64,000 nt of DNA from an uncultured Bacilli bacterium (GTDB taxonomy: Bacteria > Bacillota_I > Bacilli_A > RFN20 > CAG-826): contig CAJOML010000002.1 in NCBI GenBank assembly GCA_905235705.1, positions 3,485 through 67,484 of the forward strand, given 5' to 3'. How positions within the stretch are numbered: the stretch's first letter is position 1; each line of letters opens with the position of its first letter. The position numbers and the translations under genes are program-made. Positions 1 to 64,000 of this stretch are shown piece by piece. Under the pieces are notes generated by a model. That model ran no database searches and was not told the origin of the DNA. It saw only the letters and a program-made list of their open reading frames with translations.

Positions 1-1060
1 AATGGATTTTGTATTCGGGGCGTTCGCCAGGGAAACCTTTGTCGGGGTGATGGGGGCAGAAGAATAAGTCGTTTAGATAGGCGCCTTCTTTGCCGAGTTC
101 GGTCTCAAGTTTGGCATGGATTTCGCTTAATTCGGCAAGGGTGGTCTCGCCACGGGCGACGACGGGCTGATTGGTGACGCAGATGGCAAGATAGGGGGAA
201 TTGTTGATTCTAGCAATCGCCTTAGGGGCGCTTGGGATAAGGCGTAATTTATCTTTGTTGGTGACGAAATCGCCGAAGATATTAATCGTGCCATCGCGGT
301 CTAAAAAGATACATTTTTGGGGATTTTGCAGGTTTTTCGCAGCAACTACGCCATTTTTGACATCGTTAGTGACGGCTTCATAACGGTCAGGGGTTCCGCA
401 GTCTTTGACATATTCGCTTGAACGATAGGCATAGACTAAGCCTGAATCAACGGATGGGGCGAGAAGTTCTTTCTCAAAGTCCATCTTGATGGGTTCATCC
501 ATGTCTTCGAAGGTCTCAAGCAATTCTCCTCCGACGACATAAAGCCCGGCGTTTGTGATGTTGCGGTAAAAGAAGTCACGTTTTTCTTTTTTCGATAAAA
601 CGCGAAGCACTTTGTCTTCGTCGTCAACGACCAAAAGGTCGGAATCGTAAGGGTGGGAATTAGGATGGGCGAAGGTGGTGACGATTGCCCCCGATTTACG
701 GTGAAAGGAGATAAATCTCTTCCATGAAACATCTAGCATGAGGTCACCCATGATTAAGAGGAAATCGCCGCGATGCTTTTTGGCTAAGAAATATAGCGCA
801 CCCGCCGTTCCTAATGGGCTTTCTTCAACGATATAAGAGATTTTGGCATTCCATTTCGAACCATCTCCGAAATAATCTTGGATGGCTTTGGTTTGGGGAG
901 GGACGACGATCACGATTTCGTTAATGCCGTCGCGGACCAAAGATTCGACTTGGTATTCCAAAATCGGTTTACCGCAGATGGGGACCATCGGCTTTGGAAG
1001 GTCACCGCTGATTTGTTTAAGACGGGTTCCAGCCCCGCCGGCTTGAATGAAGGCTAACAT
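1..1060 (-). CDS. Bifunctional sugar-1-phosphate nucleotidyltransferase (HddC-like) / D,D-heptose-1,7-bisphosphate phosphatase (GmhB-like HAD); C-terminus runs off the window
   Basis: Absent from the ORF track because it is open at the window edge. My minus-strand translation from the ATG (complement of 1058-1060) reads MLAFIQAGGAGTRLKQISGDLPKPMVPICGKPILEYQ (GxGxRL NTP-transferase signature). Around aa 250 it reads IFLDRDGTIN (DxDGT HAD motif I), then VTNQP and FCPHHP (GmhB-type motifs). Confidence 0.7.
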   Translation of the reverse strand, partial: MLAFIQAGGAGTRLKQISGDLPKPMVPICGKPILEYQVESLVRDGINEIVIVVPPQTKAIQDYFGDGSKWNAKISYIVEESPLGTAGALYFLAKKHRGDFLLIMGDLMLDVSWKRFISFHRKSGAIVTTFAHPNSHPYDSDLLVVDDEDKVLRVLSKKEKRDFFYRNITNAGLYVVGGELLETFEDMDEPIKMDFEKELLAPSVDSGLVYAYRSSEYVKDCGTPDRYEAVTNDVKNGVVAAKNLQNPQKCIFLDRDGTINIFGDFVTNKDKLRLIPSAPKAIARINNSPYLAICVTNQPVVARGETTLAELSEIHAKLETELGKEGAYLNDLFFCPHHPDKGFPGERPEYKIH

Positions 1061-1062
1061 AT

Positions 1063-2043
1063 TTACTCCGTAAAAATGATGGAGACGCCAGATTGATCTA
1101 GTTCGGTTGGCATCTCGATTAAATCGCTTAAGGCGGCTCTGACATCCGCGCGTTTTTCTTTCTCCGGAACGAAGAAGAGAAGGAATCCGCCGCCGCCGGC
1201 GCCTAATAATTTGCCACCTGTGGCCCCGGCTTCGATGCCGCGGCGATAATGCTCGTCGATGAAGGGGTTAGAAATACCACGGGCAAGCTCACGCTTGATT
1301 TCCCATGATTTGGCTAAAATCGGACCAAGGGCATCGACGTTGTTACTTTCGAATTCGCTTTTTAATTGCCTTGTCATTTCACAAAGGCGTTTGGTGGCTT
1401 CGATTTTTTCTTCGGCGGAGGCGAGGTTTTTGCTTTGCTCGCCGAGGATTTTATTCGCGTCATGGTCTAACCCGGTGTAGAAGAGCATCATCGATTCTTC
1501 GAGGTGACGTCTTGCTTGGGAAGTCATGATAATCGGTTCGACTTTGACAAATCCATCGGGCAAGAATTCGTAATAACGAAGTCCGCCATAGGCGGCGGCG
1601 AACTGGTCTTGCTTGCCAATCGGATTGCCTAAGCGATTGATTTCAATCTCGCATGCTTCTTTGGCAACCTTATAGTTGGATACGGATTGTTCGTTGTAGG
1701 CGTAAAGCAATTTCAACAAGGCAACGGTGAAAGAAGAAGACGAACCAAGGCCGGTTCCCGAAGGGATGTCGGCCATGGAGGTGATTTCGATTCCTTTGGT
1801 GCCGAAATCGGATAAGACCTGACGGAAAATGCGATGTTCGATTTTTTGCGGGTCGGAAACGACCTCCGTCTTTGAATATTTAAGGGTGATGGTGTCTTTG
1901 TTGAAGGCGGGGTTGATGGTCAAATACATGTATTTGCGGATGCTTGTCGAAATGACGCATCCACCATGTTTTTGATAGAAGGAGGGAATGTCGCTCCCCC
2001 CGCCGCAGAAAGAAACACGAAATGGGGCTCTGGCGATAATCAT
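1063..2043 (-). CDS. GHMP-family sugar kinase, HddA-like (D-glycero-D-manno-heptose-7-phosphate kinase type, COG2605-like)
   Basis: 326-aa ORF. N-terminus is MIIARAPFRVSFCGGGSDIPSFY; GHMP ATP-binding motif is PSGTGLGSSSSF; C-terminal KLLGAGGGGFLLFF. Lies 2 nt upstream of the nucleotidyltransferase/phosphatase gene. Confidence 0.7.
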   Translation of the reverse strand: MIIARAPFRVSFCGGGSDIPSFYQKHGGCVISTSIRKYMYLTINPAFNKDTITLKYSKTEVVSDPQKIEHRIFRQVLSDFGTKGIEITSMADIPSGTGLGSSSSFTVALLKLLYAYNEQSVSNYKVAKEACEIEINRLGNPIGKQDQFAAAYGGLRYYEFLPDGFVKVEPIIMTSQARRHLEESMMLFYTGLDHDANKILGEQSKNLASAEEKIEATKRLCEMTRQLKSEFESNNVDALGPILAKSWEIKRELARGISNPFIDEHYRRGIEAGATGGKLLGAGGGGFLLFFVPEKEKRADVRAALSDLIEMPTELDQSGVSIIFTE

Positions 2044-2051
2044 ACGTCTCT

Positions 2052-2057
2052 ATTTTA
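2052..2057 (-). promoter_or_regulatory. -10-like hexamer close to the start codon (leaderless-type), hddA-like operon
   Basis: TAAAAT on the minus strand, 8 nt before the ATG (2043). No SD in between. Confidence 0.35.
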
Positions 2058-2095
2058 ATTGAGACGAAGTCTAAACGATATAGTTTTTCACCTTG

Positions 2096-2104
2096 TGCTA
2101 GAAT
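2096..2104 (+). promoter_or_regulatory. Extended -10 close to the start codon (leaderless-type), FGGY kinase
   Basis: TGcTAGAAT, 9 nt before the ATG at 2114. No SD. Confidence 0.45.
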
Positions 2105-2113
2105 AATGTCATC

Positions 2114-3676
2114 ATGGAAGAACGTTCACTTGCCCTTACCTTTGATTTTGGGACCCAGTCGGTCCGCGCTTGTATTTTCGATGCCAGCGGAAACTGCCTT
2201 GCTCTAGAAAAGCGAAAATACGAGCCTCCTTATTATTCGCCTAAGCCGGGTTATGCCGAGATGGATCCGCAAAAATATCTGGATTATCTTTACGAATGCA
2301 CCCGCGCTTTGGCAAAAAAACACCCTGAATTAATCGCACGTGTCAAAGGAATTGAACTTGATTGTTTCCGCGATTCCGCGGTCATTCTAGATAAAGACCA
2401 TAAGGTTATCCGCCCAATGATACTTTGGTTAGATTCACGAATGGCCGATTGCAAAGAAAAACTACCTTTAACGAGTCGCTTAATCTTTGGGCTTGTGGGA
2501 ATGAGCAAGGTTATCGAGATGAACCGTCGCCGTACGATGGCAAATTGGATTAAAGAGCACGAGCCTGAAAACTTTGCCAAAATCGATAAATACATCTCCG
2601 TTTCAACTTATTTTATTTATAAGTTAACAGGGAATTTAAAAGATTCACCCTCCGATATGACCGGGCATTATCCGCTCGATTATAAGAAAAGGAATTGGTA
2701 TGCCAATCCACCGAAACATTTGCAAGGCCAAATCTTCTCCTTAAGGCGTGACCAATTGCCTGAACTCGTCGACACCCAAAGGGTTTTGGGATGCATTAGC
2801 GAAGAAGCTTCGAAAATCAGCGGTCTTCCCACTGGACTCCCCTTATTTGCCGGAGGCAGCGACAAATCCTGCGAAACGCTAGGATCGGGCGTCACCGATC
2901 ATACCAAATGCGCCGTTTCTTTAGGCACGGCCTGTACGATTGAAACGGTTTCCGAAAAATTCGTTCATCCCCTGCCTTTCCTTCCTGCTTATCCATCCGT
3001 TCAAAAAGGCGTTTATAACTTGGATGTGCAGATTTATCGTGGCTTCTGGATGATCAATTGGTTCTTAAAAGAATTCGGGGCCAAACCCGTTCAAGACATC
3101 ATGATGGATGAAACTGACCCAAGTGAATTCAATGCCCATTTATTTGATATCAACCCGGGAAGCGACGGCCTTATCGTCCAACCTTTCTGGGGTTCGCCTT
3201 TAGACCATCCCGAAGTCAGAGGGTCCATGGTTGGGTTCTCCGATGTCACGACACGCGCCCACGTTTATAAAGCCATCATTGAAGGAATCGCCTATGAACT
3301 TAGGCAAGCCGGGGAAGGGTTTACAAAACGTTTGAAACGGAAATTCGATGTCATGCGCATCTCCGGCGGCGGGTCTTTAAGCAAAGAAGTTTGCCAAATT
3401 TTCGCCGATGTCTTTGGTATACCGGTTGAAACCGTTCAAACGCCTGAAACCTCCTCTTTAGGGGCGGCCATCGGGGTATTTTGCTCATTAGGTGTATATG
3501 GTTCGGCCAAAGAAGCGGTCGAAGCGATGGTCCATGTCAAAGAACGTTTCGAACCGAATTGGAAAGCCCATGAGGTATATAACGAGTTATTCAATAACGT
3601 CTATAAAAAGATGTATCCGGCTTTGAAGAAGAACTACCGTTACCTATATCGGTTTGGCCTAAAAGCCCATCAATAA
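2114..3676 (+). CDS. FGGY-family carbohydrate kinase (xylulokinase/sedoheptulokinase-like; substrate unknown)
   Basis: 520-aa ORF. N-terminal LTFDFGTQSVRACIFD matches the FGGY phosphate-1 motif. C-terminal ISGGGSLSKEVCQIFADVFGIPV matches the FGGY C-domain signature. Confidence 0.8.
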   Translation: MEERSLALTFDFGTQSVRACIFDASGNCLALEKRKYEPPYYSPKPGYAEMDPQKYLDYLYECTRALAKKHPELIARVKGIELDCFRDSAVILDKDHKVIRPMILWLDSRMADCKEKLPLTSRLIFGLVGMSKVIEMNRRRTMANWIKEHEPENFAKIDKYISVSTYFIYKLTGNLKDSPSDMTGHYPLDYKKRNWYANPPKHLQGQIFSLRRDQLPELVDTQRVLGCISEEASKISGLPTGLPLFAGGSDKSCETLGSGVTDHTKCAVSLGTACTIETVSEKFVHPLPFLPAYPSVQKGVYNLDVQIYRGFWMINWFLKEFGAKPVQDIMMDETDPSEFNAHLFDINPGSDGLIVQPFWGSPLDHPEVRGSMVGFSDVTTRAHVYKAIIEGIAYELRQAGEGFTKRLKRKFDVMRISGGGSLSKEVCQIFADVFGIPVETVQTPETSSLGAAIGVFCSLGVYGSAKEAVEAMVHVKERFEPNWKAHEVYNELFNNVYKKMYPALKKNYRYLYRFGLKAHQ

Positions 3677-4242
3677 CCTTTGCTTAATAAATTGAATAAG
3701 ACGTCACTTGAGATTTCACCCGGGTGATTCAATACATATTGGAACAAGGCCAGCGAGGCTTGGACGATTTCTTTAATCGGCCCGGCGATAATGCGCCCTT
3801 CTTTTTGGCTTTGTTTAAGTCGCTTCGCTAGGATTAGGTCCAAGCGTCTTTCTTTGGCGAATTTAGGGAAGTCTTTGGCAAAGGCTTCTTCTAGTGGATA
3901 ACGAAGCAAAACTTTAGCAATCCAAAGGCTTTTTGCGTCTTTCTGAGCCGTTTTTGCAAAGTATTCGCAAAGATATTCGATACCGTTTTCATCCTCAATT
4001 AAGGCGAGGTTTAGAATGGTTTTAGATGGCAATATGGTTTCTTCGATAAGGGCGGAGAAGAGCTCTTTCTTATCTTTGAAATAATGATAAAAGAGGCTCC
4101 TTGTGCAACGAGCCCTTTTGGTGATTGGTTCAATTGAGACCTTGGCATAATCGAGTTCGGCGAAAACCGAAAGGGAGGCGCTTAAAAGACGATGCCTTCT
4201 TTGGTCTTTGAGAAGTTGATTCGCTTCGGGTAATTTAGGCAT
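3670..4242 (-). CDS. TetR/AcrR-family transcriptional regulator
   Basis: 190-aa ORF. The N-terminal HTH region (LLSASLSVFAELDYAKVSIEPITKRARCTRSLFYHYFKDKKELF) is typical of TetR_N. Overlaps the upstream DUF368 gene by 8 nt, so the two form an operon. Confidence 0.8.
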   Translation of the reverse strand: MPKLPEANQLLKDQRRHRLLSASLSVFAELDYAKVSIEPITKRARCTRSLFYHYFKDKKELFSALIEETILPSKTILNLALIEDENGIEYLCEYFAKTAQKDAKSLWIAKVLLRYPLEEAFAKDFPKFAKERRLDLILAKRLKQSQKEGRIIAGPIKEIVQASLALFQYVLNHPGEISSDVLFNLLSKGY

Positions 4243-5248
4243 TTTCGTCTTCTTTTAAAACGACGTTATCCAATTGCCGTTTTTCGGCTTTCTTAACAAG
4301 GTAATAGGTTAATGCAACCATGCCGATGCCGAGGACACCGCCAAGGGCGAATTGCCACCAGGCATTTAATAGACCCGTCGCATCGTGATAGACCCCATAC
4401 ATTTCGTGGTTCACAAACATGGAAACTAGCGACCCGAAGACAAAGCCGACAACAAAGCCGAAGGTGCCACGGCGGTGATTGGCTAAAAGTTTTTTCACCG
4501 CGACCGAAACCGAGACAAAACCCACCAACATGCCGACCAGGAGCACCACCAAAATAAGTAGACGTGCCCATACGTTTTCCGAGGATTCGAAGATGGAGGC
4601 ATGGTTAGGAATGATACTTCCGTCATATGGGTCGCGGTCGGAAATGAAGATGGTCAAGATGGGGTTAAACATCGAGAAGATATACATGACCATTGATCCT
4701 GAAATCCCGGGAATCAAACAGGCCACCGCAGAGAAGAAGCCCATAAATAAGACGAGGGCATATATCCAAGGGGAGGCGAAAGGATTATAAAATTCGGTGT
4801 AGAAATCCCAGTTGATTTGGATGACACCTGCAGCCGATAAATACGAAGCGATGCCAATGCCGGCGGAAATCGCGAATCCTAGGGCGATACGGAGGAAATC
4901 CTTCCAACCGAGTTTGTCGCCTTTAAGTTCCTTTGTCATGATGGGAAGGCCGCCGATGACAAAGCCAGCCAAAACGGCGATGGTGATAAAAGGGAAATAT
5001 AAATATGCGAGTTTTTTCCAGAAGATAATGAAGATAAAGGTCCAAACCAAGCACCCTAAGGCGATGGGGGTGAGGGCTAGTAAGGATGATTTAAATGTTT
5101 TCTTCGCCCTTAAGCCGGCGATAGAACCAATAAGTTTGTCGTAAACATTAACGATAAAGCCGACAGTGCCCACGCTGACACCGGGAAGGATGCCGGTTCC
5201 GAGGGCGGACCCCTTAAGTAAATCGGTTTGCCAAGTCTTCAGTTTCAT
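4235..5248 (-). CDS. DUF368-family polytopic membrane protein (PopT-like polyprenyl-phosphate transporter candidate)
   Basis: 337-aa ORF, hydrophobic throughout. Has the duplicated DUF368 signature: LPGVSVGTVGFIVNVYDKL near the N-terminus and IPGISGSMVMYIF mid-protein. Confidence 0.65.
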   Translation of the reverse strand: MKLKTWQTDLLKGSALGTGILPGVSVGTVGFIVNVYDKLIGSIAGLRAKKTFKSSLLALTPIALGCLVWTFIFIIFWKKLAYLYFPFITIAVLAGFVIGGLPIMTKELKGDKLGWKDFLRIALGFAISAGIGIASYLSAAGVIQINWDFYTEFYNPFASPWIYALVLFMGFFSAVACLIPGISGSMVMYIFSMFNPILTIFISDRDPYDGSIIPNHASIFESSENVWARLLILVVLLVGMLVGFVSVSVAVKKLLANHRRGTFGFVVGFVFGSLVSMFVNHEMYGVYHDATGLLNAWWQFALGGVLGIGMVALTYYLVKKAEKRQLDNVVLKEDENA

Positions 5249-5255
5249 AACGAAA

Positions 5256-5261
5256 AGTATA
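5256..5261 (-). promoter_or_regulatory. -10-like hexamer close to the start codon (leaderless-type), DUF368-tetR operon
   Basis: TATACT on the minus strand, 7 nt before the ATG (5248). No SD. Overlaps the palindrome 5259-5278. Confidence 0.4.
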
Positions 5262-5278
5262 AATGTTTAATCATTTAT
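5259..5278. promoter_or_regulatory. Candidate TetR operator (palindrome)
   Basis: ATAAATG-TTTAAT-CATTTAT with perfect 7-bp arms, in the 56-nt divergent region between the DUF368-tetR operon and the flavodoxin gene. Confidence 0.4.
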
Positions 5279-5287
5279 GGGGAAGTT

Positions 5288-5296
5288 TGTGTTAAT
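5288..5296 (+). promoter_or_regulatory. Extended -10 close to the start codon (leaderless-type), flavodoxin-pth-mfd
   Basis: TGtGTTAAT, 8 nt (CTTTCCGC, no SD) before the ATG at 5305. Confidence 0.4.
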
Positions 5297-5304
5297 CTTT
5301 CCGC

Positions 5305-5847
5305 ATGCGTACATTAGTGCTTTATGAATCTAAGACGGGTTCAACCAAAAAATATGCCGAAGAAATCGCCCGTTCGGTAAACGGGGACATCCTCCCTGCC
5401 AAAAAATTTAAGGCAAAGATGATCCAAGATTATGACACCTTTGTCTTTGGCGGTTGGGTGATGGGCGGCAAAATCCAAGGTCTTGACCGTTTCCTCTCCT
5501 TCTATGACGAAATGAAAGAAGGCCATGATATTTTGATTTTCGCCTCGGGCATGTCCATCGTTTCCAAAGAAAGCAGGGATTCTTTGATTTCTAGCAACAT
5601 CCTTGATTTATACCACGTTCGTTTCTATCAATTACGTGGGTCGTTTGATTATCAAAAGCTTAATCTGGTGAACAAAATTCTCATGTCCAACTCCCTTCGT
5701 ATGATTGATAAGGACCCGAAGGCGAGTTTTGACCAAAAGGCCTTGCTCGACATCAAAGAGCACCCCATCGAATATTATGACCGCGCCGGATTAGACCGCA
5801 TCATCTCCGTTTTGCATAAATTATCCGCGATTGGAGGCGAAGCGTGA
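5305..5847 (+). CDS. Flavodoxin-domain protein (HemG/flavodoxin_5-like)
   Basis: 180-aa ORF. MRTLVLYESKTGSTKKYAEEIA matches the flavodoxin FMN phosphate-binding loop (S/T-x-T-G-x-T). Confidence 0.6.
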   Translation: MRTLVLYESKTGSTKKYAEEIARSVNGDILPAKKFKAKMIQDYDTFVFGGWVMGGKIQGLDRFLSFYDEMKEGHDILIFASGMSIVSKESRDSLISSNILDLYHVRFYQLRGSFDYQKLNLVNKILMSNSLRMIDKDPKASFDQKALLDIKEHPIEYYDRAGLDRIISVLHKLSAIGGEA

Positions 5848-6401
5848 AATTAATCGTCGGTTTAGGAAATCCCGGCAAAAAATACGAAGGCACCCGTCAC
5901 AATATGGGCTTCATGGCTTTAGACCGCTTCGCGGAGATGCTTCAAGTCGATATCGACCGTCATGATTTTAAAGGGAGCTATGCCAAAGTCAGCCGCCCCG
6001 ATTTTCCTGAGCCTTTCATTTTGCTAAAACCCGAAACCTATATGAATCTTTCAGGCGAATCGGTCATTCCTTTGATGGAATATTTCAAAATCGAAAAAAA
6101 GGACCTCATCGTCGTTTATGATGACATGGCCCTTCCCGAAGGCGAGATTCGACTCCGTCTTTTTGGCTCAGCCGGCTCACATAATGGCATGAAAAATATC
6201 ATCGCCTTGCTTGGAAGCGACAAATTCAAACGCCTCCGTATCGGCATCGGCGAGCCTGCTTATTCCGGTATCGATCACGTTTTGACTAAGCCGACCGGTG
6301 AATCGTTGAATTTGATTCTCGGGGCTATCGATAAGGCGGCCTTGGCTTTGCGAGATGCTCTCTTACAAGGTTGGGATTATGCGATGAATCATTACAATTA
6401 A
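5844..6401 (+). CDS. pth: Peptidyl-tRNA hydrolase
   Basis: 185-aa ORF, MKLIVGLGNPGKKYEGTRHNMGF (canonical Pth N-terminus). GTG start 7 nt after GGAGG; overlaps the upstream stop (GTGA). Confidence 0.95.
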   Translation: MKLIVGLGNPGKKYEGTRHNMGFMALDRFAEMLQVDIDRHDFKGSYAKVSRPDFPEPFILLKPETYMNLSGESVIPLMEYFKIEKKDLIVVYDDMALPEGEIRLRLFGSAGSHNGMKNIIALLGSDKFKRLRIGIGEPAYSGIDHVLTKPTGESLNLILGAIDKAALALRDALLQGWDYAMNHYN

Positions 6402-6410
6402 GGAGATAAT

Positions 6411-9400
6411 TTGGACTTATTTAAACGACTTGGCGACAATTTTTTACCCCCCCTTTCTGCGACGAAAGGTTCTTTCGTTTTGGATGAAAGCCTTGGCACG
6501 GGGTTATTATTCGCCAACGAATTTAAACGTAATCCGGGAAATTATGTCCTTGTCGCCTCTAATCTTTATGGGGCGCAAAGGCTTTATGAATTCTTATTAA
6601 ATTTCCTCCCCGAGGAAGATGTTATCTTTTTCCCTGCCGATGAATTATTAAGGGCTGAAATGCTGGTTTCTTCGAAAGAACTGCTCTCGCAACGTCTATA
6701 TGCGATGGGCGAGGCCTTACGTAAGCGGAACAAAATCCTCGTTTGCCATCCTAGTTCTTTGCTTCGCTATCTCCCTAGTCCGAAAAGATTCCAGGAAGAA
6801 TCTATTTCTCTTCACGTCGGCGATCAATTTGATTTAAGCGAGTTCAAGCAAAGACTCGTTCATCTTGGTTATGAACGGGTGGAAAGGATTGAGGGCCCCC
6901 TTCAGTTTTCTTCTCGTGGCGATATTTTGGATGTTTATTCCGTCAACGAACAAAACCCGATTCGTATTGAATTTTTCGGCGATGAAGTCGATGCCATCAA
7001 GATATTTGACATCCAAAACCAACGTTCCACCGCAAATTTAAAGGAAGCTTTGATATTACCTGCGACCGATATTTTTCTAACTCAAGAAGAATATCAGAGT
7101 TTCGCCGTCAACGCGTTAAAACAAGTCGCCTTAGGAAGGAACGAGCTTGGCGACGAACTTGGCGACGATTTAGAAGAGACGGTCACCGTGGATTTGGGAA
7201 AATTCGAAAGCCATGACTATAAATCCTATTTATATCGTTACTATGGGTTTGCTATCGGCGAAACTTACTCCATCCTCGATTATTTAGATCACCCACTTGT
7301 TTTTATTGGTAACCGCACCCAATTCGAAGCCTCCGTCAATATCAATGAAATGGAATCCGAAGAATATCTTTCCGAGCTTCGCTATAAAGGCAAAGCCATT
7401 TCCGGTATCCATCATTATATGAGCCAAGGGGATGGCTTAAAAAACGCCTCCAAGGTGATTAATGGCTATCCTTACTCAAAAGGGAAAAACGAATTCGCCT
7501 TCACGGTACATCGAACCGTCGCAAATACATCTGGGTTCTCCGGCATCCCGACTTTAATCCAATCTTATTTGAATCAATATGACAAAGTCGTCTTGATGGT
7601 TTCAGACGAACACAAGAAAGAAGCCATAACCGGTCTATTAAAGGAAAACGAAATCCCCTTTGAAAAAACAATTGAATTCGACCTCCCCAAAGAGAAGCTT
7701 GGTATTTGCAGCCGCTTCTTAAATGAGGGTTTCGAGATTCCTTCTTTAAAGATCGCTTTCCTTTCCGAAAATGACGTATATGGTCGTAAATTGGTTGCAT
7801 CTAGATTTACGTCTAGATTTAAAAACGCGACGGTTTTGCGCAGTTTTGAAGATTTAAAACCTGGGGATTATGTTGTTCACGAATATAACGGAATCGGGCA
7901 ATTTGCTGGGGTAAAAACGATTTCTATCGAAGGCAAGCACCGCGACTTCCTTCACATTCTTTATGCGAATAACCAAGCCCTTTATGTTCCGCTTGAGCAA
8001 TTCAGGCTTGTCCGTAAATATGCCGGTAGAGAAGGGGCGGTCCCGAAACTATCAAATCTTTATGGCTCGGATTGGGAAAAGAAAAAGGCCCAAATCCAAA
8101 AGAAGGTCAACGATTTGGCTGACCGCCTCATCGCTTTATATGGGGCGAGAGCCAAAGGAACGGGCTTTGCTTTCCCGCCCGATGATGAAATGCAACGCCG
8201 TTTCGAAGAAGAGTTCCCTTATGAATTGACTTCCGATCAAGCCGAAGCGGTTAAGCAAATCAAGATGGACATGGAAAAGCCTGACATCATGGACCGTCTT
8301 CTTTGCGGCGATGTTGGCTTTGGCAAAACCGAAGTTGCTTTTAGGGCCGCCTTTAAAGCGATTACCGCCAATAAACAAGTCGCTTTGCTTTGCCCCACCA
8401 CCCTTTTAGCCAGACAACACGCCGAAGTCGCCAAAGAACGTTTTGCCACTTTCGGCGTTCGCATCGGTCTGCTTTCCCGTATGGTTCCCCCGAAAGAACA
8501 AAGGGAAGTCATCAAAAAACTCAAAAGCGGGGAAATCGATTTGGTTGTCGGCACCCACCGCCTTCTTTCCAAAGAAATCCAATATCGGGACCTAGGGCTA
8601 CTTATCGTTGACGAAGAGCAACGCTTCGGGGTCGAGCAAAAAGAGAAAATTAAAGAAATGAAATCCAGCGTGGACGTGCTTACTCTTTCCGCAACCCCGA
8701 TTCCCCGCACTTTGCAGATGTCGCTTATTGGGATTCGTGCCTTAAGCGAAATCAACACCCCTCCTTCTTTCCGCTCGCCGATCCAAACTTATGTTACCCC
8801 TTATTCTAGGGAAGTCGTGATGGAATTGATCCAACGCGAACTAGGAAGACATGGCCAGGTCTTCTACCTCCATAACGATATTGCCACCATCTATGAGACC
8901 GCCGCGCGAATCGCTAAGTTAGTCCCTTCTTGCCATATCGGGGTCGCCCATGGGCGGATGGAAAAAGAAGAAATCGAAGATGTCATGACCAAGTTCTACG
9001 ATGGGGAAATCGATGTTTTGGTTTGCACCTCCATCGTCGAAAACGGCATCGACGTGCCGAATGCGAATATGATTATCGTCGAAAACGCCGACCGCTTTGG
9101 CTTGTCGCAACTTTATCAAATTAAAGGCCGCGTTGGCCGAGGTAGCCGCATCGCCTATGCCTATTTGCTTTATCGCGAAGATAAGGATATGAACGAAGAC
9201 GCCAAGAAGCGGTTAAAGGCAATTTCCGAATTCACCGAACTTGGCTCGGGTTATAAAATCGCCCAACGTGATTTGATGATTCGTGGGGCTGGGGATATCC
9301 TTGGGCCCGAACAAGCCGGCTTTATCGATACGGTCGGTTTGGATTTATACCTGAAATTATTAAATGAGGCGATTACCAGCAAAACAAATGGAACCCCCTC

Positions 9401-9884
9401 TACCCCGCCGGTTGCAAGGAAGATGTTTGATTTAGATGCCTACATCCCAAGCACCTATGCTAGCGATGGCGAAAAGATGAACCTCTATCAAGAGCTTGAT
9501 GCTTGCCATAACGAGGAAGAAATCAATGCCTATGCGGCAAAAGTTCGCGATATTTATGGGCGCGTCCCCAAAGAAGTCGAATCCCTCATCACCAAAAAGA
9601 AGGTGGACGTGATCTTAGAAAACGAGGAATTTATCGGCGCCGAAGAAAGCGGCGATCACCTCGACATTACGATGGACCCCCGCTTCTCGCGGATTAACGG
9701 GATCGGCAACGCCTTGTTTGACGCTTTGTCTAAATATCTTCTGATCGTCCGCGTCTCTTTCGTGAATAAACAATTGAAAATCTGCATCACCAAAGAGGGC
9801 GAATGGCTTGGGAAGGTGCTTGAAATTGTAACCATTGCCCATGAAGTCTATACAAAAATGAAGATGAATGTCTCACAATCCTAA
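6411..9884 (+). CDS. mfd: Transcription-repair coupling factor Mfd
   Basis: 1157-aa ORF. Has a UvrB-homology N-terminus, an RNAP-interacting region, superfamily-2 helicase motifs (GDVGFGKTEVA, DEEQRFG, SATPIPRT) and a TRG motif region. TTG start after AGGAG; pth-mfd synteny. Confidence 0.95.
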   Translation: MDLFKRLGDNFLPPLSATKGSFVLDESLGTGLLFANEFKRNPGNYVLVASNLYGAQRLYEFLLNFLPEEDVIFFPADELLRAEMLVSSKELLSQRLYAMGEALRKRNKILVCHPSSLLRYLPSPKRFQEESISLHVGDQFDLSEFKQRLVHLGYERVERIEGPLQFSSRGDILDVYSVNEQNPIRIEFFGDEVDAIKIFDIQNQRSTANLKEALILPATDIFLTQEEYQSFAVNALKQVALGRNELGDELGDDLEETVTVDLGKFESHDYKSYLYRYYGFAIGETYSILDYLDHPLVFIGNRTQFEASVNINEMESEEYLSELRYKGKAISGIHHYMSQGDGLKNASKVINGYPYSKGKNEFAFTVHRTVANTSGFSGIPTLIQSYLNQYDKVVLMVSDEHKKEAITGLLKENEIPFEKTIEFDLPKEKLGICSRFLNEGFEIPSLKIAFLSENDVYGRKLVASRFTSRFKNATVLRSFEDLKPGDYVVHEYNGIGQFAGVKTISIEGKHRDFLHILYANNQALYVPLEQFRLVRKYAGREGAVPKLSNLYGSDWEKKKAQIQKKVNDLADRLIALYGARAKGTGFAFPPDDEMQRRFEEEFPYELTSDQAEAVKQIKMDMEKPDIMDRLLCGDVGFGKTEVAFRAAFKAITANKQVALLCPTTLLARQHAEVAKERFATFGVRIGLLSRMVPPKEQREVIKKLKSGEIDLVVGTHRLLSKEIQYRDLGLLIVDEEQRFGVEQKEKIKEMKSSVDVLTLSATPIPRTLQMSLIGIRALSEINTPPSFRSPIQTYVTPYSREVVMELIQRELGRHGQVFYLHNDIATIYETAARIAKLVPSCHIGVAHGRMEKEEIEDVMTKFYDGEIDVLVCTSIVENGIDVPNANMIIVENADRFGLSQLYQIKGRVGRGSRIAYAYLLYREDKDMNEDAKKRLKAISEFTELGSGYKIAQRDLMIRGAGDILGPEQAGFIDTVGLDLYLKLLNEAITSKTNGTPSTPPVARKMFDLDAYIPSTYASDGEKMNLYQELDACHNEEEINAYAAKVRDIYGRVPKEVESLITKKKVDVILENEEFIGAEESGDHLDITMDPRFSRINGIGNALFDALSKYLLIVRVSFVNKQLKICITKEGEWLGKVLEIVTIAHEVYTKMKMNVSQS

Positions 9885-9893
9885 AAGGATTTG

Positions 9894-9902
9894 TGATAAC
9901 AT
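9894..9902 (+). promoter_or_regulatory. Extended -10 close to the start codon (leaderless-type), rqcP
   Basis: TGaTAACAT, 9 nt before the ATG at 9912. No SD. The 10-mer GTGATAACAT is identical to the one before folD. Confidence 0.35.
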
Positions 9903-9911
9903 TTCACTGCT

Positions 9912-10178
9912 ATGCGGATAGACAAGTTCCTAAAAGTCAGTCGTCTCGTCAAAAGAAGGGAAATCGCCAAGCGCCTTTGCGACGATGGTGACATCCAAAT
10001 CAACGGGAAGGTCGCTAAGCCTTCTTCCGAGATTAATCCGGGCGACGAGGTCACCTTGGCATTAGGGAAGCGCCGCATCCAGGCTTGCATCAAGGACATC
10101 AAGCCTTATGCCAACAAATCAAACGCCGACGAACTTTACGAAATCATCTCCGATACCATCAACGAAAGGGAGGATTGA
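9912..10178 (+). CDS. rqcP: S4-domain RNA-binding protein RqcP/YabO (ribosome quality control)
   Basis: 88-aa ORF. MRIDKFLKVSRLVKRREIAKRLCDDGDIQINGKVAKPSSEINPGDEV closely parallels B. subtilis YabO. Sits after mfd, as in Bacillus. Confidence 0.85.
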   Translation: MRIDKFLKVSRLVKRREIAKRLCDDGDIQINGKVAKPSSEINPGDEVTLALGKRRIQACIKDIKPYANKSNADELYEIISDTINERED

Positions 10179-10180
10179 CC

Positions 10181-11419
10181 ATGCTAGACATTAAACTGAA
10201 GAAAAGAGCCACCTATCTAGTTCCCGCCAACTTTGGATTAAGTTCCATGGTTTTGCTCGACATGGCCTTGAAAAAAGACATCAAAATCGTTGTCGCTTGC
10301 ATTAAATATAACGGCAGCTCCCAAGAAGATGTCGACGGCCTATCGACTTATTGTCAAGAACACAATATTCCTTTCCGCTTCTTCGACGCTTCTAACCTTT
10401 CCCCTAACGAAGGGGAGCCTTTTGCCCAATTTGCTAGACGTGTCCGTTATGGCTTCTTTGAGCAGGTTTATCGCGAAATCAAAGCCCATGCAATGCTTCT
10501 TTCGCATTGCCAAGATGATTTGTTAGAGACCTATATTTATCAACGTAACCACGACCGTTCCCGTGCAAAATATGGCATGTCGGCGTCCACTATCGTCGAT
10601 GGCATGATCGTCATCCGCCCCTTACTTTCTCTTAGTAGGCCCGATCTCGAAGACTATGCGGAAGAAAATAACGTCATCTATTCCAAGCAAGCCACCGATT
10701 ACGAAGAATCCCATACCGAAGACGAGGTCTTCCAAAAAGTTCGTTCTCTTTCTGAGATCGACCGCGAAAACCTTTTAGAGGAAATGCGTTACGCTAACGA
10801 CGAGAAAATTAAATTACAAAAAGAATTCGCCGAGCGTATCGAAGAGGGCGAAGAACTCGATATCCGTGCCCTTATCGCTTTGTCTAAAGACGGCTTTACC
10901 ACCGCTTTGCTTCACTTCGTCGCTAGGTCGGACGATCAAATCGATTTAGACAAAGAAACCATTGCAAAAATCCGCGAATTTTGTCTTTCTCCGGTTCCAA
11001 ATGATTCATTCCATTTGGCGGGAAACACCTATTTAACCAAAGAATACGACATCCTTACTTTAGGGACTCGTTATGACGAATTGCCCTATACCTATGTGAT
11101 GGAAAAGCCTTCGAAAATCGACACTCCGAATTTCGAAATCGACTTTTCGATGGGCGCTGAAGATCGTGGCATCAAGGAAGAGGATTACCCCATCACCATT
11201 CGCAGTGCCCTCCCTTATGACACCTATGTCATCCACGATTATTTAGAATCCGTCCTACGCTTATATTCGGAATGGAAAATGCCAGTTAGGTTGCGTCATA
11301 TTTGGCCGATTTTCCTCAACAAGAACGGCAAAATCATCTATGTTCCCCGTTACCGTAATGGGTTCACCGAAGAGCATACCTCCGTCTTACGCATGAAATT
11401 AAAAGACGATGAGCGTTAA
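10181..11419 (+). CDS. tilS: tRNA(Ile)-lysidine synthase homologue with degenerate PP-loop
   Basis: ATG at 10181, 7 nt after AAGGGAGG; the ORF-track start at 10085 overlaps rqcP and is rejected. TilS-like blocks are FARRVRYGFF, LLSHCQDDLLETYIY and VIRPLL, plus a C-terminal WPIFLNKNGKIIYVPRYR. The position before ftsH is conserved. The SGGxDS motif is replaced by NFGLSS. Confidence 0.7.
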   Translation: MLDIKLKKRATYLVPANFGLSSMVLLDMALKKDIKIVVACIKYNGSSQEDVDGLSTYCQEHNIPFRFFDASNLSPNEGEPFAQFARRVRYGFFEQVYREIKAHAMLLSHCQDDLLETYIYQRNHDRSRAKYGMSASTIVDGMIVIRPLLSLSRPDLEDYAEENNVIYSKQATDYEESHTEDEVFQKVRSLSEIDRENLLEEMRYANDEKIKLQKEFAERIEEGEELDIRALIALSKDGFTTALLHFVARSDDQIDLDKETIAKIREFCLSPVPNDSFHLAGNTYLTKEYDILTLGTRYDELPYTYVMEKPSKIDTPNFEIDFSMGAEDRGIKEEDYPITIRSALPYDTYVIHDYLESVLRLYSEWKMPVRLRHIWPIFLNKNGKIIYVPRYRNGFTEEHTSVLRMKLKDDER

Positions 11420-11421
11420 AT

Positions 11422-11449
11422 TTGACAAATTTATGTGTGCCTGTAATAT
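11422..11449 (+). promoter_or_regulatory. Sigma-70-type promoter of ftsH
   Basis: TTGACA (11422-11427), 16-nt spacer, TAATAT (11444-11449). Followed by a leader carrying AAAGGAG before the ATG at 11481. Confidence 0.6.
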
Positions 11450-11480
11450 GCACCGATAAGTTTTTGAAAGGAGTTTTATT

Positions 11481-13571
11481 ATGAATGATGGACAAGTCCC
11501 AAAAAGAAGCCCGTTAGGGCGTCTACTTCCCTACCTATTGATGATGGTAACCATCGGACTTTTCCTATGGCTTATTCTTTCTCAAACCTTAAATAACAGG
11601 GAAACCTGGTATGAATCTGACGTCGATACCTCCCTCGGATATGAAGTCCAGGGCAACACCTATGTCCAAACCAAAGTCTATGCCGATTTGGAAAAGAAAA
11701 TCGTCGTCGTCAATGTCAACCAAAGCTATAAATCGGTCACCGTCACCGGTACTTATGCCAAGTTACAAGATGGCAAAATCATCGGTTCGGCCCAATTCTA
11801 TGTCGTGATTTCCGAAGGTCATTGGGAAAATGCGTTTGATGTTTCTAGCGTCACCCACCCCGCTTATTCGTCGATGTTCACCTCGACCATCAATCAGGCG
11901 AAAACTTTCTTCGCGACCTACACCAACGTCAGACCCGCATTAGTCGTTAACGATGCCTTTGCCCGTTCTTGGTGGGATGAATGGGGCCCGACCCTTATCA
12001 CCACTGGCATCGTCATTATCGTCGCCTTATTCGTCTTCTCTTCGATGAACCGCTCGATGAACAATTCCAATAATGGGATCTTCAATTTCAATAAATCCCC
12101 GGCGAGGAAGGTAAATAACAACAAAGTCAAATTCACCGATGTTGCCGGTTGTGATGAAGAAAAGGCCGAAATGGTCGAGCTTGTCGAATATCTTAAGGAC
12201 CCAAAGAAATATTCCCGCTTCGGCGCTAGACTTCCTAAAGGCGTCTTGTTAATTGGCTCCCCCGGTACCGGCAAAACCTTGCTAGCCAAAGCCGTCGCTG
12301 GCGAAGCTGGCGTCCCCTTCTTCTCCATTTCCGGCTCTGATTTCGTCGAAATGTATGTCGGTGTCGGCGCCGGACGTGTCCGTGACCTCTTCCGTCAGGC
12401 GAAAGCCGCCGCCCCTTGCCTTATCTTCATCGATGAAATCGACGCTGTCGGCCGTCAACGTGGCGCTGGCTTAGGCGGAGGCAACGACGAACGTGAGCAA
12501 ACCTTGAACCAACTTCTCGTCGAGATGGATGGTTTCGAACCAAATTCCGGCATCCTCGTCATCGCCGCCACCAACCGCGACGACGTCCTTGACCCGGCTC
12601 TTCGTCGTGCTGGACGTTTCGACCGCACCATCACCGTTTCCTTACCGGATAAGAACGGACGTGAAGCGATTTTGAAGGTCCATGCCCGCGACAAGAAGAT
12701 TGCTCCTAGTGTTGATTTCGGCGCTTTGGCAAAACGTACCGTCGGCTTCTCTGGCGCCGACTTAGATAACGTTCTTAACGAAGCCGCCATCTTGGCCGTT
12801 CGTGAAGGCAAAGATGAAATCGGCATGGCCGAAATCGATGAAGCCATCGACCGCCGCATCTCCGGACCTGCCAAATCTTCCAAAGGTATGTCCGAAAAAG
12901 AACGTAAACAGGTTGCCTATCATGAAGCCGGGCACGCCGTCATCGGTATCAACTTGCCTTATTCCGACAAAGTCCAAAAGATCACGATTGTCCCGCGTGG
13001 AAATACCGGCGGTCATGTCTTAATGACCCCCGAAGACGATCGCTTCTTAATGACCAAGAACGAGCTTATTGCCCGTATTACCGGTTTATTAGGCGGCCGT
13101 ACTTCCGAAGAAATCTTCTTCCAAGATGTTTCTACCGGCGCATCAAATGATATCGAACAAGCGACACGTCTCGCCCGTTTGATGGTGACTGAGTTCGGTA
13201 TGTCCGATCTTGGCCCTATCCAATATGAACGCGATACAGGCTCTGTCTTCCTCGGAAGGGATTATGCTTCGACCCAACGCAATTTCTCTACCCAGGTCGC
13301 CTATGAAATCGATAAGGCCGTCCGCGCCATCATCGACGAGGCTCACGATAGGGCGACAAAGCTACTTACCGAAAAGAAGGATCAGGTCATTTTGATTGCC
13401 GAAACGTTGCTTGAACAAGAAACAATCACCGCCGAAGAGATCGAATCTCTTTGTAAGACCGGAAAACTTCCTGGCAAAGAAGATGCCCCCGAAGAAACCC
13501 CTGCTGAGCCTAAGGCTGAAGAACCCAAACCCGAACCCCCTAGCCAAGAAGGTGGCGAAGAAAACAAATAA
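11481..13571 (+). CDS. ftsH: ATP-dependent zinc metalloprotease FtsH
   Basis: 696-aa ORF. Walker A GSPGTGKT, Walker [13 protein letters not shown] region and HEAGH zinc motif. Has a long extracytoplasmic loop between two N-terminal TM helices and an acidic P/E-rich tail. Confidence 0.95.
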
Positions 13572-13576
13572 AGATT

Positions 13577-13601
13577 AGCCGGCCCGACGAGGCCGGCTTT
13601 T
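13577..13601 (+). terminator. Intrinsic terminator/attenuator after ftsH
   Basis: Perfect 8-bp GC stem AGCCGGCC / GGCCGGCT with loop CGACGA, followed by TTTT. Ends 3 nt before the dus ATG. Confidence 0.7.
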
Positions 13602-13604
13602 ACC

Positions 13605-14576
13605 ATGAAGATAGGAAACGTTACATTGAAAGGCAATGTCATCTTGGGCCCTATGGCTGGGGTGACCAATCTCGCATATCGCGAATTTATGAAACCTTTC
13701 GGGGTGGCTCTTTCCTATTCGGAAATGATTTCAGACTGCGGGATTGCTTATGGGAATAACCGCACTTTCGAATATTTGGAAACAAGCGAACTCGATTCCC
13801 CGGTTGGCTTGCAAATCTTCGGTTTTTCGCTTAAAAACAGCGCAAAAGCCATCGAAATCATTGAAAAAACAGCCAAATATGACATCCTCGATGTAAACCT
13901 CGGTTGTCCCGTTCCTAAGGTTGTAAAAACGGGGGCGGGATCAGCTTGGCTTAGAAGAATCGATGAACTGAAAACCTATATGGAAGGTGTCGTAAAAGCC
14001 TCCTCCAAACCCGTCACGGCCAAGATTAGGCTTGGTTGGGATGATTCCTCGATTAACGTCGAGGAGGTTGCTTTAATGCTTCAAGAAGTCGGTGTTTCCG
14101 CGCTGGCTATCCATTGTCGCACAAGAGCTGCCTTTTATTCAGGCAAAGCCAATTACGAAGCCATCGCGGGAGTAAAGGAAAAACTCAATATCCCCTTAAT
14201 CGTATCAGGCGATATTTTTTCTCTTGAAGACGCGATTAAGGCCACTGAAATCACCCATTGCGACGGCATCATGGTGGCTAGAGGAAGTCGGGGGAACCCC
14301 TTCCTTATCACCCAAATCGACCATTATTTCAAAACCGGCGAAAAATTACCTGGCCCCGATTTAAAAACCCAAATCGGATATGCGCGCGAATTTGTGAATA
14401 AGATGATTTCCTTTAGGGGCGAGGAAAAAGGGGTTCGCGAACTTCGCGGCCTTTTGACTCACTTCCTTGCCGGATATCCGGGGATGAAAAAATATTATCC
14501 TGCCTTAATTCAGGCTAACCATGTCAAAGATATCGAGGCGGTTTTCCATGGTATCGAGGTGCAATATGGATTATAA
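13605..14576 (+). CDS. dus: tRNA-dihydrouridine synthase
   Basis: 323-aa ORF. LGPMAGVTNLAYREF, VNLGCPVPKV and HCRTR are characteristic Dus TIM-barrel motifs. Confidence 0.9.
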   Translation: MKIGNVTLKGNVILGPMAGVTNLAYREFMKPFGVALSYSEMISDCGIAYGNNRTFEYLETSELDSPVGLQIFGFSLKNSAKAIEIIEKTAKYDILDVNLGCPVPKVVKTGAGSAWLRRIDELKTYMEGVVKASSKPVTAKIRLGWDDSSINVEEVALMLQEVGVSALAIHCRTRAAFYSGKANYEAIAGVKEKLNIPLIVSGDIFSLEDAIKATEITHCDGIMVARGSRGNPFLITQIDHYFKTGEKLPGPDLKTQIGYAREFVNKMISFRGEEKGVRELRGLLTHFLAGYPGMKKYYPALIQANHVKDIEAVFHGIEVQYGL

Positions 14577-15057
14577 AAGGGCAACCCACGAATTCCCGCC
14601 TCTGGTGTTTCCCGATTCGGAATTTTTGATTTTAGGATCTTTCCCTTCGATTAAGTCACGTGAAGCAAAATTCTTTTATGGCCATCCCCAAAACCGTTTT
14701 TGGCCCCTTCTTGCCGCCCTTGCGGGAGAGATGCCATTAAGCGATGTCCCCTCTAAAATCGATTTTTGCCGTCGCCATAAAATCGCCTTATATGATTCTA
14801 TTGAGGCTTGTTCAATCATCGGCTCTAGCGATAGTTCTATCAAAGACGTCGAGCCGGCGGATTTGCTTTCCCTTTACCATCGAAGCCAAATTAAGTTGGT
14901 CGTGTGTAATGGCAAAACATCCCTACGTTATTTTGAACGTTATAATCCTAATTTTCCCTGCGAACATGCCTGCGCCCCCTCTACTTCACCGGCGAATGCC
15001 GCCTGTTCTTTTCAACGTTTAGTTGAAGAATGGGGGAAAATCATAAAAATCGGTTAA
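14566..15057 (+). CDS. DNA-deoxyinosine (hypoxanthine) glycosylase, UDG superfamily
   Basis: Start taken at MDYKRATHEF (14566). LILGSFPSIKSREAKFFYGHPQNRFWPLL matches the family-6 UDG/HDG signature. Overlaps the dus 3' end by 11 nt. Confidence 0.7.
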   Translation: MDYKRATHEFPPLVFPDSEFLILGSFPSIKSREAKFFYGHPQNRFWPLLAALAGEMPLSDVPSKIDFCRRHKIALYDSIEACSIIGSSDSSIKDVEPADLLSLYHRSQIKLVVCNGKTSLRYFERYNPNFPCEHACAPSTSPANAACSFQRLVEEWGKIIKIG

Positions 15058-15077
15058 GCGTTTTCTTCATCTTTTGG

Positions 15078-15106
15078 TTGATAAAAAGACCGCCATGATA
15101 TTTAAT
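15078..15106 (+). promoter_or_regulatory. Sigma-70-type promoter of the marR-ABC operon
   Basis: TTGATA (15078-15083), 17-nt spacer, TTTAAT (15101-15106). This places the ORF-track ATG at 15105 inside the -10 box, so the start at 15126 is preferred. Confidence 0.5.
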
Positions 15107-15107
15107 G

Positions 15108-15121
15108 GTTCGGCACCGAAC
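15108..15121 (+). promoter_or_regulatory. Candidate MarR operator (palindrome over the predicted TSS)
   Basis: GTTCGG-CA-CCGAAC, perfect 6-bp arms, immediately downstream of the -10 box and upstream of the marR ATG. Confidence 0.4.
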
Positions 15122-15125
15122 AATT

Positions 15126-15554
15126 ATGGAAAATCCAAGAGGTCAGATTATCTTCAAACTCACGCGCCTGCTCAGGCGTAGTTTTGATGCCGAATTTAAA
15201 CGGAACTTCGGCGAAAAAATCACAATTTCCGAATCTTGGATTCTCAGCCATCTTAATGAAAATGAGGGTGTTACTTTTTCTAACGTCGTCGATTCTTTTA
15301 AGATGACTAAGTCCACCGCTTCGGAGTGCATTTCTTCTTTAAAAGAAAAGGGTTTTATCGAAATTCATAAAAACCCCAAAGATAAGAGGGAGAAGCTGAT
15401 TTACCTCACCGAAAAAGGAAGAAATGTCGCTTTGGAAACAAAAAAGCTCTTGGATGAAAACGATGCTAGGCTCTTCGCCGAGGTAACCGAGGAAGAATAC
15501 GCCGCATTAAATTCGGTCTACGAAAAGCTATTAAAACAAGAGGAGGTAAAATAA
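15126..15554 (+). CDS. MarR-family transcriptional regulator
   Basis: Winged-helix region ISESWILSHLNENEGVTFSNVVDSFKMTKSTASECISSLKEKGFIEIHKNPKDKREKLIYLTEKG. The stop overlaps the ABC gene start (TAATG). Confidence 0.8.
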   Translation: MENPRGQIIFKLTRLLRRSFDAEFKRNFGEKITISESWILSHLNENEGVTFSNVVDSFKMTKSTASECISSLKEKGFIEIHKNPKDKREKLIYLTEKGRNVALETKKLLDENDARLFAEVTEEEYAALNSVYEKLLKQEEVK

Positions 15555-17398
15555 TGTCCCAACAAGCCGTGGCTGGAAAAGTCGGGAAAAAGGAAAAACC
15601 GCCAAAAGCCCATATCCTAAAAAACCTCACCCCTTATATGCGCGGGGCGTGGAAATATGCGATATTGGCCTGGACGATTGTCGCCGTTGAAGTCGTCTGC
15701 GAGGTTTTAATCCCTTATTTCAGCCAATTCATTATCAACGTCATCAACCCTGGCAAGGATGCCCTTGATGCCGGCTATCAGATCGCCGAACATACCGGGG
15801 AACTTTTTGGCTTTGCCTTTGCCATGATCGGCATGGCCATCCTTTCTTGTACGGCCGGCATCTTTGCCGCCATCTTCGCCGCCATTTGCTCGGCGAGGTT
15901 CGGTCGCAATTTAAGGCAGGCCATGTATTACAAAATCCAAGAATATTCATTCAAGAACATCGATCGTTTCTCAACCTCGAGTTTGGTGACTCGTCTAACC
16001 ACCGACGTCACCAACGTGCAAAACGCCTTACAGAGCCTTCTCAGAGTTGTTGTCAGGGCGCCTTTTATGCTGATCTTTGCCTTAATTATGTCTTGGACGA
16101 TTTCTTGGCAATTTGGTCTTCTTTATTTGGCCGTTATTCCTTTCTTAGGCGCCGTTTTGTTTGGGGTTGCTGCCAAAGTACACCCAATCTTTGCCCGCGT
16201 TTTTGAGACCTATGATAGTCTTAACGCATCGGTGCAAGAAAACCTTCAAGGCATCCGTGTCGTTAAATCTTTTGCCCGCGAAGAAAGCGAGACCCAAAAG
16301 TTTTCTAAAGTCTCGGGCACGATTTATAAGATGTTCGTCAAAGCCGAATGTCGCCTTGCCTTCAATAGTCCCGCCATGCAGTTATCGGTCTATGTCTGCA
16401 TGCTCGTGATTTCTTATTTCGGGGCAAGGATGGTTATTGGTGACCTTAACCAAGGTCCGTTTACGACCGGCTCACTCACCACTTTATTCTCCTACACCAC
16501 GCAGATTTTGATGTCGCTTATGATGGTTTCGATGGTCTTCGTTATGATCACCATCTCCCGCAATTCCTCTGAGCGTGTCATCGAAGTGCTAAAAGAAAAG
16601 AGCGATCTTGTCTCCCCGGAAAACCCATTGATGGAAGTTCCCAATGGTTCGGTTGACTTCGAACACGTTAATTTCCGTTATAACCAGACTTCCGAAAGAG
16701 ATGTCCTTCATGACATCAACCTCCATATTCCTTCCGGCAGCACGGTTGGTATTATCGGGGCGACCGGCTCTTCTAAGTCTTCCCTAATTTCTTTGATCGC
16801 AAGGTTATATGACGTCACCGCAGGAGAAGTCAAAGTCGGCGGACATAACGTCAAAGAATATGATTTGGAAGTCCTTAGGGATTCGGTTTCGGTCGTCTTG
16901 CAAAAGAACGTTTTATTCACCGGCACCATTCGTTCCAATCTCCTTTGGGGGAATCCTAATGCCACCCAAGAGGATCTTGAAAAAGCCGCAAAACTTGCCT
17001 GCGCCGACGAATTTATCGAGAAATTCCCGCAGAAATATGATTCTCCCATCGACCAAGGAGGGACCAATGTTTCGGGCGGACAAAGGCAAAGGCTTTGCAT
17101 CGCTAGGGCCCTATTAAAAAACCCAAAAATCTTGATTCTTGATGATTCCACCTCTGCCGTCGACACAAGGACGGACGCCTCTATCCGCCATTCGTTTAAG
17201 ACAGAGATTCCGGATGTGACCAAGTTCATCGTCGCCCAGCGCGTTTTGTCAATTAAGGATTCCGATTTGGTCATCGTCCTAGATAAGGGCGAAATCGTCC
17301 AACTCGGTTCTCCAGACGAACTTCTTGCTAAACCGGGCATTTATAAAGAGATCTATGAATCTCAATTGGGAGGAGGTGATTTCGATGCCGCCAATTAA
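15554..17398 (+). CDS. ABC exporter, fused permease/ATPase (type I, multidrug-type), subunit 1
   Basis: 614 aa. Six-TM N-domain, Walker A GATGSSKSS, signature VSGGQRQR, Walker B ILILDDSTSAVD. Confidence 0.9.
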   Translation: MSQQAVAGKVGKKEKPPKAHILKNLTPYMRGAWKYAILAWTIVAVEVVCEVLIPYFSQFIINVINPGKDALDAGYQIAEHTGELFGFAFAMIGMAILSCTAGIFAAIFAAICSARFGRNLRQAMYYKIQEYSFKNIDRFSTSSLVTRLTTDVTNVQNALQSLLRVVVRAPFMLIFALIMSWTISWQFGLLYLAVIPFLGAVLFGVAAKVHPIFARVFETYDSLNASVQENLQGIRVVKSFAREESETQKFSKVSGTIYKMFVKAECRLAFNSPAMQLSVYVCMLVISYFGARMVIGDLNQGPFTTGSLTTLFSYTTQILMSLMMVSMVFVMITISRNSSERVIEVLKEKSDLVSPENPLMEVPNGSVDFEHVNFRYNQTSERDVLHDINLHIPSGSTVGIIGATGSSKSSLISLIARLYDVTAGEVKVGGHNVKEYDLEVLRDSVSVVLQKNVLFTGTIRSNLLWGNPNATQEDLEKAAKLACADEFIEKFPQKYDSPIDQGGTNVSGGQRQRLCIARALLKNPKILILDDSTSAVDTRTDASIRHSFKTEIPDVTKFIVAQRVLSIKDSDLVIVLDKGEIVQLGSPDELLAKPGIYKEIYESQLGGGDFDAAN

Positions 17399-19331
17399 AG
17401 CACGCGCGAATAAAAACGCAAAGCGCTTAACCCGCAAAGAAACTTTCTTTATGCTCGGCCGTGTGTTAAAGAGGATGTTTTCCAATTACCCCATCCAAAT
17501 CACGGCTACCGTCATCTGCATTTTGCTTTCCTCGGGCGCATCCGTGGCGGGCAACTATTTTATCGGTTCCGTTTTAATCGATAGTTTCATCCTTTCTTCC
17601 ATCAAAGGAGAGCCGACTTCCTTCCTTGGCATTCCCATGAGCTTAGAAGGGGCAATCGGCATCTTGATCGCCATCTATGCCGTTGGCATCGTTGCCTTAT
17701 TCGCCTATCAAATCCTTGTCTCGGTGATTGGACAAGGGACGCAAAAGAAGATCCGTGATGAGCTTTTTGAACACATGGAGACCCTTCCTTTATCCTATTT
17801 CGATACACGTACCCACGGGGATTTGATGTCGATTTACACCAACGACATCGACACCTTGCGTGAAATGATCTCGCGCGTCTTGCCCACTTTATTACAGTCT
17901 TTCATCTCCATGGCTCTTGCCTTCGTGATGATGGCGATTCTAAGTTGGGCGATGCTGCTAGTCGTTATCCTTTTCTTCATCATTATCTTTGTTTTTGTCG
18001 CCAAGGTGTCCAAAAAGTCGTCCAAATATTTTATCGGCCAGCAACGTCAACTCGGAGCCGTGAATGGCTTTATTGAAGAAATGACGACCGGACAAAAGGT
18101 CATCAAGGTCTTTAATCACGAAGAAGCCGCCAAAGAAGGATTCGATGAGCTTAATGAAGGCCTATATAACTATATGACCAATGCCGCTAAGTTCTCCAAT
18201 ATCATGGGACCTGTCGTCAATAATCTTGGGAACTTACAGTTTGTTGTCTTGGCTCTTGTCGGCGCCCTTCTTATCGTCGGTAACGAGACGGGCGTCATTC
18301 CCACCAGCGTCTTATCCACCGGTCCTGGCACTATCGTTAGCTTCCTTTCCTTAGGAAAGCAATTCGTCATGCCGATTGGCCAAATTTCGATGAATATCAA
18401 TATGGTCATCATGGCCATGGCTGGTGCCCAACGCATCTTTGAAATGATGGACGCTCCCTCTGAAACCGATAACGGCTATGTCGTTTTGGTTAATGCCAAA
18501 GAAGATGAAAACGGCGAACCCGTCGAATCCGAAGAAAAGACCGGTCACTGGGCTTGGAAACACACTCATGGCGACGGGCACACCACTTATACCTGGCTAA
18601 AAGGGAAAATCGACCTCTATGATGTCGACTTCTCTTATGTCCCGGGAAAGAAAGTTCTCTCCGGCATCACTTTATATGCCAAACCTGGTCAAAAAGTCGC
18701 TTTCGTCGGGCCGACTGGGGCAGGGAAGACGACCATCACCAATTTGCTTAACCGCTTCTACGACATCGATTCCGGCAAAGTTCGTTTCGATGATATTAAC
18801 ATCTCGAAAATCAAGAAGCCGGATCTTCGCCGTGCCCTTGGTATGGTTTTACAAGAAACCAACCTTTTCACCGATACGGTCCTCGAAAACATTCGTTATG
18901 GTAATCCCGATGCGACTAGAGAAGACGTCATACGTGCAGCTGAACTTGCCAATGCCGACGGCTTTATCCGCATGTTGCCTAACGGCTATGACACCGTCTT
19001 AGAAGCGGCCGGGGCCGGATTATCGCAAGGGCAAAGACAGCTCCTTTCTATTGCTAGGGCCGCCTGCGCCAACCCACCTGTCCTTGTTCTAGATGAAGCT
19101 ACCTCTTCCATCGACTCTCGTACGGAGAGGCTTGTCCAACAAGGCATGGACGCGATTATGAAGGGGCGTACCGTCTTCGTCATCGCCCACCGACTCTCCA
19201 CCATTCAAGACGCCGATGTCATCATGGTTTTGGAAAACGGCTCGATTATCGAACGCGGCAACCACGAAGATTTGCTAAAGCAAAAAGGCAAATATTACCA
19301 ACTTTATAACGGTGGCAAAGTTCTCGATTAA
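17385..19331 (+). CDS. ABC exporter, fused permease/ATPase, subunit 2 (heterodimer partner)
   Basis: Start at MPPIKARANK (17385), after GGAGGAGG. Walker A GPTGAGKTT, signature LSQGQRQL, Walker B VLVLDEATSSID. Confidence 0.9.
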   Translation: MPPIKARANKNAKRLTRKETFFMLGRVLKRMFSNYPIQITATVICILLSSGASVAGNYFIGSVLIDSFILSSIKGEPTSFLGIPMSLEGAIGILIAIYAVGIVALFAYQILVSVIGQGTQKKIRDELFEHMETLPLSYFDTRTHGDLMSIYTNDIDTLREMISRVLPTLLQSFISMALAFVMMAILSWAMLLVVILFFIIIFVFVAKVSKKSSKYFIGQQRQLGAVNGFIEEMTTGQKVIKVFNHEEAAKEGFDELNEGLYNYMTNAAKFSNIMGPVVNNLGNLQFVVLALVGALLIVGNETGVIPTSVLSTGPGTIVSFLSLGKQFVMPIGQISMNINMVIMAMAGAQRIFEMMDAPSETDNGYVVLVNAKEDENGEPVESEEKTGHWAWKHTHGDGHTTYTWLKGKIDLYDVDFSYVPGKKVLSGITLYAKPGQKVAFVGPTGAGKTTITNLLNRFYDIDSGKVRFDDINISKIKKPDLRRALGMVLQETNLFTDTVLENIRYGNPDATREDVIRAAELANADGFIRMLPNGYDTVLEAAGAGLSQGQRQLLSIARAACANPPVLVLDEATSSIDSRTERLVQQGMDAIMKGRTVFVIAHRLSTIQDADVIMVLENGSIIERGNHEDLLKQKGKYYQLYNGGKVLD

Positions 19332-19354
19332 GTCGCTTGGAAAAACAAAGAATC

Positions 19355-19384
19355 AAGGCGGGAAATCAAAATTCCGCCTTTTTC
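19355..19384 (+). terminator. Intrinsic terminator after the ABC operon
   Basis: AAGGCGGGAA ... TTCCGCCTT stem followed by TTTTT. Confidence 0.75.
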
Positions 19385-19402
19385 TGTAACGAAATCGTTA
19401 CA
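19385..19402 (+). promoter_or_regulatory. 18-bp palindrome overlapping the lysS -35 (candidate operator)
   Basis: TGTAACGA-AA-TCGTTACA with perfect 8-bp arms. Its right arm overlaps TTACAA (19398-19403), which lies 16 nt upstream of TACAAT (19420-19425). Confidence 0.4.
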
Positions 19403-19451
19403 AGAAAAGAAAATTCATCTACAATAGAGCGGCTCGTGAGGAGGTTAATGT

Positions 19452-20933
19452 ATGGAAGAAAGACTCAACGACCAAGAGCAAGCGCGTTTCGATAAGCTTG
19501 AAAAATACCGTGAATTAGGTGTGGAGCCTTTCGGCAAACGTTATGACTTCACTCACTCGATCCGCGACATCCGCGCCCAATATGACGAATTAAGCGCCGA
19601 AGAACTCGCCGAAAAGAAAATCGTCGTCGATGTAGCCGGCCGCTTAATGGCAATCCGCCGCATGGGGAAGGCCGCTTTCGTCAACTTAAAAGACGAATAT
19701 GGCAATATCCAGGGCTGGTTAGGAATCGATGTTGTCGGCGAACACGATTACAGTGTTTTCAAATTATCCGACCTTGGCGATATCGTCGGTTTAAAAGGAA
19801 CCTTGATGCGTTCCCGCACTGGCGAACTTACCATCCATGTCGAAAAGTTCACCCATATCTCCAAATGCTTGAAACCTCTCCCCGAGAAATTCCATGGTTT
19901 GACCGATACCGAAGACCGTTATCGTCATCGCTATCTTGATATGATTGTCAACGACGAATCCCGCAAAATCGCCTTAATGAGACCGGCAATTATTAAAGAA
20001 ATACGCCGTTATTGCGACGATCTTGGCTTCGTTGAGGTAGAAACACCTATCCTTTCTCCGATTGCCGGAGGAGCCGCCGCCAAGCCTTTTATTACCCACC
20101 ATAACGCCCTCGACAAAGATTTCTATCTCCGCATCGCCACCGAGCTTAATTTGAAGAAAGCGATGATCGGCGGTATCGACCGTGTTTATGAAATCGGGCG
20201 CATCTTCCGTAACGAAGGCATCGACACCTATCATAACCCTGAATTCACCACCATCGAGCTCTATCAAGCCTATGGCGACCTCCAGTCCATGCGTGAATGG
20301 ACCGAAGGTCTTTTCAAAGACATTGCCAAAAAGGTGGTCGGTTCTGAAAAGGTCGTTTGGGGTGACATCGAAATCGATTTCTCCAAACCCTTCCGTTGGC
20401 TTTCGATGACCGACGCCATCAAAGAACAAGTGGGCATCGATTTCACCAAAGAAATGAGTTTTGAAGAGGCCGTTGCCCTTGCCAAAGAACACAATGTCCC
20501 TTTGGAAAAATCTTGGAATTCCGTTGGTTATATCATCCAAGCCTTCTTCGACGAATTCGTCGAACCCACTTTAATTCAGCCGACCTTCATCCATACTTAC
20601 CCGATTGAGGTCTCCCCATTAACCAAGAAATCACCCGATCCCCGCTTCGTGGAGAGATTTGAATTCTTCATTAATGGCAACGAATTCGGCAACGCTTATT
20701 CCGAATTAAACGATCCTTTCGATCAGAAGGAACGCTTCCTTGCCCAACTTGCCGCCAGAGGCAGGGGTGATGAAGAGGCAAACGATATCGACCAATCCTT
20801 CCTTGATGCAATGCGTTATGGCATGCCTCCCGCCGGCGGCATTGGGGTTGGTATCGATCGCTTGACGATGCTATTTACTAACGTCAAGTCTATCCGTGAG
20901 ATTCTTCTTTTCCCCACGATGAAAGACGAATAA
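19452..20933 (+). CDS. lysS: Lysine--tRNA ligase (class II)
   Basis: 493 aa. OB-fold N-domain and class II motifs (FRNEGID, GIGIDRL). RBS GAGGAGG upstream. Confidence 0.95.
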   Translation: MEERLNDQEQARFDKLEKYRELGVEPFGKRYDFTHSIRDIRAQYDELSAEELAEKKIVVDVAGRLMAIRRMGKAAFVNLKDEYGNIQGWLGIDVVGEHDYSVFKLSDLGDIVGLKGTLMRSRTGELTIHVEKFTHISKCLKPLPEKFHGLTDTEDRYRHRYLDMIVNDESRKIALMRPAIIKEIRRYCDDLGFVEVETPILSPIAGGAAAKPFITHHNALDKDFYLRIATELNLKKAMIGGIDRVYEIGRIFRNEGIDTYHNPEFTTIELYQAYGDLQSMREWTEGLFKDIAKKVVGSEKVVWGDIEIDFSKPFRWLSMTDAIKEQVGIDFTKEMSFEEAVALAKEHNVPLEKSWNSVGYIIQAFFDEFVEPTLIQPTFIHTYPIEVSPLTKKSPDPRFVERFEFFINGNEFGNAYSELNDPFDQKERFLAQLAARGRGDEEANDIDQSFLDAMRYGMPPAGGIGVGIDRLTMLFTNVKSIREILLFPTMKDE

Positions 20934-20954
20934 GCGACAAATTTTGATTCTTAA

Positions 20955-20994
20955 GGCTCCTCCCCCCGTATAAGAAAAGGGAAAGGAGCTTTTT
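20955..20994 (+). terminator. lysS terminator hairpin whose 3' arm contains the RBS of the next ORF; copy A of a repeated motif
   Basis: GGCTCCTCCCC ... GGGAAAGGAGCT imperfect stem followed by TTTT, then the ATG at 20995. The loop carries CCGTATAAGAAAAG (20966-20979), identical to 50734-50747. Confidence 0.6.
20966..20979 (+). repeat. 14-nt motif CCGTATAAGAAAAG, copy A
   Basis: Exact match to 50734-50747. In both copies it is flanked by GGCTCC ... GGAGC arms and lies directly 5' of a start codon. Confidence 0.7.
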
Positions 20995-21435
20995 ATGTCA
21001 GTCATCCAATTTACCAATGCCGAAACCGATTTTCTCTCTTATATCAACGAACTCGTGCACGACTCAACGCGCGTTTATTATAGATATAAGAAAACCTACC
21101 CCATTGACCAGGAAGCGATAGATGAAATCGATCAATATGCCATCATTCTTTTCCGCGCGTGCCTAAATTTGGAATATGAAGAAGAATTCAATCAGTCCTT
21201 ATATCGGGGCTGGAAAGAAGCCGGAGAAGAATATGCCTCAAGGCAATTTTGCGAATTCGTCAACTCGATTATCGAGAAGAAAGCCTATGAAAAATCGGAT
21301 AGACCATACTATCTTTTGCCAAATATGGTGAGTCGAAAGAACCAGATTTTGGAGAAAATTCATAAGCTATCATCGGAAGAAAATGGAAAAATAACAAAAA
21401 TTGGCACTCAACTATTGACAGTGCTAAATATTTGA
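20995..21435 (+). CDS. Hypothetical protein (helical, no family recognised)
   Basis: 146-aa ORF with RBS AAAGGAG 7 nt upstream. Coding-like composition. Its last ~35 nt contain the hsp20 -35 box and the first CIRCE-like element. Confidence 0.5.
   Translation: MSVIQFTNAETDFLSYINELVHDSTRVYYRYKKTYPIDQEAIDEIDQYAIILFRACLNLEYEEEFNQSLYRGWKEAGEEYASRQFCEFVNSIIEKKAYEKSDRPYYLLPNMVSRKNQILEKIHKLSSEENGKITKIGTQLLTVLNI
21401..21427 (+). promoter_or_regulatory. CIRCE-like inverted repeat (imperfect), overlaps the hsp20 -35
   Basis: TTGGCACTC-N9-CAGTGCTAA versus the consensus TTAGCACTC-N9-GAGTGCTAA (2 mismatches). Confidence 0.55.
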
Positions 21436-21442
21436 CTAGAAT
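21415..21442 (+). promoter_or_regulatory. Sigma-70-type promoter of hsp20
   Basis: TTGACA (21415-21420), 16-nt spacer, TAGAAT (21437-21442). Confidence 0.6.
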
Positions 21443-21446
21443 ATGG

Positions 21447-21473
21447 TTAGCACTTGAAAAGAAAGAGTGCTAA
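21447..21473 (+). promoter_or_regulatory. CIRCE element (HrcA operator)
   Basis: TTAGCACTT-N9-GAGTGCTAA, 1 mismatch to consensus. Lies between the -10 box and the RBS AGGAGG of hsp20. Confidence 0.85.
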
Positions 21474-21493
21474 AAAGCTAGGAGGTAATCACC

Positions 21494-21904
21494 ATGCCTT
21501 ATGTAACAAATCCCTATTGGGGAAACTTAATCAACCCTTTATTCTCCGCGATGTGCGAAGATAGCGACGCCGGCAATTTCGGCAACTTGGCCATGAAAAC
21601 CGATGTCTTTGAAAACGAAAACGAATATAAGTTCAACGTCGATCTTCCCGGCATTACCAAAGAAAACATCAAGCTTTCTTACGAAAACGACTATTTGACC
21701 CTCGAAGTCAAAACCGAGACCAAAGCCAAAGAGAAAAATCACTTTGTCCGTCGCGAACGCTTCTCTGGAACCGCTTCACGTTCCTTCTATCTTGAAGGAA
21801 TCGATGTAACGAAAATCTCCGCCAATTTCGAAAATGGCGTTCTCCACATCGTCGTTCCTAAAACCAAAGAAGAAGCAAAGGGCTATATCGTTAAGATCAA
21901 CTAA
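21494..21904 (+). CDS. Hsp20/alpha-crystallin-family small heat-shock protein
   Basis: 136 aa. Alpha-crystallin domain: DVFENENEYKFNVDLPGITKENIKLSYENDYLTLEV ... FENGVLHIVVPK. Confidence 0.9.
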   Translation: MPYVTNPYWGNLINPLFSAMCEDSDAGNFGNLAMKTDVFENENEYKFNVDLPGITKENIKLSYENDYLTLEVKTETKAKEKNHFVRRERFSGTASRSFYLEGIDVTKISANFENGVLHIVVPKTKEEAKGYIVKIN

Positions 21905-21924
21905 CCCAACATATCCTCCCTTAG

Positions 21925-21952
21925 AAGAGGTCCGTGAACGCGGACCTCTTTT
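21925..21952 (+). terminator. Intrinsic terminator after hsp20
   Basis: Perfect 10-bp stem AAGAGGTCCG / CGGACCTCTT with loop TGAACG and a T-run. Confidence 0.85.
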
Positions 21953-21977
21953 AATTACCGAATCAAGTGCTATAATG

Positions 21978-21994
21978 ATACCCCATGGGGGTAT
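21978..21994 (+). promoter_or_regulatory. CsoR-type operator in front of copA
   Basis: ATACCCC-ATG-GGGGTAT, perfect 7-bp arms with C/G tracts. Lies 1 nt after TATAAT (21971-21976) and 2 nt before the copA ATG. csoR is encoded at the end of the operon. Confidence 0.7.
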
Positions 21995-21995
21995 T

Positions 21996-24299
21996 ATGAA
22001 ACGCAAATTTAATGTGAATGGAATGATGTGCGCGGCCTGCGTCAATAACGTAAGCCGGGCCGTAACGAAACTAAATGGCGTTAGTAGCGCCAACGTATCT
22101 TTGCTATCGAAAAACATGGTGGTTGAATACGATCCTAGCGTCGTCGACGAGACGAGAATTATGGCCGCCGTTGTCGGAGCAGGATATGCTTGCTCCATCT
22201 ACGTCAATGAAAGCGTGCGGCAAATCCAGCGTAGACGTGAAGACGAACTTGCCGCAAAGCGCAGCAATTTATTTAAGAGCCTTTTCTTCTTATTGATGCT
22301 GATGATTTTCTCGATGGGACCGATGATTCCACCGATTATGGAAGCGATCGAAAGCTCTGGGAGAATGAGCATCATTTGTGTGCTAAACGTAACTGCACAG
22401 TTTGCCTTCTTGATTCCTATCGTTATCTTAAACCGTTATCACTATAAGTCCGGCTTTAAGAGCCTCTTCAAGCTTCATCCAAACATGGATACTTTGGTCG
22501 CTCTAGGCTCAACGGTCTCCATTATTTATGGAATTGTCAATTATGTGATGATGCTAGTCGCCCATTTAGGCGGAGATGCTGCTCGCGTCATGGCCCTTTC
22601 AATGAATATTTACCTAGAATCGGCAGCTATGATTCCTGTATTTATCTCAATTGGCAAATATTTCGAAGCTAAAGCCACCACCAAAACAACGGCATCCATT
22701 GCTTCGTTAATGGAATTAACCCCTGACACGGCCCTCGTTTATACGGACGGGGAATTCGTCGAAACCTTAACCGAACGCGTCCAGGAAGGTGATTTGATTC
22801 AAGTTAAGCCTGGTATGGCGGTTGCCGCTGACGGGGTCATCGAAAACGGCTTCGGTGACTTAGACGAATCTTCATTAACCGGAGAATCCATGCCCGTTCA
22901 TAAAGGCGCTGGCGATAAAGTTATCGCAGCCACGATTAACCGTGGAGGGACGTTTGAGTTCCGTGTAACTTCCGTTGGTAAAGACACGACCATCGGGAAA
23001 ATCGTTTCTTTAGTCGAGCAAGCTAGCGATTCAAAAGCCCCGATGGCCCGCTTAGCCGATAAAATTTCCTTCATTTTCGTGCCCACGGTCATCGTCCTTT
23101 CCCTTTTGACCTTCGCCGTTTGGATGATCTTAACCGGTGTCGGCGTGGTTGGAGATAAGGGGCTAGACGTGAATCTATCGTTCCAACTCGCCGTCTCCGT
23201 CTTAGTCATTTCTTGCCCATGCGCTTTAGGGCTTGCTACCCCGGTCGCCATCATGGTTGGAACGGGTAAAGGGGCCGAGAATGGATTGTTGATTAAGTCT
23301 GCCGAAGCTTTTGAGGCTTTGGAAAAGGTTGATGTTGTGGTCTTTGATAAGACGGGCACTTTGACCAAGGGCGAAATGAAGGTCACTGATTCTTGGTTTA
23401 AGAAAGATGAATCTAAATTAGGCCTAGCCTTGGCTCTTGAAGAAAAAAGCGAGCATCCATTATCAAAAGCCATTGTCGCGTTTGCAAAAGGGAAAGGGGC
23501 TACCCCAAATGAAATCAAAGACTTTGTTAATGTCCCCGGGAAAGGTGTCGTCAGCGGTTCGAACCTAGTTGGTAATGCCGCTTTAATGCAAGAAAACAAG
23601 ATTGATATTAGCGAGGCAAAAGATTGTTTTGAAGAGTGGTCTGAGAAAGGTTTCACCGTTATTTTCTTTGCCTCAAAGGGGAAATTAGAGGCAATGTTCG
23701 CGGTTGCCGACGAGATTAAAGAAAACGCGAAAGAGACGGTCGAATCTTTGCAAAAAATCGGCAAAAAGGTCGCAATTCTCACCGGAGATAATCAAAAAAC
23801 AGCCAATTATGTCGCTCGCATTTTAGGCGCTGATGAAGTCTTTGCTGAAGTTTTACCAGACCAAAAAGAAAAAGTTGTTGTAGACCTTAAGGCCAAAGGG
23901 TTTAAGGTCGCAATGGTCGGCGATGGAGTTAATGATGCCCCGGCCTTAACTAGTGCCGATGTCGGTATCGCGATTGGGGCAGGAACCGATGTCGCCATCG
24001 AAAGCTCTGACATCATCTTAGTCCGTAGCGATCCTCACGATGTCTATGCCGCGAGCTTGCTTAGCCGCAAGGTCGTCGCCAACATCAAAGAAAACCTTGC
24101 CTGGGCCTTCTTCTATAACATCATCTTGATTCCTTTGGCCGCCGGCGTTTTCTATGGAATCAACGTAAGACCCAACTGGCTAACGGGAAATCAACCTCAC
24201 TTAGTCTTAACCCCGATGATTGCATCGCTTGCGATGTCTTTATCTTCGGTTACGGTTGTTTTAAATGCCTTAAGAATTCGTTCTTTCAAAGCTAAATAA
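21996..24299 (+). CDS. copA: Copper-translocating P1B-type ATPase
   Basis: Start at MKRKFNVNGMMCAACVNNV (N-terminal HMA domain with GMxCxxC). Has CPC in TM6 (VISCPCALG), DKTGTLT and GDGVNDAP. The ORF-track start at 21834 overlaps hsp20 and is rejected. Confidence 0.9.
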   Translation: MKRKFNVNGMMCAACVNNVSRAVTKLNGVSSANVSLLSKNMVVEYDPSVVDETRIMAAVVGAGYACSIYVNESVRQIQRRREDELAAKRSNLFKSLFFLLMLMIFSMGPMIPPIMEAIESSGRMSIICVLNVTAQFAFLIPIVILNRYHYKSGFKSLFKLHPNMDTLVALGSTVSIIYGIVNYVMMLVAHLGGDAARVMALSMNIYLESAAMIPVFISIGKYFEAKATTKTTASIASLMELTPDTALVYTDGEFVETLTERVQEGDLIQVKPGMAVAADGVIENGFGDLDESSLTGESMPVHKGAGDKVIAATINRGGTFEFRVTSVGKDTTIGKIVSLVEQASDSKAPMARLADKISFIFVPTVIVLSLLTFAVWMILTGVGVVGDKGLDVNLSFQLAVSVLVISCPCALGLATPVAIMVGTGKGAENGLLIKSAEAFEALEKVDVVVFDKTGTLTKGEMKVTDSWFKKDESKLGLALALEEKSEHPLSKAIVAFAKGKGATPNEIKDFVNVPGKGVVSGSNLVGNAALMQENKIDISEAKDCFEEWSEKGFTVIFFASKGKLEAMFAVADEIKENAKETVESLQKIGKKVAILTGDNQKTANYVARILGADEVFAEVLPDQKEKVVVDLKAKGFKVAMVGDGVNDAPALTSADVGIAIGAGTDVAIESSDIILVRSDPHDVYAASLLSRKVVANIKENLAWAFFYNIILIPLAAGVFYGINVRPNWLTGNQPHLVLTPMIASLAMSLSSVTVVLNALRIRSFKAK

Positions 24300-24313
24300 A
24301 AAGGAGAAAAACG

Positions 24314-24544
24314 ATGTTTGGAAAAAAGAAAGCCATTGTGTCAGTTGATGGGATGATGTGTTCCCATTGCGCTGCCCACGTTAGCGAAGCCCTTTCAAAA
24401 ATCGAAGGCGTAAGCAGCGTCAAGGTCAGCCTCGAAGAGAAGAAGGCCATCGTCACCTTTAAAGGCGAATTGCCTGAAGAGAAAGTTTCTTCGGCGATTG
24501 CTGAAGCGGGCTACATATATAAAGGAATTGTCTATGAAGGCTGA
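24314..24544 (+). CDS. copZ: Copper chaperone CopZ (HMA domain)
   Basis: 76 aa. VDGMMCSHCAAHVSEAL is a GMxCxxC ferredoxin-like HMA domain. RBS AAGGAG upstream. Confidence 0.85.
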   Translation: MFGKKKAIVSVDGMMCSHCAAHVSEALSKIEGVSSVKVSLEEKKAIVTFKGELPEEKVSSAIAEAGYIYKGIVYEG

Positions 24545-24788
24545 AAAAAGCAGCGTTAACCATCGCCTTGCCATCGTTAGAGGACAGGTGGATGGGGTTA
24601 TCAGAATGGTTGAAGATGACGCTTACTGCGTTGACATTTCGAACCAAATCCTGGCCATTATTTCGGGCCTAAAAAAGGTGAACCAATTGATTCTTTCCGC
24701 CCACCTAGAGCATTGTTTACGTCATGCCCAAGGGGAAGAACTAGATAATAAAATCAGTGAAATCGAGAATTTGCTAAACCGCCTTTAA
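24534..24788 (+). CDS. csoR: CsoR-family copper-sensing repressor
   Basis: Start at MKAEKSS (24534), overlapping the copZ end. RLAIVRGQVDGVIRMVEDDAYCVDISNQILAIISGLKKV...HLEHC matches the CsoR/DUF156 fold with the C-H-C ligand pattern. Confidence 0.85.
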   Translation: MKAEKSSVNHRLAIVRGQVDGVIRMVEDDAYCVDISNQILAIISGLKKVNQLILSAHLEHCLRHAQGEELDNKISEIENLLNRL

Positions 24789-25975
24789 TCCAATAGGCTC
24801 ATAATCGGGATGACTTTATCCTGCAAGCCGCCGACAACGATTAATTTTCCGTTTTGGTTATGTAAGTCGGTTTCGCTTCTAACGCCAAAATCAGGCGCAT
24901 AGATGCCGGGCTCATCCGAGAACGACGTGCCGCTTTCGAGACGTCTAAAATCGTGTGACTCGTAATTGTCCAGGTTGGCTCCTGGACCATGAGGAGAGAC
25001 ATCATCGGAAATATTGTGGCCGACACGGTGGATGAAATATTCACCAAATCCACCTTCGGTGATGATTCTTCTTGCCACATCATCTGCCTCATATCCACAA
25101 ACCTCGCGCTTGAGTAATTCTTCGCTTAGGAAGGAAATTACTCCATCGCGGGCTTTTTTCACTAATTCAAAACGTTCCTCGACGATTTTTGGCACTTCTC
25201 TCCCGCAATATCCCATCCACGTGATATCGGAATAGACCTCGCCTTTTCCCTTAAATTTGGCCCACATGTCAATCAAGACGACATCTCCCATTTTGATACG
25301 GCTATGGGCTTGAGGAGTGGGGGTGTAGTGGGGGTCACTTGCATTTGGCCCAATGGCAACTAGAGGCAACTCATCGAATTCCATTCCTTCTTCTTCGTAA
25401 CGTTTGCCAATGAAAGCTTGGATATCTAATTCGTCCGAATATCCCTTTTGCGATAATTCCAAAGCGATTAAACGGAAAGCCTCGTCTTTGATCTTTAGAC
25501 TCATTTCACAAGCCCGGCGTTGGGATTCTAGTCCCTTTTCGCCAACAACAGCCGTGATCTTTTGGAGCAAGTTTGCCGATGGCAGGATTTTTAAGCCTAG
25601 ACCCTTTAAATATTCAACCGAGCCATAATCGGCTAAAGAGACGCGCGGTAATAACCCGAATTCCGAGATATCCATTAAGATTTTTTGGTATTTACCAATG
25701 AACTCTTTTTCCAGCGCGAGCATCTCTTGCCAGGTGTGATAGACCTTCAAATCGAATTTTTCTAAAGTTGTTTCATCCTTGAGATAGACGGTGTCGATCG
25801 CGTGGGTGATAAGGAAAGGTTTCTCTTCACTGGGGATAACCATGATGATTTTACGGGTGAGCATTTTCTCGCCCAAAATCTTAAGAAGGCTGGGGTTATG
25901 GTTTTCGTAATCGACGATGACCCAAGCATCCGCTCCTTCCTTTTTGATGAGGTTTTGCAGGTTTTTAATATTCAT
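24785..25975 (-). CDS. M24-family Xaa-Pro aminopeptidase/dipeptidase
   Basis: 396 aa. Pita-bread fold metal ligand blocks DVVLIDMWA, HRVGHNI, SDEPGIY. Confidence 0.85.
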   Translation of the reverse strand: MNIKNLQNLIKKEGADAWVIVDYENHNPSLLKILGEKMLTRKIIMVIPSEEKPFLITHAIDTVYLKDETTLEKFDLKVYHTWQEMLALEKEFIGKYQKILMDISEFGLLPRVSLADYGSVEYLKGLGLKILPSANLLQKITAVVGEKGLESQRRACEMSLKIKDEAFRLIALELSQKGYSDELDIQAFIGKRYEEEGMEFDELPLVAIGPNASDPHYTPTPQAHSRIKMGDVVLIDMWAKFKGKGEVYSDITWMGYCGREVPKIVEERFELVKKARDGVISFLSEELLKREVCGYEADDVARRIITEGGFGEYFIHRVGHNISDDVSPHGPGANLDNYESHDFRRLESGTSFSDEPGIYAPDFGVRSETDLHNQNGKLIVVGGLQDKVIPIMSLLD

Positions 25976-25983
25976 AACAGCTC

Positions 25984-27822
25984 CTATTCAACGGATTTTA
26001 ATGATGTCGTGGTATCGATTGCCTTGATGCGGTGTCTTAAGAAGAAATCAACAACAACGGCGGAAACGATAACGATAACGGGGGAGGCGACATATGTCCA
26101 CCACTGGATTTGGCTGATCGAACCAAAACCAAGGAAAGTGAATACCCAATCGCAAACATAAAGATCGATTGGCAAAGATATCAATGAGCCCAAGACCGCA
26201 ACAAAGATAATTTCGCGGAAGCAATATAAGTTGCATTCTTTCTCGGAATAACCGAGGACCTTTAATGTGGCGAGTTCACGTTTTCTGTCTTCGATGTTCA
26301 TATTGGCGAGCAAATAAACGACGGCAACCGTCATTGCCGCGGCCAAAATAACGATAACGGTCGAAATAAAGCCCATCGAAGAAGCGACGGTGGCAAAAAG
26401 ATCGTCGTCAAGAAGGCCACTTGAAACATTGAGCAAACCAAAGCCCAAAAAGACCAATAACGTGCTACCGATAACCGATACGAAAGTCAAAAAGAAGTTC
26501 TTCTTTAAGCGGAATAGGTTCCTAAACATGGATTTCACGGAGAAGGAAAGATGGTTCCAGATAAAGCCGACACGTTCTAGCAATATTTTTTTGCCTGCTT
26601 TCGGGGCCGGCTCTTTTAATAGATCGGCCGGCGATTCCCCGAGATAGCGAAGAGCCGTTACTAAAGTAACCAGCAAAGAAACGGCAATTAGGGAGACGGC
26701 GGTAACAATGCCCGCAACGCTTAGAAGGGAAATCGTTACCGGTCCCATCGTAAATACGGCGTTATAGGCTGGATAAATTATCCAAGGCAAAGCGTGGACC
26801 CCGGCAAAATAGCCAATGGCCGCCCCAATAAGAACGGCGGTAAAGGAGAACCATAAATATTTGCCGAGTATCTTTTTCCTTTGGACGCCTTGGCTGACGC
26901 AGGTGGCGATTTGCCCACGTTCATCCTTCATCAAACGATTAATCGTCGTGGAGTTCACCAAAGCGCATAGAAGCAGGAAAAAGAAAGGGATTAAATAAGA
27001 AAGAATGGTCACTTTTTCCTGATAGCTTTTATATAGGATATAGGATTCGTTTTCTTCTAAGGTTAAGATGGCCGCGTCGTTTTCACCGATAATGGCGCGC
27101 ACGTCCGCTTTCTTTTGTTCCATTTCGGTTTTGTATTCGTGCGAAAAATAGGCGTTTGACGTGTTGAAATGAAGATATATCTCATTCTTCCAGTTTTGGA
27201 GGAAGGCAGGCATCGTGGAAGCTTCCACAAAATAGATACCAGACACTATTTTGTTATCGATGTTATTTTCGATGTTAGCTAAGTTCTTTCCATGATGCAG
27301 ATACAGGTTACTTCTAGCGATGCCGGTGACGGTTAATGAACTTGGCCCAAAGAAACTTAGACCAGAGAAATTTAATGTCTCGCCGATGAGAGGTGCTTTC
27401 CTTGTGTTGTTTCCTTCTAAGGCCAATATCTCTCCACGTGATTTTGGATAGGTTCCTTCAAGCAAGGTTGGCTTAGCGGAATTCATCTGCTGGATGTTTA
27501 CAAAGTAAAACCGGTAATATTCGTCGCCTTCCTGAGAGTCTATGCTCATTAATGAATCGCTCGAAACCGCGCCATTAACTGAGGTAATGGATTGGATTTG
27601 ATCGGCGGTGAACCCGGTCGCAGCCTTGCTTTTGACGATTAAATCAGGCACGGGTTCGTTGTAATTAGAGAGGAATGAATTCCCTAAGGAAGGTCCAAGC
27701 GACCCTAGGCCCGCTGTTAGAAAAAGCGAAAGCAGGGTGATAAAAACGCTCCCCAGATAACGCCCTTTTTGGGTGAAGAGGGTGCGCCAAAAGGTTTTCG
27801 TGAAGGTCCAAGATCCTACCAT
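25984..27822 (-). CDS. ABC transporter permease, FtsX/MacB superfamily
   Basis: 612 aa. N-terminal TM, a ~230-aa extracytoplasmic domain, then two FtsX-like TM bundles. Overlaps the upstream ATPase gene by 7 nt. Confidence 0.8.
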   Translation of the reverse strand: MVGSWTFTKTFWRTLFTQKGRYLGSVFITLLSLFLTAGLGSLGPSLGNSFLSNYNEPVPDLIVKSKAATGFTADQIQSITSVNGAVSSDSLMSIDSQEGDEYYRFYFVNIQQMNSAKPTLLEGTYPKSRGEILALEGNNTRKAPLIGETLNFSGLSFFGPSSLTVTGIARSNLYLHHGKNLANIENNIDNKIVSGIYFVEASTMPAFLQNWKNEIYLHFNTSNAYFSHEYKTEMEQKKADVRAIIGENDAAILTLEENESYILYKSYQEKVTILSYLIPFFFLLLCALVNSTTINRLMKDERGQIATCVSQGVQRKKILGKYLWFSFTAVLIGAAIGYFAGVHALPWIIYPAYNAVFTMGPVTISLLSVAGIVTAVSLIAVSLLVTLVTALRYLGESPADLLKEPAPKAGKKILLERVGFIWNHLSFSVKSMFRNLFRLKKNFFLTFVSVIGSTLLVFLGFGLLNVSSGLLDDDLFATVASSMGFISTVIVILAAAMTVAVVYLLANMNIEDRKRELATLKVLGYSEKECNLYCFREIIFVAVLGSLISLPIDLYVCDWVFTFLGFGSISQIQWWTYVASPVIVIVSAVVVDFFLRHRIKAIDTTTSLKSVE

Positions 27823-28520
27823 GAAATATCCTCGATTTTCTTTGGGTTAGCGACTTTCTTATCAGAAGTGATGGTGCCGTTTTTTAAGCGGATGACACGG
27901 TCGCCAAACCGCGATAAAGCGGAATTGTGGGTGACGATGATTACCGTTTTGCCTTCTTCGTGGGCGATTTTTTCAAGTAAACCAAGGATTTCTTTGCCGG
28001 TTTCATAATCTAATGCCCCAGTAGGCTCATCGCAAAGTAAGAAAGCCGGATTTTTGGCAATTGCCCTAGCGATGGAAACGCGTTGCTGTTCGCCTCCGGA
28101 AAGTTGGCTTGGGAAATTCTTTTCCCTTTCGGCAAGTCCAACCGAGGCCAACGTGGCTTTGGGGTCTTTGGCGTCTTTTTTAAGTTCGGTCGCAAGTTCG
28201 ATATTTTCTAATGCCGTAAGATTTGGCATGAGGTTATAGAATTGGAAAACAAATCCGATTTTATCGCGTCTATATTTCGATAATTGGGCTTTGTCATAGT
28301 TGCCGATTTCTTCGCCTTGAATTAGCAAAGACCCATATGTCGGCGAATCCATGCCGCCTAAAATGTTTAACAACGTGGATTTACCTGCTCCTGAAGGCCC
28401 CAAGATGATGGTTAGGGTGCCTTCTTCAACGTTAAAGGAAACATTATCTAAAGCCTTAATTTGGGTTTCGCCCATCTTATAGGTCTTACTTAGATTTCTC
28501 GCTTGCATGATGGTGGCCAT
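27816..28520 (-). CDS. ABC transporter ATP-binding protein (MacB/LolD type)
   Basis: Start at [10 protein letters not shown] (complement of 28518-28520), after GGAGGAAACCT. Walker [10 protein letters not shown], signature LSGGEQQRV, Walker [12 protein letters not shown]. Confidence 0.9.
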
Positions 28521-28541
28521 AGGTTTCCTCCGCCGGGGTGA

Positions 28542-28557
28542 GACTTGTAAACAAGTC
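28542..28557. promoter_or_regulatory. 16-bp palindrome in the divergent ABC/GH2 control region (candidate operator)
   Basis: GACTTGT-AA-ACAAGTC with perfect 7-bp arms, centred between the two divergent start codons (28520 and 28588). Confidence 0.35.
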
Positions 28558-28575
28558 AATAACACATATCTATGA

Positions 28576-28581
28576 TACAAT
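28576..28581 (+). promoter_or_regulatory. -10 hexamer close to the start codon (leaderless-type), GH2
   Basis: TACAAT, 6 nt (AACCCC, no SD) before the ATG at 28588. Confidence 0.45.
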
Positions 28582-28587
28582 AACCCC

Positions 28588-30312
28588 ATGAAAACCTTCG
28601 AAGGAAGAAAAATCGATTCATCTTGCCCTTTAAGTGAATATCCAACGCCTCAATTTAAACGGGACAGTTATTTGAGTTTGAATGGGTTTTGGGATTTTGC
28701 TTTGGATAAGAAGCCTTTCGAAGGAACTTTCCGCGAAAAGATTTTGGTTCCTTTTTCGGTTGAGACGCCTCTATCTTCGATTACCCGTCACGTCGAAAAA
28801 GATGATGTCATGACATACCGCCGTTTCTTCTCATTGCCAGAAGGTTTCCGTTCGTATCGGGTCCTCCTCCATTTTGAGGCCATTGATCAAATTGCCGACA
28901 TCTATTTAAACGGGGTTTATATCGCCCATCATGAGGGGGGCTACCTTCCCTTCACGGTTGATTGCTTGGAACTAAAAGACGGAATTAATGAGCTCCGCGT
29001 GCTAGTTAAAGACGATACCGATTCAGATGTGTTTCCTCGCGGCAAACAGATGAATAAAAGGGGCGGGATTTGGTATACCCCGACTTCCGGGATTTGGGGC
29101 AGCGTCTGGCTTGAATCGGTGCCAAATCAAGTGATTCAAAGTTTGCGAATTGAACCTGATTTTGATAATAAAAATGTCAAAATTGCGGCAAAATTCGAAG
29201 GAAAAATGCTAACTTCCCAGGTTATTGTTTCCTTCAATGGAAAAATTGTTGGCGAAGGAGAATTAAACGAAAAGCTCACCTGTGTGATTCCGCTTAAAAA
29301 CCTGGTAAGGCCATGGAGCCCATCGCGACCCGATTTATATGATGTGAGGGTTAGGATTAACGAAGATGAAGTTTCTTCCTATTTTGGGCTTCGCAAGTTT
29401 TCTTCGGTTGAAGTGGATGGGCATCGCGTCTTCGCTTTGAATAATGAGCCCCTATTTTTGAGCGGCGTCTTAGACCAGGGCTATTATCCCGACGGCGGAC
29501 TTACCCCACCTACCGACAAGGCCATGATCGATGATATTGCTTCAATGAAAGAACTTGGCTTTAACTGTCTCCGTAAGCACATCAAGATCGAGCCGATGCG
29601 TTGGTATTACCACTGCGATAAGCTCGGCATGATCGTTATCCAAGATATGGTCAACGGGGGAGGGAAATACAATCCTCTACTGATTATGACCGCACCCTTC
29701 ATTTCGTATCGCTGCAACGATACAAAACAATACCATAAGCTTGGACGCAAGAATCCCGAATCGCGGAAATGTTTTGAAGAAACTCTAGGGAAAACCGTTG
29801 ACCGCCTATTTAATTGCCCGTGCATTGCGATTTGGACCTTGTTCAACGAAGGATGGGGCCAATTTGATGCCGCAAGATTAACGGCCTTGTTAAAAGATTT
29901 AGATCCGACTAGGTTAATCGATTCGACTTCTGGTTGGTTTGACCAAGGGGTTGGCGATTTTGATTCACGTCACGTTTATTTCAGACGTTTTAAACCCAAG
30001 AAAACCGGCGATCGCATCTTGGCTTTGACTGAATTCGGCGGTTATAGCCTCCGCGTTGCTAATCACGTCTATTCAAAATTTAATTTCGGCTATACAAGGG
30101 TTAAAAACCAAGAACGTTTAGCCAAGAAGATTCAAAAACTATATCGTGAGCAAATTATCCCCGCCAAAAAAGGAGGCTTAAGTGTCGCTATCTACACCCA
30201 GCTTAGCGATGTCGAGGATGAGACAAACGGCTTTTTGACCTATGACCGCAAAGTAAGCAAGGTTAAAACCGAGGTCATGAAGAAAATCAACGAGGAGCTT
30301 ATTGGAAAATGA
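28588..30312 (+). CDS. Glycoside hydrolase family 2 enzyme (beta-galactosidase/glucuronidase-like)
   Basis: 574 aa. Sugar-binding domain block IYLNGVYIAHHEGGYLPFTVD. TIM-barrel blocks NCLRKHIKIEP and WTLFNEGWG (acid/base NE), and LTEFGG (nucleophile E). Confidence 0.8.
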   Translation: MKTFEGRKIDSSCPLSEYPTPQFKRDSYLSLNGFWDFALDKKPFEGTFREKILVPFSVETPLSSITRHVEKDDVMTYRRFFSLPEGFRSYRVLLHFEAIDQIADIYLNGVYIAHHEGGYLPFTVDCLELKDGINELRVLVKDDTDSDVFPRGKQMNKRGGIWYTPTSGIWGSVWLESVPNQVIQSLRIEPDFDNKNVKIAAKFEGKMLTSQVIVSFNGKIVGEGELNEKLTCVIPLKNLVRPWSPSRPDLYDVRVRINEDEVSSYFGLRKFSSVEVDGHRVFALNNEPLFLSGVLDQGYYPDGGLTPPTDKAMIDDIASMKELGFNCLRKHIKIEPMRWYYHCDKLGMIVIQDMVNGGGKYNPLLIMTAPFISYRCNDTKQYHKLGRKNPESRKCFEETLGKTVDRLFNCPCIAIWTLFNEGWGQFDAARLTALLKDLDPTRLIDSTSGWFDQGVGDFDSRHVYFRRFKPKKTGDRILALTEFGGYSLRVANHVYSKFNFGYTRVKNQERLAKKIQKLYREQIIPAKKGGLSVAIYTQLSDVEDETNGFLTYDRKVSKVKTEVMKKINEELIGK

Positions 30313-31080
30313 TAAAGGCGGCTTTTTTTGATATTGATAACACTTTATATGATTGGAAGCACAAGCAGTGGGTCCAAAGCGGGCTTGATGCGGTTAAATC
30401 CTTGAAGGAGAAAGGCATAAAGGTTTTCCTCGCCTCGGCTAGGCCACTTCATAGTCAAATTCAGTTTGGGGCGTTTAACCTAGGCATTAAATGGGATGGT
30501 TATATCTCTTCAGCCGGGGCAATCGCCTTCACGAAGGGACGCTATGTCAAAAAGGACCTAATGGATAAAAAGGACGTCTATAAAATCATCGCTCTAGCCA
30601 ATAAATTAGGCTTAACGATGGAGGTTGTGACACCAAAAAGCCGTTATTTAAGTGCCCCTGCCAACCAATATTTGACTTCCTATCATGGGACCTACACCGA
30701 CATTACCCCGCCGGTTCGCCGTTATGACGGGGGTCCTTGCACTGGTGTCTTGCTTTTTTCTCCAGAAGAATCCGATGAGGAGTTCCGCCAAGTCCTTCCT
30801 AACCTCCTTTATTACCGGTTTCATCCTTCTGCCGTCGATGTTACTCCTTGCGAGCATCTTAAAGGTGACGCCATCGCCCATTTTGAGATATTACGGGATA
30901 AACGATGATGAAGCCATTTCCTTTGGGGATGACTTTCAAGACATTTCGATGAAAGACCATTCCCTTTTTGTTGCGATGGGCAATGGCAAAGAAGAAGTCA
31001 AAGATAGTGCCGATTACGTGACTGATCCGATTTGGGAAGACGGCGTGCATAACGCTTTGATACATTTGGAGGTGCTTTAA
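30309..31080 (+). pseudogene. Cof-type (HAD-IIB) sugar phosphatase, disrupted by a +1 nt frameshift in a T4 run
   Basis: Frame 1 (30309-30908) carries FFDIDNTLY (motif I) and ends ...KGDAIAHFEILRDKR*. Frame 2 continues ...ILRYYGINDDEAISFGDDFQDISM...AMGNG (motifs III/IV). Deleting one T of TTTT (30881-30884) restores KGDAIAHLRYYGINDDEAISFGDD. Confidence 0.7.
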
Positions 31081-31081
31081 G

Positions 31082-31975
31082 ATGAAATTTGGAAGATTTC
31101 GCCTTGGTTTGGCTCGTTTGTTCCTCGAAAGATCTCAACGTAAGGGCAGGAAACATCAGCCATCGCTTGCCAAATATCAAAATTTTATGGACGTGAGCCC
31201 AAAAAACGGAGCCAAAGACCATTTTTGTTATGACGTTATTTTGGCTGACAAAGAGAATTCCAAAGGCATTACCTTAATCGATATCCATGGTGGGGCTTAT
31301 GTCACGGCCACAAGAAAGAACAACCATGGTTTCATGGAATATTTCCTCAAGAAAGGCTTTGATACGGTCCTTCTCGACTATCCTTTAAACAATGGAAAAA
31401 GAGGGGTGGATGATCAATTCGCCGCCATCGTAGACGAATTTAACCATCTTGTTCAAAGCATCGAGAAATATGGTCTTAGTAAAAAAGTCTTTGTCACAGG
31501 CGATTCGGCAGGCGGACATTTCGCTTTGCTTCTTGCCGAAGCTATTTGCGATCCTAAATTAGCTAAGACTTTTGGGCTTCATCCAGGCGACCTCCAGATG
31601 TGCGGGGTCTTAGCCAATTGCCCTGTCTATGATTTTGAAAGAATCGGCTATCTCATGCCGATGACAAAGAATGCCCAAAAACGCTTATTCGGTCCCTTAT
31701 ATCTAAATCCCGAGAAGACCGCCTTATATTCCCCCAAAGCAAACCTTGAATCTTTGAATTGCCCTATCTTCCTATCAAGTTGCAAAAGGGATTTTCTCCT
31801 TGGCGAATATCAATCTTTTTGCCAAGATGCCAAAAGCCTTGAAAAGAACTTAACAGTCGTCTTTATCGATGAAGATGATCCAAAAGTAGGGCACGTTCAT
31901 AACATTTTAGATGTAAGCGACCCCTTTGCTATCGAAGTTAATGACGCGATGGTCGCGTTTATGGAAAGAAACTAA
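31082..31975 (+). CDS. Alpha/beta-hydrolase, HSL/esterase-lipase fold-3 type
   Basis: 297 aa. Oxyanion-hole DIHGGAY and nucleophile elbow GDSAGG. The exact start is uncertain. Confidence 0.75.
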   Translation: MKFGRFRLGLARLFLERSQRKGRKHQPSLAKYQNFMDVSPKNGAKDHFCYDVILADKENSKGITLIDIHGGAYVTATRKNNHGFMEYFLKKGFDTVLLDYPLNNGKRGVDDQFAAIVDEFNHLVQSIEKYGLSKKVFVTGDSAGGHFALLLAEAICDPKLAKTFGLHPGDLQMCGVLANCPVYDFERIGYLMPMTKNAQKRLFGPLYLNPEKTALYSPKANLESLNCPIFLSSCKRDFLLGEYQSFCQDAKSLEKNLTVVFIDEDDPKVGHVHNILDVSDPFAIEVNDAMVAFMERN

Positions 31976-33543
31976 CGATATAAATTGAAGCCTCTTGAGG
32001 TCTGGCCTTTATAGTTTGAAGCGTTAATCACCCCACCTAGTTCATTTTCAGCATAGGCAAAGGTGATGTCCACCGGGTAAGATTCATCGACTTCATAGAT
32101 GTCGGTTTTAAAGTTGTTATCGTAGAAGTAGTCATAGACCTTTGCTTCGTTTTGGTGATAGAAGAGGTAATCGATGACGGCGACTGTGTAATATTTATCC
32201 GCGTCCAAAGAGGGATAAGTCGAAGGATCGCCTGTATAAGTTTCGTTATAGTAGGCCTCATTCAGTATATCGCTTCCGCGGCAGGAGGCGATGACGATGC
32301 AATTGGTAAAGGGCATCGCCTTATACATGGCCGAATAAGTAACCTCGCCGGCGGACACGGTAGCCCGTTGTTTGTTCTGCATCGCGAGAACGAGGTCGGG
32401 ATATTTGGTCTTATATTTGCTATATATGGCCTCACAGGCTAAATCCGAAATTTGGTAGGCATCAAGGTTCCCGTTTTGAAGTGTTAACGGAGTTCTATTG
32501 ACCTTATTTAGATATTCGGGTTTTTGCAGGAAATCTTCGCATATCGCAGAGATTTTGGCGGATTCTTGCCAGTTTTTTGAAGCTGAAATGCTCTCTGCTT
32601 TTTTCGTGGTAACCGTTTCTCCGACTTCAAGTTGAAGATGGGACAAGGCTTCCCCGTTGCAATAGGATTGCAGGGCCATGACGTTGAAAATATTTTGGTT
32701 ATTTGCCTTGTGGGTATGGCCGCAGAATATGCCATCAAAATAATCTTTCATTTGCGAAGCGACTGACCACCTAGCGACAGTGGTGGAATCATCGTGAATG
32801 ACTAGAATCGTTACGGCGCATCCTTCCGCCTTTAATTTCTTGGCTTCCTCGACGGCATATTTTTCAGGAGCATCAAAATTGAGACCCTCAACGTGGCGGG
32901 AAGTAATAGAAGTGGTTTGCCCCTCTCCTATCATGCCGACGATGCCGATTTTTAAACCGCTCCTTTCGATAATCGTTGAGGCGTCAAATCTAGGGTCATC
33001 GCCCAAATCGGTGGTTTTATCGACCTTTCTGATGTTGCCTCCAAGAATCGGGAAGTTCGCCGCTTCTTTAATTGTCATCAAACGTTCGAGGTTGTAGTCG
33101 AATTCGTGGTTACCAACGGCCATTGCATCGAAACCAACCGCATTCATCGCCGCGGTGACCAGTAAGCCGTAATTGGCATTGCTTTCAAGCGATCCTTGGA
33201 ACATATCCCCAGCAGACAAAATGACGACATGGTCTGGGTCTTTCGCTTTTAGTTCTTCTAGGTGACCGAAATACTTCTTAATCCCGGATTCGTAATATCT
33301 CCCGTTCATTCCTTCCGTAATCGAGCCGTGGAAATCGTTGACGCAATAGAAGTCGAGCGTCTCCTTTTTTGGCGAAGAAGAGGAAGAAGTGGTCGTCTGA
33401 GTCGAGGAACTGCTTTCTCCTGAAGGAGAAGAGCTAATTTCACTGCTTGAAGAGGCTTCGCTTGAAGGCGAGGAATTTACACCACATCCGGCAAGAGAAA
33501 AAACAATTAAGCAAGAAATTATTAATTTCTTTGAGTTTTTCAT
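31972..33543 (-). CDS. Lipoprotein, bifunctional metallophosphatase/5'-nucleotidase family
   Basis: 523 aa. Signal peptide plus lipobox LAGC and a Ser-rich linker. Calcineurin-like motifs DFHG, GDMFQG, GNHEFD; C-terminal 5'-nucleotidase domain. Confidence 0.8.
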   Translation of the reverse strand: MKNSKKLIISCLIVFSLAGCGVNSSPSSEASSSSEISSSPSGESSSSTQTTTSSSSSPKKETLDFYCVNDFHGSITEGMNGRYYESGIKKYFGHLEELKAKDPDHVVILSAGDMFQGSLESNANYGLLVTAAMNAVGFDAMAVGNHEFDYNLERLMTIKEAANFPILGGNIRKVDKTTDLGDDPRFDASTIIERSGLKIGIVGMIGEGQTTSITSRHVEGLNFDAPEKYAVEEAKKLKAEGCAVTILVIHDDSTTVARWSVASQMKDYFDGIFCGHTHKANNQNIFNVMALQSYCNGEALSHLQLEVGETVTTKKAESISASKNWQESAKISAICEDFLQKPEYLNKVNRTPLTLQNGNLDAYQISDLACEAIYSKYKTKYPDLVLAMQNKQRATVSAGEVTYSAMYKAMPFTNCIVIASCRGSDILNEAYYNETYTGDPSTYPSLDADKYYTVAVIDYLFYHQNEAKVYDYFYDNNFKTDIYEVDESYPVDITFAYAENELGGVINASNYKGQTSRGFNLYR

Positions 33544-33549
33544 GCTTAG

Positions 33550-33558
33550 ACTATACCA
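33550..33558 (-). promoter_or_regulatory. Extended -10 close to the start codon (leaderless-type), 5'-nucleotidase lipoprotein
   Basis: TGgTATAGT on the minus strand, 6 nt (CTAAGC) before the ATG (33543). Confidence 0.45.
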
Positions 33559-33581
33559 TTAGTAAGACTTCGGGAAAAGAA

Positions 33582-34445
33582 ATGATTGATGCTAGCTTAA
33601 CGATTCAAGGTGGAGGAGCCCGCGGCGCATTCGTGGCCGGGGTTTTAGACGTCTTGATGGAAGAGGGCATTTCTTTTGGTGAGGTCTATGGAACTTCGGC
33701 TGGTGCACTAAATGCCGTCAACTATATTTCAGGAGACATTGGCCGTTCCCATTACATCGTCACTAAATTGATGGCGGATCATCGCTTCGTCTCCATTCCT
33801 CGCCTCATTTTCAAAGGAGAGTTGTTTAATTTCGATTATTTGTTTCATGTCGTTCCTAAAACAAAAGCCCCATTCAACGAAAAAGCTTTCTTTGATAGCC
33901 CCGTTCGTTTCTTCGCCACATCGACTTGCTTAGAAGATGGAAGCGCGGCTTATATCGAAAAGACACAAGACAAAGAAAGAACCTATGCATCAATCGCGGC
34001 TAGCTCCTCTTTGCCTTTATATGCAAAGCCCGTTGTTATCGATGGAAAGCATTATCTTGATGGCGGACAAGTCGCCCCGATGCCCTTCCGTAAAGCGCTG
34101 GAGAGCGGACGCAAGAAAATCGTCGTAATCCTCACCCGAGAATATGGCTTCGTCCAACCTGAGCCTAGCCAAAAATCCATCGCTAAGGCAAAGAAGGTCT
34201 TTAAAAAATACCCCGATTACATCAATGCCTTTATCAACGGGTCATCCGTTTATAACCGAGATATGAGGGAAATCGAAAAACTTGAAGGCGAAGGCCGTCT
34301 ATTCGTTATTCGACCTTTGGTCGCCCCCGGGGTTAAAGTGGCCGAACGCAATTACGAAAAGCTCGAAGCCCTCTATTTGGTGGGCAGAGATTGTGCCAAG
34401 GCCCGTCTCCAAGAACTAAAACACTATCTAGAAATCGATGAATAA
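33582..34445 (+). CDS. Patatin-like phospholipase
   Basis: Start at MIDASLTIQGGGARGAF (GGxRG oxyanion motif). GTSAG nucleophile elbow and a DGG catalytic Asp block. Confidence 0.85.
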   Translation: MIDASLTIQGGGARGAFVAGVLDVLMEEGISFGEVYGTSAGALNAVNYISGDIGRSHYIVTKLMADHRFVSIPRLIFKGELFNFDYLFHVVPKTKAPFNEKAFFDSPVRFFATSTCLEDGSAAYIEKTQDKERTYASIAASSSLPLYAKPVVIDGKHYLDGGQVAPMPFRKALESGRKKIVVILTREYGFVQPEPSQKSIAKAKKVFKKYPDYINAFINGSSVYNRDMREIEKLEGEGRLFVIRPLVAPGVKVAERNYEKLEALYLVGRDCAKARLQELKHYLEIDE

Positions 34446-35499
34446 AAACGCCGTCAAACCAAAAGAAAGAAACAAAGGCTTAGTCGATCCAAGCCAAATC
34501 AAGGAGTTCAACGTCTACGTTGAGACCAAACTCCTGGATTTTTTGCTATTCAAATTGCCTTCTACCCCGCGGAAGAATGTGAAGACCATGCTTTCCAAAC
34601 ACTGCGTGGCTGTCAATGGGGTGCCTGTTTCCCAATTTGATTACCCACTTGTCAAAGAAGACGTTGTCACCATTTCTAAAACGCCGATTACCAAGCACGC
34701 CAGGAAAGACCTCCCCATTATTTATGAAGACGAAGATATTATCGCCATGGATAAGCCTTCGGGTCTCCTTTCCGTCGCCACTGACCGCGAAAAAGGCAGG
34801 ACCGCTTATCGCTTGATCTCGGATTATGTGGCGGCGAAGAATCCTAAGAACCGCGTTTATGTGGTTCATCGCCTTGATGAAGACACCTCGGGCATCTTGA
34901 TATTTGCCAAATCGAACAAAGTCCGCGAGGCCCTCCAAAACCATTGGCAAGAAATCGTGAAAGACCGCGGTTATTACGCGATTGTTGAAGGGGAAATGGA
35001 AGAAAAAAGCGCTATTTTGCGGGATTACCTAACGCAAAACGACCTCCATTTGGTCTTTGTGACGAAGAACAAGACAATCGGGAAATTATCGATTACCAAA
35101 TACCAAGAGATAACTTATCGAGCCCCTTATTCGCTACTTGATGTTCACATTGATTCGGGACGTAAAAACCAAATCCGCGTCCAACTTGGGCATCGTGGAC
35201 ATTATGTCATTGGCGATGATAAATATGGCGAACCAGCCAACCCGATCGGGCGCCTTGGTTTACATGCCTACTCATTGATTTTTACCAACCCATTAAATGG
35301 CAAAGAATATCGATTTAATTCACCAATGCCGGATTCGTTCAAACAACTGATGTTTGGCAAGAAGGCCCCTGCAAAGGCCTTGACGAGTGCAGAGAAACAA
35401 AAACGCGACACTTATAGTCAGACCCGCATCAAAAAGGGGCAGGCAAAGAAACCTGATTATTTCGGACAAAGCAAGAAAGGAGGCCGCCATGGACATTAA
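34438..35499 (+). CDS. RluA-family 23S rRNA/tRNA pseudouridine synthase with basic C-terminal tail
   Basis: 353 aa. S4-like N-domain, catalytic HRLDEDTSG motif and GRKNQIRVQL. The Lys-rich tail overlaps the next gene by 11 nt. Confidence 0.85.
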   Translation: MNKNAVKPKERNKGLVDPSQIKEFNVYVETKLLDFLLFKLPSTPRKNVKTMLSKHCVAVNGVPVSQFDYPLVKEDVVTISKTPITKHARKDLPIIYEDEDIIAMDKPSGLLSVATDREKGRTAYRLISDYVAAKNPKNRVYVVHRLDEDTSGILIFAKSNKVREALQNHWQEIVKDRGYYAIVEGEMEEKSAILRDYLTQNDLHLVFVTKNKTIGKLSITKYQEITYRAPYSLLDVHIDSGRKNQIRVQLGHRGHYVIGDDKYGEPANPIGRLGLHAYSLIFTNPLNGKEYRFNSPMPDSFKQLMFGKKAPAKALTSAEKQKRDTYSQTRIKKGQAKKPDYFGQSKKGGRHGH

Positions 35500-37084
35500 T
35501 CGCGGACGTTATTGGTTATTGAAACTGCGCGAAGCCACTTTTTCGGCCCTTCCTATCGCCCTTGTCATCGTTATTTTCTTCCTTGTCACCCGTTTCGCCC
35601 TACCTGCCGATACGTTCACCGACGCTTCGGGGAATAGCTATGCTTTAGGCGATTCCACCATGATTGGCTTTAGTATCGCCGTCATCATGATTGTCTTTGG
35701 GATGACCTTATTTAATGCCGGTACCGAAGAATCGATGGCCGAAGTAGGAAAAATTATCGGTGGTTCATTAGTTAAGAAGAAAAATTTCTTCTTTGTTCTT
35801 GCGATGACCTTTATCTTGGGGGTCTTAGTCACGATTGCCGAACCGGATTTGACTGTCCTATCTAGTCAAATCGGCCTTCCCTCTATGGTCATCATTATTA
35901 GCATTGGCGTAGGTGTAGGTCTTTTCCTCGTTATCGGGGTTATTCGTATCTCACTTAAGCAGGACCTGCGTTTAATGTTCCTCGCTTTCTATGCATTGGC
36001 ATTCACCCTAATTTACCTTGTCGATCCACGTTTCCTGCCAGTTTGTTTTGATTCTGGCGGCGTCACGACCGGACCAGTTACCGTTCCTTTCCTTCTTGGC
36101 TTTGGTTTAGGGCTTTCCGCCTCGCGTAAAAGCGGGCGAGGAGGAGATGATTCCTTCGGCTTGACCGCTTTATGCTCAATCGGCCCGATTTTGGCTGTGA
36201 TTATCATTTCTTTGATTATGAGAGCCACCGGAACTGGACTCCCGGCCGCTTATCCGCTAGAAGTGCCAGACGCCAATAATTTATGGGGCAATTTGTGGTC
36301 CGCAACGAAAGTTAACCTATTTGATGTGGCTTTGTCTATCGGTCCATTGCTGGTTTTCTTCATTATCTACGAGTTGATTTTCATTCGCTTAAGCTGGAAA
36401 GCCATTGCCCGCATCATCATCGGCATGTTCATTACTTATGTTGGGCTCGTTTTGTTCCTTTCTGCCGTCACGTGGGGCTTTTTGCCGGTCGCCCAAACGG
36501 TTGGCTTTATGCTTGGAAGCCAGACAAATTTCCATTATTGGGCGATGGGTATAGGTGCCTTATTTGGAATATTTGGGGTTTTAGCCGAGCCGGCCATCCA
36601 CGTTTTAATCGAACAAATCGAAACCGTGTCTCAAGGAAGTATCAAAAAAGGCAAGGTCTTGATGGTATTGGCTATTTCCAATGGATTTGCCGTTTTCATG
36701 CATGTCGTGCGTGCGCATTTTGGCTTCCCCATCGTCTATTATTTGATTCCTGGATACATCCTTGCCTTTATTTTGGCTTTCCTCGTACCGAAGATTTATA
36801 CCGCGATGGCGTTTGATTCCGGTGGAGTTGCTTCGGGACCAATGACATCGACTTTCGTCTTGCCTTTCTGCATTGGCTTAGCGGTTTCGATGGGGGCTGA
36901 CGTCTATTTATATGGCTTTGGTTTGGTGGCGATGGTGGCGATGATGCCATTGATCGTCATCCAAGGTATGGGCTTAAGCGCCGTCTTAAAACAAAGGCAC
37001 GCCCTTACTAAAGCCAGAAAACGTTTGGTTGAAGAAAACGATGACCAAGTTATCCACTTTAATGTTGAGGAGGTGCAGTTATGA
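35489..37084 (+). CDS. Internally duplicated (fused) DUF1538-family polytopic membrane protein, putative transporter
   Basis: Start at MDINRGRYW (35489), after AAGGAGG. The two halves share the motifs AEPDLTVL / AEPAIHVL and FDSGGVTTGPVTVPF / FDSGGVASGPMTSTF. About 12 or more hydrophobic segments. Confidence 0.7.
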   Translation: MDINRGRYWLLKLREATFSALPIALVIVIFFLVTRFALPADTFTDASGNSYALGDSTMIGFSIAVIMIVFGMTLFNAGTEESMAEVGKIIGGSLVKKKNFFFVLAMTFILGVLVTIAEPDLTVLSSQIGLPSMVIIISIGVGVGLFLVIGVIRISLKQDLRLMFLAFYALAFTLIYLVDPRFLPVCFDSGGVTTGPVTVPFLLGFGLGLSASRKSGRGGDDSFGLTALCSIGPILAVIIISLIMRATGTGLPAAYPLEVPDANNLWGNLWSATKVNLFDVALSIGPLLVFFIIYELIFIRLSWKAIARIIIGMFITYVGLVLFLSAVTWGFLPVAQTVGFMLGSQTNFHYWAMGIGALFGIFGVLAEPAIHVLIEQIETVSQGSIKKGKVLMVLAISNGFAVFMHVVRAHFGFPIVYYLIPGYILAFILAFLVPKIYTAMAFDSGGVASGPMTSTFVLPFCIGLAVSMGADVYLYGFGLVAMVAMMPLIVIQGMGLSAVLKQRHALTKARKRLVEENDDQVIHFNVEEVQL

Positions 37085-37512
37085 ACGAAAAAGATTACGT
37101 TCCTTTTGAACGAACCCACCGTTTACGCCCCTTATATTTGGTGATCGCGGTTGTCGGTAGAGGCCAAGGAGACGCTATCTCAGGATTATTCTTAAATCAC
37201 GAGGCTTATTTCTCCGTCATCCACAAAGGAACGGGGACGGCTCCACGGGATTTCTACGCTTTCCCTGGGGCTGCCGTACCAAAAAAAGACGTCGTCTTCT
37301 CTATCATCAAGCAAGATAAATGGCCGATTTTACGAAACATCTTAAAGGAACGCTTTGCCATCTCCAAAGTCTCTTCTGGGGTTTGCTCCGTCATCCCCAT
37401 AGATGCCATCTCAGGCGTCTCGATATATAAGATGCTAAGCAATACCAGGCAGTTTGAAAAACCTGTCAACAAATACCCACGAGCCAAAAAGGAGGCCAAA
37501 AAGCATGAATAA
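37081..37512 (+). CDS. Divergent PII-like (GlnB-superfamily) protein, paralogue A
   Basis: 143 aa; ATGA overlap with DUF1538. The beta-alpha-beta-loop-beta-alpha-beta pattern (LYLVIAVVGRG..., SVIHKGTGTA, VVFSIIKQD, GVCSVIPIDAISGV) is co-linear with the next ORF. Confidence 0.5.
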   Translation: MNEKDYVPFERTHRLRPLYLVIAVVGRGQGDAISGLFLNHEAYFSVIHKGTGTAPRDFYAFPGAAVPKKDVVFSIIKQDKWPILRNILKERFAISKVSSGVCSVIPIDAISGVSIYKMLSNTRQFEKPVNKYPRAKKEAKKHE

Positions 37513-37828
37513 CCAATACGAATCCATCTTCTGCATTGTCAATAAAGGCTATACCGACCTCGTAATGGAGTCGGCCCGTTCGGCCGGAGCCCGGGGTGGC
37601 ACCGTTTTGAGCGGACGTGGCACCGGAAATAACGATTCCGAACAATTTTTCGGCGTTGTCGTTACGCCCGAGAAAGAAATCGTCATGATTCTTGTCGAAC
37701 AAGGAATTAGAGACGCTGTCTTAAATGCCGTCAACAAAGGGGCTGGTATGGACACCAAAGGCATGGGAATCGCCTTCTCTATCCCCGTTAGCGACGTTGT
37801 TGGAATCCCCGGAGTGGAAACGAAATAA
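37505..37828 (+). CDS. PII-family signal-transduction protein, paralogue B
   Basis: Start at MNNQYES (37505), an 8-nt overlap (ATGAATAA). SIFCIVNKGYTDLVMESARSAGARGGTVLSGRGTGNND...EIVMILVEQ...GMGIAFSIPVSDVVGI fits the PII fold with a T-loop-like insert. Confidence 0.65.
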   Translation: MNNQYESIFCIVNKGYTDLVMESARSAGARGGTVLSGRGTGNNDSEQFFGVVVTPEKEIVMILVEQGIRDAVLNAVNKGAGMDTKGMGIAFSIPVSDVVGIPGVETK

Positions 37829-37831
37829 AAA

Positions 37832-40800
37832 ATGGCTGAACTAAGAGAATTTGCAAATCGGAAGACCCCATCGCAATGGATGAGAGCCCATATGGGCTTC
37901 CTTTTCAATCCGATGAGCACTTTCTATTTCGGCGTTTTTACTATCCTCCTTTCCATGCTTTGGATGGGGTATGCTCTTATCACCAACGAATTCACGCAAC
38001 TTCTAAATTGGGACTACACTTGGCAGTTCGTCCCCTTTTCCTACGATTATTACGATGCCTGGCATACTTTCTTTAGCACCGGGCATTTCCCTTTATATGA
38101 CGGCGGCGTTTTCTTAGGAACCGATATGATCGGGTCGGGCTCGTATTATGGGTTATTCGATCCTTTTATCATCGCCATGGGAATTTTCCCGAGGAACTGG
38201 ATCCCGAACGTGTACGCGGTGATGACCTTCTTCCGCTTCGCCGTCAGCGCCCTTCTAATGCGAAGCTATTTGAAGTATCTTGGCTGCAAAGAATGGACGG
38301 CCCGTATCGGGGCAATCGCTTATGCTTTCTCCGGCTTTGCCACTTTCATGTCGGGGTTCCCCAACGTTTTGACCGCAACCGTTTATATCCCCATGATACT
38401 TTGGGGTATCGAGCGCGTTCTAAAAGAAGGAAAGCCAGGTGTTCTCATTTGGGGCGTTTTCTTGGAGGGCGTGACATCGTTTTTCTATCTTGTCGTCGCC
38501 TGTATATTCGGAACGATGTATGCCTTGTGGCGTTATTTCGTTCGTATTAAAACAAGAACGAAACAAGAGAATATCAAAGTCTTAACGATGGGCATTTGCG
38601 CTTTCGCCGTCGGTTTGATGCTTTGCGCCTTTACGTGGGTCCCTTCGGTGAGGGAATCCGCCTTATCTGGACGCGCCTCATCGATTGGCTCGGCTTACAT
38701 GCATTCAATCCTTAATTCTTTGAAGAGCCACGATTTCGCTGAATTCTTCTCGCTGATTTTTGAAGAAGTAGGCGATAATCCTGGCCGCGAATTGATGGGG
38801 GTTATATCTTTCTTCTTCCCCACCGGCGGATTTACCCGTCTCCCCTTAGCCAATAGCGGATATGATGCTTGGACGGCTGCCTTATTCTGCTACACGCCAA
38901 TCGTCATTTCCTTCTTCATGGCCGTTTTCCAATCCTTGATGAAACGGAAATGGAGCCATATTATCGCGATTTTGATTTGCACTTATTTCGTTTTAACGAA
39001 CCTCTCCTATTTCCTCTTCTACGCCTTCTCTGGCAACGGATATGGAAGGTGGTATATCGTCTTGGTGCCGGTTATTATCGCTTACGGCTGCTGGGGCTTC
39101 GATTTACGTCACGAAGGATCTCGCTTTATTCCTCTTGCGGCCTCGTTAGTGACTTTAGGCATGACGATTGTCGTCTTTTATTTAACCATCTCTTTGCTTG
39201 GCGGGAAGACATTTAACGGAACCGTTTATAACGTCCATAACACCACCTATTGGCAATCAACCTACCATACAGCCGATGAAGTATATGATGGTCTCCACAC
39301 GGCTTGGTATTTGTATTATCAAATCGCCATCATCGTTACCGAATCGATCGTTTTATTTATCGGTTATCGCAAAGAATGGATGCCTAAGGTTCTCTTTGGC
39401 TGCCTTGTTGCCGAAGTGATTGTCATGGGGAATTTGACCTACCCCTTTAACGGGCTTTGGAGCTATACGAATTCTTATGGGAATGGGGCTAATGCGGTCA
39501 ATAATTCAACGTCATTAAATATGACGATAAAAGCCCAGGATAATTCCTTCTATCGCGTCCATAATGATATGGAAAGAGGATCCTCTTATTTATTCAATAT
39601 TGCAGGTTATAACGCCGCAATCTCCTTTCATTCACTCATGAATTTCGAGGTTGAGGACTTCGCTTTTAATAACCAAATGAAGAATGTTGGCTCTACCAAT
39701 ACCACTTATGGTGGAACCACCACATACAACCCCAATTGGAGCGGCGCATACCGTCATAAACGCTTCGTGACCGACACCATTCTCAATTACCGTTATTACA
39801 TGGTAGAGAACAATTATTCCGGCTATAAGGACCCCCAAGGACAAGGTTATTTCTTCGAACCCAACGTTCCGTTTGGGGCGGTTGAAATCCCATCTAAACT
39901 AGACCGCAATAAATATCGCCTTTATAAAATGGAAGACGATGTCCTTCCTCAACTTGGCTATGCCGTCAAAGACGATTCCCTGTATTATCTTGGCCATGAT
40001 CCGGAGAAGGATTCCTATCTTTCTTCGTTCTATTCCAATTCCTCTTATACGCAGGCCTTCCGCGAAATGGAAAGAGCCCAGGAAGTCGAATTGACGGGGG
40101 CAATGCTCGAAGATAATTTCGACCTGGAAGGATTCAACATCAAAAAAGAAGTGCCTTCCGTCGATACCGATGAAAAGCTTGAAGAAAATTTTGGCTTATA
40201 TCGTTATTTCAACGGCCACGGCGTCAAAGTCAGGAAATACATCACCGGGTTAGCTAAAAACGATCTTTTGATTCCCGATTCTTCTGCTCCCTATGCAGGC
40301 GAAGGGCTTGCTTATTTCCTTAATCATTATGTCTCTATGGAAGACGTCGTCACGATTTCCAGCACCAGCGTAAAAAGAGACGTCGGGAAATTGGTCTTCC
40401 ATAATGATGATGGATATTTAAATGACGACCCACGCGGATGCTATTTTGATTTCCATTATTTTACCGATTCTAAAGATGCAGCCCCGCGCATTTATGCGAT
40501 TGGCGACAAGTTCGACGAAAAAGGCGAAAGAATCGAGACCAATGCAGTTCTTGGATTTGAAAATTACGCGGTTCAAGCGGCGATGAATTCTTCTTATTGG
40601 TCTAACAAAATGGCGACTTTCGGGTTATATGCCAGGGGCAAAGTCAAATATTTAGTCCTTTGCTACCCCGGCAATGGGGATATGACGGTTTCAATGTCGA
40701 ATGTCTTCTTTACCAAAAAGGAATACAGCGAAATCGAAGACACGTACACTTATTTACAAGAAAATAAACTGCTCAATGTTAAAACTGACGTGAACACGTT

Positions 40801-41125
40801 TACCTTTGATACGGATTACGAAAAAGACCGCGTTGTCGTGACGACTTTGGGCTTTGATAAAGGGTGGGAAGGCACCGTCTATCTGCCAAATGGCAAAACG
40901 GAGCCATTAAAGACATTTAAAGTCGATGGCGGCCTTGTTGGCTTCCTTGCTCGTGGCGAAACTGACCAAACCTATCATTATGAGCTTCGTTATAAGACGC
41001 CCTATTCCAATCTTTCTGTCGCTGCTTGGGTGGTAGGCACCCTCACCTTTGGCGGATATTTGGCCTGCGCCTTTGTAATGGATGTCAGGAAAAAGAAAAG
41101 GGAACTTGAAGCTCCCCTTGCTTAA
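37832..41125 (+). CDS. YfhO-family (GT-C fold) large membrane glycosyltransferase-like protein
   Basis: 1097 aa, starting 3 nt after the PII gene. The N-terminal block WDYTWQFVPFSYDYYDAWHTFFSTGHFPLYDGGVFLGTDMIGSGSYYGLFDPF resembles the YfhO signature. Has 12 or more TM segments, a ~500-aa extracytoplasmic domain and a C-terminal TM. Confidence 0.6.
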   Translation: MAELREFANRKTPSQWMRAHMGFLFNPMSTFYFGVFTILLSMLWMGYALITNEFTQLLNWDYTWQFVPFSYDYYDAWHTFFSTGHFPLYDGGVFLGTDMIGSGSYYGLFDPFIIAMGIFPRNWIPNVYAVMTFFRFAVSALLMRSYLKYLGCKEWTARIGAIAYAFSGFATFMSGFPNVLTATVYIPMILWGIERVLKEGKPGVLIWGVFLEGVTSFFYLVVACIFGTMYALWRYFVRIKTRTKQENIKVLTMGICAFAVGLMLCAFTWVPSVRESALSGRASSIGSAYMHSILNSLKSHDFAEFFSLIFEEVGDNPGRELMGVISFFFPTGGFTRLPLANSGYDAWTAALFCYTPIVISFFMAVFQSLMKRKWSHIIAILICTYFVLTNLSYFLFYAFSGNGYGRWYIVLVPVIIAYGCWGFDLRHEGSRFIPLAASLVTLGMTIVVFYLTISLLGGKTFNGTVYNVHNTTYWQSTYHTADEVYDGLHTAWYLYYQIAIIVTESIVLFIGYRKEWMPKVLFGCLVAEVIVMGNLTYPFNGLWSYTNSYGNGANAVNNSTSLNMTIKAQDNSFYRVHNDMERGSSYLFNIAGYNAAISFHSLMNFEVEDFAFNNQMKNVGSTNTTYGGTTTYNPNWSGAYRHKRFVTDTILNYRYYMVENNYSGYKDPQGQGYFFEPNVPFGAVEIPSKLDRNKYRLYKMEDDVLPQLGYAVKDDSLYYLGHDPEKDSYLSSFYSNSSYTQAFREMERAQEVELTGAMLEDNFDLEGFNIKKEVPSVDTDEKLEENFGLYRYFNGHGVKVRKYITGLAKNDLLIPDSSAPYAGEGLAYFLNHYVSMEDVVTISSTSVKRDVGKLVFHNDDGYLNDDPRGCYFDFHYFTDSKDAAPRIYAIGDKFDEKGERIETNAVLGFENYAVQAAMNSSYWSNKMATFGLYARGKVKYLVLCYPGNGDMTVSMSNVFFTKKEYSEIEDTYTYLQENKLLNVKTDVNTFTFDTDYEKDRVVVTTLGFDKGWEGTVYLPNGKTEPLKTFKVDGGLVGFLARGETDQTYHYELRYKTPYSNLSVAAWVVGTLTFGGYLACAFVMDVRKKKRELEAPLA

Positions 41126-41985
41126 TCGTTGTTTTTGAACGTTTTCAAATAAATATCGTAAACGCGGTTTTTGTTAACCCCAAGAGAGGAGGAAACATCG
41201 GCAATCGCCTCTTTGGAACGTTTGCCATATTCTAGTTGGTCTTTTAAGGCAAAGGCGATGGTCTGATCGTCGACTTCTTTCTTTTCTTGATTTCCTTCAA
41301 CGATGAGGACCATTTCCCCTTTCAAGGTGGCTTCGTCGAGAAGGGCGAGTTCGGCTAAACTTGCGCGGATAAATTCCTCGTGGAGTTTGGTTAACTCTCG
41401 TGCTAAGCAAGCCTGGCGGTCCCCTAAAACGGCAACCATCGTCATTAATGTTTTGCTAATGCGATGAGGCGCTTCATAAAAGATTAAAGTATCCGGATTT
41501 TTGATTAATTGTTGGAGTCTTGCGATTTTTTCGCTCTCTTTTGCTGACAAAAATCCCTCAAAATGGAAATGGTTTGTGGGGAGCCCCGAGGCCACTAATG
41601 CATTTAAAAATGCGCTAGGACCGGAAATCGAGGTTGCCTTGATTCCTTCCTTTAGGCAACGTTTGACAAGGCGTTCGCCAGGGTCAGAAATGCCAGGATA
41701 TCCAGCATCTGACATATAAGCCACCTTTTTGCCTTCATGGAGTAGAGCGATGATTTTATTCGCCGCTTCTTCTTCGTTATGTTCGTGACAAGAAATGGTG
41801 GGTTTTTTAATTCCGAAATGGGTAAGCAAAGACGAGGTGTTCCTCGTGTCCTCGCAAGCGACAAAATCCATTTCATTAATGATTTCGATGGCGCGAGGAG
41901 GGAATTCCGAAAGATTGCCGATGGGGGTTGGGATAAGGTATAGAATCGGCGGGGATCCTTCGAAATTGAGTTCGCGGTTTATCAT
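41122..41985 (-). CDS. rsmI: 16S rRNA (cytidine1402-2'-O)-methyltransferase
   Basis: 287 aa. LYLIPTPIGNL..., CEDTRNTSSLL and SDAGYPGISDPG are tetrapyrrole-methylase-fold RsmI motifs. Confidence 0.9.
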   Translation of the reverse strand: MINRELNFEGSPPILYLIPTPIGNLSEFPPRAIEIINEMDFVACEDTRNTSSLLTHFGIKKPTISCHEHNEEEAANKIIALLHEGKKVAYMSDAGYPGISDPGERLVKRCLKEGIKATSISGPSAFLNALVASGLPTNHFHFEGFLSAKESEKIARLQQLIKNPDTLIFYEAPHRISKTLMTMVAVLGDRQACLARELTKLHEEFIRASLAELALLDEATLKGEMVLIVEGNQEKKEVDDQTIAFALKDQLEYGKRSKEAIADVSSSLGVNKNRVYDIYLKTFKNND

Positions 41986-43211
41986 TGTTCGTTATTCCCG
42001 TTTCCGCCTCTATTGTTCCGACGGGGGCGGTGGTGGCGGTGGTTATTGTTGCGATTTTGGCGATTTTCTTGGTCTTGCTTCCCTTGCTTGGGGTTGTTTT
42101 GGCCTTTTTGAGGTTGTTGATTCTGGTTTTTGGGCTGCTTTTTGCGATTTTCCTGACGTTGGTCGCGGTTAGGTTTATCGTGATGACGATTACGGCGATT
42201 ATTGGAGGCACGTTTGTCTTCTTTTTCTTCGGCAGGAGCAACGTGGACATATTGGCCTTTGTCGTATTTAGAAGGATTCATACCTCCATAAGAGGCGTCA
42301 CGGCCCGAATTGCTCTTCGACGAGATATCAAACGAAGGTAACTCGTCGCGAATGGACTCGCTTTCCTCTTTTTTGCGGTAGGTTCCATTCATCATTGCCT
42401 TTACGTCGGTCAGCGGATAAGTCCTATAGTCAGTGTGGCCTTGATTTACCATACGAACGGTCTGGGAGATGATGTTCATGCCATCGACGGTATAATCGCC
42501 GTCGGGCGTATGAACGACCGTTCCAAAGGCAGGGAAATTATGTTTTTCTTGGGTGTAATATTCGTCTTCAAAGGCGAGACAGCATAAATATTTGCCGCAA
42601 TGGCCAGATAATTTAGCTGTATTGATGGCTAGCATTTGGTTCTTGGCCATATGGATGGAGATACCATCAAATTGAGTAAGGAAAGTGGAGCAGCAAAGGG
42701 GGAGTCCGCAAATGCCGATGCCACCGATATATTTTGCTTTATCTCTAGCCGCCATTTGGAACAATTCAAGCCTAGCGCCGAGTTGAGGGGCTAAAACACG
42801 AAGCAATTCTCTAAAATCAACGCGTTTTTCGGTGGAGGTGTAGTTAATTGTTACCCTTGAGCCATCGAGGTTGTAATAAGCGGAAACGAGGTTCATCGCC
42901 AGTCCTAAGCGATCGATTTCGCGTTGAGCGATTTCAAGGGTTTTTTTGGCGTTGCGAAGGTTGATTTCGTGGTTGGTAAGGTCGACATCGTCGGCTTTGC
43001 GGGTGATTGGCTTCAGCTTTAATCCGTTATGGTAGTCCTTTTGGTCCATAACAGGGGTAGAAACGGTGGCGATTTCGCTTCCGGAAGGGGTATCGACGAC
43101 GACAAGATCGCCGATTTTGAGATCGGTGATGTCTGTCGAAAAATAATAAGATTTTTCGCTTGTTGGAAAGCGGATGCCGACAAAATATAAGCCTGTTTCT
43201 GGTTTATCCAT
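41982..43211 (-). CDS. ricT: PSP1-domain protein RicT/YaaT with ~130-aa basic Q/N/R/K-rich C-terminal extension
   Basis: 409 aa. PSP1 core with the Cys clusters GICGLPLCCSTF and GHCGKYLCCLAF. holB-ricT-rsmI synteny. The tail is ...NNRRNRHHDKPNRDQRQENRKKQPKNQNQQPQKGQNNPKQGKQDQENRQNRNNNHRHHRPRRNNRGGNGNNEQ. Confidence 0.85.
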   Translation of the reverse strand: MDKPETGLYFVGIRFPTSEKSYYFSTDITDLKIGDLVVVDTPSGSEIATVSTPVMDQKDYHNGLKLKPITRKADDVDLTNHEINLRNAKKTLEIAQREIDRLGLAMNLVSAYYNLDGSRVTINYTSTEKRVDFRELLRVLAPQLGARLELFQMAARDKAKYIGGIGICGLPLCCSTFLTQFDGISIHMAKNQMLAINTAKLSGHCGKYLCCLAFEDEYYTQEKHNFPAFGTVVHTPDGDYTVDGMNIISQTVRMVNQGHTDYRTYPLTDVKAMMNGTYRKKEESESIRDELPSFDISSKSNSGRDASYGGMNPSKYDKGQYVHVAPAEEKEDKRASNNRRNRHHDKPNRDQRQENRKKQPKNQNQQPQKGQNNPKQGKQDQENRQNRNNNHRHHRPRRNNRGGNGNNEQ

Positions 43212-43215
43212 TGGA

Positions 43216-44193
43216 TTACTCCTTGGTGAGGACGCTGACGAGGTGTGTGAGTAATAGCCCCGTGTTGATATTGGATTCGATTTCCCTCCGCAGCGTCATG
43301 GTTTGGAGGAGGGAGAGCTCGTGATGCGGCAGATTCTTGGCCGCTTCCTGGATAATTGTAACATAGGAGGGGAGCAATGGGGCTTGATTCGAATCTTGAC
43401 CGACGATGTCTTTGAAAGAAAGGGTCAAAAAATCGAAAAATAAGCGGGTCGTGGCTTTGTCAGCGCAAAGTTTGGCAATATCTTTTTGAAATACGAATCT
43501 TGCGTTGCTGGCATTATTTGCGAGCGAATCAAGGGCTTTTTGGAGAGCCTCTTTTGCGTTTTGATAGGAGGTTTCTTCTTTCTTTTTGCCGATGGAAAAT
43601 CCGTCGTTAAAGAAATATGAGAGCAATTCGGCATCTTCGGTAGGAACCCCGGCAGAAATAGCCTCCTCATAGCCGATTTGGCGTGAGGACATCCGTAAAC
43701 GAAGGATTTCGCAGCGCGATTTAATCGTTGGAAGCAATTTTTCTTCGTTTTGTGAGGTTAAAATCGCATAGGAATAAGGGGTTGGCTCTTCTAAGAACTT
43801 TAAGAGTGAGTTGGCGGCATCGGCGGTCATGTTTTCGGCCATATGGATGAAATAAACCATGATGCCTTTGTTTTCTAACGGAGTCTGATGGAAAGAGGCG
43901 ACTAAAGTTTCCACGTCCCCTTTCTTTATCGAGTTTTCGCTTCCGTCGATTTCCACCAAGTCAGGGTAGTCATTGACTTCGACGCGGTGACATAGGGTAC
44001 AATCTTCATCCGCGAGGGGGTGTGGATGATCGCATAAAATCGTCTTAGCCAAAAACCTTCCCATTTCTTTTAACGGAGTGCCAGATTCGCCTAGAACCAA
44101 ATATGCATGGGAAAGACGGGCGCCTTCCGAAGCGTTGCATAGGGTCTGGTAAATAACCGGCTGTCTGGTTTTTAAATAAGTTTCAAATTTCAT
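43216..44193 (-). CDS. holB: DNA polymerase III delta' subunit
   Basis: 325 aa. RLSHAYLVLGESGTPL (degenerate Walker A typical of delta'), a Cys zinc module (CDHPHPLADEDCTLCHRV) and tmk-holB synteny. Confidence 0.85.
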   Translation of the reverse strand: MKFETYLKTRQPVIYQTLCNASEGARLSHAYLVLGESGTPLKEMGRFLAKTILCDHPHPLADEDCTLCHRVEVNDYPDLVEIDGSENSIKKGDVETLVASFHQTPLENKGIMVYFIHMAENMTADAANSLLKFLEEPTPYSYAILTSQNEEKLLPTIKSRCEILRLRMSSRQIGYEEAISAGVPTEDAELLSYFFNDGFSIGKKKEETSYQNAKEALQKALDSLANNASNARFVFQKDIAKLCADKATTRLFFDFLTLSFKDIVGQDSNQAPLLPSYVTIIQEAAKNLPHHELSLLQTMTLRREIESNINTGLLLTHLVSVLTKE

Positions 44194-44814
44194 TTATAAG
44201 CGAGATTTAATGGCGGCATAGGCGTCATCAACGACTTCCTCTAATGGTTTTGAGGCATCGATTGTGACGTAACGGTCCTTAAAACGGGCGGCAAGCTCCT
44301 GGAAAGTCTTCCTCACGCCGCGATGGAAGTCCATTTTTTCCAAATCGAGGCGATTGACTTCGCGATTGGCGTTGGCGGCAATGCGGGCAAGCCCTAATTC
44401 GGGCTCAATATCGAAGAACAAGGTCAAATCGGGGAATGTTCCTTCGGTGGCGAAGGAATTAACTTCGAGGATTTTATCAATCCCAAGGCCTCTAGCGCCC
44501 CCTTGGTAAGCCAAGGAAGAGTCTAAATAGCGGTCGCAGAGGACGATTTTCCCTTCTTTTAGGGCCGGCCAGACCTTTTCAACGAGGTGCTGACGACGAC
44601 TGGCGGCATAAAGCAAAGCTTCGGTCCGGGAATCCATAGCCACATTATTGCGGTCTAAAATGACGTTGCGAATCGATTCCGCGATGGGCGTGCCACCGGG
44701 TTCGCGGGTCAAAATGTAGGGGATTCCTTCTTTTTCGAGGCGTTCGGCGATTAAACGCAAGGCACTGGATTTGCCGGACCCTTCCCCGCCTTCAAAAGTA
44801 ATAAATAGACTCAT
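44194..44814 (-). CDS. tmk: Thymidylate kinase
   Basis: 206 aa. MSLFITFEGGEGSGKSS P-loop and DRYLDSSLAYQG. Confidence 0.95.
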   Translation of the reverse strand: MSLFITFEGGEGSGKSSALRLIAERLEKEGIPYILTREPGGTPIAESIRNVILDRNNVAMDSRTEALLYAASRRQHLVEKVWPALKEGKIVLCDRYLDSSLAYQGGARGLGIDKILEVNSFATEGTFPDLTLFFDIEPELGLARIAANANREVNRLDLEKMDFHRGVRKTFQELAARFKDRYVTIDASKPLEEVVDDAYAAIKSRL

Positions 44815-45413
44815 AGGCTTCTCCTCCCTTCCAGGGCTTTTTGTAATGTGAGCGAATCGGCGTAATCTAAGGAAGACCCCATGGGTAAGCCATAACCTAA
44901 TCTTGTGATTTTTAAGGTTGGGAATTTTTCACTCATCATTCGCGATAGCAAAAGCGAGGTCGTCTCGCCTTCGACAGTGGGGTTTAACGCGAGAATGACT
45001 TCTTCGACATCACCATCTTGAATTCGTTCAAAAAGGTGGTCGATATTTAGGTCTTCAGGTCCAATTCCCTTCCCCGGGGAGATTAATCCACCAAGGACAT
45101 GGTAGGTCGGGTTTAACCCTTTGATTTTCTCAAAAGCGTTAGCGTCTTTGGCTTTAGAGATAACGATAATTAAGTGATGATTTCTTTCTGGAGAAGAGCA
45201 AATCTCACATACCTCATTTTCGGTAAAAAGACCGCAATTTGGGCAGGAATGGATGAGTTTTTTCGCGTTTTTTATGGAATCAGCGAACTGCAGTGCATCT
45301 TCTTCTTTCATGTCCAAAAGGGCAGAAGCCATACGTTCTGCAGATTTGGCGCCGACCCCAGGTAATTTTCCAAAAGAATCGACTAAAGCATTAAAAGAAG
45401 GAAGGTCTTTCAT
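44811..45413 (-). CDS. recR: Recombination protein RecR
   Basis: 200 aa. HhH motif LPGVGAKSAERMA, zinc finger CPNCGLFTENEVCEIC and a Toprim domain. Confidence 0.95.
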   Translation of the reverse strand: MKDLPSFNALVDSFGKLPGVGAKSAERMASALLDMKEEDALQFADSIKNAKKLIHSCPNCGLFTENEVCEICSSPERNHHLIIVISKAKDANAFEKIKGLNPTYHVLGGLISPGKGIGPEDLNIDHLFERIQDGDVEEVILALNPTVEGETTSLLLSRMMSEKFPTLKITRLGYGLPMGSSLDYADSLTLQKALEGRRSL

Positions 45414-45712
45414 TAAAACAATCCTTTTTTGCCGGTGACCTTTTCTTCAATCGCGTCGCTAGCTTCTTGAATCTGTTCTAAAGCCTCGTTGAGAGCCATG
45501 GAGATAGTATCTTCAAGCATTTCCTTGTTTTCTGGATCTAAGGCATCGGGATCGATAGAAAGAGAAGAGATGGTGCGGTCACCTTTCATAACTAGTTCGA
45601 CCATCCCGCCCTTAGAAACGGAGAATTCTTGCTCGGCAAGAGCGGCTCTGGCCTTTTCGAGCTCCCTTTGCATGCGTTGGGCCTGCATTAGCATTTGCTG
45701 CATTTGGTTCAT
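45413..45712 (-). CDS. ebfC: Nucleoid-associated protein YbaB/EbfC
   Basis: 99 aa. MNQMQQMLMQAQRMQRELEKA... is typical of the family. dnaX-ebfC-recR synteny. Confidence 0.9.
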   Translation of the reverse strand: MNQMQQMLMQAQRMQRELEKARAALAEQEFSVSKGGMVELVMKGDRTISSLSIDPDALDPENKEMLEDTISMALNEALEQIQEASDAIEEKVTGKKGLF

Positions 45713-45713
45713 A

Positions 45714-47618
45714 TTATTTGCCTCCTTTTGGCAAGTTTAAAACAATAGTATTTCTAGCCGGCAGTTGCTGGATTTGCAACAAGCTGAAGAAGCGGGTTTG
45801 GCAACGATTGGAATCGTTACGATCTAAGCCATAAACAAAGACACGTCTTCCCAAAATGGTCTCAACCATAGAAGAGAGCGCCTCTTGGTTTTCTTGGATG
45901 TTTGCCCTGTTTTTCTGGCGTGTGAAATTGAAATTGATTAAAAGGGCCTCTTCGCATAGGCAGAATGGCTTAGCTTGGAATAAAATCGAAGCGACTTCGC
46001 CATAGGTGGAATCGAATTTAAGGTTCTCAAATTCACCCCAGGCGGCGGCAAGAGCCTTTCTTTCTTCTTTGTGACGTTGACCCAAAGTCATAATTTTAAT
46101 GATCGTATCGTCATTAATTTCAAGCGGGTTCCCTTCAGAAACGATGGAGGACGTGACGTGACTTAGATCTAAGCTTGATTGCTTCGGTTCTGGCTTTTCT
46201 TCAGGCTCTTTTTCGGGCGCAGGGGCAGAAACTTCCTTTGCCTCAGCGATGGGTTCGGGTTCCTGCTTTGGCTCATCTTCAGCAAGTAAAAAATCAGGGA
46301 TTGTCGAGCCCAAATAAATGCCCTCCTCAACATGCTCTGGGGCGGGTTGAGGAATTTTTTCTTCAATTTTTTGGGTTTCAGGTTGCATGGGTGCCTCGGT
46401 TTTGATGTTTTCCGGGGCTTTTTCTTCAAATGCCGGAGATGGCTCAGAAACGACAGGCTTCTCAATTTTGACCTTTTCGGTTTTTGGCTGCACGTGTTTG
46501 CTGTTTTTGGGTCCGGCGGTTTTTTGAGGGATATTGGGATCTTCGTCATATCCGCTTAAGCGGATAAGTGTCAATTCGAACAGCGAGCGTATATCGGCAA
46601 CCGACTTGAAATCGATTTGAGTCTGGAGGAAGGCGTCGATGTAGGCATTTGCCTTGTGGAAATCGATCTTGTCAATCAGCCTTCTAGCCTCTTCGATTTT
46701 TAAGCTTTCCATCAACTCCGGGCGAGCGGTTTTTTCGAAGATTATGACATCCTTCAAAATGGTGAGGAGGGATTGGTTGAGGCGTTTAATATCAACGCCA
46801 GCTGAAACGAAACGTTCTAGCTTAGCTAAAACTGCAGGGATATCTCCATCTGCCATTTCTAAGAGTAAATTACACTTTTCTTCATTCGAGGCTAACCCGA
46901 AAACCGAAAGCACGTCTGCTTCGGTTAGTTTGTTTCCGCCATAGGCGAGAGCCTGATCTAACAAAGATAACGCGTCTCTCATCCCACCATCTGCTAATTG
47001 AACGATGTTGTCGAGGGCGGGTTCTTCGAAGTAGACCCCTTCCTGGTTAAGAATCCATATGAGCTTATCTTTAATCGCTTTTTCTTCAATTTTGCCAAAG
47101 TCATAACGCTGGCAACGCGAAAGGATCGTCGGAAGAACTTTGTGAGGCTCGGTTGTGGCCAAAATAAAGATGACGTGCGCAGGCGGTTCCTCCAAAGTCT
47201 TCAATAAAGCATTGAAGGCCCCTTGGCTCATCATATGGACTTCGTCGATGATGTAGACTTTGTATCTTCCTTTTAGGGGCGAATATCTGACAGCGTCGAT
47301 TAAATCACGAACTTGGTCGACGCCATTGTTGCTAGCGGCGTCGATTTCGATGACGTCTGGATGGGACGAATGATTAATTGCTTCGCAGTTGGAGCAATGG
47401 TTGCATTGGTGGCCGATTCCCTCTTCACAGTCTAAAGCCTTGGCGAAAAGGCGAGCCATCGATGTCTTTCCGGTGCCACGAGGGCCGGTGAAAAGGTATG
47501 CATGAGCGATTTTGTTGTTATCAATCGCGTTTCGCAACGTGCGAACAATGGATGCTTGTCCCGCAACCTCGGCAAAGGAGGATGGACGGTATTTGTTATA
47601 AAGAGCTTTGTATGCCAT
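45714..47618 (-). CDS. dnaX: DNA polymerase III tau/gamma subunit
   Basis: 634 aa. Walker A GPRGTGKTS, zinc module CNHCSNCEAI, Walker B YIIDEVHMMS and a P/E/K-rich linker. Confidence 0.95.
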   Translation of the reverse strand: MAYKALYNKYRPSSFAEVAGQASIVRTLRNAIDNNKIAHAYLFTGPRGTGKTSMARLFAKALDCEEGIGHQCNHCSNCEAINHSSHPDVIEIDAASNNGVDQVRDLIDAVRYSPLKGRYKVYIIDEVHMMSQGAFNALLKTLEEPPAHVIFILATTEPHKVLPTILSRCQRYDFGKIEEKAIKDKLIWILNQEGVYFEEPALDNIVQLADGGMRDALSLLDQALAYGGNKLTEADVLSVFGLASNEEKCNLLLEMADGDIPAVLAKLERFVSAGVDIKRLNQSLLTILKDVIIFEKTARPELMESLKIEEARRLIDKIDFHKANAYIDAFLQTQIDFKSVADIRSLFELTLIRLSGYDEDPNIPQKTAGPKNSKHVQPKTEKVKIEKPVVSEPSPAFEEKAPENIKTEAPMQPETQKIEEKIPQPAPEHVEEGIYLGSTIPDFLLAEDEPKQEPEPIAEAKEVSAPAPEKEPEEKPEPKQSSLDLSHVTSSIVSEGNPLEINDDTIIKIMTLGQRHKEERKALAAAWGEFENLKFDSTYGEVASILFQAKPFCLCEEALLINFNFTRQKNRANIQENQEALSSMVETILGRRVFVYGLDRNDSNRCQTRFFSLLQIQQLPARNTIVLNLPKGGK

Positions 47619-47627
47619 ATCGGGAAA

Positions 47628-47633
47628 ATTATA
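47628..47633 (-). promoter_or_regulatory. -10 hexamer close to the start codon (leaderless-type), dnaX operon
   Basis: TATAAT on the minus strand, 9 nt (TTTCCCGAT, no SD) before the ATG (47618). Confidence 0.45.
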
Positions 47634-47686
47634 GACCTTCGAAGTTTTTCTTCCTAGGGCTAATCATAGATTAGGCGAATATTTGA

Positions 47687-47695
47687 TGATATAAT
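47687..47695 (+). promoter_or_regulatory. Extended -10 promoter element of prfA
   Basis: TGaTATAAT. The ORF-track ATG at 47694 lies inside this box, so the start at 47715 is preferred. Confidence 0.5.
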
Positions 47696-47714
47696 GCCCC
47701 CGGAAGATAAAACT

Positions 47715-48806
47715 ATGGATGATTCAATGAGAAAAAGACTCGAGGTTACTCTCGAGCGAGTAAAACAGCTGGAAGAAGAACTTTCCCGCGATGATGTGGC
47801 TTCTGATTTGGCCCATTTTACGAAAATCAGCAAAGAAAGAGCGGATCTTGATGGCGCCTATACCGCCTATAAGGAATATCTAAAACTTGAACAGACCGTC
47901 TCCGATTCGATTGAAATCGAGAATTCGGGCGACCCTGAGCTTGCCGAACTCGCCAAGGAAGAAAGAAAAGAATCTTTGGCCCGCATGGAAGAGCTTGAAG
48001 GTGAACTAAAAACCCTCCTCCTCCCTAAAGACCCCAATGATGATAAAAATATCATCGTTGAAGTTCGCGGCGCGGTTGGCGGAGACGAAGCCAACATCTT
48101 TGCCGGCGATTTGGTTCGCATGTATAGCAAATATGCCGAAAAGCAGGGCTGGAAAATTCAATTGCTCGATGCTTCTTTAGGCGCTTCCGGCGGCTATTCC
48201 AATATCTCTTTTATGATTAAAGGGGATTCGGTTTACTCCAAACTAAAGTTTGAATCGGGTGCCCATCGTGTTCAACGCGTCCCGAAAACCGAAGCAAGCG
48301 GCCGTATCCACACCTCCACAGCCACCGTTTTGGTTATGCCTGAAGCCCAGGAAGTCGACGTCCAGATTAACCCTAACGATCTAAAGATTGATACTTATCA
48401 TTCCCAAGGCGCCGGCGGACAAAACGTTAATAAGACCGAATCGGCCGTCCGTATTACCCATATCCCGACTGGCATTGTCGCTGCTTGCCAAACCGAAAAA
48501 GCGCAACTTCAAAACAAGGAAATCGCGATGCAGATGATTCGCGCGAAAGTCTTTGCCTTCTTCCAAGAACAGGAAGATAAGAAGAGAGCCGATGAACGGA
48601 AACTCAAAGTCGGAACGGGCGAACGTTCTGAAAAGATCCGCACCTATAATTATCCGCAAAACCGTGTCACCGATCACCGCATTGGATATACCATCAACCA
48701 ACTCGACCGAATCATGGAAGGCGATTTGGATGATTTGCTTAACGCCCTCATCCATTACGATCAAGAACAACGTCTTCTAAACCAAGGCGGAGGCGAGGAT
48801 GCCTAA
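47715..48806 (+). CDS. prfA: Peptide chain release factor 1
   Basis: PxT tripeptide region (RVQRVPKTE), GGQ motif (SQGAGGQNVNK) and prfA-prmC synteny. Confidence 0.95.
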   Translation: MDDSMRKRLEVTLERVKQLEEELSRDDVASDLAHFTKISKERADLDGAYTAYKEYLKLEQTVSDSIEIENSGDPELAELAKEERKESLARMEELEGELKTLLLPKDPNDDKNIIVEVRGAVGGDEANIFAGDLVRMYSKYAEKQGWKIQLLDASLGASGGYSNISFMIKGDSVYSKLKFESGAHRVQRVPKTEASGRIHTSTATVLVMPEAQEVDVQINPNDLKIDTYHSQGAGGQNVNKTESAVRITHIPTGIVAACQTEKAQLQNKEIAMQMIRAKVFAFFQEQEDKKRADERKLKVGTGERSEKIRTYNYPQNRVTDHRIGYTINQLDRIMEGDLDDLLNALIHYDQEQRLLNQGGGEDA

Positions 48807-49644
48807 GATTTTCGAAGTCTACAATAAAGCCATTTCCGAAGGCAAAGCAGCCGATGTCAAATCCAATGATTTACGCATTTTAATCGCGCATGACAATGGC
48901 TTTGATGCACCTATTGATGTATTGCTTAGAAAAGATGAAGAAATGCGCAATCTTCCCCTTTTTGATTCGCAATTTGCACGTTTATTAAAAGGCGAGCCTG
49001 TCGAATATATCATCAACGAAGCAACCTTTTTGCAGCATAAGTTATATGTTGATTCTTCGGTCTTAATTCCCCGGGGCGAAACTGAAGAACTCGTTGCCAA
49101 TATCACGGAGATGATTTCCGATTATTATGATCCAAGAAATTATCTTGTCTGTGCCGATATCGGAACTGGTTCAGGGGCTATAGCCTTGGCTTTGGCAAGC
49201 TTCTTTCCGAACTGGATTTTATTTGCTTCCGACGTTTCTAAAGAGGCCTTGAAAGTAGCGAAGAAGAATTTTGCTTCCTATTCCGCGAAAGTGGAAACTT
49301 ACCTTGGTCCCTCTCTTCAGCCTTACATTGAGAAAAACATCAAATTGGACATCATCGTCTCCAACCCGCCATATATTCTTAACCGCGATGAAGTTCAGGA
49401 TTCGGTTAAAAATTATGAGCCCGAGACCGCCTTATATTTAGATAAGGAAAAGTCCGTGTACGAAGATATCTTCCGCGATTATAAAAAGGTTAAAAAGGGA
49501 TCGCTGATGATGTTTTTCGAGATCGGATATGATTTAGAAGATTATCTAAAAGACCTCATGAAGAGATATCTGGATGACTTCGACTTCCAATTTTTGAGCG
49601 ATTTAAATGGGCTAACCCGGTTTTTAGTCGTAAACTGCCATTAA
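48799..49644 (+). CDS. prmC: Release-factor glutamine N5-methyltransferase PrmC/HemK
   Basis: 281 aa. SAM motif DIGTGSGAIA and catalytic NPPY. 8-nt overlap with prfA. Confidence 0.9.
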   Translation: MPKIFEVYNKAISEGKAADVKSNDLRILIAHDNGFDAPIDVLLRKDEEMRNLPLFDSQFARLLKGEPVEYIINEATFLQHKLYVDSSVLIPRGETEELVANITEMISDYYDPRNYLVCADIGTGSGAIALALASFFPNWILFASDVSKEALKVAKKNFASYSAKVETYLGPSLQPYIEKNIKLDIIVSNPPYILNRDEVQDSVKNYEPETALYLDKEKSVYEDIFRDYKKVKKGSLMMFFEIGYDLEDYLKDLMKRYLDDFDFQFLSDLNGLTRFLVVNCH

Positions 49645-49653
49645 GGAGAACAT

Positions 49654-50712
49654 ATGAAAGCAAAACTTTGTTCTTGGAAAGATGTTGATGAGGCGGTCAA
49701 AGCGTTACGAGATGGCGCCTTGGTGGCTTTCCCCACCGAAACGGTTTATGGACTTGGGGCCATCGCCTCTTCAAAAGGAGCCTTCGACCGTCTTGTTGAG
49801 GCGAAAAGAAGGCCCGCCGACAAACCTTTTACTTTAATGGTTTCTTCTTTGACCGAAATCGCGATGTTTGCTGAGATCAATGCGCAAATTGTCGCCGTTG
49901 CAAAGAAATTCATGCCCGGTCCTTTGACTTTGCTTCTTAAAGCAAGAAAAAGCATCCCTTCCCATATTAATTTAGGCACTGGCGTGATTGGCGTGCGCTT
50001 TCCCGACGATGAAAACGTTGATAATTTAATTGAAAAGGTGGGGTGCCCTCTTTTGGTCCCATCTGCCAACCGCTCTGGCGAAAAGCCCCTCACATCGGGC
50101 AAGGAAGTGCATCGAGAATTTTTAAACGAGGCGTGCATCGTTTTTGATGGTGATATTCAAGGCGGAGTGCCTTCGACCATCGTGGATTTAAGTAAGCCTG
50201 GCGAGATTTCTTTGGTTCGCCAAGGAAGCCTTCCTTTTGCCTCCATCGAGGAGGAATTCAATAACTTTGTCCCGCAAAGAATCGCCCTAGCTTCTGATCA
50301 CGGTGGCTTTGCTTATAAAGAAAAAGCAAAAATCCATCTAAGTAAACAAGGGTATGAGGTCATCGATTTTGGCTGCGATTCGACTTCTTCTTGCGATTAT
50401 CCCTTGTTTGCCTTTGCCGCGGCTAAAGCCGTTGCGCGCAACGAATGCGAAAAAGGCATCCTGATTTGCACTTCTGGCGAAGGAATATCCATGGCGGCAA
50501 ATAAGATCAAAGGAATCCGTTGCGGCATCGGCTACGATGACGTTGCGACGGGGAAGACGGTTGAACATAATCACGCGAACATGATTGCCTTCGGTCAAAA
50601 ATATATGAAAGAAGAGGACGTTCTTAGACGTATCGACATCTTCTTAATTGAAAAGCCGAGCAAACTAGAAAAACACGCTAGACGTGTTCACGAAATCGAA
50701 GAAGCCGAATAA
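49654..50712 (+). CDS. Fusion protein: L-threonylcarbamoyladenylate synthase (YrdC/TsaC domain) + ribose-5-phosphate isomerase B
   Basis: N-terminal ~205 aa is AFPTETVYGLGA...SANRSGEKP (YrdC domain). From about nt 50278 it reads RIALASDHGGFAYKEK...GILICTSGEGISMAANK...HNHANMIAFG (RpiB/LacAB). No Sua5 C-domain lies in between. Confidence 0.8.
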   Translation: MKAKLCSWKDVDEAVKALRDGALVAFPTETVYGLGAIASSKGAFDRLVEAKRRPADKPFTLMVSSLTEIAMFAEINAQIVAVAKKFMPGPLTLLLKARKSIPSHINLGTGVIGVRFPDDENVDNLIEKVGCPLLVPSANRSGEKPLTSGKEVHREFLNEACIVFDGDIQGGVPSTIVDLSKPGEISLVRQGSLPFASIEEEFNNFVPQRIALASDHGGFAYKEKAKIHLSKQGYEVIDFGCDSTSSCDYPLFAFAAAKAVARNECEKGILICTSGEGISMAANKIKGIRCGIGYDDVATGKTVEHNHANMIAFGQKYMKEEDVLRRIDIFLIEKPSKLEKHARRVHEIEEAE

Positions 50713-50733
50713 TTCATCGTTTTTGCACTGGCT

Positions 50734-50747
50734 CCGTATAAGAAAAG
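50734..50747 (+). repeat. 14-nt motif CCGTATAAGAAAAG, copy B
   Basis: Exact match to 20966-20979, in the same hairpin context. Confidence 0.7.
50737..50742 (+). promoter_or_regulatory. -10-like hexamer inside the hairpin loop, close to the comFA start (leaderless-type)
   Basis: TATAAG, 6 nt before the ATG at 50749. Part of the repeated CCGTATAAGAAAAG motif. Confidence 0.4.
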
Positions 50748-50748
50748 T

Positions 50749-51891
50749 ATGGAGCCTTTTGTTTGTCCTCGCTGCGGGAATAAAGATGCGCGTTATATTG
50801 GCATTAAGTTTGGAAAGCCATATTGCCGACGCTGTATTTCTTTTCAAGGCGTTAAGGCCGAATATCAGCCAAAAAAGAAAAAGGACGTGAACCTTCATTT
50901 GGATTACCCCTTATCCAAAGAACAACACTTCTTATCCGAACAAGTTAAAAGCAATTTTGCCAACGGGATCAATACCTTGGTCTATGCCGTTACGGGCTCA
51001 GGAAAGACAGAAATCTCATATGGGGTCATTGCTTTTGCAATGTCGCAAGGAATGAATGTCGGTTTCGCCTTACCTCGGCGCGATGTTGTCATTGAACTTT
51101 ATTTTCGTCTTAAAGAGGCTTTCCCAGAGCAAAAGATCGTAGCCGTCTATGGTCAACACACCTCAGCCTTAACGGGAGATTGCATCATCCTCACTACCCA
51201 TCAGCTATATCGCTACCCTCATTATTTCGATCTGCTGGTCCTAGACGAAATAGACGCCTTCCCCTTTAAAGGCGATCCCATGCTTAGGCGCTTTTTCCTC
51301 GATTCCATCAGGGGTCATTATGTCATGATGTCGGCCACCCCTTCTAAAGATGTGGTGGATGAATTTAAGCAGGATGGGCACGCGATTTTAAGTTTGCGGA
51401 CAAGGTTCCACCGCCACCCTATTCCCGTCCCGAGGGTAATAAGGAAACCTCTTCTTTTGCAATATATTACGATTTGCAAGGAACTTAACCGCTTCCTCAG
51501 AAAGGGAAAACAATGCTTCATTTTTGTCCCGACGGTGAATATGGCAGCTTCGTTGTTCGCTTTTGTTTCTAAATTTTGCCCAGGTGGCAACTATGTTAGT
51601 TCAAAAAGGGAAGGAAGAGAGGAAATTATTGCCGCTTTCAAGAAAGGGACATTCAAATATTTGGTCACTACCGCCGTGCTTGAACGGGGCGTCACCGTCA
51701 AAGGCCTTCAGGTCATCGTTTTCCATGCCGATGACCAAATTTATGATGCCGCTGCCCTGATTCAAATCGCGGGGAGGGCAGGGCGGAAAATGAGTGAGCC
51801 AACGGGCGAGGTGGTATTTCTATGCCAAAGAGAAAGCGAGGGGATAAAACGTGCCATCGAAGAAATCAAATTCTGCAACCGCTTTTTGTAG
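50749..51891 (+). CDS. comFA: ComFA-like DEAD/DEAH-box helicase (late competence DNA-uptake ATPase)
   Basis: 380 aa. N-terminal zinc finger CPRCGNK...CRRC, Walker A TGSGKTE, DEID box, SAT. Followed by comFC-secA-prfB, as in B. subtilis. Confidence 0.8.
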   Translation: MEPFVCPRCGNKDARYIGIKFGKPYCRRCISFQGVKAEYQPKKKKDVNLHLDYPLSKEQHFLSEQVKSNFANGINTLVYAVTGSGKTEISYGVIAFAMSQGMNVGFALPRRDVVIELYFRLKEAFPEQKIVAVYGQHTSALTGDCIILTTHQLYRYPHYFDLLVLDEIDAFPFKGDPMLRRFFLDSIRGHYVMMSATPSKDVVDEFKQDGHAILSLRTRFHRHPIPVPRVIRKPLLLQYITICKELNRFLRKGKQCFIFVPTVNMAASLFAFVSKFCPGGNYVSSKREGREEIIAAFKKGTFKYLVTTAVLERGVTVKGLQVIVFHADDQIYDAAALIQIAGRAGRKMSEPTGEVVFLCQRESEGIKRAIEEIKFCNRFL

Positions 51892-52486
51892 GATTTGCTT
51901 TAAAAAATTCACCCGTTCGACAGTTAAAACTTTGCTATATAAAAACAATCATGTTTGTCCCTCTTGTTATGCTGAAATGGGCGCAAAATTCACGCGATTT
52001 TCTCATTTTCATACCGAATTTACCGCGATTTTTCCATATAATCAAAAGATTCAAACGATGATTTATCAATTTAAGGGATGCGGGGATATCGAGATGGGGG
52101 AATGCTTCCTCGAATATATCCTACCTTTGTTAAAAATCCGTTACCGAAATTACGTTCTTATCGGAGCTCCCTCAGCAGCTAGCCATAACCAAAAAAGAGG
52201 ATATAACCACGTTGAATTTATCTTCTCCAAAATTGGCATCCCCTTTATTGACGCATTAGAAAAAATCGGTGAGCGAAAGCAAACCGATTGCACTGTAAAA
52301 GAGCGTAAGAAAGTCGGTCAATTTATCCGTTGGAAAAACGGCGTTTCAATAAGAGGTAAGAACGTCCTTTTCGTCGATGACGTTTTCACTACGGGATCTA
52401 CGGCAAAGGCTTGCTTGGCCCTAATTTATAAACACCATCCCGCCAAAGTTAGAGGGCTAGTGCTAGCGAAAGCGGAAAAGACTTAA
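51851..52486 (+). CDS. comFC: ComFC-like phosphoribosyltransferase-domain competence protein
   Basis: 211 aa. GTG start after GAGGGG. Zinc finger CRIC...CPSC and a C-terminal PRTase motif VLFVDDVFTTGST. Confidence 0.8.
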   Translation: MPSKKSNSATAFCRICFKKFTRSTVKTLLYKNNHVCPSCYAEMGAKFTRFSHFHTEFTAIFPYNQKIQTMIYQFKGCGDIEMGECFLEYILPLLKIRYRNYVLIGAPSAASHNQKRGYNHVEFIFSKIGIPFIDALEKIGERKQTDCTVKERKKVGQFIRWKNGVSIRGKNVLFVDDVFTTGSTAKACLALIYKHHPAKVRGLVLAKAEKT

Positions 52487-52515
52487 TCGCCATTGTTCCA
52501 TTACCATTTTTAAAA

Positions 52516-52524
52516 TGGTATGAT
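52516..52524 (+). promoter_or_regulatory. Extended -10 promoter element of secA, overlapping an AT-rich palindrome
   Basis: TGgTATGAT. The palindrome ACCATTTT-T-AAAATGGT (52503-52519) overlaps it. RBS AGGAG at 52542-52546. Confidence 0.45.
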
Positions 52525-52554
52525 TTACCCGCTGTAATTTTAGGAGATTCACTC

Positions 52555-55056
52555 GTGGCAAACTTTATTGAAGCTATATTCCACTTAGAAAAACGTGAGC
52601 TGAAACGCTATGGCAAAGAAGCCGAACGCGTCATGGCTCTTGAATCCGAGATGCGCGCCCTTAGCGACGACGAACTTCGTGCCAAAACAAAGAAGTTCCA
52701 AGAATATCTTGCTGCCGCTACCACCGAAGAAGAAAAGGACCGTCGCTCGGCTGAAATCAAAATCGAGGCATTCGCCGTCTGCCGTGAAGGCGCTTGGCGT
52801 TCCCTTCATCAACTTCCCTACAAGGTTCAAATCATTGGCTCCCTCGTTCTAAACGATGGGAACATCGCTGAGATGAGAACCGGTGAAGGTAAAACCCTAA
52901 CCGCGACGATGTGCGTTTATCTAAACGCCCTTCGCGGCGAAGGCGTCCACGTCATCACCGTTAACGAATACTTAGCCCAACGTGACGCGGATTGGATGGG
53001 TCAGGTCTACCGTTTCCTTGGTTTAACCGTTGGGGTCAACCTTGCCTCCAAAACCACCTCGGAAAAACAAGAGGCCTATCTTTGCGACATCACTTATACG
53101 ACTAACTCCGAACTTGGTTTCGACTATCTTCGTGACAATATGACGCAGTCATTTGAAGCCCGTGTCCTTCGCGGCCTTCGCTTCTGCATCGTCGACGAAG
53201 CCGACTCCGTCTTAATTGACGAATCCCGTACCCCGTTAATCATTTCCGGCGGCCAAAAATCCTCGGCCTCCGCTTATCAAGTTGCCGACCGCTTTGTCAA
53301 AACCCTTCGTAAGGAACGCGACTTTACGATCGATATCAAAACCAAAACCTGCAATTTGACTGACGAAGGCAACGCCAAAGCCGAAAGAATGTTCGGCGTC
53401 CGTAACCTTTACGATCCCGAAAACCAGGAATTGGTTCACCGTGTCCATCAGGCCTTAAAAGCCAACTACATCATGACCCGTGACGTCGAATATCTTGTCG
53501 ATGCCGAAAGGACCATCCAATTAATCGACCAAAGCACCGGTCGTATCATGAAGGGCCGCGAATATAATGACGGTCTTCAACAAGCCATCCAAGCCAAAGA
53601 AGGCGTTGAAATCAAACAAGAAACGGTCGTTTTGGCCACCATCACCTATCAAAACTTCTTCCGTCTATACAAGAAATTGTCCGGTATGACCGGTACTGCC
53701 AAAACCGAAGAAGAGGAATTCGAAAAGATCTATAACATGAAGGTCATCGTCATTCCGACTAACCGCCCAATTCAACGTATCGACGCGATTGACTATATCT
53801 ATGGTAACCACAAAGCCAAGTTGGCTGGATTGGTTGCCGAAATCAAAGCCCGTCACGAAAAAGGCCAGCCGATTCTTATCGGTACCGCTTCGGTCGAATC
53901 CAACGAAGAAGTCTCCGCCTTATTAACTGCCGCCGGCATTCCACACGAAGTCTTGAACGCGAAAAACCAAGCTCGTGAAGCTGAAATCATTTCTCACGCA
54001 GGCGAATTAGGCGCCGTTACCCTTGCCACCAACATGGCTGGTCGTGGTACCGACATTAAGCTTGGCGAAGGCGTTAAAGAACTTGGCGGTCTATGCGTCT
54101 TTGGCACCGAACGTCATGAATCTCGTCGTATTGATAACCAGTTACGTGGCCGTTCCGGTCGTCAAGGCGACCCCGGTTTCTCCCGTTTCTACGTTTCTTT
54201 CGATGATGAATTGATGCGCCGATTCGTCCCTGATAATCTTCGCGCGACCTTCCAAAAGCAACTTGGTGACGACCATCTTGAAAACAAGATGATGCAAAAC
54301 GTTGTCACCAACGCCCAAAAGCAAATCGAAGGCCGTAACTTCGATACCCGTAAGAACTTGCTCGATTACGACGACGTTTTAGCCAAGCAACGTCAAATCA
54401 TTTACGATAGACGTGACTCGATTATCATGGCTAAGGACATCAGCGAATTGATCCATAGCTATTTCGTAGAAACCGGTAAATTCTTGGCCAAAAAAGCCAC
54501 TGCCACCGGCAAGGATGATGGCTTAATCAGCGGTGAAGCGTTAAAGAAACTCGTCGAGCCTGCCTTTGTCCCCGAAGGAATTTTCCCTGCCGCCGCTTAT
54601 GACGAAGCGACAGTTGAAGAAGGCGCTGAAGACCTTGGCGAATTCCTCTATCAGCAATATCTTGCTAGACGTGCGAAATTCGATCCCGAACAAGCCGATA
54701 AGATGGAACGTCAAATCGCCATTGGTTTAACCGACCGTAACTGGACCAAGCACATCGATGCCATGTCCCATCTACGTGAAGCCGTTGGTCTTCGTTCTTA
54801 TGGTCAGACCAACCCGCTACAAGACTATGTTAACGATGGCTATTCCATGTTCCGCGAAATGAATCAAAACATTGCCGTCGACAGCGTCTATAACTTCATG
54901 AACGTTCGTATCCAACCTAAACCCGAGCCTGAACAACCCAAAGTCGAAGCCGAGGTTGTCGAAGCTAAGGAAGAGCCAAAGCCTGAACTAGAAGAAAAAA
55001 CCGTCAAAGCTGAAGAACCTCAGCAAAACAACGAACAACCAAAGGAAGAGGAATAA
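52555..55056 (+). CDS. secA: Preprotein translocase ATPase SecA (no C-terminal zinc-finger tail)
   Basis: 833 aa. GTG start. Walker A MRTGEGKTL, DEAD-like DEADSVLIDE. The C-terminus is acidic and P/E/K-rich with no Cys or His. Confidence 0.95.
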   Translation: MANFIEAIFHLEKRELKRYGKEAERVMALESEMRALSDDELRAKTKKFQEYLAAATTEEEKDRRSAEIKIEAFAVCREGAWRSLHQLPYKVQIIGSLVLNDGNIAEMRTGEGKTLTATMCVYLNALRGEGVHVITVNEYLAQRDADWMGQVYRFLGLTVGVNLASKTTSEKQEAYLCDITYTTNSELGFDYLRDNMTQSFEARVLRGLRFCIVDEADSVLIDESRTPLIISGGQKSSASAYQVADRFVKTLRKERDFTIDIKTKTCNLTDEGNAKAERMFGVRNLYDPENQELVHRVHQALKANYIMTRDVEYLVDAERTIQLIDQSTGRIMKGREYNDGLQQAIQAKEGVEIKQETVVLATITYQNFFRLYKKLSGMTGTAKTEEEEFEKIYNMKVIVIPTNRPIQRIDAIDYIYGNHKAKLAGLVAEIKARHEKGQPILIGTASVESNEEVSALLTAAGIPHEVLNAKNQAREAEIISHAGELGAVTLATNMAGRGTDIKLGEGVKELGGLCVFGTERHESRRIDNQLRGRSGRQGDPGFSRFYVSFDDELMRRFVPDNLRATFQKQLGDDHLENKMMQNVVTNAQKQIEGRNFDTRKNLLDYDDVLAKQRQIIYDRRDSIIMAKDISELIHSYFVETGKFLAKKATATGKDDGLISGEALKKLVEPAFVPEGIFPAAAYDEATVEEGAEDLGEFLYQQYLARRAKFDPEQADKMERQIAIGLTDRNWTKHIDAMSHLREAVGLRSYGQTNPLQDYVNDGYSMFREMNQNIAVDSVYNFMNVRIQPKPEPEQPKVEAEVVEAKEEPKPELEEKTVKAEEPQQNNEQPKEEE

Positions 55057-56172
55057 TGAAAGAGCTAGTCGAACTAAAACAAAACGCCATTTCCCTCGGG
55101 CGTCTTGTTTCGCAGCTCGGTGATTCTCTTTGACCTTCCTAAACTCAAAGCCGAAATTGCCGATCTCGAAAATCAACAAAACCAGGAAGGGTTCTGGGAA
55201 AACCAGAATTTAGCCAAAACCGTTTCTTCGCGCCTTGCCGCGTTGAGCGCAAAAGTCGGGGCCTACGAAAAAGCCCGCGATTCTTTCAAAGACGTCGAAG
55301 AGATGCTAAAGGAAGTTGAGCCAAACGACGAAGAGATGCTCGAACTCATTTCTTCCATCGAAGAAGATTTGGGAAAAGAATGCGAAGAACTCCGTCATAA
55401 ATTGCTTTTCTCCGGCGAGCACGATGCATTGAACTGCACTTTGGAAATCCATGCCGGGGCAGGTGGCACCGAAGCCCAGGATTGGGCGAATATGTTGTTA
55501 CGCATGTATGGTCGTTATTGCGAACGTAATGACTTTAAACTACAAGTCCTCGATATCGAAGAAGGTGAAGAAGCCGGCATTAAATCCGCGACCATCAAAA
55601 TCAGCGGCACCGATGCCTATGGCCATCTCAAAAGCGAGAAGGGCGTGCATCGTTTAGTTCGTATTTCGCCTTTTGATGCGGCCGCGAGAAGACATACTTC
55701 TTTTGCCTCCGTTAACGTCGTTCCCGAATTCGGCGCGATTTCTGATATCGTGATTGATCCTAAAGACCTTCGCGTTGATACTTATCGTTCCGGCGGGGCC
55801 GGCGGACAAAACGTCAATAAAGTCTCCTCGGCCGTTCGTATTACCCATTTGCCGACGGGGATTGTCGTCCAATGCCAAATCGAACGTAGCCAATTAATGA
55901 ACAAAGCGACCTGTATGTCGATGCTAAACGACTTGCTTATGCAACGGAAAATCAATGAGCGTAACGCCAAGCTTAAATCCGTTGTCGGTGAGCAAAAGGA
56001 CATTGAGTGGGGGTCGCAAATCCGTAGCTATGTTTTTCAACCTTATACCATGGTTAAAGATCACCGCACCTCTTTTGAAACAGGCGATGTTAACGGCGTA
56101 ATGGATGGCAACCTCAATCCTTTCATCTACGCCTTCTTGGAAATGGAGGCGCGTAGCAATGAAGGCAAGTGA
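55056..56172 (+). CDS. prfB: Peptide chain release factor 2, requires programmed +1 frameshift (55056..55130 joined to 55132..56172)
   Basis: Frame 0 reads MKELVELKQNAISLGRLVSQLGDSL then TGA (55131-55133). The +1 frame continues DLPKLKAEIADLE... with the SPF motif (RISPFD) and GGQ (SGGAGGQNVNK). The ATG overlaps the secA stop (TAATG). Confidence 0.9.
55119..55134 (+). promoter_or_regulatory. prfB +1 frameshift site
   Basis: Internal SD-like GGTGAT, spacer TCT, then the slippery/stop CTT TGA C. This is the canonical autoregulatory RF2 recoding signal. Confidence 0.9.
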
Positions 56173-57157
56173 TGAGCGGAAAAAATATCTTATCGGTTTA
56201 GCCAAGAATTATCTGCTTATTACGGTCGGATGTTTTGTTTTGGCTGCGGGAGCCGCGATTTTCATTACCCCCAATAGCCTTGTTACGGGGGGCCTATCTT
56301 CTATCGCCATCATCGTCCAGTATTTCATCAATAAATCCGGATCAACCTTTATGGCGGTTGACTTAGTCAATTGGGCTTTGCAACTATTGTTTCTCGGAAT
56401 CAGTTTTATTTTTCTTGGAAAGCATTACACGATCCGCACGGTTTATTCGTCTTTGGTCTATCCGTTGTTCTTTTCCCTTTTCTATCGTTTGCCTCTTGCG
56501 GGTGGGATGAGCATCGGCAATTACGTCTATTCAAATATGTATGCCGGCGGCTTTGATTATGCGATATTGCTGCTTGCCGGTATTTTCGGCGGGGCCTTAG
56601 TTGGCACTGGAGTCGCCACTTCTTATGCTGGCGGAGGGACAACGGGAGGATTAGATGTCTTATCCGTTATTATCGCCAAACACACCCCTGTAAAAGAAGG
56701 GTTTTCAAGTTTCTTGATGGACGGGTCTTTGGTTCTTGCCGGCCTATTTATCATGAAAGATATCAATCGCGGATTAATCGGCATCCTTTCTGCCGCCACA
56801 TGCGGTTTGCTAATCCAAATCGTTTATGTCAGGGGTAGTTCCTTTATTATTGCTGACGTTATCACTGAGAAGCCCGATGAAATCCGTAAATATGTTGAAA
56901 CCGAGATGGACCGCACGACCACCATCATCGCGGCCAAAGGCGGTTACACCCAGCAAGACAAACCCATTGTCAGGGTTGCCTTTTCTCGGCGCGAAGCCCA
57001 ACCGTTTAAGAGTTTTATCGCTCGCACCGATCCGCATGCTTTTGTGACTTTAACAACCGCATCTATGATTAATGGGGAAGGCTTTGTTCCGCTTGTGGAT
57101 AAGAACCACAGAAAAAGGAAAAAATCCGCAAAAACCGAAGAAAAAGGTAGGAACTGA
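56159..57157 (+). CDS. YitT-family membrane protein with C-terminal DUF2179 domain
   Basis: Start at MKASDERKKYL (56159), overlapping the prfB end. Five or six TM segments, then a soluble domain IIADVITEKPDEIRKYVETEMDRTTTIIAAKGGYT. Confidence 0.8.
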   Translation: MKASDERKKYLIGLAKNYLLITVGCFVLAAGAAIFITPNSLVTGGLSSIAIIVQYFINKSGSTFMAVDLVNWALQLLFLGISFIFLGKHYTIRTVYSSLVYPLFFSLFYRLPLAGGMSIGNYVYSNMYAGGFDYAILLLAGIFGGALVGTGVATSYAGGGTTGGLDVLSVIIAKHTPVKEGFSSFLMDGSLVLAGLFIMKDINRGLIGILSAATCGLLIQIVYVRGSSFIIADVITEKPDEIRKYVETEMDRTTTIIAAKGGYTQQDKPIVRVAFSRREAQPFKSFIARTDPHAFVTLTTASMINGEGFVPLVDKNHRKRKKSAKTEEKGRN

Positions 57158-57167
57158 CGGAAATTTT

Positions 57168-59144
57168 ATGGAAGGGCATCACTTTAAAATAGTTTCGAAA
57201 TTTTCCCCGACCGGCGACCAACCAAAAGCGATCGAAGAAATCCTTAATGGGGTGGCAAGCGGAAAGAAGATTCAAGTTATCCGCGGCGCTACCGGCACCG
57301 GAAAGACTTTTACCGATGCCAACATTGTCGCCCGTCTTGACCGCCCTGCCTTAGTCCTTGTCCATAATAAAACCTTGGCAAGTCAACTCTATGGCGAATT
57401 AAAAGAACTCTTCCCTGAAAATCGGGTTGAATATTTCATTTCGAACTTCGATTTTTATCAACCGGAAGCCTATTTGCCCAAAACCGACACTTATATCGAT
57501 AAGAACGCCGTCATGAATGAAGAAATCGATATGATGCGCACGGCGGCGATGAATTCCGTTCTTTCCCGTCATGATACGATTGTGGTGGCTTCGGTTGCCG
57601 CCATTTACGGGCTAAGCGACCCGAATGAATATAAAGGGTTGATTTTTGAGATTCGTAAAGGCGAAGAGATTGATCGTAAGCAGCTTTTTGCCCATCTTCT
57701 TGATGCCCAATATACAAGAAACAACCTTGAAATGAAGCCAGGCACATTTCGTGTCCATGGCGATGTCATCGATATTGCCCCGCCTACCCACGACTATTAC
57801 ATCCGTATTGATTGTTTCGGCGATGAGGTTGAATCGATTTCCCAAATCAATTCCGTGACCGGAGAAGTTGAAAAAACCTATGCCACCTACCCCATATTCC
57901 CGGCTTATGACCACGCCTCAACGAGAAAACGGATTGAAGCCGCCTGCGCCTCCATCCAAGAAGAATTAGAAGAACGTCTCGCCTATTTTAGGGAAAACGG
58001 AAAACTGCTTGAGGCTGAACGTCTTGAACTTCGTTGCCGCCAAGACATCGAATCGATGCTTGAATTCGGCAGATGCCCTGGCATCGAAAACTATTCACGC
58101 CATATCGATGGCAGAAAACCCGGCCAAAGGCCTTATACATTAATCGACTACATGCCTAAGGATTTTATCCTTCTTGTCGATGAATCTCACGTTTCCTTGC
58201 CCCAAGTTAGGGGCATGTATAATGGGGACCGTTCCCGCAAACAAACGCTTGTCGATTATGGTTTCCGCTTGCCTTCGGCTTTGGATAACCGTCCTTTGAA
58301 TTTCCAAGAATTTGAGGAACTGATGCCTTCTACCGTTATTTGCACTTCAGCCACCCCTGGCGATTATGAATTGCAAAGATGCGGCGGCGAGGTCGTCGAG
58401 CAAATCATTCGTCCAACTGGCTTACTTGACCCCATCATCGATGTCCGCCCTTCGCTTGGCCAAATCCAAGATATCCTCCACGAAATCGAAGAGAGGGTAA
58501 AAAAGAACGAACGTGTCATGATTGTCACCTTGACCATCAAAATGGCAGAGGACCTAACTACATATTTGAAAGAACGCGGGGTAAAAGTCACCTATCTCCA
58601 TAACGAAACCAAAACTTTGGAACGTTCGGAGATCATCTACCAATTACGAAAGGGAAAATATGACGTTTTAGTCGGGATTAACCTCCTTCGTGAAGGACTT
58701 GATATCCCGGAAGTTTCGTTGATTTGTATCCTCGATGCCGATAAAGAAGGATTCCTTCGTTCGACAAGAAGCTTGATCCAAGTGATTGGACGAACGGCAA
58801 GAAATGCGAACGGACGTGTCATCATGTATGCCGATTCTTATAGCGATTCGATGAAAGAAGCTATCCAAGAAACGAATCGGCGTCGCGCCATCCAACAAGC
58901 CTATAACGAAGAAAACGGAATCGTTCCTCAAACCATCATCAAAGACATCCTTCCACCTATCCATAATAGCGACGAAGAAATCGAATCCCTTATCAGCCTT
59001 AAAGGCAAGGCATCTAGAAAAGAACTTGAGATTCGTATTGCCGATTTAGAGAAACAAATGAAACGTGCAGCCAAACAATTTGATTTTGAGGAGGCCGCCC
59101 GTATTCGCGACATCATGTTTGAGTTAAAAGCGGAGCTAAATTGA
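57168..59144 (+). CDS. uvrB: Excinuclease ABC subunit B
   Basis: Start at MEGHHFKIVSKFSPTGDQPKAI (57168). Walker A GATGTGKTF, DESH box and C-terminal UVR domain (FEEAARIRD). Confidence 0.95.
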   Translation: MEGHHFKIVSKFSPTGDQPKAIEEILNGVASGKKIQVIRGATGTGKTFTDANIVARLDRPALVLVHNKTLASQLYGELKELFPENRVEYFISNFDFYQPEAYLPKTDTYIDKNAVMNEEIDMMRTAAMNSVLSRHDTIVVASVAAIYGLSDPNEYKGLIFEIRKGEEIDRKQLFAHLLDAQYTRNNLEMKPGTFRVHGDVIDIAPPTHDYYIRIDCFGDEVESISQINSVTGEVEKTYATYPIFPAYDHASTRKRIEAACASIQEELEERLAYFRENGKLLEAERLELRCRQDIESMLEFGRCPGIENYSRHIDGRKPGQRPYTLIDYMPKDFILLVDESHVSLPQVRGMYNGDRSRKQTLVDYGFRLPSALDNRPLNFQEFEELMPSTVICTSATPGDYELQRCGGEVVEQIIRPTGLLDPIIDVRPSLGQIQDILHEIEERVKKNERVMIVTLTIKMAEDLTTYLKERGVKVTYLHNETKTLERSEIIYQLRKGKYDVLVGINLLREGLDIPEVSLICILDADKEGFLRSTRSLIQVIGRTARNANGRVIMYADSYSDSMKEAIQETNRRRAIQQAYNEENGIVPQTIIKDILPPIHNSDEEIESLISLKGKASRKELEIRIADLEKQMKRAAKQFDFEEAARIRDIMFELKAELN

Positions 59145-59764
59145 TGAGAAGTTATGAATTATATGTCTTCGATTTCGATGGGACTTTAGCAAATTCCGAA
59201 GAGTCCCTCTATCCGGTTTTCACTCAAGGCTTTAAGGCGATTGGGCGAGAATGTAGCCCTGAAGAAGTCGGCATTTATATGCATATCAGCCTTTTGCAAA
59301 CGCTTGAATTGGCCAAAATCGAAGGCGATGATCAAAAGAAATTCATCGAGGCCATCATCGCGACTCTCGACAGCGAAGAATCCCTTTCTTTGATTCGCCT
59401 TTTTGATGACACGGCCCCCGTTCTTCGTCAATTAAAAGCCCAAGGGAAGAAACTGGCCGTGGCCTCTAATAATGTCACCGCTCACATCAAAAAAGTGTTG
59501 GAGAAATTTGGGATCGAATCTTATTTTGATGTTTATGTTGGTTCGGATAGCGTTGCCCATACCAAGCCCGCTCCAGATATGATTTTGAAGGCGTGTCATG
59601 ATTTAAACGTTCCGATTTCGGAGACAATTTATATCGGGGATTCGCTCCAAGACGCAGAAACGGCTAGGGCGGCAAAGGCCGCCGAAGCCTTAATTGACCG
59701 CCATAAAGAGCATGAAGATTTCGTCGGAAAGCGAATTTTCTCCCTCTTTGAATTGCTTTCTTAG
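59141..59764 (+). CDS. HAD-IA hydrolase (phosphoglycolate phosphatase/PpaX-like)
   Basis: 207 aa. Motif I FDFDGTLANS, motif II SNN and motif IV GDSLQD. 4-nt overlap with uvrB. Confidence 0.8.
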   Translation: MMRSYELYVFDFDGTLANSEESLYPVFTQGFKAIGRECSPEEVGIYMHISLLQTLELAKIEGDDQKKFIEAIIATLDSEESLSLIRLFDDTAPVLRQLKAQGKKLAVASNNVTAHIKKVLEKFGIESYFDVYVGSDSVAHTKPAPDMILKACHDLNVPISETIYIGDSLQDAETARAAKAAEALIDRHKEHEDFVGKRIFSLFELLS

Positions 59765-59824
59765 TTGCCAAAGGCAAGATGAGGGTATATCCTTTTTTAG
59801 CGTTACGAAAGGAGGTAACTAAAA

Positions 59825-60070
59825 ATGCAGTGGTATGACATCTTATTCTTCATTGTGTCGCTCATCATCATCATCCTTTCGTTGCTCCAAGGCGGTAAAT
59901 CCGAAGGCGCTTCCGGCGCGATTACCGGTGGCGGACTCAACGTCTTTGCGAAAACAAAGGAACGTGGATCGGAAAAAGTCGTCACTTGGTTAACCTTCGG
60001 CTTCGCTGTTGTGTTCCTCTTCTTGGCCTTGATTATCTCGGTCGTCTCCTCGACGGGAACCGCCGCCTAA
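59825..60070 (+). CDS. secG: Preprotein translocase subunit SecG
   Basis: 81 aa. Two TM helices flank the Gly-rich loop LLQGGKSEGASGAITGGG. RBS AAAGGAGG. Confidence 0.85.
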   Translation: MQWYDILFFIVSLIIIILSLLQGGKSEGASGAITGGGLNVFAKTKERGSEKVVTWLTFGFAVVFLFLALIISVVSSTGTAA

Positions 60071-60091
60071 GGGTAGCCTAACGAAAGAAAT

Positions 60092-60111
60092 CAGCCTTCG
60101 GGCTGTTTTTT
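60092..60111 (+). terminator. Intrinsic terminator after secG
   Basis: CAGCC-TTCG-GGCTG followed by TTTTTT. Confidence 0.8.
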
Positions 60112-60131
60112 CTTTCCTATTTGAAGACGAG

Positions 60132-60140
60132 TGATAACAT
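60132..60140 (+). promoter_or_regulatory. Extended -10 close to the start codon (leaderless-type), folD
   Basis: TGaTAACAT, 6 nt (AACGCT, no SD) before the ATG at 60147. An in-frame TAA upstream excludes a longer ORF. Confidence 0.4.
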
Positions 60141-60146
60141 AACGCT

Positions 60147-60941
60147 ATGCTAATCAAAGAATTTGTTAAGCTGGGCAAGGAAAACCTTGCTAAGGAAGTC
60201 GAAGGATTTAAAAGAAAACCCCATCTTTTAATCGTTCAAGCCAACGAAAATCCGGCTTCGGATGCTTATATTCGGGGCAAGATTAAAGATGCCGAGGAAA
60301 TTGGCGCCAAAGCCACTTTGCTGCGCTTCCCTGTTACGATTACCGAAGATGAGCTTGTTGAGGCGATTCAAGAGGCTAACGTTAATCCTGAATATGATGG
60401 CATCATCGTTCAATTGCCCCTTCCTCGCCATATATCTGAAGCAAAAATCAAAATCACCGTATCCCCTGAAAAAGATGTCGATGGTTTCCATCCTCTTGGC
60501 TCATTTGATCCCTGCACCCCGAAAGGCATCATCGATTATCTAGAAAGCGAAGGATTTGCCTTTGAAGGGAAAAACGCGGTTGTGCTAGGACGTAGCGAAA
60601 TCGTCGGTAAACCGATGGCAAGATTACTATTAAAACGTAGCTGCAATGTCACCGTCCTACATTCAAAAACAAGCGAGCAAGACAAAGCCTTTTATATCGG
60701 ACATGCCGATTTAATCGTTGTCGCGATAGGACGTGAAGGCTTTTTGGATACGCGTTTCTCCTATAAACCGGACGCCTTTGTCGTCGATGTTGGCATTAAT
60801 CGCGGGGAAGACGGCAAGCTTCATGGCGACGCCATTCCTAATCTTCCCGTCGCCAAGCAAACCCCGGTGCCCGGTGGAGTTGGCTTATTAACGAGATTTG
60901 CCTTAATGGAAAACCTCATCCGCGCCTATAAAAAGCAATAA
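60147..60941 (+). CDS. folD: Bifunctional 5,10-methylenetetrahydrofolate dehydrogenase/cyclohydrolase
   Basis: 264 aa. NPASDAYIRGKIKDAEEIG, IIVQLPLP, DVDGFHP, VVLGRSEIVGKP and PVPGGVG are FolD blocks. Confidence 0.9.
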   Translation: MLIKEFVKLGKENLAKEVEGFKRKPHLLIVQANENPASDAYIRGKIKDAEEIGAKATLLRFPVTITEDELVEAIQEANVNPEYDGIIVQLPLPRHISEAKIKITVSPEKDVDGFHPLGSFDPCTPKGIIDYLESEGFAFEGKNAVVLGRSEIVGKPMARLLLKRSCNVTVLHSKTSEQDKAFYIGHADLIVVAIGREGFLDTRFSYKPDAFVVDVGINRGEDGKLHGDAIPNLPVAKQTPVPGGVGLLTRFALMENLIRAYKKQ

Positions 60942-60950
60942 AATCGAATC

Positions 60951-60977
60951 GGGTTTCCATATTCGGGAACCTTTTTT
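60951..60977 (+). terminator. Intrinsic terminator after folD
   Basis: GGGTTTCC-ATATTC-GGGAACC stem (one G-U pair) followed by TTTTTT. Confidence 0.75.
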
Positions 60978-61023
60978 CTTCCAATAGAAGAAAAGAGAGT
61001 ATGATGTAGGCGAGGTAAAGAAA

Positions 61024-61350
61024 ATGAGAATCTTATATTTGGTTCTAAAAAGCACCCCGCAGGCCCGTCACCTGTTCGAGGAATTACGTCACATGGGATT
61101 AAATGGCACCATCGTTTCGGCTGACTCGTTACGCACGGCCGTCGAGGAGTTCCCGGAAGAAAGCCATTTTTATAATCTTCGTCACTTCGAGAAACACGAA
61201 ATCATCGAAAGCGTGCTTTGCTTATTCGTTCTCCATGATGAGGAAGTGGAAAAGGCAAAACAAACCATCCTCGCGATGACGGATAACTTTAAAGCCGTCC
61301 ATGGCTTCATGTATTCCCAACCGTTAAACGATTACGAAGGCTCTTTCTAA
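61024..61350 (+). CDS. Small hypothetical protein with PII/DarA-like secondary-structure pattern, coupled to the antiporter gene
   Basis: 108 aa. RBS GAGGT. Pattern is RILYLVL / helix ARHLFEELRHMG / GTIVSA / long loop / VLCLFVLHD / helix EEVEKAKQTILAM / HGFMYSQ. Its stop lies 2 nt before the next ATG. Confidence 0.4.
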   Translation: MRILYLVLKSTPQARHLFEELRHMGLNGTIVSADSLRTAVEEFPEESHFYNLRHFEKHEIIESVLCLFVLHDEEVEKAKQTILAMTDNFKAVHGFMYSQPLNDYEGSF

Positions 61351-61352
61351 TT

Positions 61353-62669
61353 ATGTCATTTCCGATTTTTGCATATATTGCCTTGTTTTTGCTTGCCGGA
61401 TTACTTTCGACCCGCTTAATGAAGGTTCTTCGCCTTCCCAATGTCACCGGCTATATCATCACAGGCATCATAATGGGCCCTTATGTTTTCGGCCTCTTCT
61501 TCAATAATTTCACCTATGATGGGATAAAAACTTCCACCATTGCGAATTTCATTAACCAATTATCCTGGGTTTCGCAGGTGGCCTTGGGCTTTATCGCCTT
61601 TTCCATTGGCACCTCATTTAAAGCCTCTGCTCTTAAAGCGGTTGGTAAAAGGGTTATTGTCATCACCGTGCTTGAAGCTTTGGGGGCTTCGGTCATGGTT
61701 TTCCTCGCTTTGATGGTGGCCCACTTTATTTTCCCTAATCAAGTCGGGTGGGAACTTGTCCTAACCTTAAGCGCGATCGCCTCGGCTACCGCTCCAGCGG
61801 CGACTTTGATGGTCATCAAGCAATATCGGGCAAGGGGGGAACTGGTGAATACCTTGCTTCCGGTTGTTGCCTTAGATGATGCGGTTGCTTTGATCCTATT
61901 TGCCGTTTTATTCCAAATCGCCTCAACCGTATCTTTAGGCTCTGGGTTAGATCCCTATAGAATGATTGTCAAACCAATCTTAGAAATCCTGATTTCGTTG
62001 GGTTTTGGGGCGATATTAGGATTAATCATTTCTTTCGCAAACAAGTTCTTCAAATCCCGCAATAACCGATTGATTTTTTGCATTTTCACGATTTTTGCGG
62101 CTTTAGGGATATATATGTTATTCCGTCAGCCTGAACTTGGTGGATTTGAATTATCGTCGTTATTAACTTGTATGATGGCCGGTGCCTTATATACGAACTT
62201 ACGGAAAGACTCTGGTCCAACCTTCGATGTTTTGGAACGCTTTACCGCGCCTGTTTATATGCTGTTCTTCCTTCTTTCTGGTGCTTCGCTAGATTTAACG
62301 ATTTTCACCTCCCCAAAAGGTCTAGTTGTCTTGGCGATCGCGTTGGTTTATATCGTCTTCCGCGTAATCGGCAAATGGGGCGGAGCTTTTGCTGGGGCAA
62401 GCCTTACCCATGCGCCAGATAAAGTTAGAAAATACCTTGGCTTAACGTTAGTTCCCCAGGCTGGCGTAGCCATTGGTTTAGCGACGACATGTGCATCCTT
62501 ATTCGGCACGAGCCCCGCCACTGAGGAAGCCGGCGCCTTAGTATTAGCTATCGTTTTGACTTCGACGCTAGTTTACGAGCTTGTTGGCCCCCTTGTTACC
62601 AAATTTGCCTTATCCAAAGCGGGCGAAATCCCAGAGGAAAACGAACCATCTTCGCCCAAGAAAATATAA
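61353..62669 (+). CDS. Monovalent cation:proton antiporter (Na+/H+ exchanger family, CPA2-like), no RCK domain
   Basis: 438 aa. N-terminus LLAGLLSTRLMKVLRLPNVTGYIITGIIMGPYVFG is typical of Na_H_Exchanger proteins. About 12-13 TM segments. Confidence 0.8.
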   Translation: MSFPIFAYIALFLLAGLLSTRLMKVLRLPNVTGYIITGIIMGPYVFGLFFNNFTYDGIKTSTIANFINQLSWVSQVALGFIAFSIGTSFKASALKAVGKRVIVITVLEALGASVMVFLALMVAHFIFPNQVGWELVLTLSAIASATAPAATLMVIKQYRARGELVNTLLPVVALDDAVALILFAVLFQIASTVSLGSGLDPYRMIVKPILEILISLGFGAILGLIISFANKFFKSRNNRLIFCIFTIFAALGIYMLFRQPELGGFELSSLLTCMMAGALYTNLRKDSGPTFDVLERFTAPVYMLFFLLSGASLDLTIFTSPKGLVVLAIALVYIVFRVIGKWGGAFAGASLTHAPDKVRKYLGLTLVPQAGVAIGLATTCASLFGTSPATEEAGALVLAIVLTSTLVYELVGPLVTKFALSKAGEIPEENEPSSPKKI

Positions 62670-62690
62670 AAAAGCGCGGACCTGCCGCGC
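62668..62690 (-). terminator. Intrinsic terminator of the minus-strand membrane-protein gene (possibly bidirectional)
   Basis: GCGCGG-ACCTG-CCGCGC hairpin. The U-tract is on the minus strand only (plus-strand AAAAAA at 62668-62673, which overlaps the antiporter stop). Confidence 0.65.
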
Positions 62691-62709
62691 ATTAGAGAGG
62701 AGTAAGGAC

Positions 62710-63408
62710 TTATTCCTCTTTTTCGTTTGCTTCGTCTTGCTGGGCTGGGCTTTCTTCTTTTTGAAGTTCTTTTTCAAGCTGAGCAAGGGCTTTTTGGTGG
62801 AAACGATAGATGACAAGCGTTCCTAGTCCTAAGCCGGTTCCAACCGCTAAGAAGACTGCACCGACGATAATGAAGAAAGTGCTCAAGATTGCACGAGGGT
62901 CGTTTTTGAGGTAGATCAAAATCAAAATACCAGCGGTGATAAGCACGGCGGAACCGATGACATTGAAGACCACATCGATGGGGCGCGAAACTTTTTTGAC
63001 GCCAAGGATGATTCCATAGATTAAAACGAAAGTCCCGACGACAATCGCGGCGATTCCTAAGAAATCCCCGAAGAAGCGGAATAAGAAGCTCGCGTCGGCG
63101 ATATTATCGGTGACAAGTCTCGATAAATGGATGATCGAAATACCGATGGCAAGTTCTAATGAAGAGGCAACGGCCCTTCCTCTAATGACGGTGAAGATGT
63201 CTTTTTTGGCTTCGTTGATAACGGTTAAGACGTTAAGCAATAAGCGAGTGCTTGCATCGACGATGATGACGATACCAAAGATTAAAATGATGACCGATTG
63301 GAACGATGCGCTGTCGCGATTAATGAGATTGGCAATGCCAAAACCAATGAGAATGCCGGAAATAATCAGGTTCCATATAAGCCAACTGAGTTTTCCACGA
63401 GTAAACAT
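62710..63408 (-). CDS. Hypothetical multi-pass membrane protein with acidic coiled C-terminus (DUF308/HdeD-like?)
   Basis: 232 aa. About six hydrophobic helices of repetitive G/I/L/V composition. RBS GAGAGGA. The family call is tentative. Confidence 0.5.
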   Translation of the reverse strand: MFTRGKLSWLIWNLIISGILIGFGIANLINRDSASFQSVIILIFGIVIIVDASTRLLLNVLTVINEAKKDIFTVIRGRAVASSLELAIGISIIHLSRLVTDNIADASFLFRFFGDFLGIAAIVVGTFVLIYGIILGVKKVSRPIDVVFNVIGSAVLITAGILILIYLKNDPRAILSTFFIIVGAVFLAVGTGLGLGTLVIYRFHQKALAQLEKELQKEESPAQQDEANEKEE

Positions 63409-63494
63409 AACGGGTCCTCTCTTTCGTTAACTAAAATATAATAATTGCCGTTTAGGCAATCGCCAATAGGATTTTCATTTTTATGGCAAAGAGT

Positions 63495-63500
63495 TAGAAT
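63495..63500 (+). promoter_or_regulatory. -10 hexamer close to the start codon (leaderless-type), phoH-like gene
   Basis: TAGAAT, 7 nt before the ATG at 63508. A TTTTCA -35-like hexamer lies 17 nt upstream. Confidence 0.45.
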
Positions 63501-63507
63501 AGGCTAG

Positions 63508-64000
63508 ATGGCAAACCAACCTTCCAATTACAGCCTCTTCGGATTCGACTTCGGCGCCAACGAAGGACAACGTGAATTGATTCGGCTGATTAACGATGAC
63601 TGTGCGAGAACGCCAGTTGTTTTTTGTAAAGGCAGTGCCGGAACCGGCAAGACCTTTGCGACTTTGGCGGCTTCCTTAAACCTTATCAGAGGCAAAGGGG
63701 CAAAACGTAAATACAGAAAGATTTTCTATGTCCGTGAACCGGTTGAGATTGGGCATAGACTTGGCTATTTAAAGGGTACTGCGGAAGAAAAGTACTCTCC
63801 CTACCTCGGCGGCCTTTTAGATAACTACAACCATTTGATGGCGAACGTGCGTCCAGAAGAAGGGGTTAATTCCCATCTGAAGGCACCCAAAAAGAAAAAG
63901 GTCGTTGAATTAGATGACGAGGTGATCGAATCGGCTTTATATGAACGCTTGCCAAGTGATATTACCCCGTTAGCCCCTGAATTTGTCCGTGGACGTTCCT
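63508..64000 (+). CDS. PhoH-family ATPase (partial, continues beyond the window)
   Basis: My translation: MANQPSNYSLFGFDFGANEGQRELIRLIND...VFCKGSAGTGKTFATLAA (Walker A) ... EFVRGRS (PhoH RGR motif). Not in the ORF track because it is open-ended. Confidence 0.8.
   Translation, partial: MANQPSNYSLFGFDFGANEGQRELIRLINDDCARTPVVFCKGSAGTGKTFATLAASLNLIRGKGAKRKYRKIFYVREPVEIGHRLGYLKGTAEEKYSPYLGGLLDNYNHLMANVRPEEGVNSHLKAPKKKKVVELDDEVIESALYERLPSDITPLAPEFVRGRS

Follow-up and report, generated by a model that had tools for sequence, protein, structure and literature searches.

A fused double-DUF1538 membrane protein encoded with two PII-like paralogs: a candidate PII-regulated transport module

We describe a three-gene module in which a membrane protein built from two DUF1538 units is followed by the genes of two different PII-like paralogs, A and B. 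It is located in a 64,000-nucleotide stretch of DNA from an uncultured Bacilli bacterium, the whole of which we refer to as the window. The three-part arrangement is found far beyond chance, as it recurs in every related locus examined. We consider it probable that the module represents a cation/proton-coupled DUF1538 transporter whose activity is under the control of a pair of PII-like proteins that is dedicated to it and probably heteromeric.

Results

Gene organization

The reading frame of the membrane protein opens with a GTG at position 35387, and the 531-residue protein analyzed here is counted from the ATG at 35489, which overlaps the stop of a preceding RluA-type gene (ending at 35499). 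The genes and their Shine-Dalgarno sites are:

35476..35483, + strand: Shine-Dalgarno AAAGGAGG of the membrane gene, read directly, 5 nt before the ATG
35489..37084, + strand: double-DUF1538 fused membrane protein, 531 aa, PF07556 twice (Pfam E=1.7e-105)
37067..37073, + strand: Shine-Dalgarno GAGGAGG of ORF A
37081..37512, + strand: PII-like paralog A, 143 aa, divergent (AF2, Foldseek and hhalign)
37489..37495, + strand: Shine-Dalgarno AAGGAGG of ORF B
37505..37828, + strand: PII-like paralog B, 107 aa (PF00543)

The start codon of ORF A and the TGA that ends the membrane gene share the sequence ATGA, and ORF B overlaps ORF A in ATGAATAA. The Shine-Dalgarno sites of both small ORFs are strong. 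Such overlaps between frames that have their own Shine-Dalgarno sites are what the translational coupling suggested in an earlier note on this DNA would look like. No promoter-like sites were found between 33447 and 37831. Three weak promoter matches are located inside yfhO (38020-38964), the whole region having fewer matches than shuffled sequences, and terminator-like matches are weak and inside coding sequence. An Rfam search of the whole window found nothing, with no Na+, Li+ or other riboswitch upstream, and in 15 diverse loci Rfam returned tRNA and rRNA only.

The membrane protein is the fused equivalent of a split DUF1538 pair

The membrane protein matches PF07556 in two stretches with 351.4 bits (gathering threshold 22.6), and its homologous halves share 28% identity over 179 aa (E=4e-15). 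The double-DUF1538 architecture proposed in the earlier note is thus confirmed, and the repeat and loop motifs that it listed (AEPDLTVL, AEPAIHVL, FDSGGVTTGPVTVPF and FDSGGVASGPMTSTF in the membrane protein, SGRGTGNND and HKGTGTAPRD in the small ORFs) are all present. In other genomes DUF1538 proteins also occur as split pairs. Gene 1 of these pairs is the nearest match of the N-terminal half of the window protein, and gene 2 that of the C-terminal half (31-36% versus 22-28% identity). As the halves are orthologous to genes 1 and 2, we regard the window protein as the fused equivalent of a UmpAB-type pair.

The earlier note had taken DUF1538 to be functionally uncharacterized, and had itself counted an already assigned function against its proposal. 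This part is wrong: a 2017 paper reported that the DUF1538 pair UmpAB from Halomonas zhaodongensis is a Na+(Li+,K+)/H+ antiporter (PMC5484666), and NCBIfam has equivalog models for it. The claim of antiport comes from one paper, which used complementation of E. coli KNabc and everted vesicles, and in which a clone with just the two membrane genes was active in E. coli (PMC5484666). UmpAB and the window protein have PF07556 in common, and the two cooperating homologous 7-TM units of UmpAB have their counterparts in the two halves of the window protein, each with 7 predicted TM segments. UmpAB is however a heterodimer of separate subunits, with no PII partner mentioned in the paper (PMC5484666), whereas the window protein is a single 531-aa chain accompanied by A and B. 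The nearest named models are the UmpA and UmpB equivalogs NF041627 and NF041628, against which the window protein scores only 128.1 and 106 bits (cut-offs 490 and 500). We thus rejected UmpAB orthology of the window protein. Split proteobacterial pairs also reach 81-135 bits only. With scores this far below the equivalog cut-offs, both for the window protein and for every split form that we tested, the substrate may differ from that of UmpAB.

A putative ion path lies on broken helices

An AF2 model of the membrane protein (pLDDT 88.3, pTM 0.87) predicts a 7+7 TM inverted repeat with both termini in the cytoplasm. The predicted inside loops contain 26 Lys/Arg residues versus 4 in the outside loops. 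We found no solved relatives by sequence, and none by fold at E<=1e-3 (Foldseek; best E=8.5e-3). The best Foldseek matches, CLC and MATE proteins, have TM scores of 0.1-0.2, which are not meaningful, and were discarded. The conserved motifs map as follows:

35837..35860, + strand: AEPDLTVL, half 1, residues 117-124, predicted outer face
36047..36091, + strand: FDSGGVTTGPVTVPF, half 1, residues 187-201, D188 conserved
36584..36607, + strand: AEPAIHVL, half 2, residues 366-373, E367 and P368 conserved
36812..36856, + strand: FDSGGVASGPMTSTF, half 2, residues 442-456, D443 conserved
37040..37060, + strand: DDQVIHF, conserved C-terminal tail, predicted cytoplasmic (alignment of 54 sequences)

AEPAIHVL is predicted to face the cytoplasm as the inverted counterpart of AEPDL. 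Model helices 180-192 and 198-212 are separated by a break at which the FDSGGVTTGPVTVPF motif sits, and FDSGGVASGPMTSTF is likewise found at a helix break (435-449/451-468). Glu-118, Pro-119, Asp-120, Asp-188, Glu-367, Pro-368, Gln-376, Arg-408 and Asp-443 are at least 95% conserved among 88 sequences, including proteobacterial split forms. Gln-127 and Arg-153 do not vary across the 54 aligned sequences, and 5/5 split forms checked have them. It is likely that an ion path would be formed by the pseudo-symmetric Glu-118/Asp-120/Asp-188 and Glu-367/Asp-443, together with Gln-127/Gln-376 and Arg-153/Arg-408. The location of these residues on broken helices suggests cation/proton-coupled transport, the kind of activity reported for UmpAB.

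In the DDQVIHF tail, Asp-518 and His-523 are invariant and Gln-520 and Ile-522 nearly so (54 sequences), and the segment has a pLDDT of ~50-60 in the monomer model. In a 654-aa transporter-A fusion (P0238; two assemblies of a single lineage, with the B gene following), the A domain is fused straight after this motif. The tail is a candidate site for the docking of A and B.

Both small ORFs have a PII fold

The earlier note had assigned both small ORFs to the PII fold, and the assignment holds for each by a different route. ORF B scores 33.3 bits against PF00543 (P-II; cut-off 25) and aligns end to end with GlnB, with a T-loop that is 6 residues shorter; the loop motif SGRGTGNND corresponds to residues 36-44. 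It belongs to a DUF1538-associated PII subfamily with the motifs GARGGT, RGTG, PEKEIV and GIAF, and is 37-40% identical to the single PII gene beside split DUF1538 pairs in Alphaproteobacteria. The best solved relative of the B profile is NifI1 (9p1x, E=4.4e-8), while PotN is matched weakly (E=0.013) and SbtB barely detected (E ~0.4).

In canonical PII proteins, Arg-38, Gln-39, Lys-58, Lys-90, Arg-101 and Arg-103 are ligand residues for Mg-ATP/ADP and 2-oxoglutarate, and Tyr-51 is the modification site. The six ligand positions are occupied by Asn, Asn, Lys, Ile, Gly and Pro in B, and position 51 is a phenylalanine. B keeps the Lys-58 equivalent and equivalents of the pocket glycine loops (Gly-27, Thr-29, Gly-35, Gly-37, Gly-87 and Gly-89). 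As B does not have the canonical ligand residues, a GlnK-like ATP/2-oxoglutarate mode cannot be assumed, and these losses together with the shorter T-loop mean that GlnK-style plugging by a long T-loop is not assured. The GGFL c-di-AMP motif of PstA is absent from A and B, when their sequences are compared with the motif quoted in PMC6516651.

ORF A matches neither Pfam (E<=0.01) nor NCBIfam, and is thus not a PF00543 member by HMM test; two A-family profiles also did not detect PII among PDB sequences. Its PII assignment comes entirely from a structure model with Foldseek and from profile-profile comparison. The AF2 model (pLDDT 90.3) has a core with the order beta-alpha-beta-beta-alpha-beta, as expected for the ferredoxin-like PII fold, in which the T-loop joins strands 2 and 3. 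Top Foldseek matches are GlnK1, PII, PotN (7o4x), CutA, SbtB, CPII and PstA (E ~2e-5), and the chain 7egk_B of an SbtA-SbtB complex is also among the fold matches. Profiles of A and B align with an hhalign probability of 99.0% (E=4e-18), and the two proteins share 21% identity over 94 aa by BLASTP (E=1e-5). A is the more divergent paralog of the pair, as previously noted. It is extended at both termini and has a helix near its C-terminus that is conserved (GVSIYKMLSN); its loop motif HKGTGTAPRD comprises residues 48-57. At E<=1e-3, the A family comprises 1246 representative clusters.

Transporter and PII genes are invariably linked

The earlier note had proposed a neighborhood survey, and we found DUF1538 and PII co-encoded in 91/91 other loci from Bacillota, Bacteroidota and Alphaproteobacteria. 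A and then B are directly downstream in 85/85 fused-DUF1538 loci from Bacilli, Clostridia and Bacteroidales (L001-L082, L085, L094 and L095), and 6/6 split loci contain one B-type PII. Among L001-L082, A and B are separate genes in 51 loci and A-B fusions in 31. The fusions imply a 1:1 stoichiometry, which is at odds with a simple PII trimer.

Clustering of all ORFs in the 82 loci returned no conserved neighbors other than the module itself. Only 11 of the 82, which are closely related, share YfhO and RluA, and we therefore rejected a functional tie to YfhO despite its 3-nt spacing in the window. The fused transporter forms >8000 clusters at 90% identity, and the module has at least 597 matches in species-representative genomes, its hosts being gut and rumen Bacilli, Clostridia and Bacteroidales.

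Comparison with known PII systems

PII-family proteins are known to gate transporters, with GlnK acting on AmtB and SbtB on SbtA. PotABCD is a further transporter with a PII-like partner, PotN, and in cyanobacteria the ABC transporters for nitrate, urea and bicarbonate are likewise controlled by PII. With these cases, and with PotN among our Foldseek matches, the view that the module is a third PII-transporter pairing is an undercount. Among six papers that mention DUF1538 and one that mentions PF07556, and in PII-like work judged mostly by titles and abstracts, we found none on a DUF1538-PII pairing.

GlnK-AmtB and SbtB-SbtA resemble the module in that a small PII-fold protein is encoded beside a transporter in a conserved operon. 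They differ in having an unrelated transporter family and one PII, whereas here there are two paralogs, with a shorter T-loop and with Arg-38, Gln-39, Lys-90, Arg-101 and Arg-103 replaced. The use of two different PII paralogs is indeed unusual, as the earlier note remarked, and may be likened to NifI1-NifI2 of methanogens, two co-encoded PII paralogs that act together. NifI1-NifI2 is however a heterotrimer of two NifI1 to one NifI2, where A-B fusions imply 1:1; it inhibits nitrogenase, a soluble enzyme rather than a transporter, and its subunits, unlike B, have retained the canonical residues for ADP/ATP and 2-oxoglutarate. PotN of firmicutes and the c-di-AMP receptor PstA/DarA are Gram-positive PII-like proteins and top structural matches of A, but are not encoded beside DUF1538. 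Like P0238, YitT/DUF2179 proteins such as Borrelia BB0017 physically join a PII-like domain to a polytopic membrane protein. BB0017 is a YitT-family protein with 4 TM segments and a single PII-like domain with truncated loops, and so differs from the DUF1538-A fusion (PMC6516651).

Discussion

Our analysis argues for the three genes forming one self-contained module. The membrane protein would be a secondary transporter of the DUF1538/UmpAB family, probably derived by covalent fusion of an ancient homologous pair of 7-TM subunits with opposite membrane orientations. A and B would be made in step with the transporter from the overlapping, Shine-Dalgarno-led frames. We infer that they probably co-assemble and bind the cytoplasmic face of the transporter, possibly via the DDQVIHF tail, and that a small-molecule signal would determine whether they open or block transport, much as GlnK acts on AmtB and SbtB on SbtA. 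That UmpAB is active from two membrane genes alone fits the notion of the PII-like proteins as modulators rather than essential subunits.

The substrate is the part of this scheme for which an alternative carries most weight. The module may have a cargo that is not an alkali cation (ammonium, bicarbonate, a divalent metal or an organic ion, for instance), with the antiport of UmpAB being a side activity. The low scores against the UmpA/UmpB equivalogs would allow for this, nitrogen or carbon nutrients are the cargo of known PII-gated transporters, and the Rfam search revealed no upstream riboswitch pointing to a substrate. The conserved membrane-embedded carboxylates however favor cations, alkali cation/H+ antiport is the only experimental datum for the family (PMC5484666), and a machine-learning study lists PF07556 among key gene features of pH adaptation beside Mrp, Kdp and Trk (PMC13255231). 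We thus consider a different cargo rather unlikely, although it deserves more attention than the two readings discussed below.

Two other readings concern what A and B do. AmtB controls DraG by sequestering GlnK, and DUF1538 could in parallel be a membrane-anchored signaling device that responds to the flux of a solute or ion by sequestering the PII-like pair or by releasing it to other cytoplasmic targets. PII proteins commonly have several targets, B is closest by sequence to NifI1, a regulator of an enzyme and not of a transporter, and BB0017, in which another kind of membrane protein has a PII-like domain fused to it, influences gene expression (PMC6516651). This reading appears improbable to us, since the survey of 82 loci revealed no further conserved partner gene close to the module, the A-B and transporter-A fusions permanently tie the PII-like domains, which fits local action better than release, and the related UmpAB does transport ions (PMC5484666). 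We similarly see little chance that A and B are obligatory structural subunits, forming a cytoplasmic cap for assembly, stability or energy coupling without responding to a ligand. Their strict linkage in 91/91 loci, the high divergence of A, the loss of canonical ligand-binding residues in B and the existence of both kinds of fusion would all agree with such a role. Against it, UmpA and UmpB alone provide antiport in E. coli (PMC5484666), and the glycine-rich pocket loops and Lys-58 equivalent of B argue for a surviving ligand site.

Regulated, cation/proton-coupled transport thus remains our preferred reading. More tentatively, and with less confidence than in this reading itself, we propose that A/B represents a second kind of heteromeric PII after NifI1,2, which would use a non-canonical ligand mode to gate a transporter family that is very widespread in gut Firmicutes and Bacteroidota and has no solved fold relative. 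The single B-type PII of proteobacterial split pairs may then be ancestral, and work on UmpAB, the only characterized member, may have left out its regulator.

Few signal transducers are as widespread as the PII proteins; to our knowledge, only a handful of their transporter targets are understood and one heteromeric PII complex has been described. The module is compact, with three genes whose natural fusions make the partners obvious, and offers a tractable way to the physiological role and regulatory logic of DUF1538. It could be used to test whether UmpAB-type Na+/H+ antiport is a regulated activity, would give initial structural access to a transporter fold that has no solved relative, and could show how a PII pair without the canonical ligand residues senses its signal.

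A DUF1538 membrane protein gene is followed by genes for two PII-fold paralogues

The motifs quoted in the earlier note were all found where it had placed them, and the observation behind it is real. The genes concerned are arranged as follows.

35387-37084, + strand: long ORF of the membrane gene; the ATG at 35489 yields a protein of 531 aa
5 nt 5' of the ATG at 35489, + strand: AAAGGAGG, from reading of the sequence
37081-37512, + strand: ORF A, 143 aa; ATG overlapping the TGA of the membrane gene, GAGGAGG upstream
37505-37828, + strand: ORF B, 107 aa; ATG overlapping the ORF A stop as ATGAATAA, AAGGAGG upstream

The membrane protein matches DUF1538 (PF07556) in two stretches (Pfam, E=1.7e-105), and its halves share 28% identity over 179 residues (E=4e-15). 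B is a Pfam P-II match (33.3 bits; gathering score 25). A has no match in Pfam or NCBIfam, and A-family profiles run against PDB sequences returned nothing meaningful. A and B align with each other in BLASTP (E=1e-5, 21% identity across 94 residues), and comparison of an A profile (75 sequences) with a B profile (23 sequences) gave an hhalign probability of 99.0% (E=4e-18). Modeled with AlphaFold2 (pLDDT 90.3), A shows the order beta-alpha-beta-beta-alpha-beta, and among PDB structures Foldseek ranks GlnK1, PII, PotN, CutA, SbtB, CPII and PstA highest (E about 2e-5). Together, these results establish that A and B are PII-fold proteins and mutual paralogues, A being the divergent copy, extended at both ends. 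The families guessed earlier, DUF1538 twice and a PII fold for both small proteins, were thus correct.

We compared B with canonical PII proteins. Its best solved sequence relative is NifI1 (9p1x, E=4.4e-8). The pocket glycines, Thr-29, Lys-58 and Phe-92 are kept, whereas canonical Arg-38, Gln-39, Lys-90, Arg-101 and Arg-103 are replaced by Asn, Asn, Ile, Gly and Pro, respectively, and Tyr-51 by Phe. The T-loop of B is six residues shorter than in canonical PII.

The RluA-type pseudouridine synthase gene that precedes the membrane gene overlaps the ATG of the latter with its 3' end. Both belong to a block of six head-to-tail genes (33447-41125, + strand) whose successive stop and start codons overlap or lie almost side by side, in the order patatin-like phospholipase, RluA-type pseudouridine synthase, DUF1538, A, B and a YfhO-family protein (1097 aa, ATG 3 nt past the B stop). 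No convincing terminator was found inside the block and no promoter-like site before yfhO; three weak promoter matches lie within yfhO (38020-38964). Convergent minus-strand genes begin at 41122. The six-gene order recurs in two fetched relative loci, L001 and L002, and is limited to about 11 close relatives. On the minus strand, 31972-33543 encodes a predicted lipoprotein of 523 aa, with a signal peptide ending in LAGC and a long linker rich in serine. The L001 homologue gives weak metallophosphatase and faint 5'-nucleotidase Pfam matches; beyond the lipoprotein homologue, relatives carry a gene for an MntP manganese exporter.

The transporter-A-B order is conserved

Clustering at 90% identity puts the fused transporter in more than 8000 clusters, and species-representative genomes gave at least 597 matches. 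We sampled 80 genome and 2 metagenome loci from Bacilli, several Clostridia families and Bacteroidales, and searched all their ORFs with the A profile and with B. An A-type and then a B-type sequence lies directly 3' of the membrane gene in 82 of 82 loci, in constant order, as separate genes in 51 and as one fused protein of about 225-280 aa in 31. Three additional fused loci show the same pattern; one of them, on a Peptoclostridium megaplasmid, encodes a fused transporter and a 222-aa A-B fusion annotated 'P-II family nitrogen regulator'. Clustering of all other ORFs of the 82 loci revealed no further conserved neighbor, YfhO and RluA recurring only in 11 close relatives. With six loci carrying split DUF1538 genes (see below), the conservation that the earlier note had proposed to examine holds without exception, in 91 of 91 loci.

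An exhaustive search with the A profile returned 1246 representative clusters at E<=1e-3. Among the best 150 matches, many contain two matched stretches, and one, P0238 (654 aa), is a double DUF1538 protein with an A domain joined to its C terminus; its sequence is identical in two assemblies, and a 120-aa B-type gene follows. Another protein from the profile searches, P0151 (335 aa), matches the A-type profile over its first ~100 residues (E=3e-25) and carries a TsaD/Kae1 domain at residues 93-307; either the fusion is genuine or the gene was mis-assembled or mis-called. Two overlapping frames (4526-5320 and 4608-4991) hold the A-type and B-type matches of the Bacteroidales locus L070, suggesting that an A-B fusion gene there carries a frameshift or a sequencing error.

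Split DUF1538 pairs carry a single PII gene

Split DUF1538 pairs were examined at six loci, on alphaproteobacterial plasmids and on contigs of metagenomes or draft genomes, and at each of them gene 1 and gene 2 are followed by one PII gene of 108-122 aa. The two PII genes from alphaproteobacterial plasmids that we translated and aligned are B-type, with 37-40% identity to ORF B and the common motifs GARGGT, RG(T/I)G, PEKEIV and G(I/L)AF. B is the ancestral partner, and A is a later duplicate accompanying the fused form. The N-terminal half of our transporter is nearer to gene 1 and the C-terminal half to gene 2 (31-36% versus 22-28% identity); the fused protein is therefore an old heterodimer joined into one chain.

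The split module is plasmid-borne in L083 (Methylocystis rosea), where IS66 and IS4 transposase genes flank it, and in L084 (Chelativorans), where gene 1 is cut down to 90 aa; it seems to move horizontally and sometimes to decay. In L092 (1111-4073), the split pair and PII gene directly follow a gene for a CitMHS-family transporter. A citrate transporter fragment is also found upstream in the Halomonas umpAB clone, though separated from umpA by an MFS permease gene; the resemblance may be a coincidence.

Predicted architecture of the transporter

The transporter yielded a confident AlphaFold2 model (pLDDT 88.3, pTM 0.87), in which helices combined with hydropathy give 14 membrane passes. Its loops hold 26 Lys/Arg residues on the predicted inside and 4 on the predicted outside, from which both termini are predicted to be cytoplasmic and the two 7-TM halves mutually inverted. 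The AEPDL motif of half 1 would then face outward and AEPAIHVL of half 2 inward, and two FDSGG motifs sit at membrane-helix breaks in the model. Glu-118, Pro-119, Asp-120, Asp-188, Glu-367, Pro-368, Gln-376, Arg-408 and Asp-443 are at least 95% conserved in 88 sequences, proteobacterial split forms included; Gln-127 and Arg-153 are invariant in a 54-sequence alignment and present in five of five split forms checked. No solved structure resembles the model at E<=1e-3 in Foldseek (best TM-scores 0.15-0.2), and a PDB sequence search found nothing.

A DDQVIHF motif (37040-37060) is conserved in the cytoplasmic C-terminal tail, with Asp-518 and His-523 invariant. The tail is poorly ordered and of low confidence in the monomer model, as expected for a segment that may fold only on a partner. 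In P0238, the motif runs directly into the fused A domain. We propose DDQVIHF as a candidate docking element.

Discussion

The earlier note took DUF1538 to be functionally uncharacterised, which is not the case: in Halomonas zhaodongensis, the DUF1538 proteins UmpA and UmpB were shown to pair as a heterodimer and, in E. coli KNabc, to confer Na+(Li+,K+)/H+ antiport that depends on pH (PMC5484666). NCBIfam equivalog models exist for both, with cut-offs of 490 and 500 bits. Our protein scores 128 and 106 bits, and the tested split pairs no better; with scores this far under the cut-offs, the UmpAB substrate assignment can be carried over only weakly. That the transporter carries a different substrate is thus a serious, if less probable, alternative. 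The paired membrane carboxylates on broken helices of this transporter would be in keeping with a cation or proton path. PII is not mentioned in the UmpAB paper, whose 4.2-kb clone stops at umpB and would have lost any gene lying further downstream (PMC5484666). UmpAB was thus active in E. coli without a PII gene, which by analogy fits PII-like proteins acting as a modulator, not as an essential subunit; we consider it improbable that A and B form an obligatory structural cap.

The 91 of 91 linkage, gene fusions in all three combinations and the lack of any other conserved partner gene nearby argue that these proteins are tied to each other directly, both physically and in function. Such a tie might also be read as a DUF1538 sensor that sequesters PII-like signal proteins, but this too we regard as unlikely. 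The best reading, and probably the correct one, is a cation/proton-coupled DUF1538 transporter under the control of a dedicated PII-like pair. A and B would dock on its cytoplasmic face and, once docked, would control transport. The A-B fusions imply a 1:1 ratio, which a simple trimer could not provide.

In the literature searched, six papers name DUF1538 and one names PF07556, none of them tying it to PII; on PII-like proteins and transporters, we found nothing on a DUF1538 pairing. The adjacency is visible in RefSeq annotation, where 'P-II family nitrogen regulator' adjoins 'DUF1538 domain-containing protein', yet we found no description of it. Counting it as the third PII-transporter pairing, as had been suggested, does not hold. 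For a PII-regulated transporter, the unusual points would be a PII set of two paralogues, ligand residues that depart from the canonical ones and a transporter whose fold has no solved relative.
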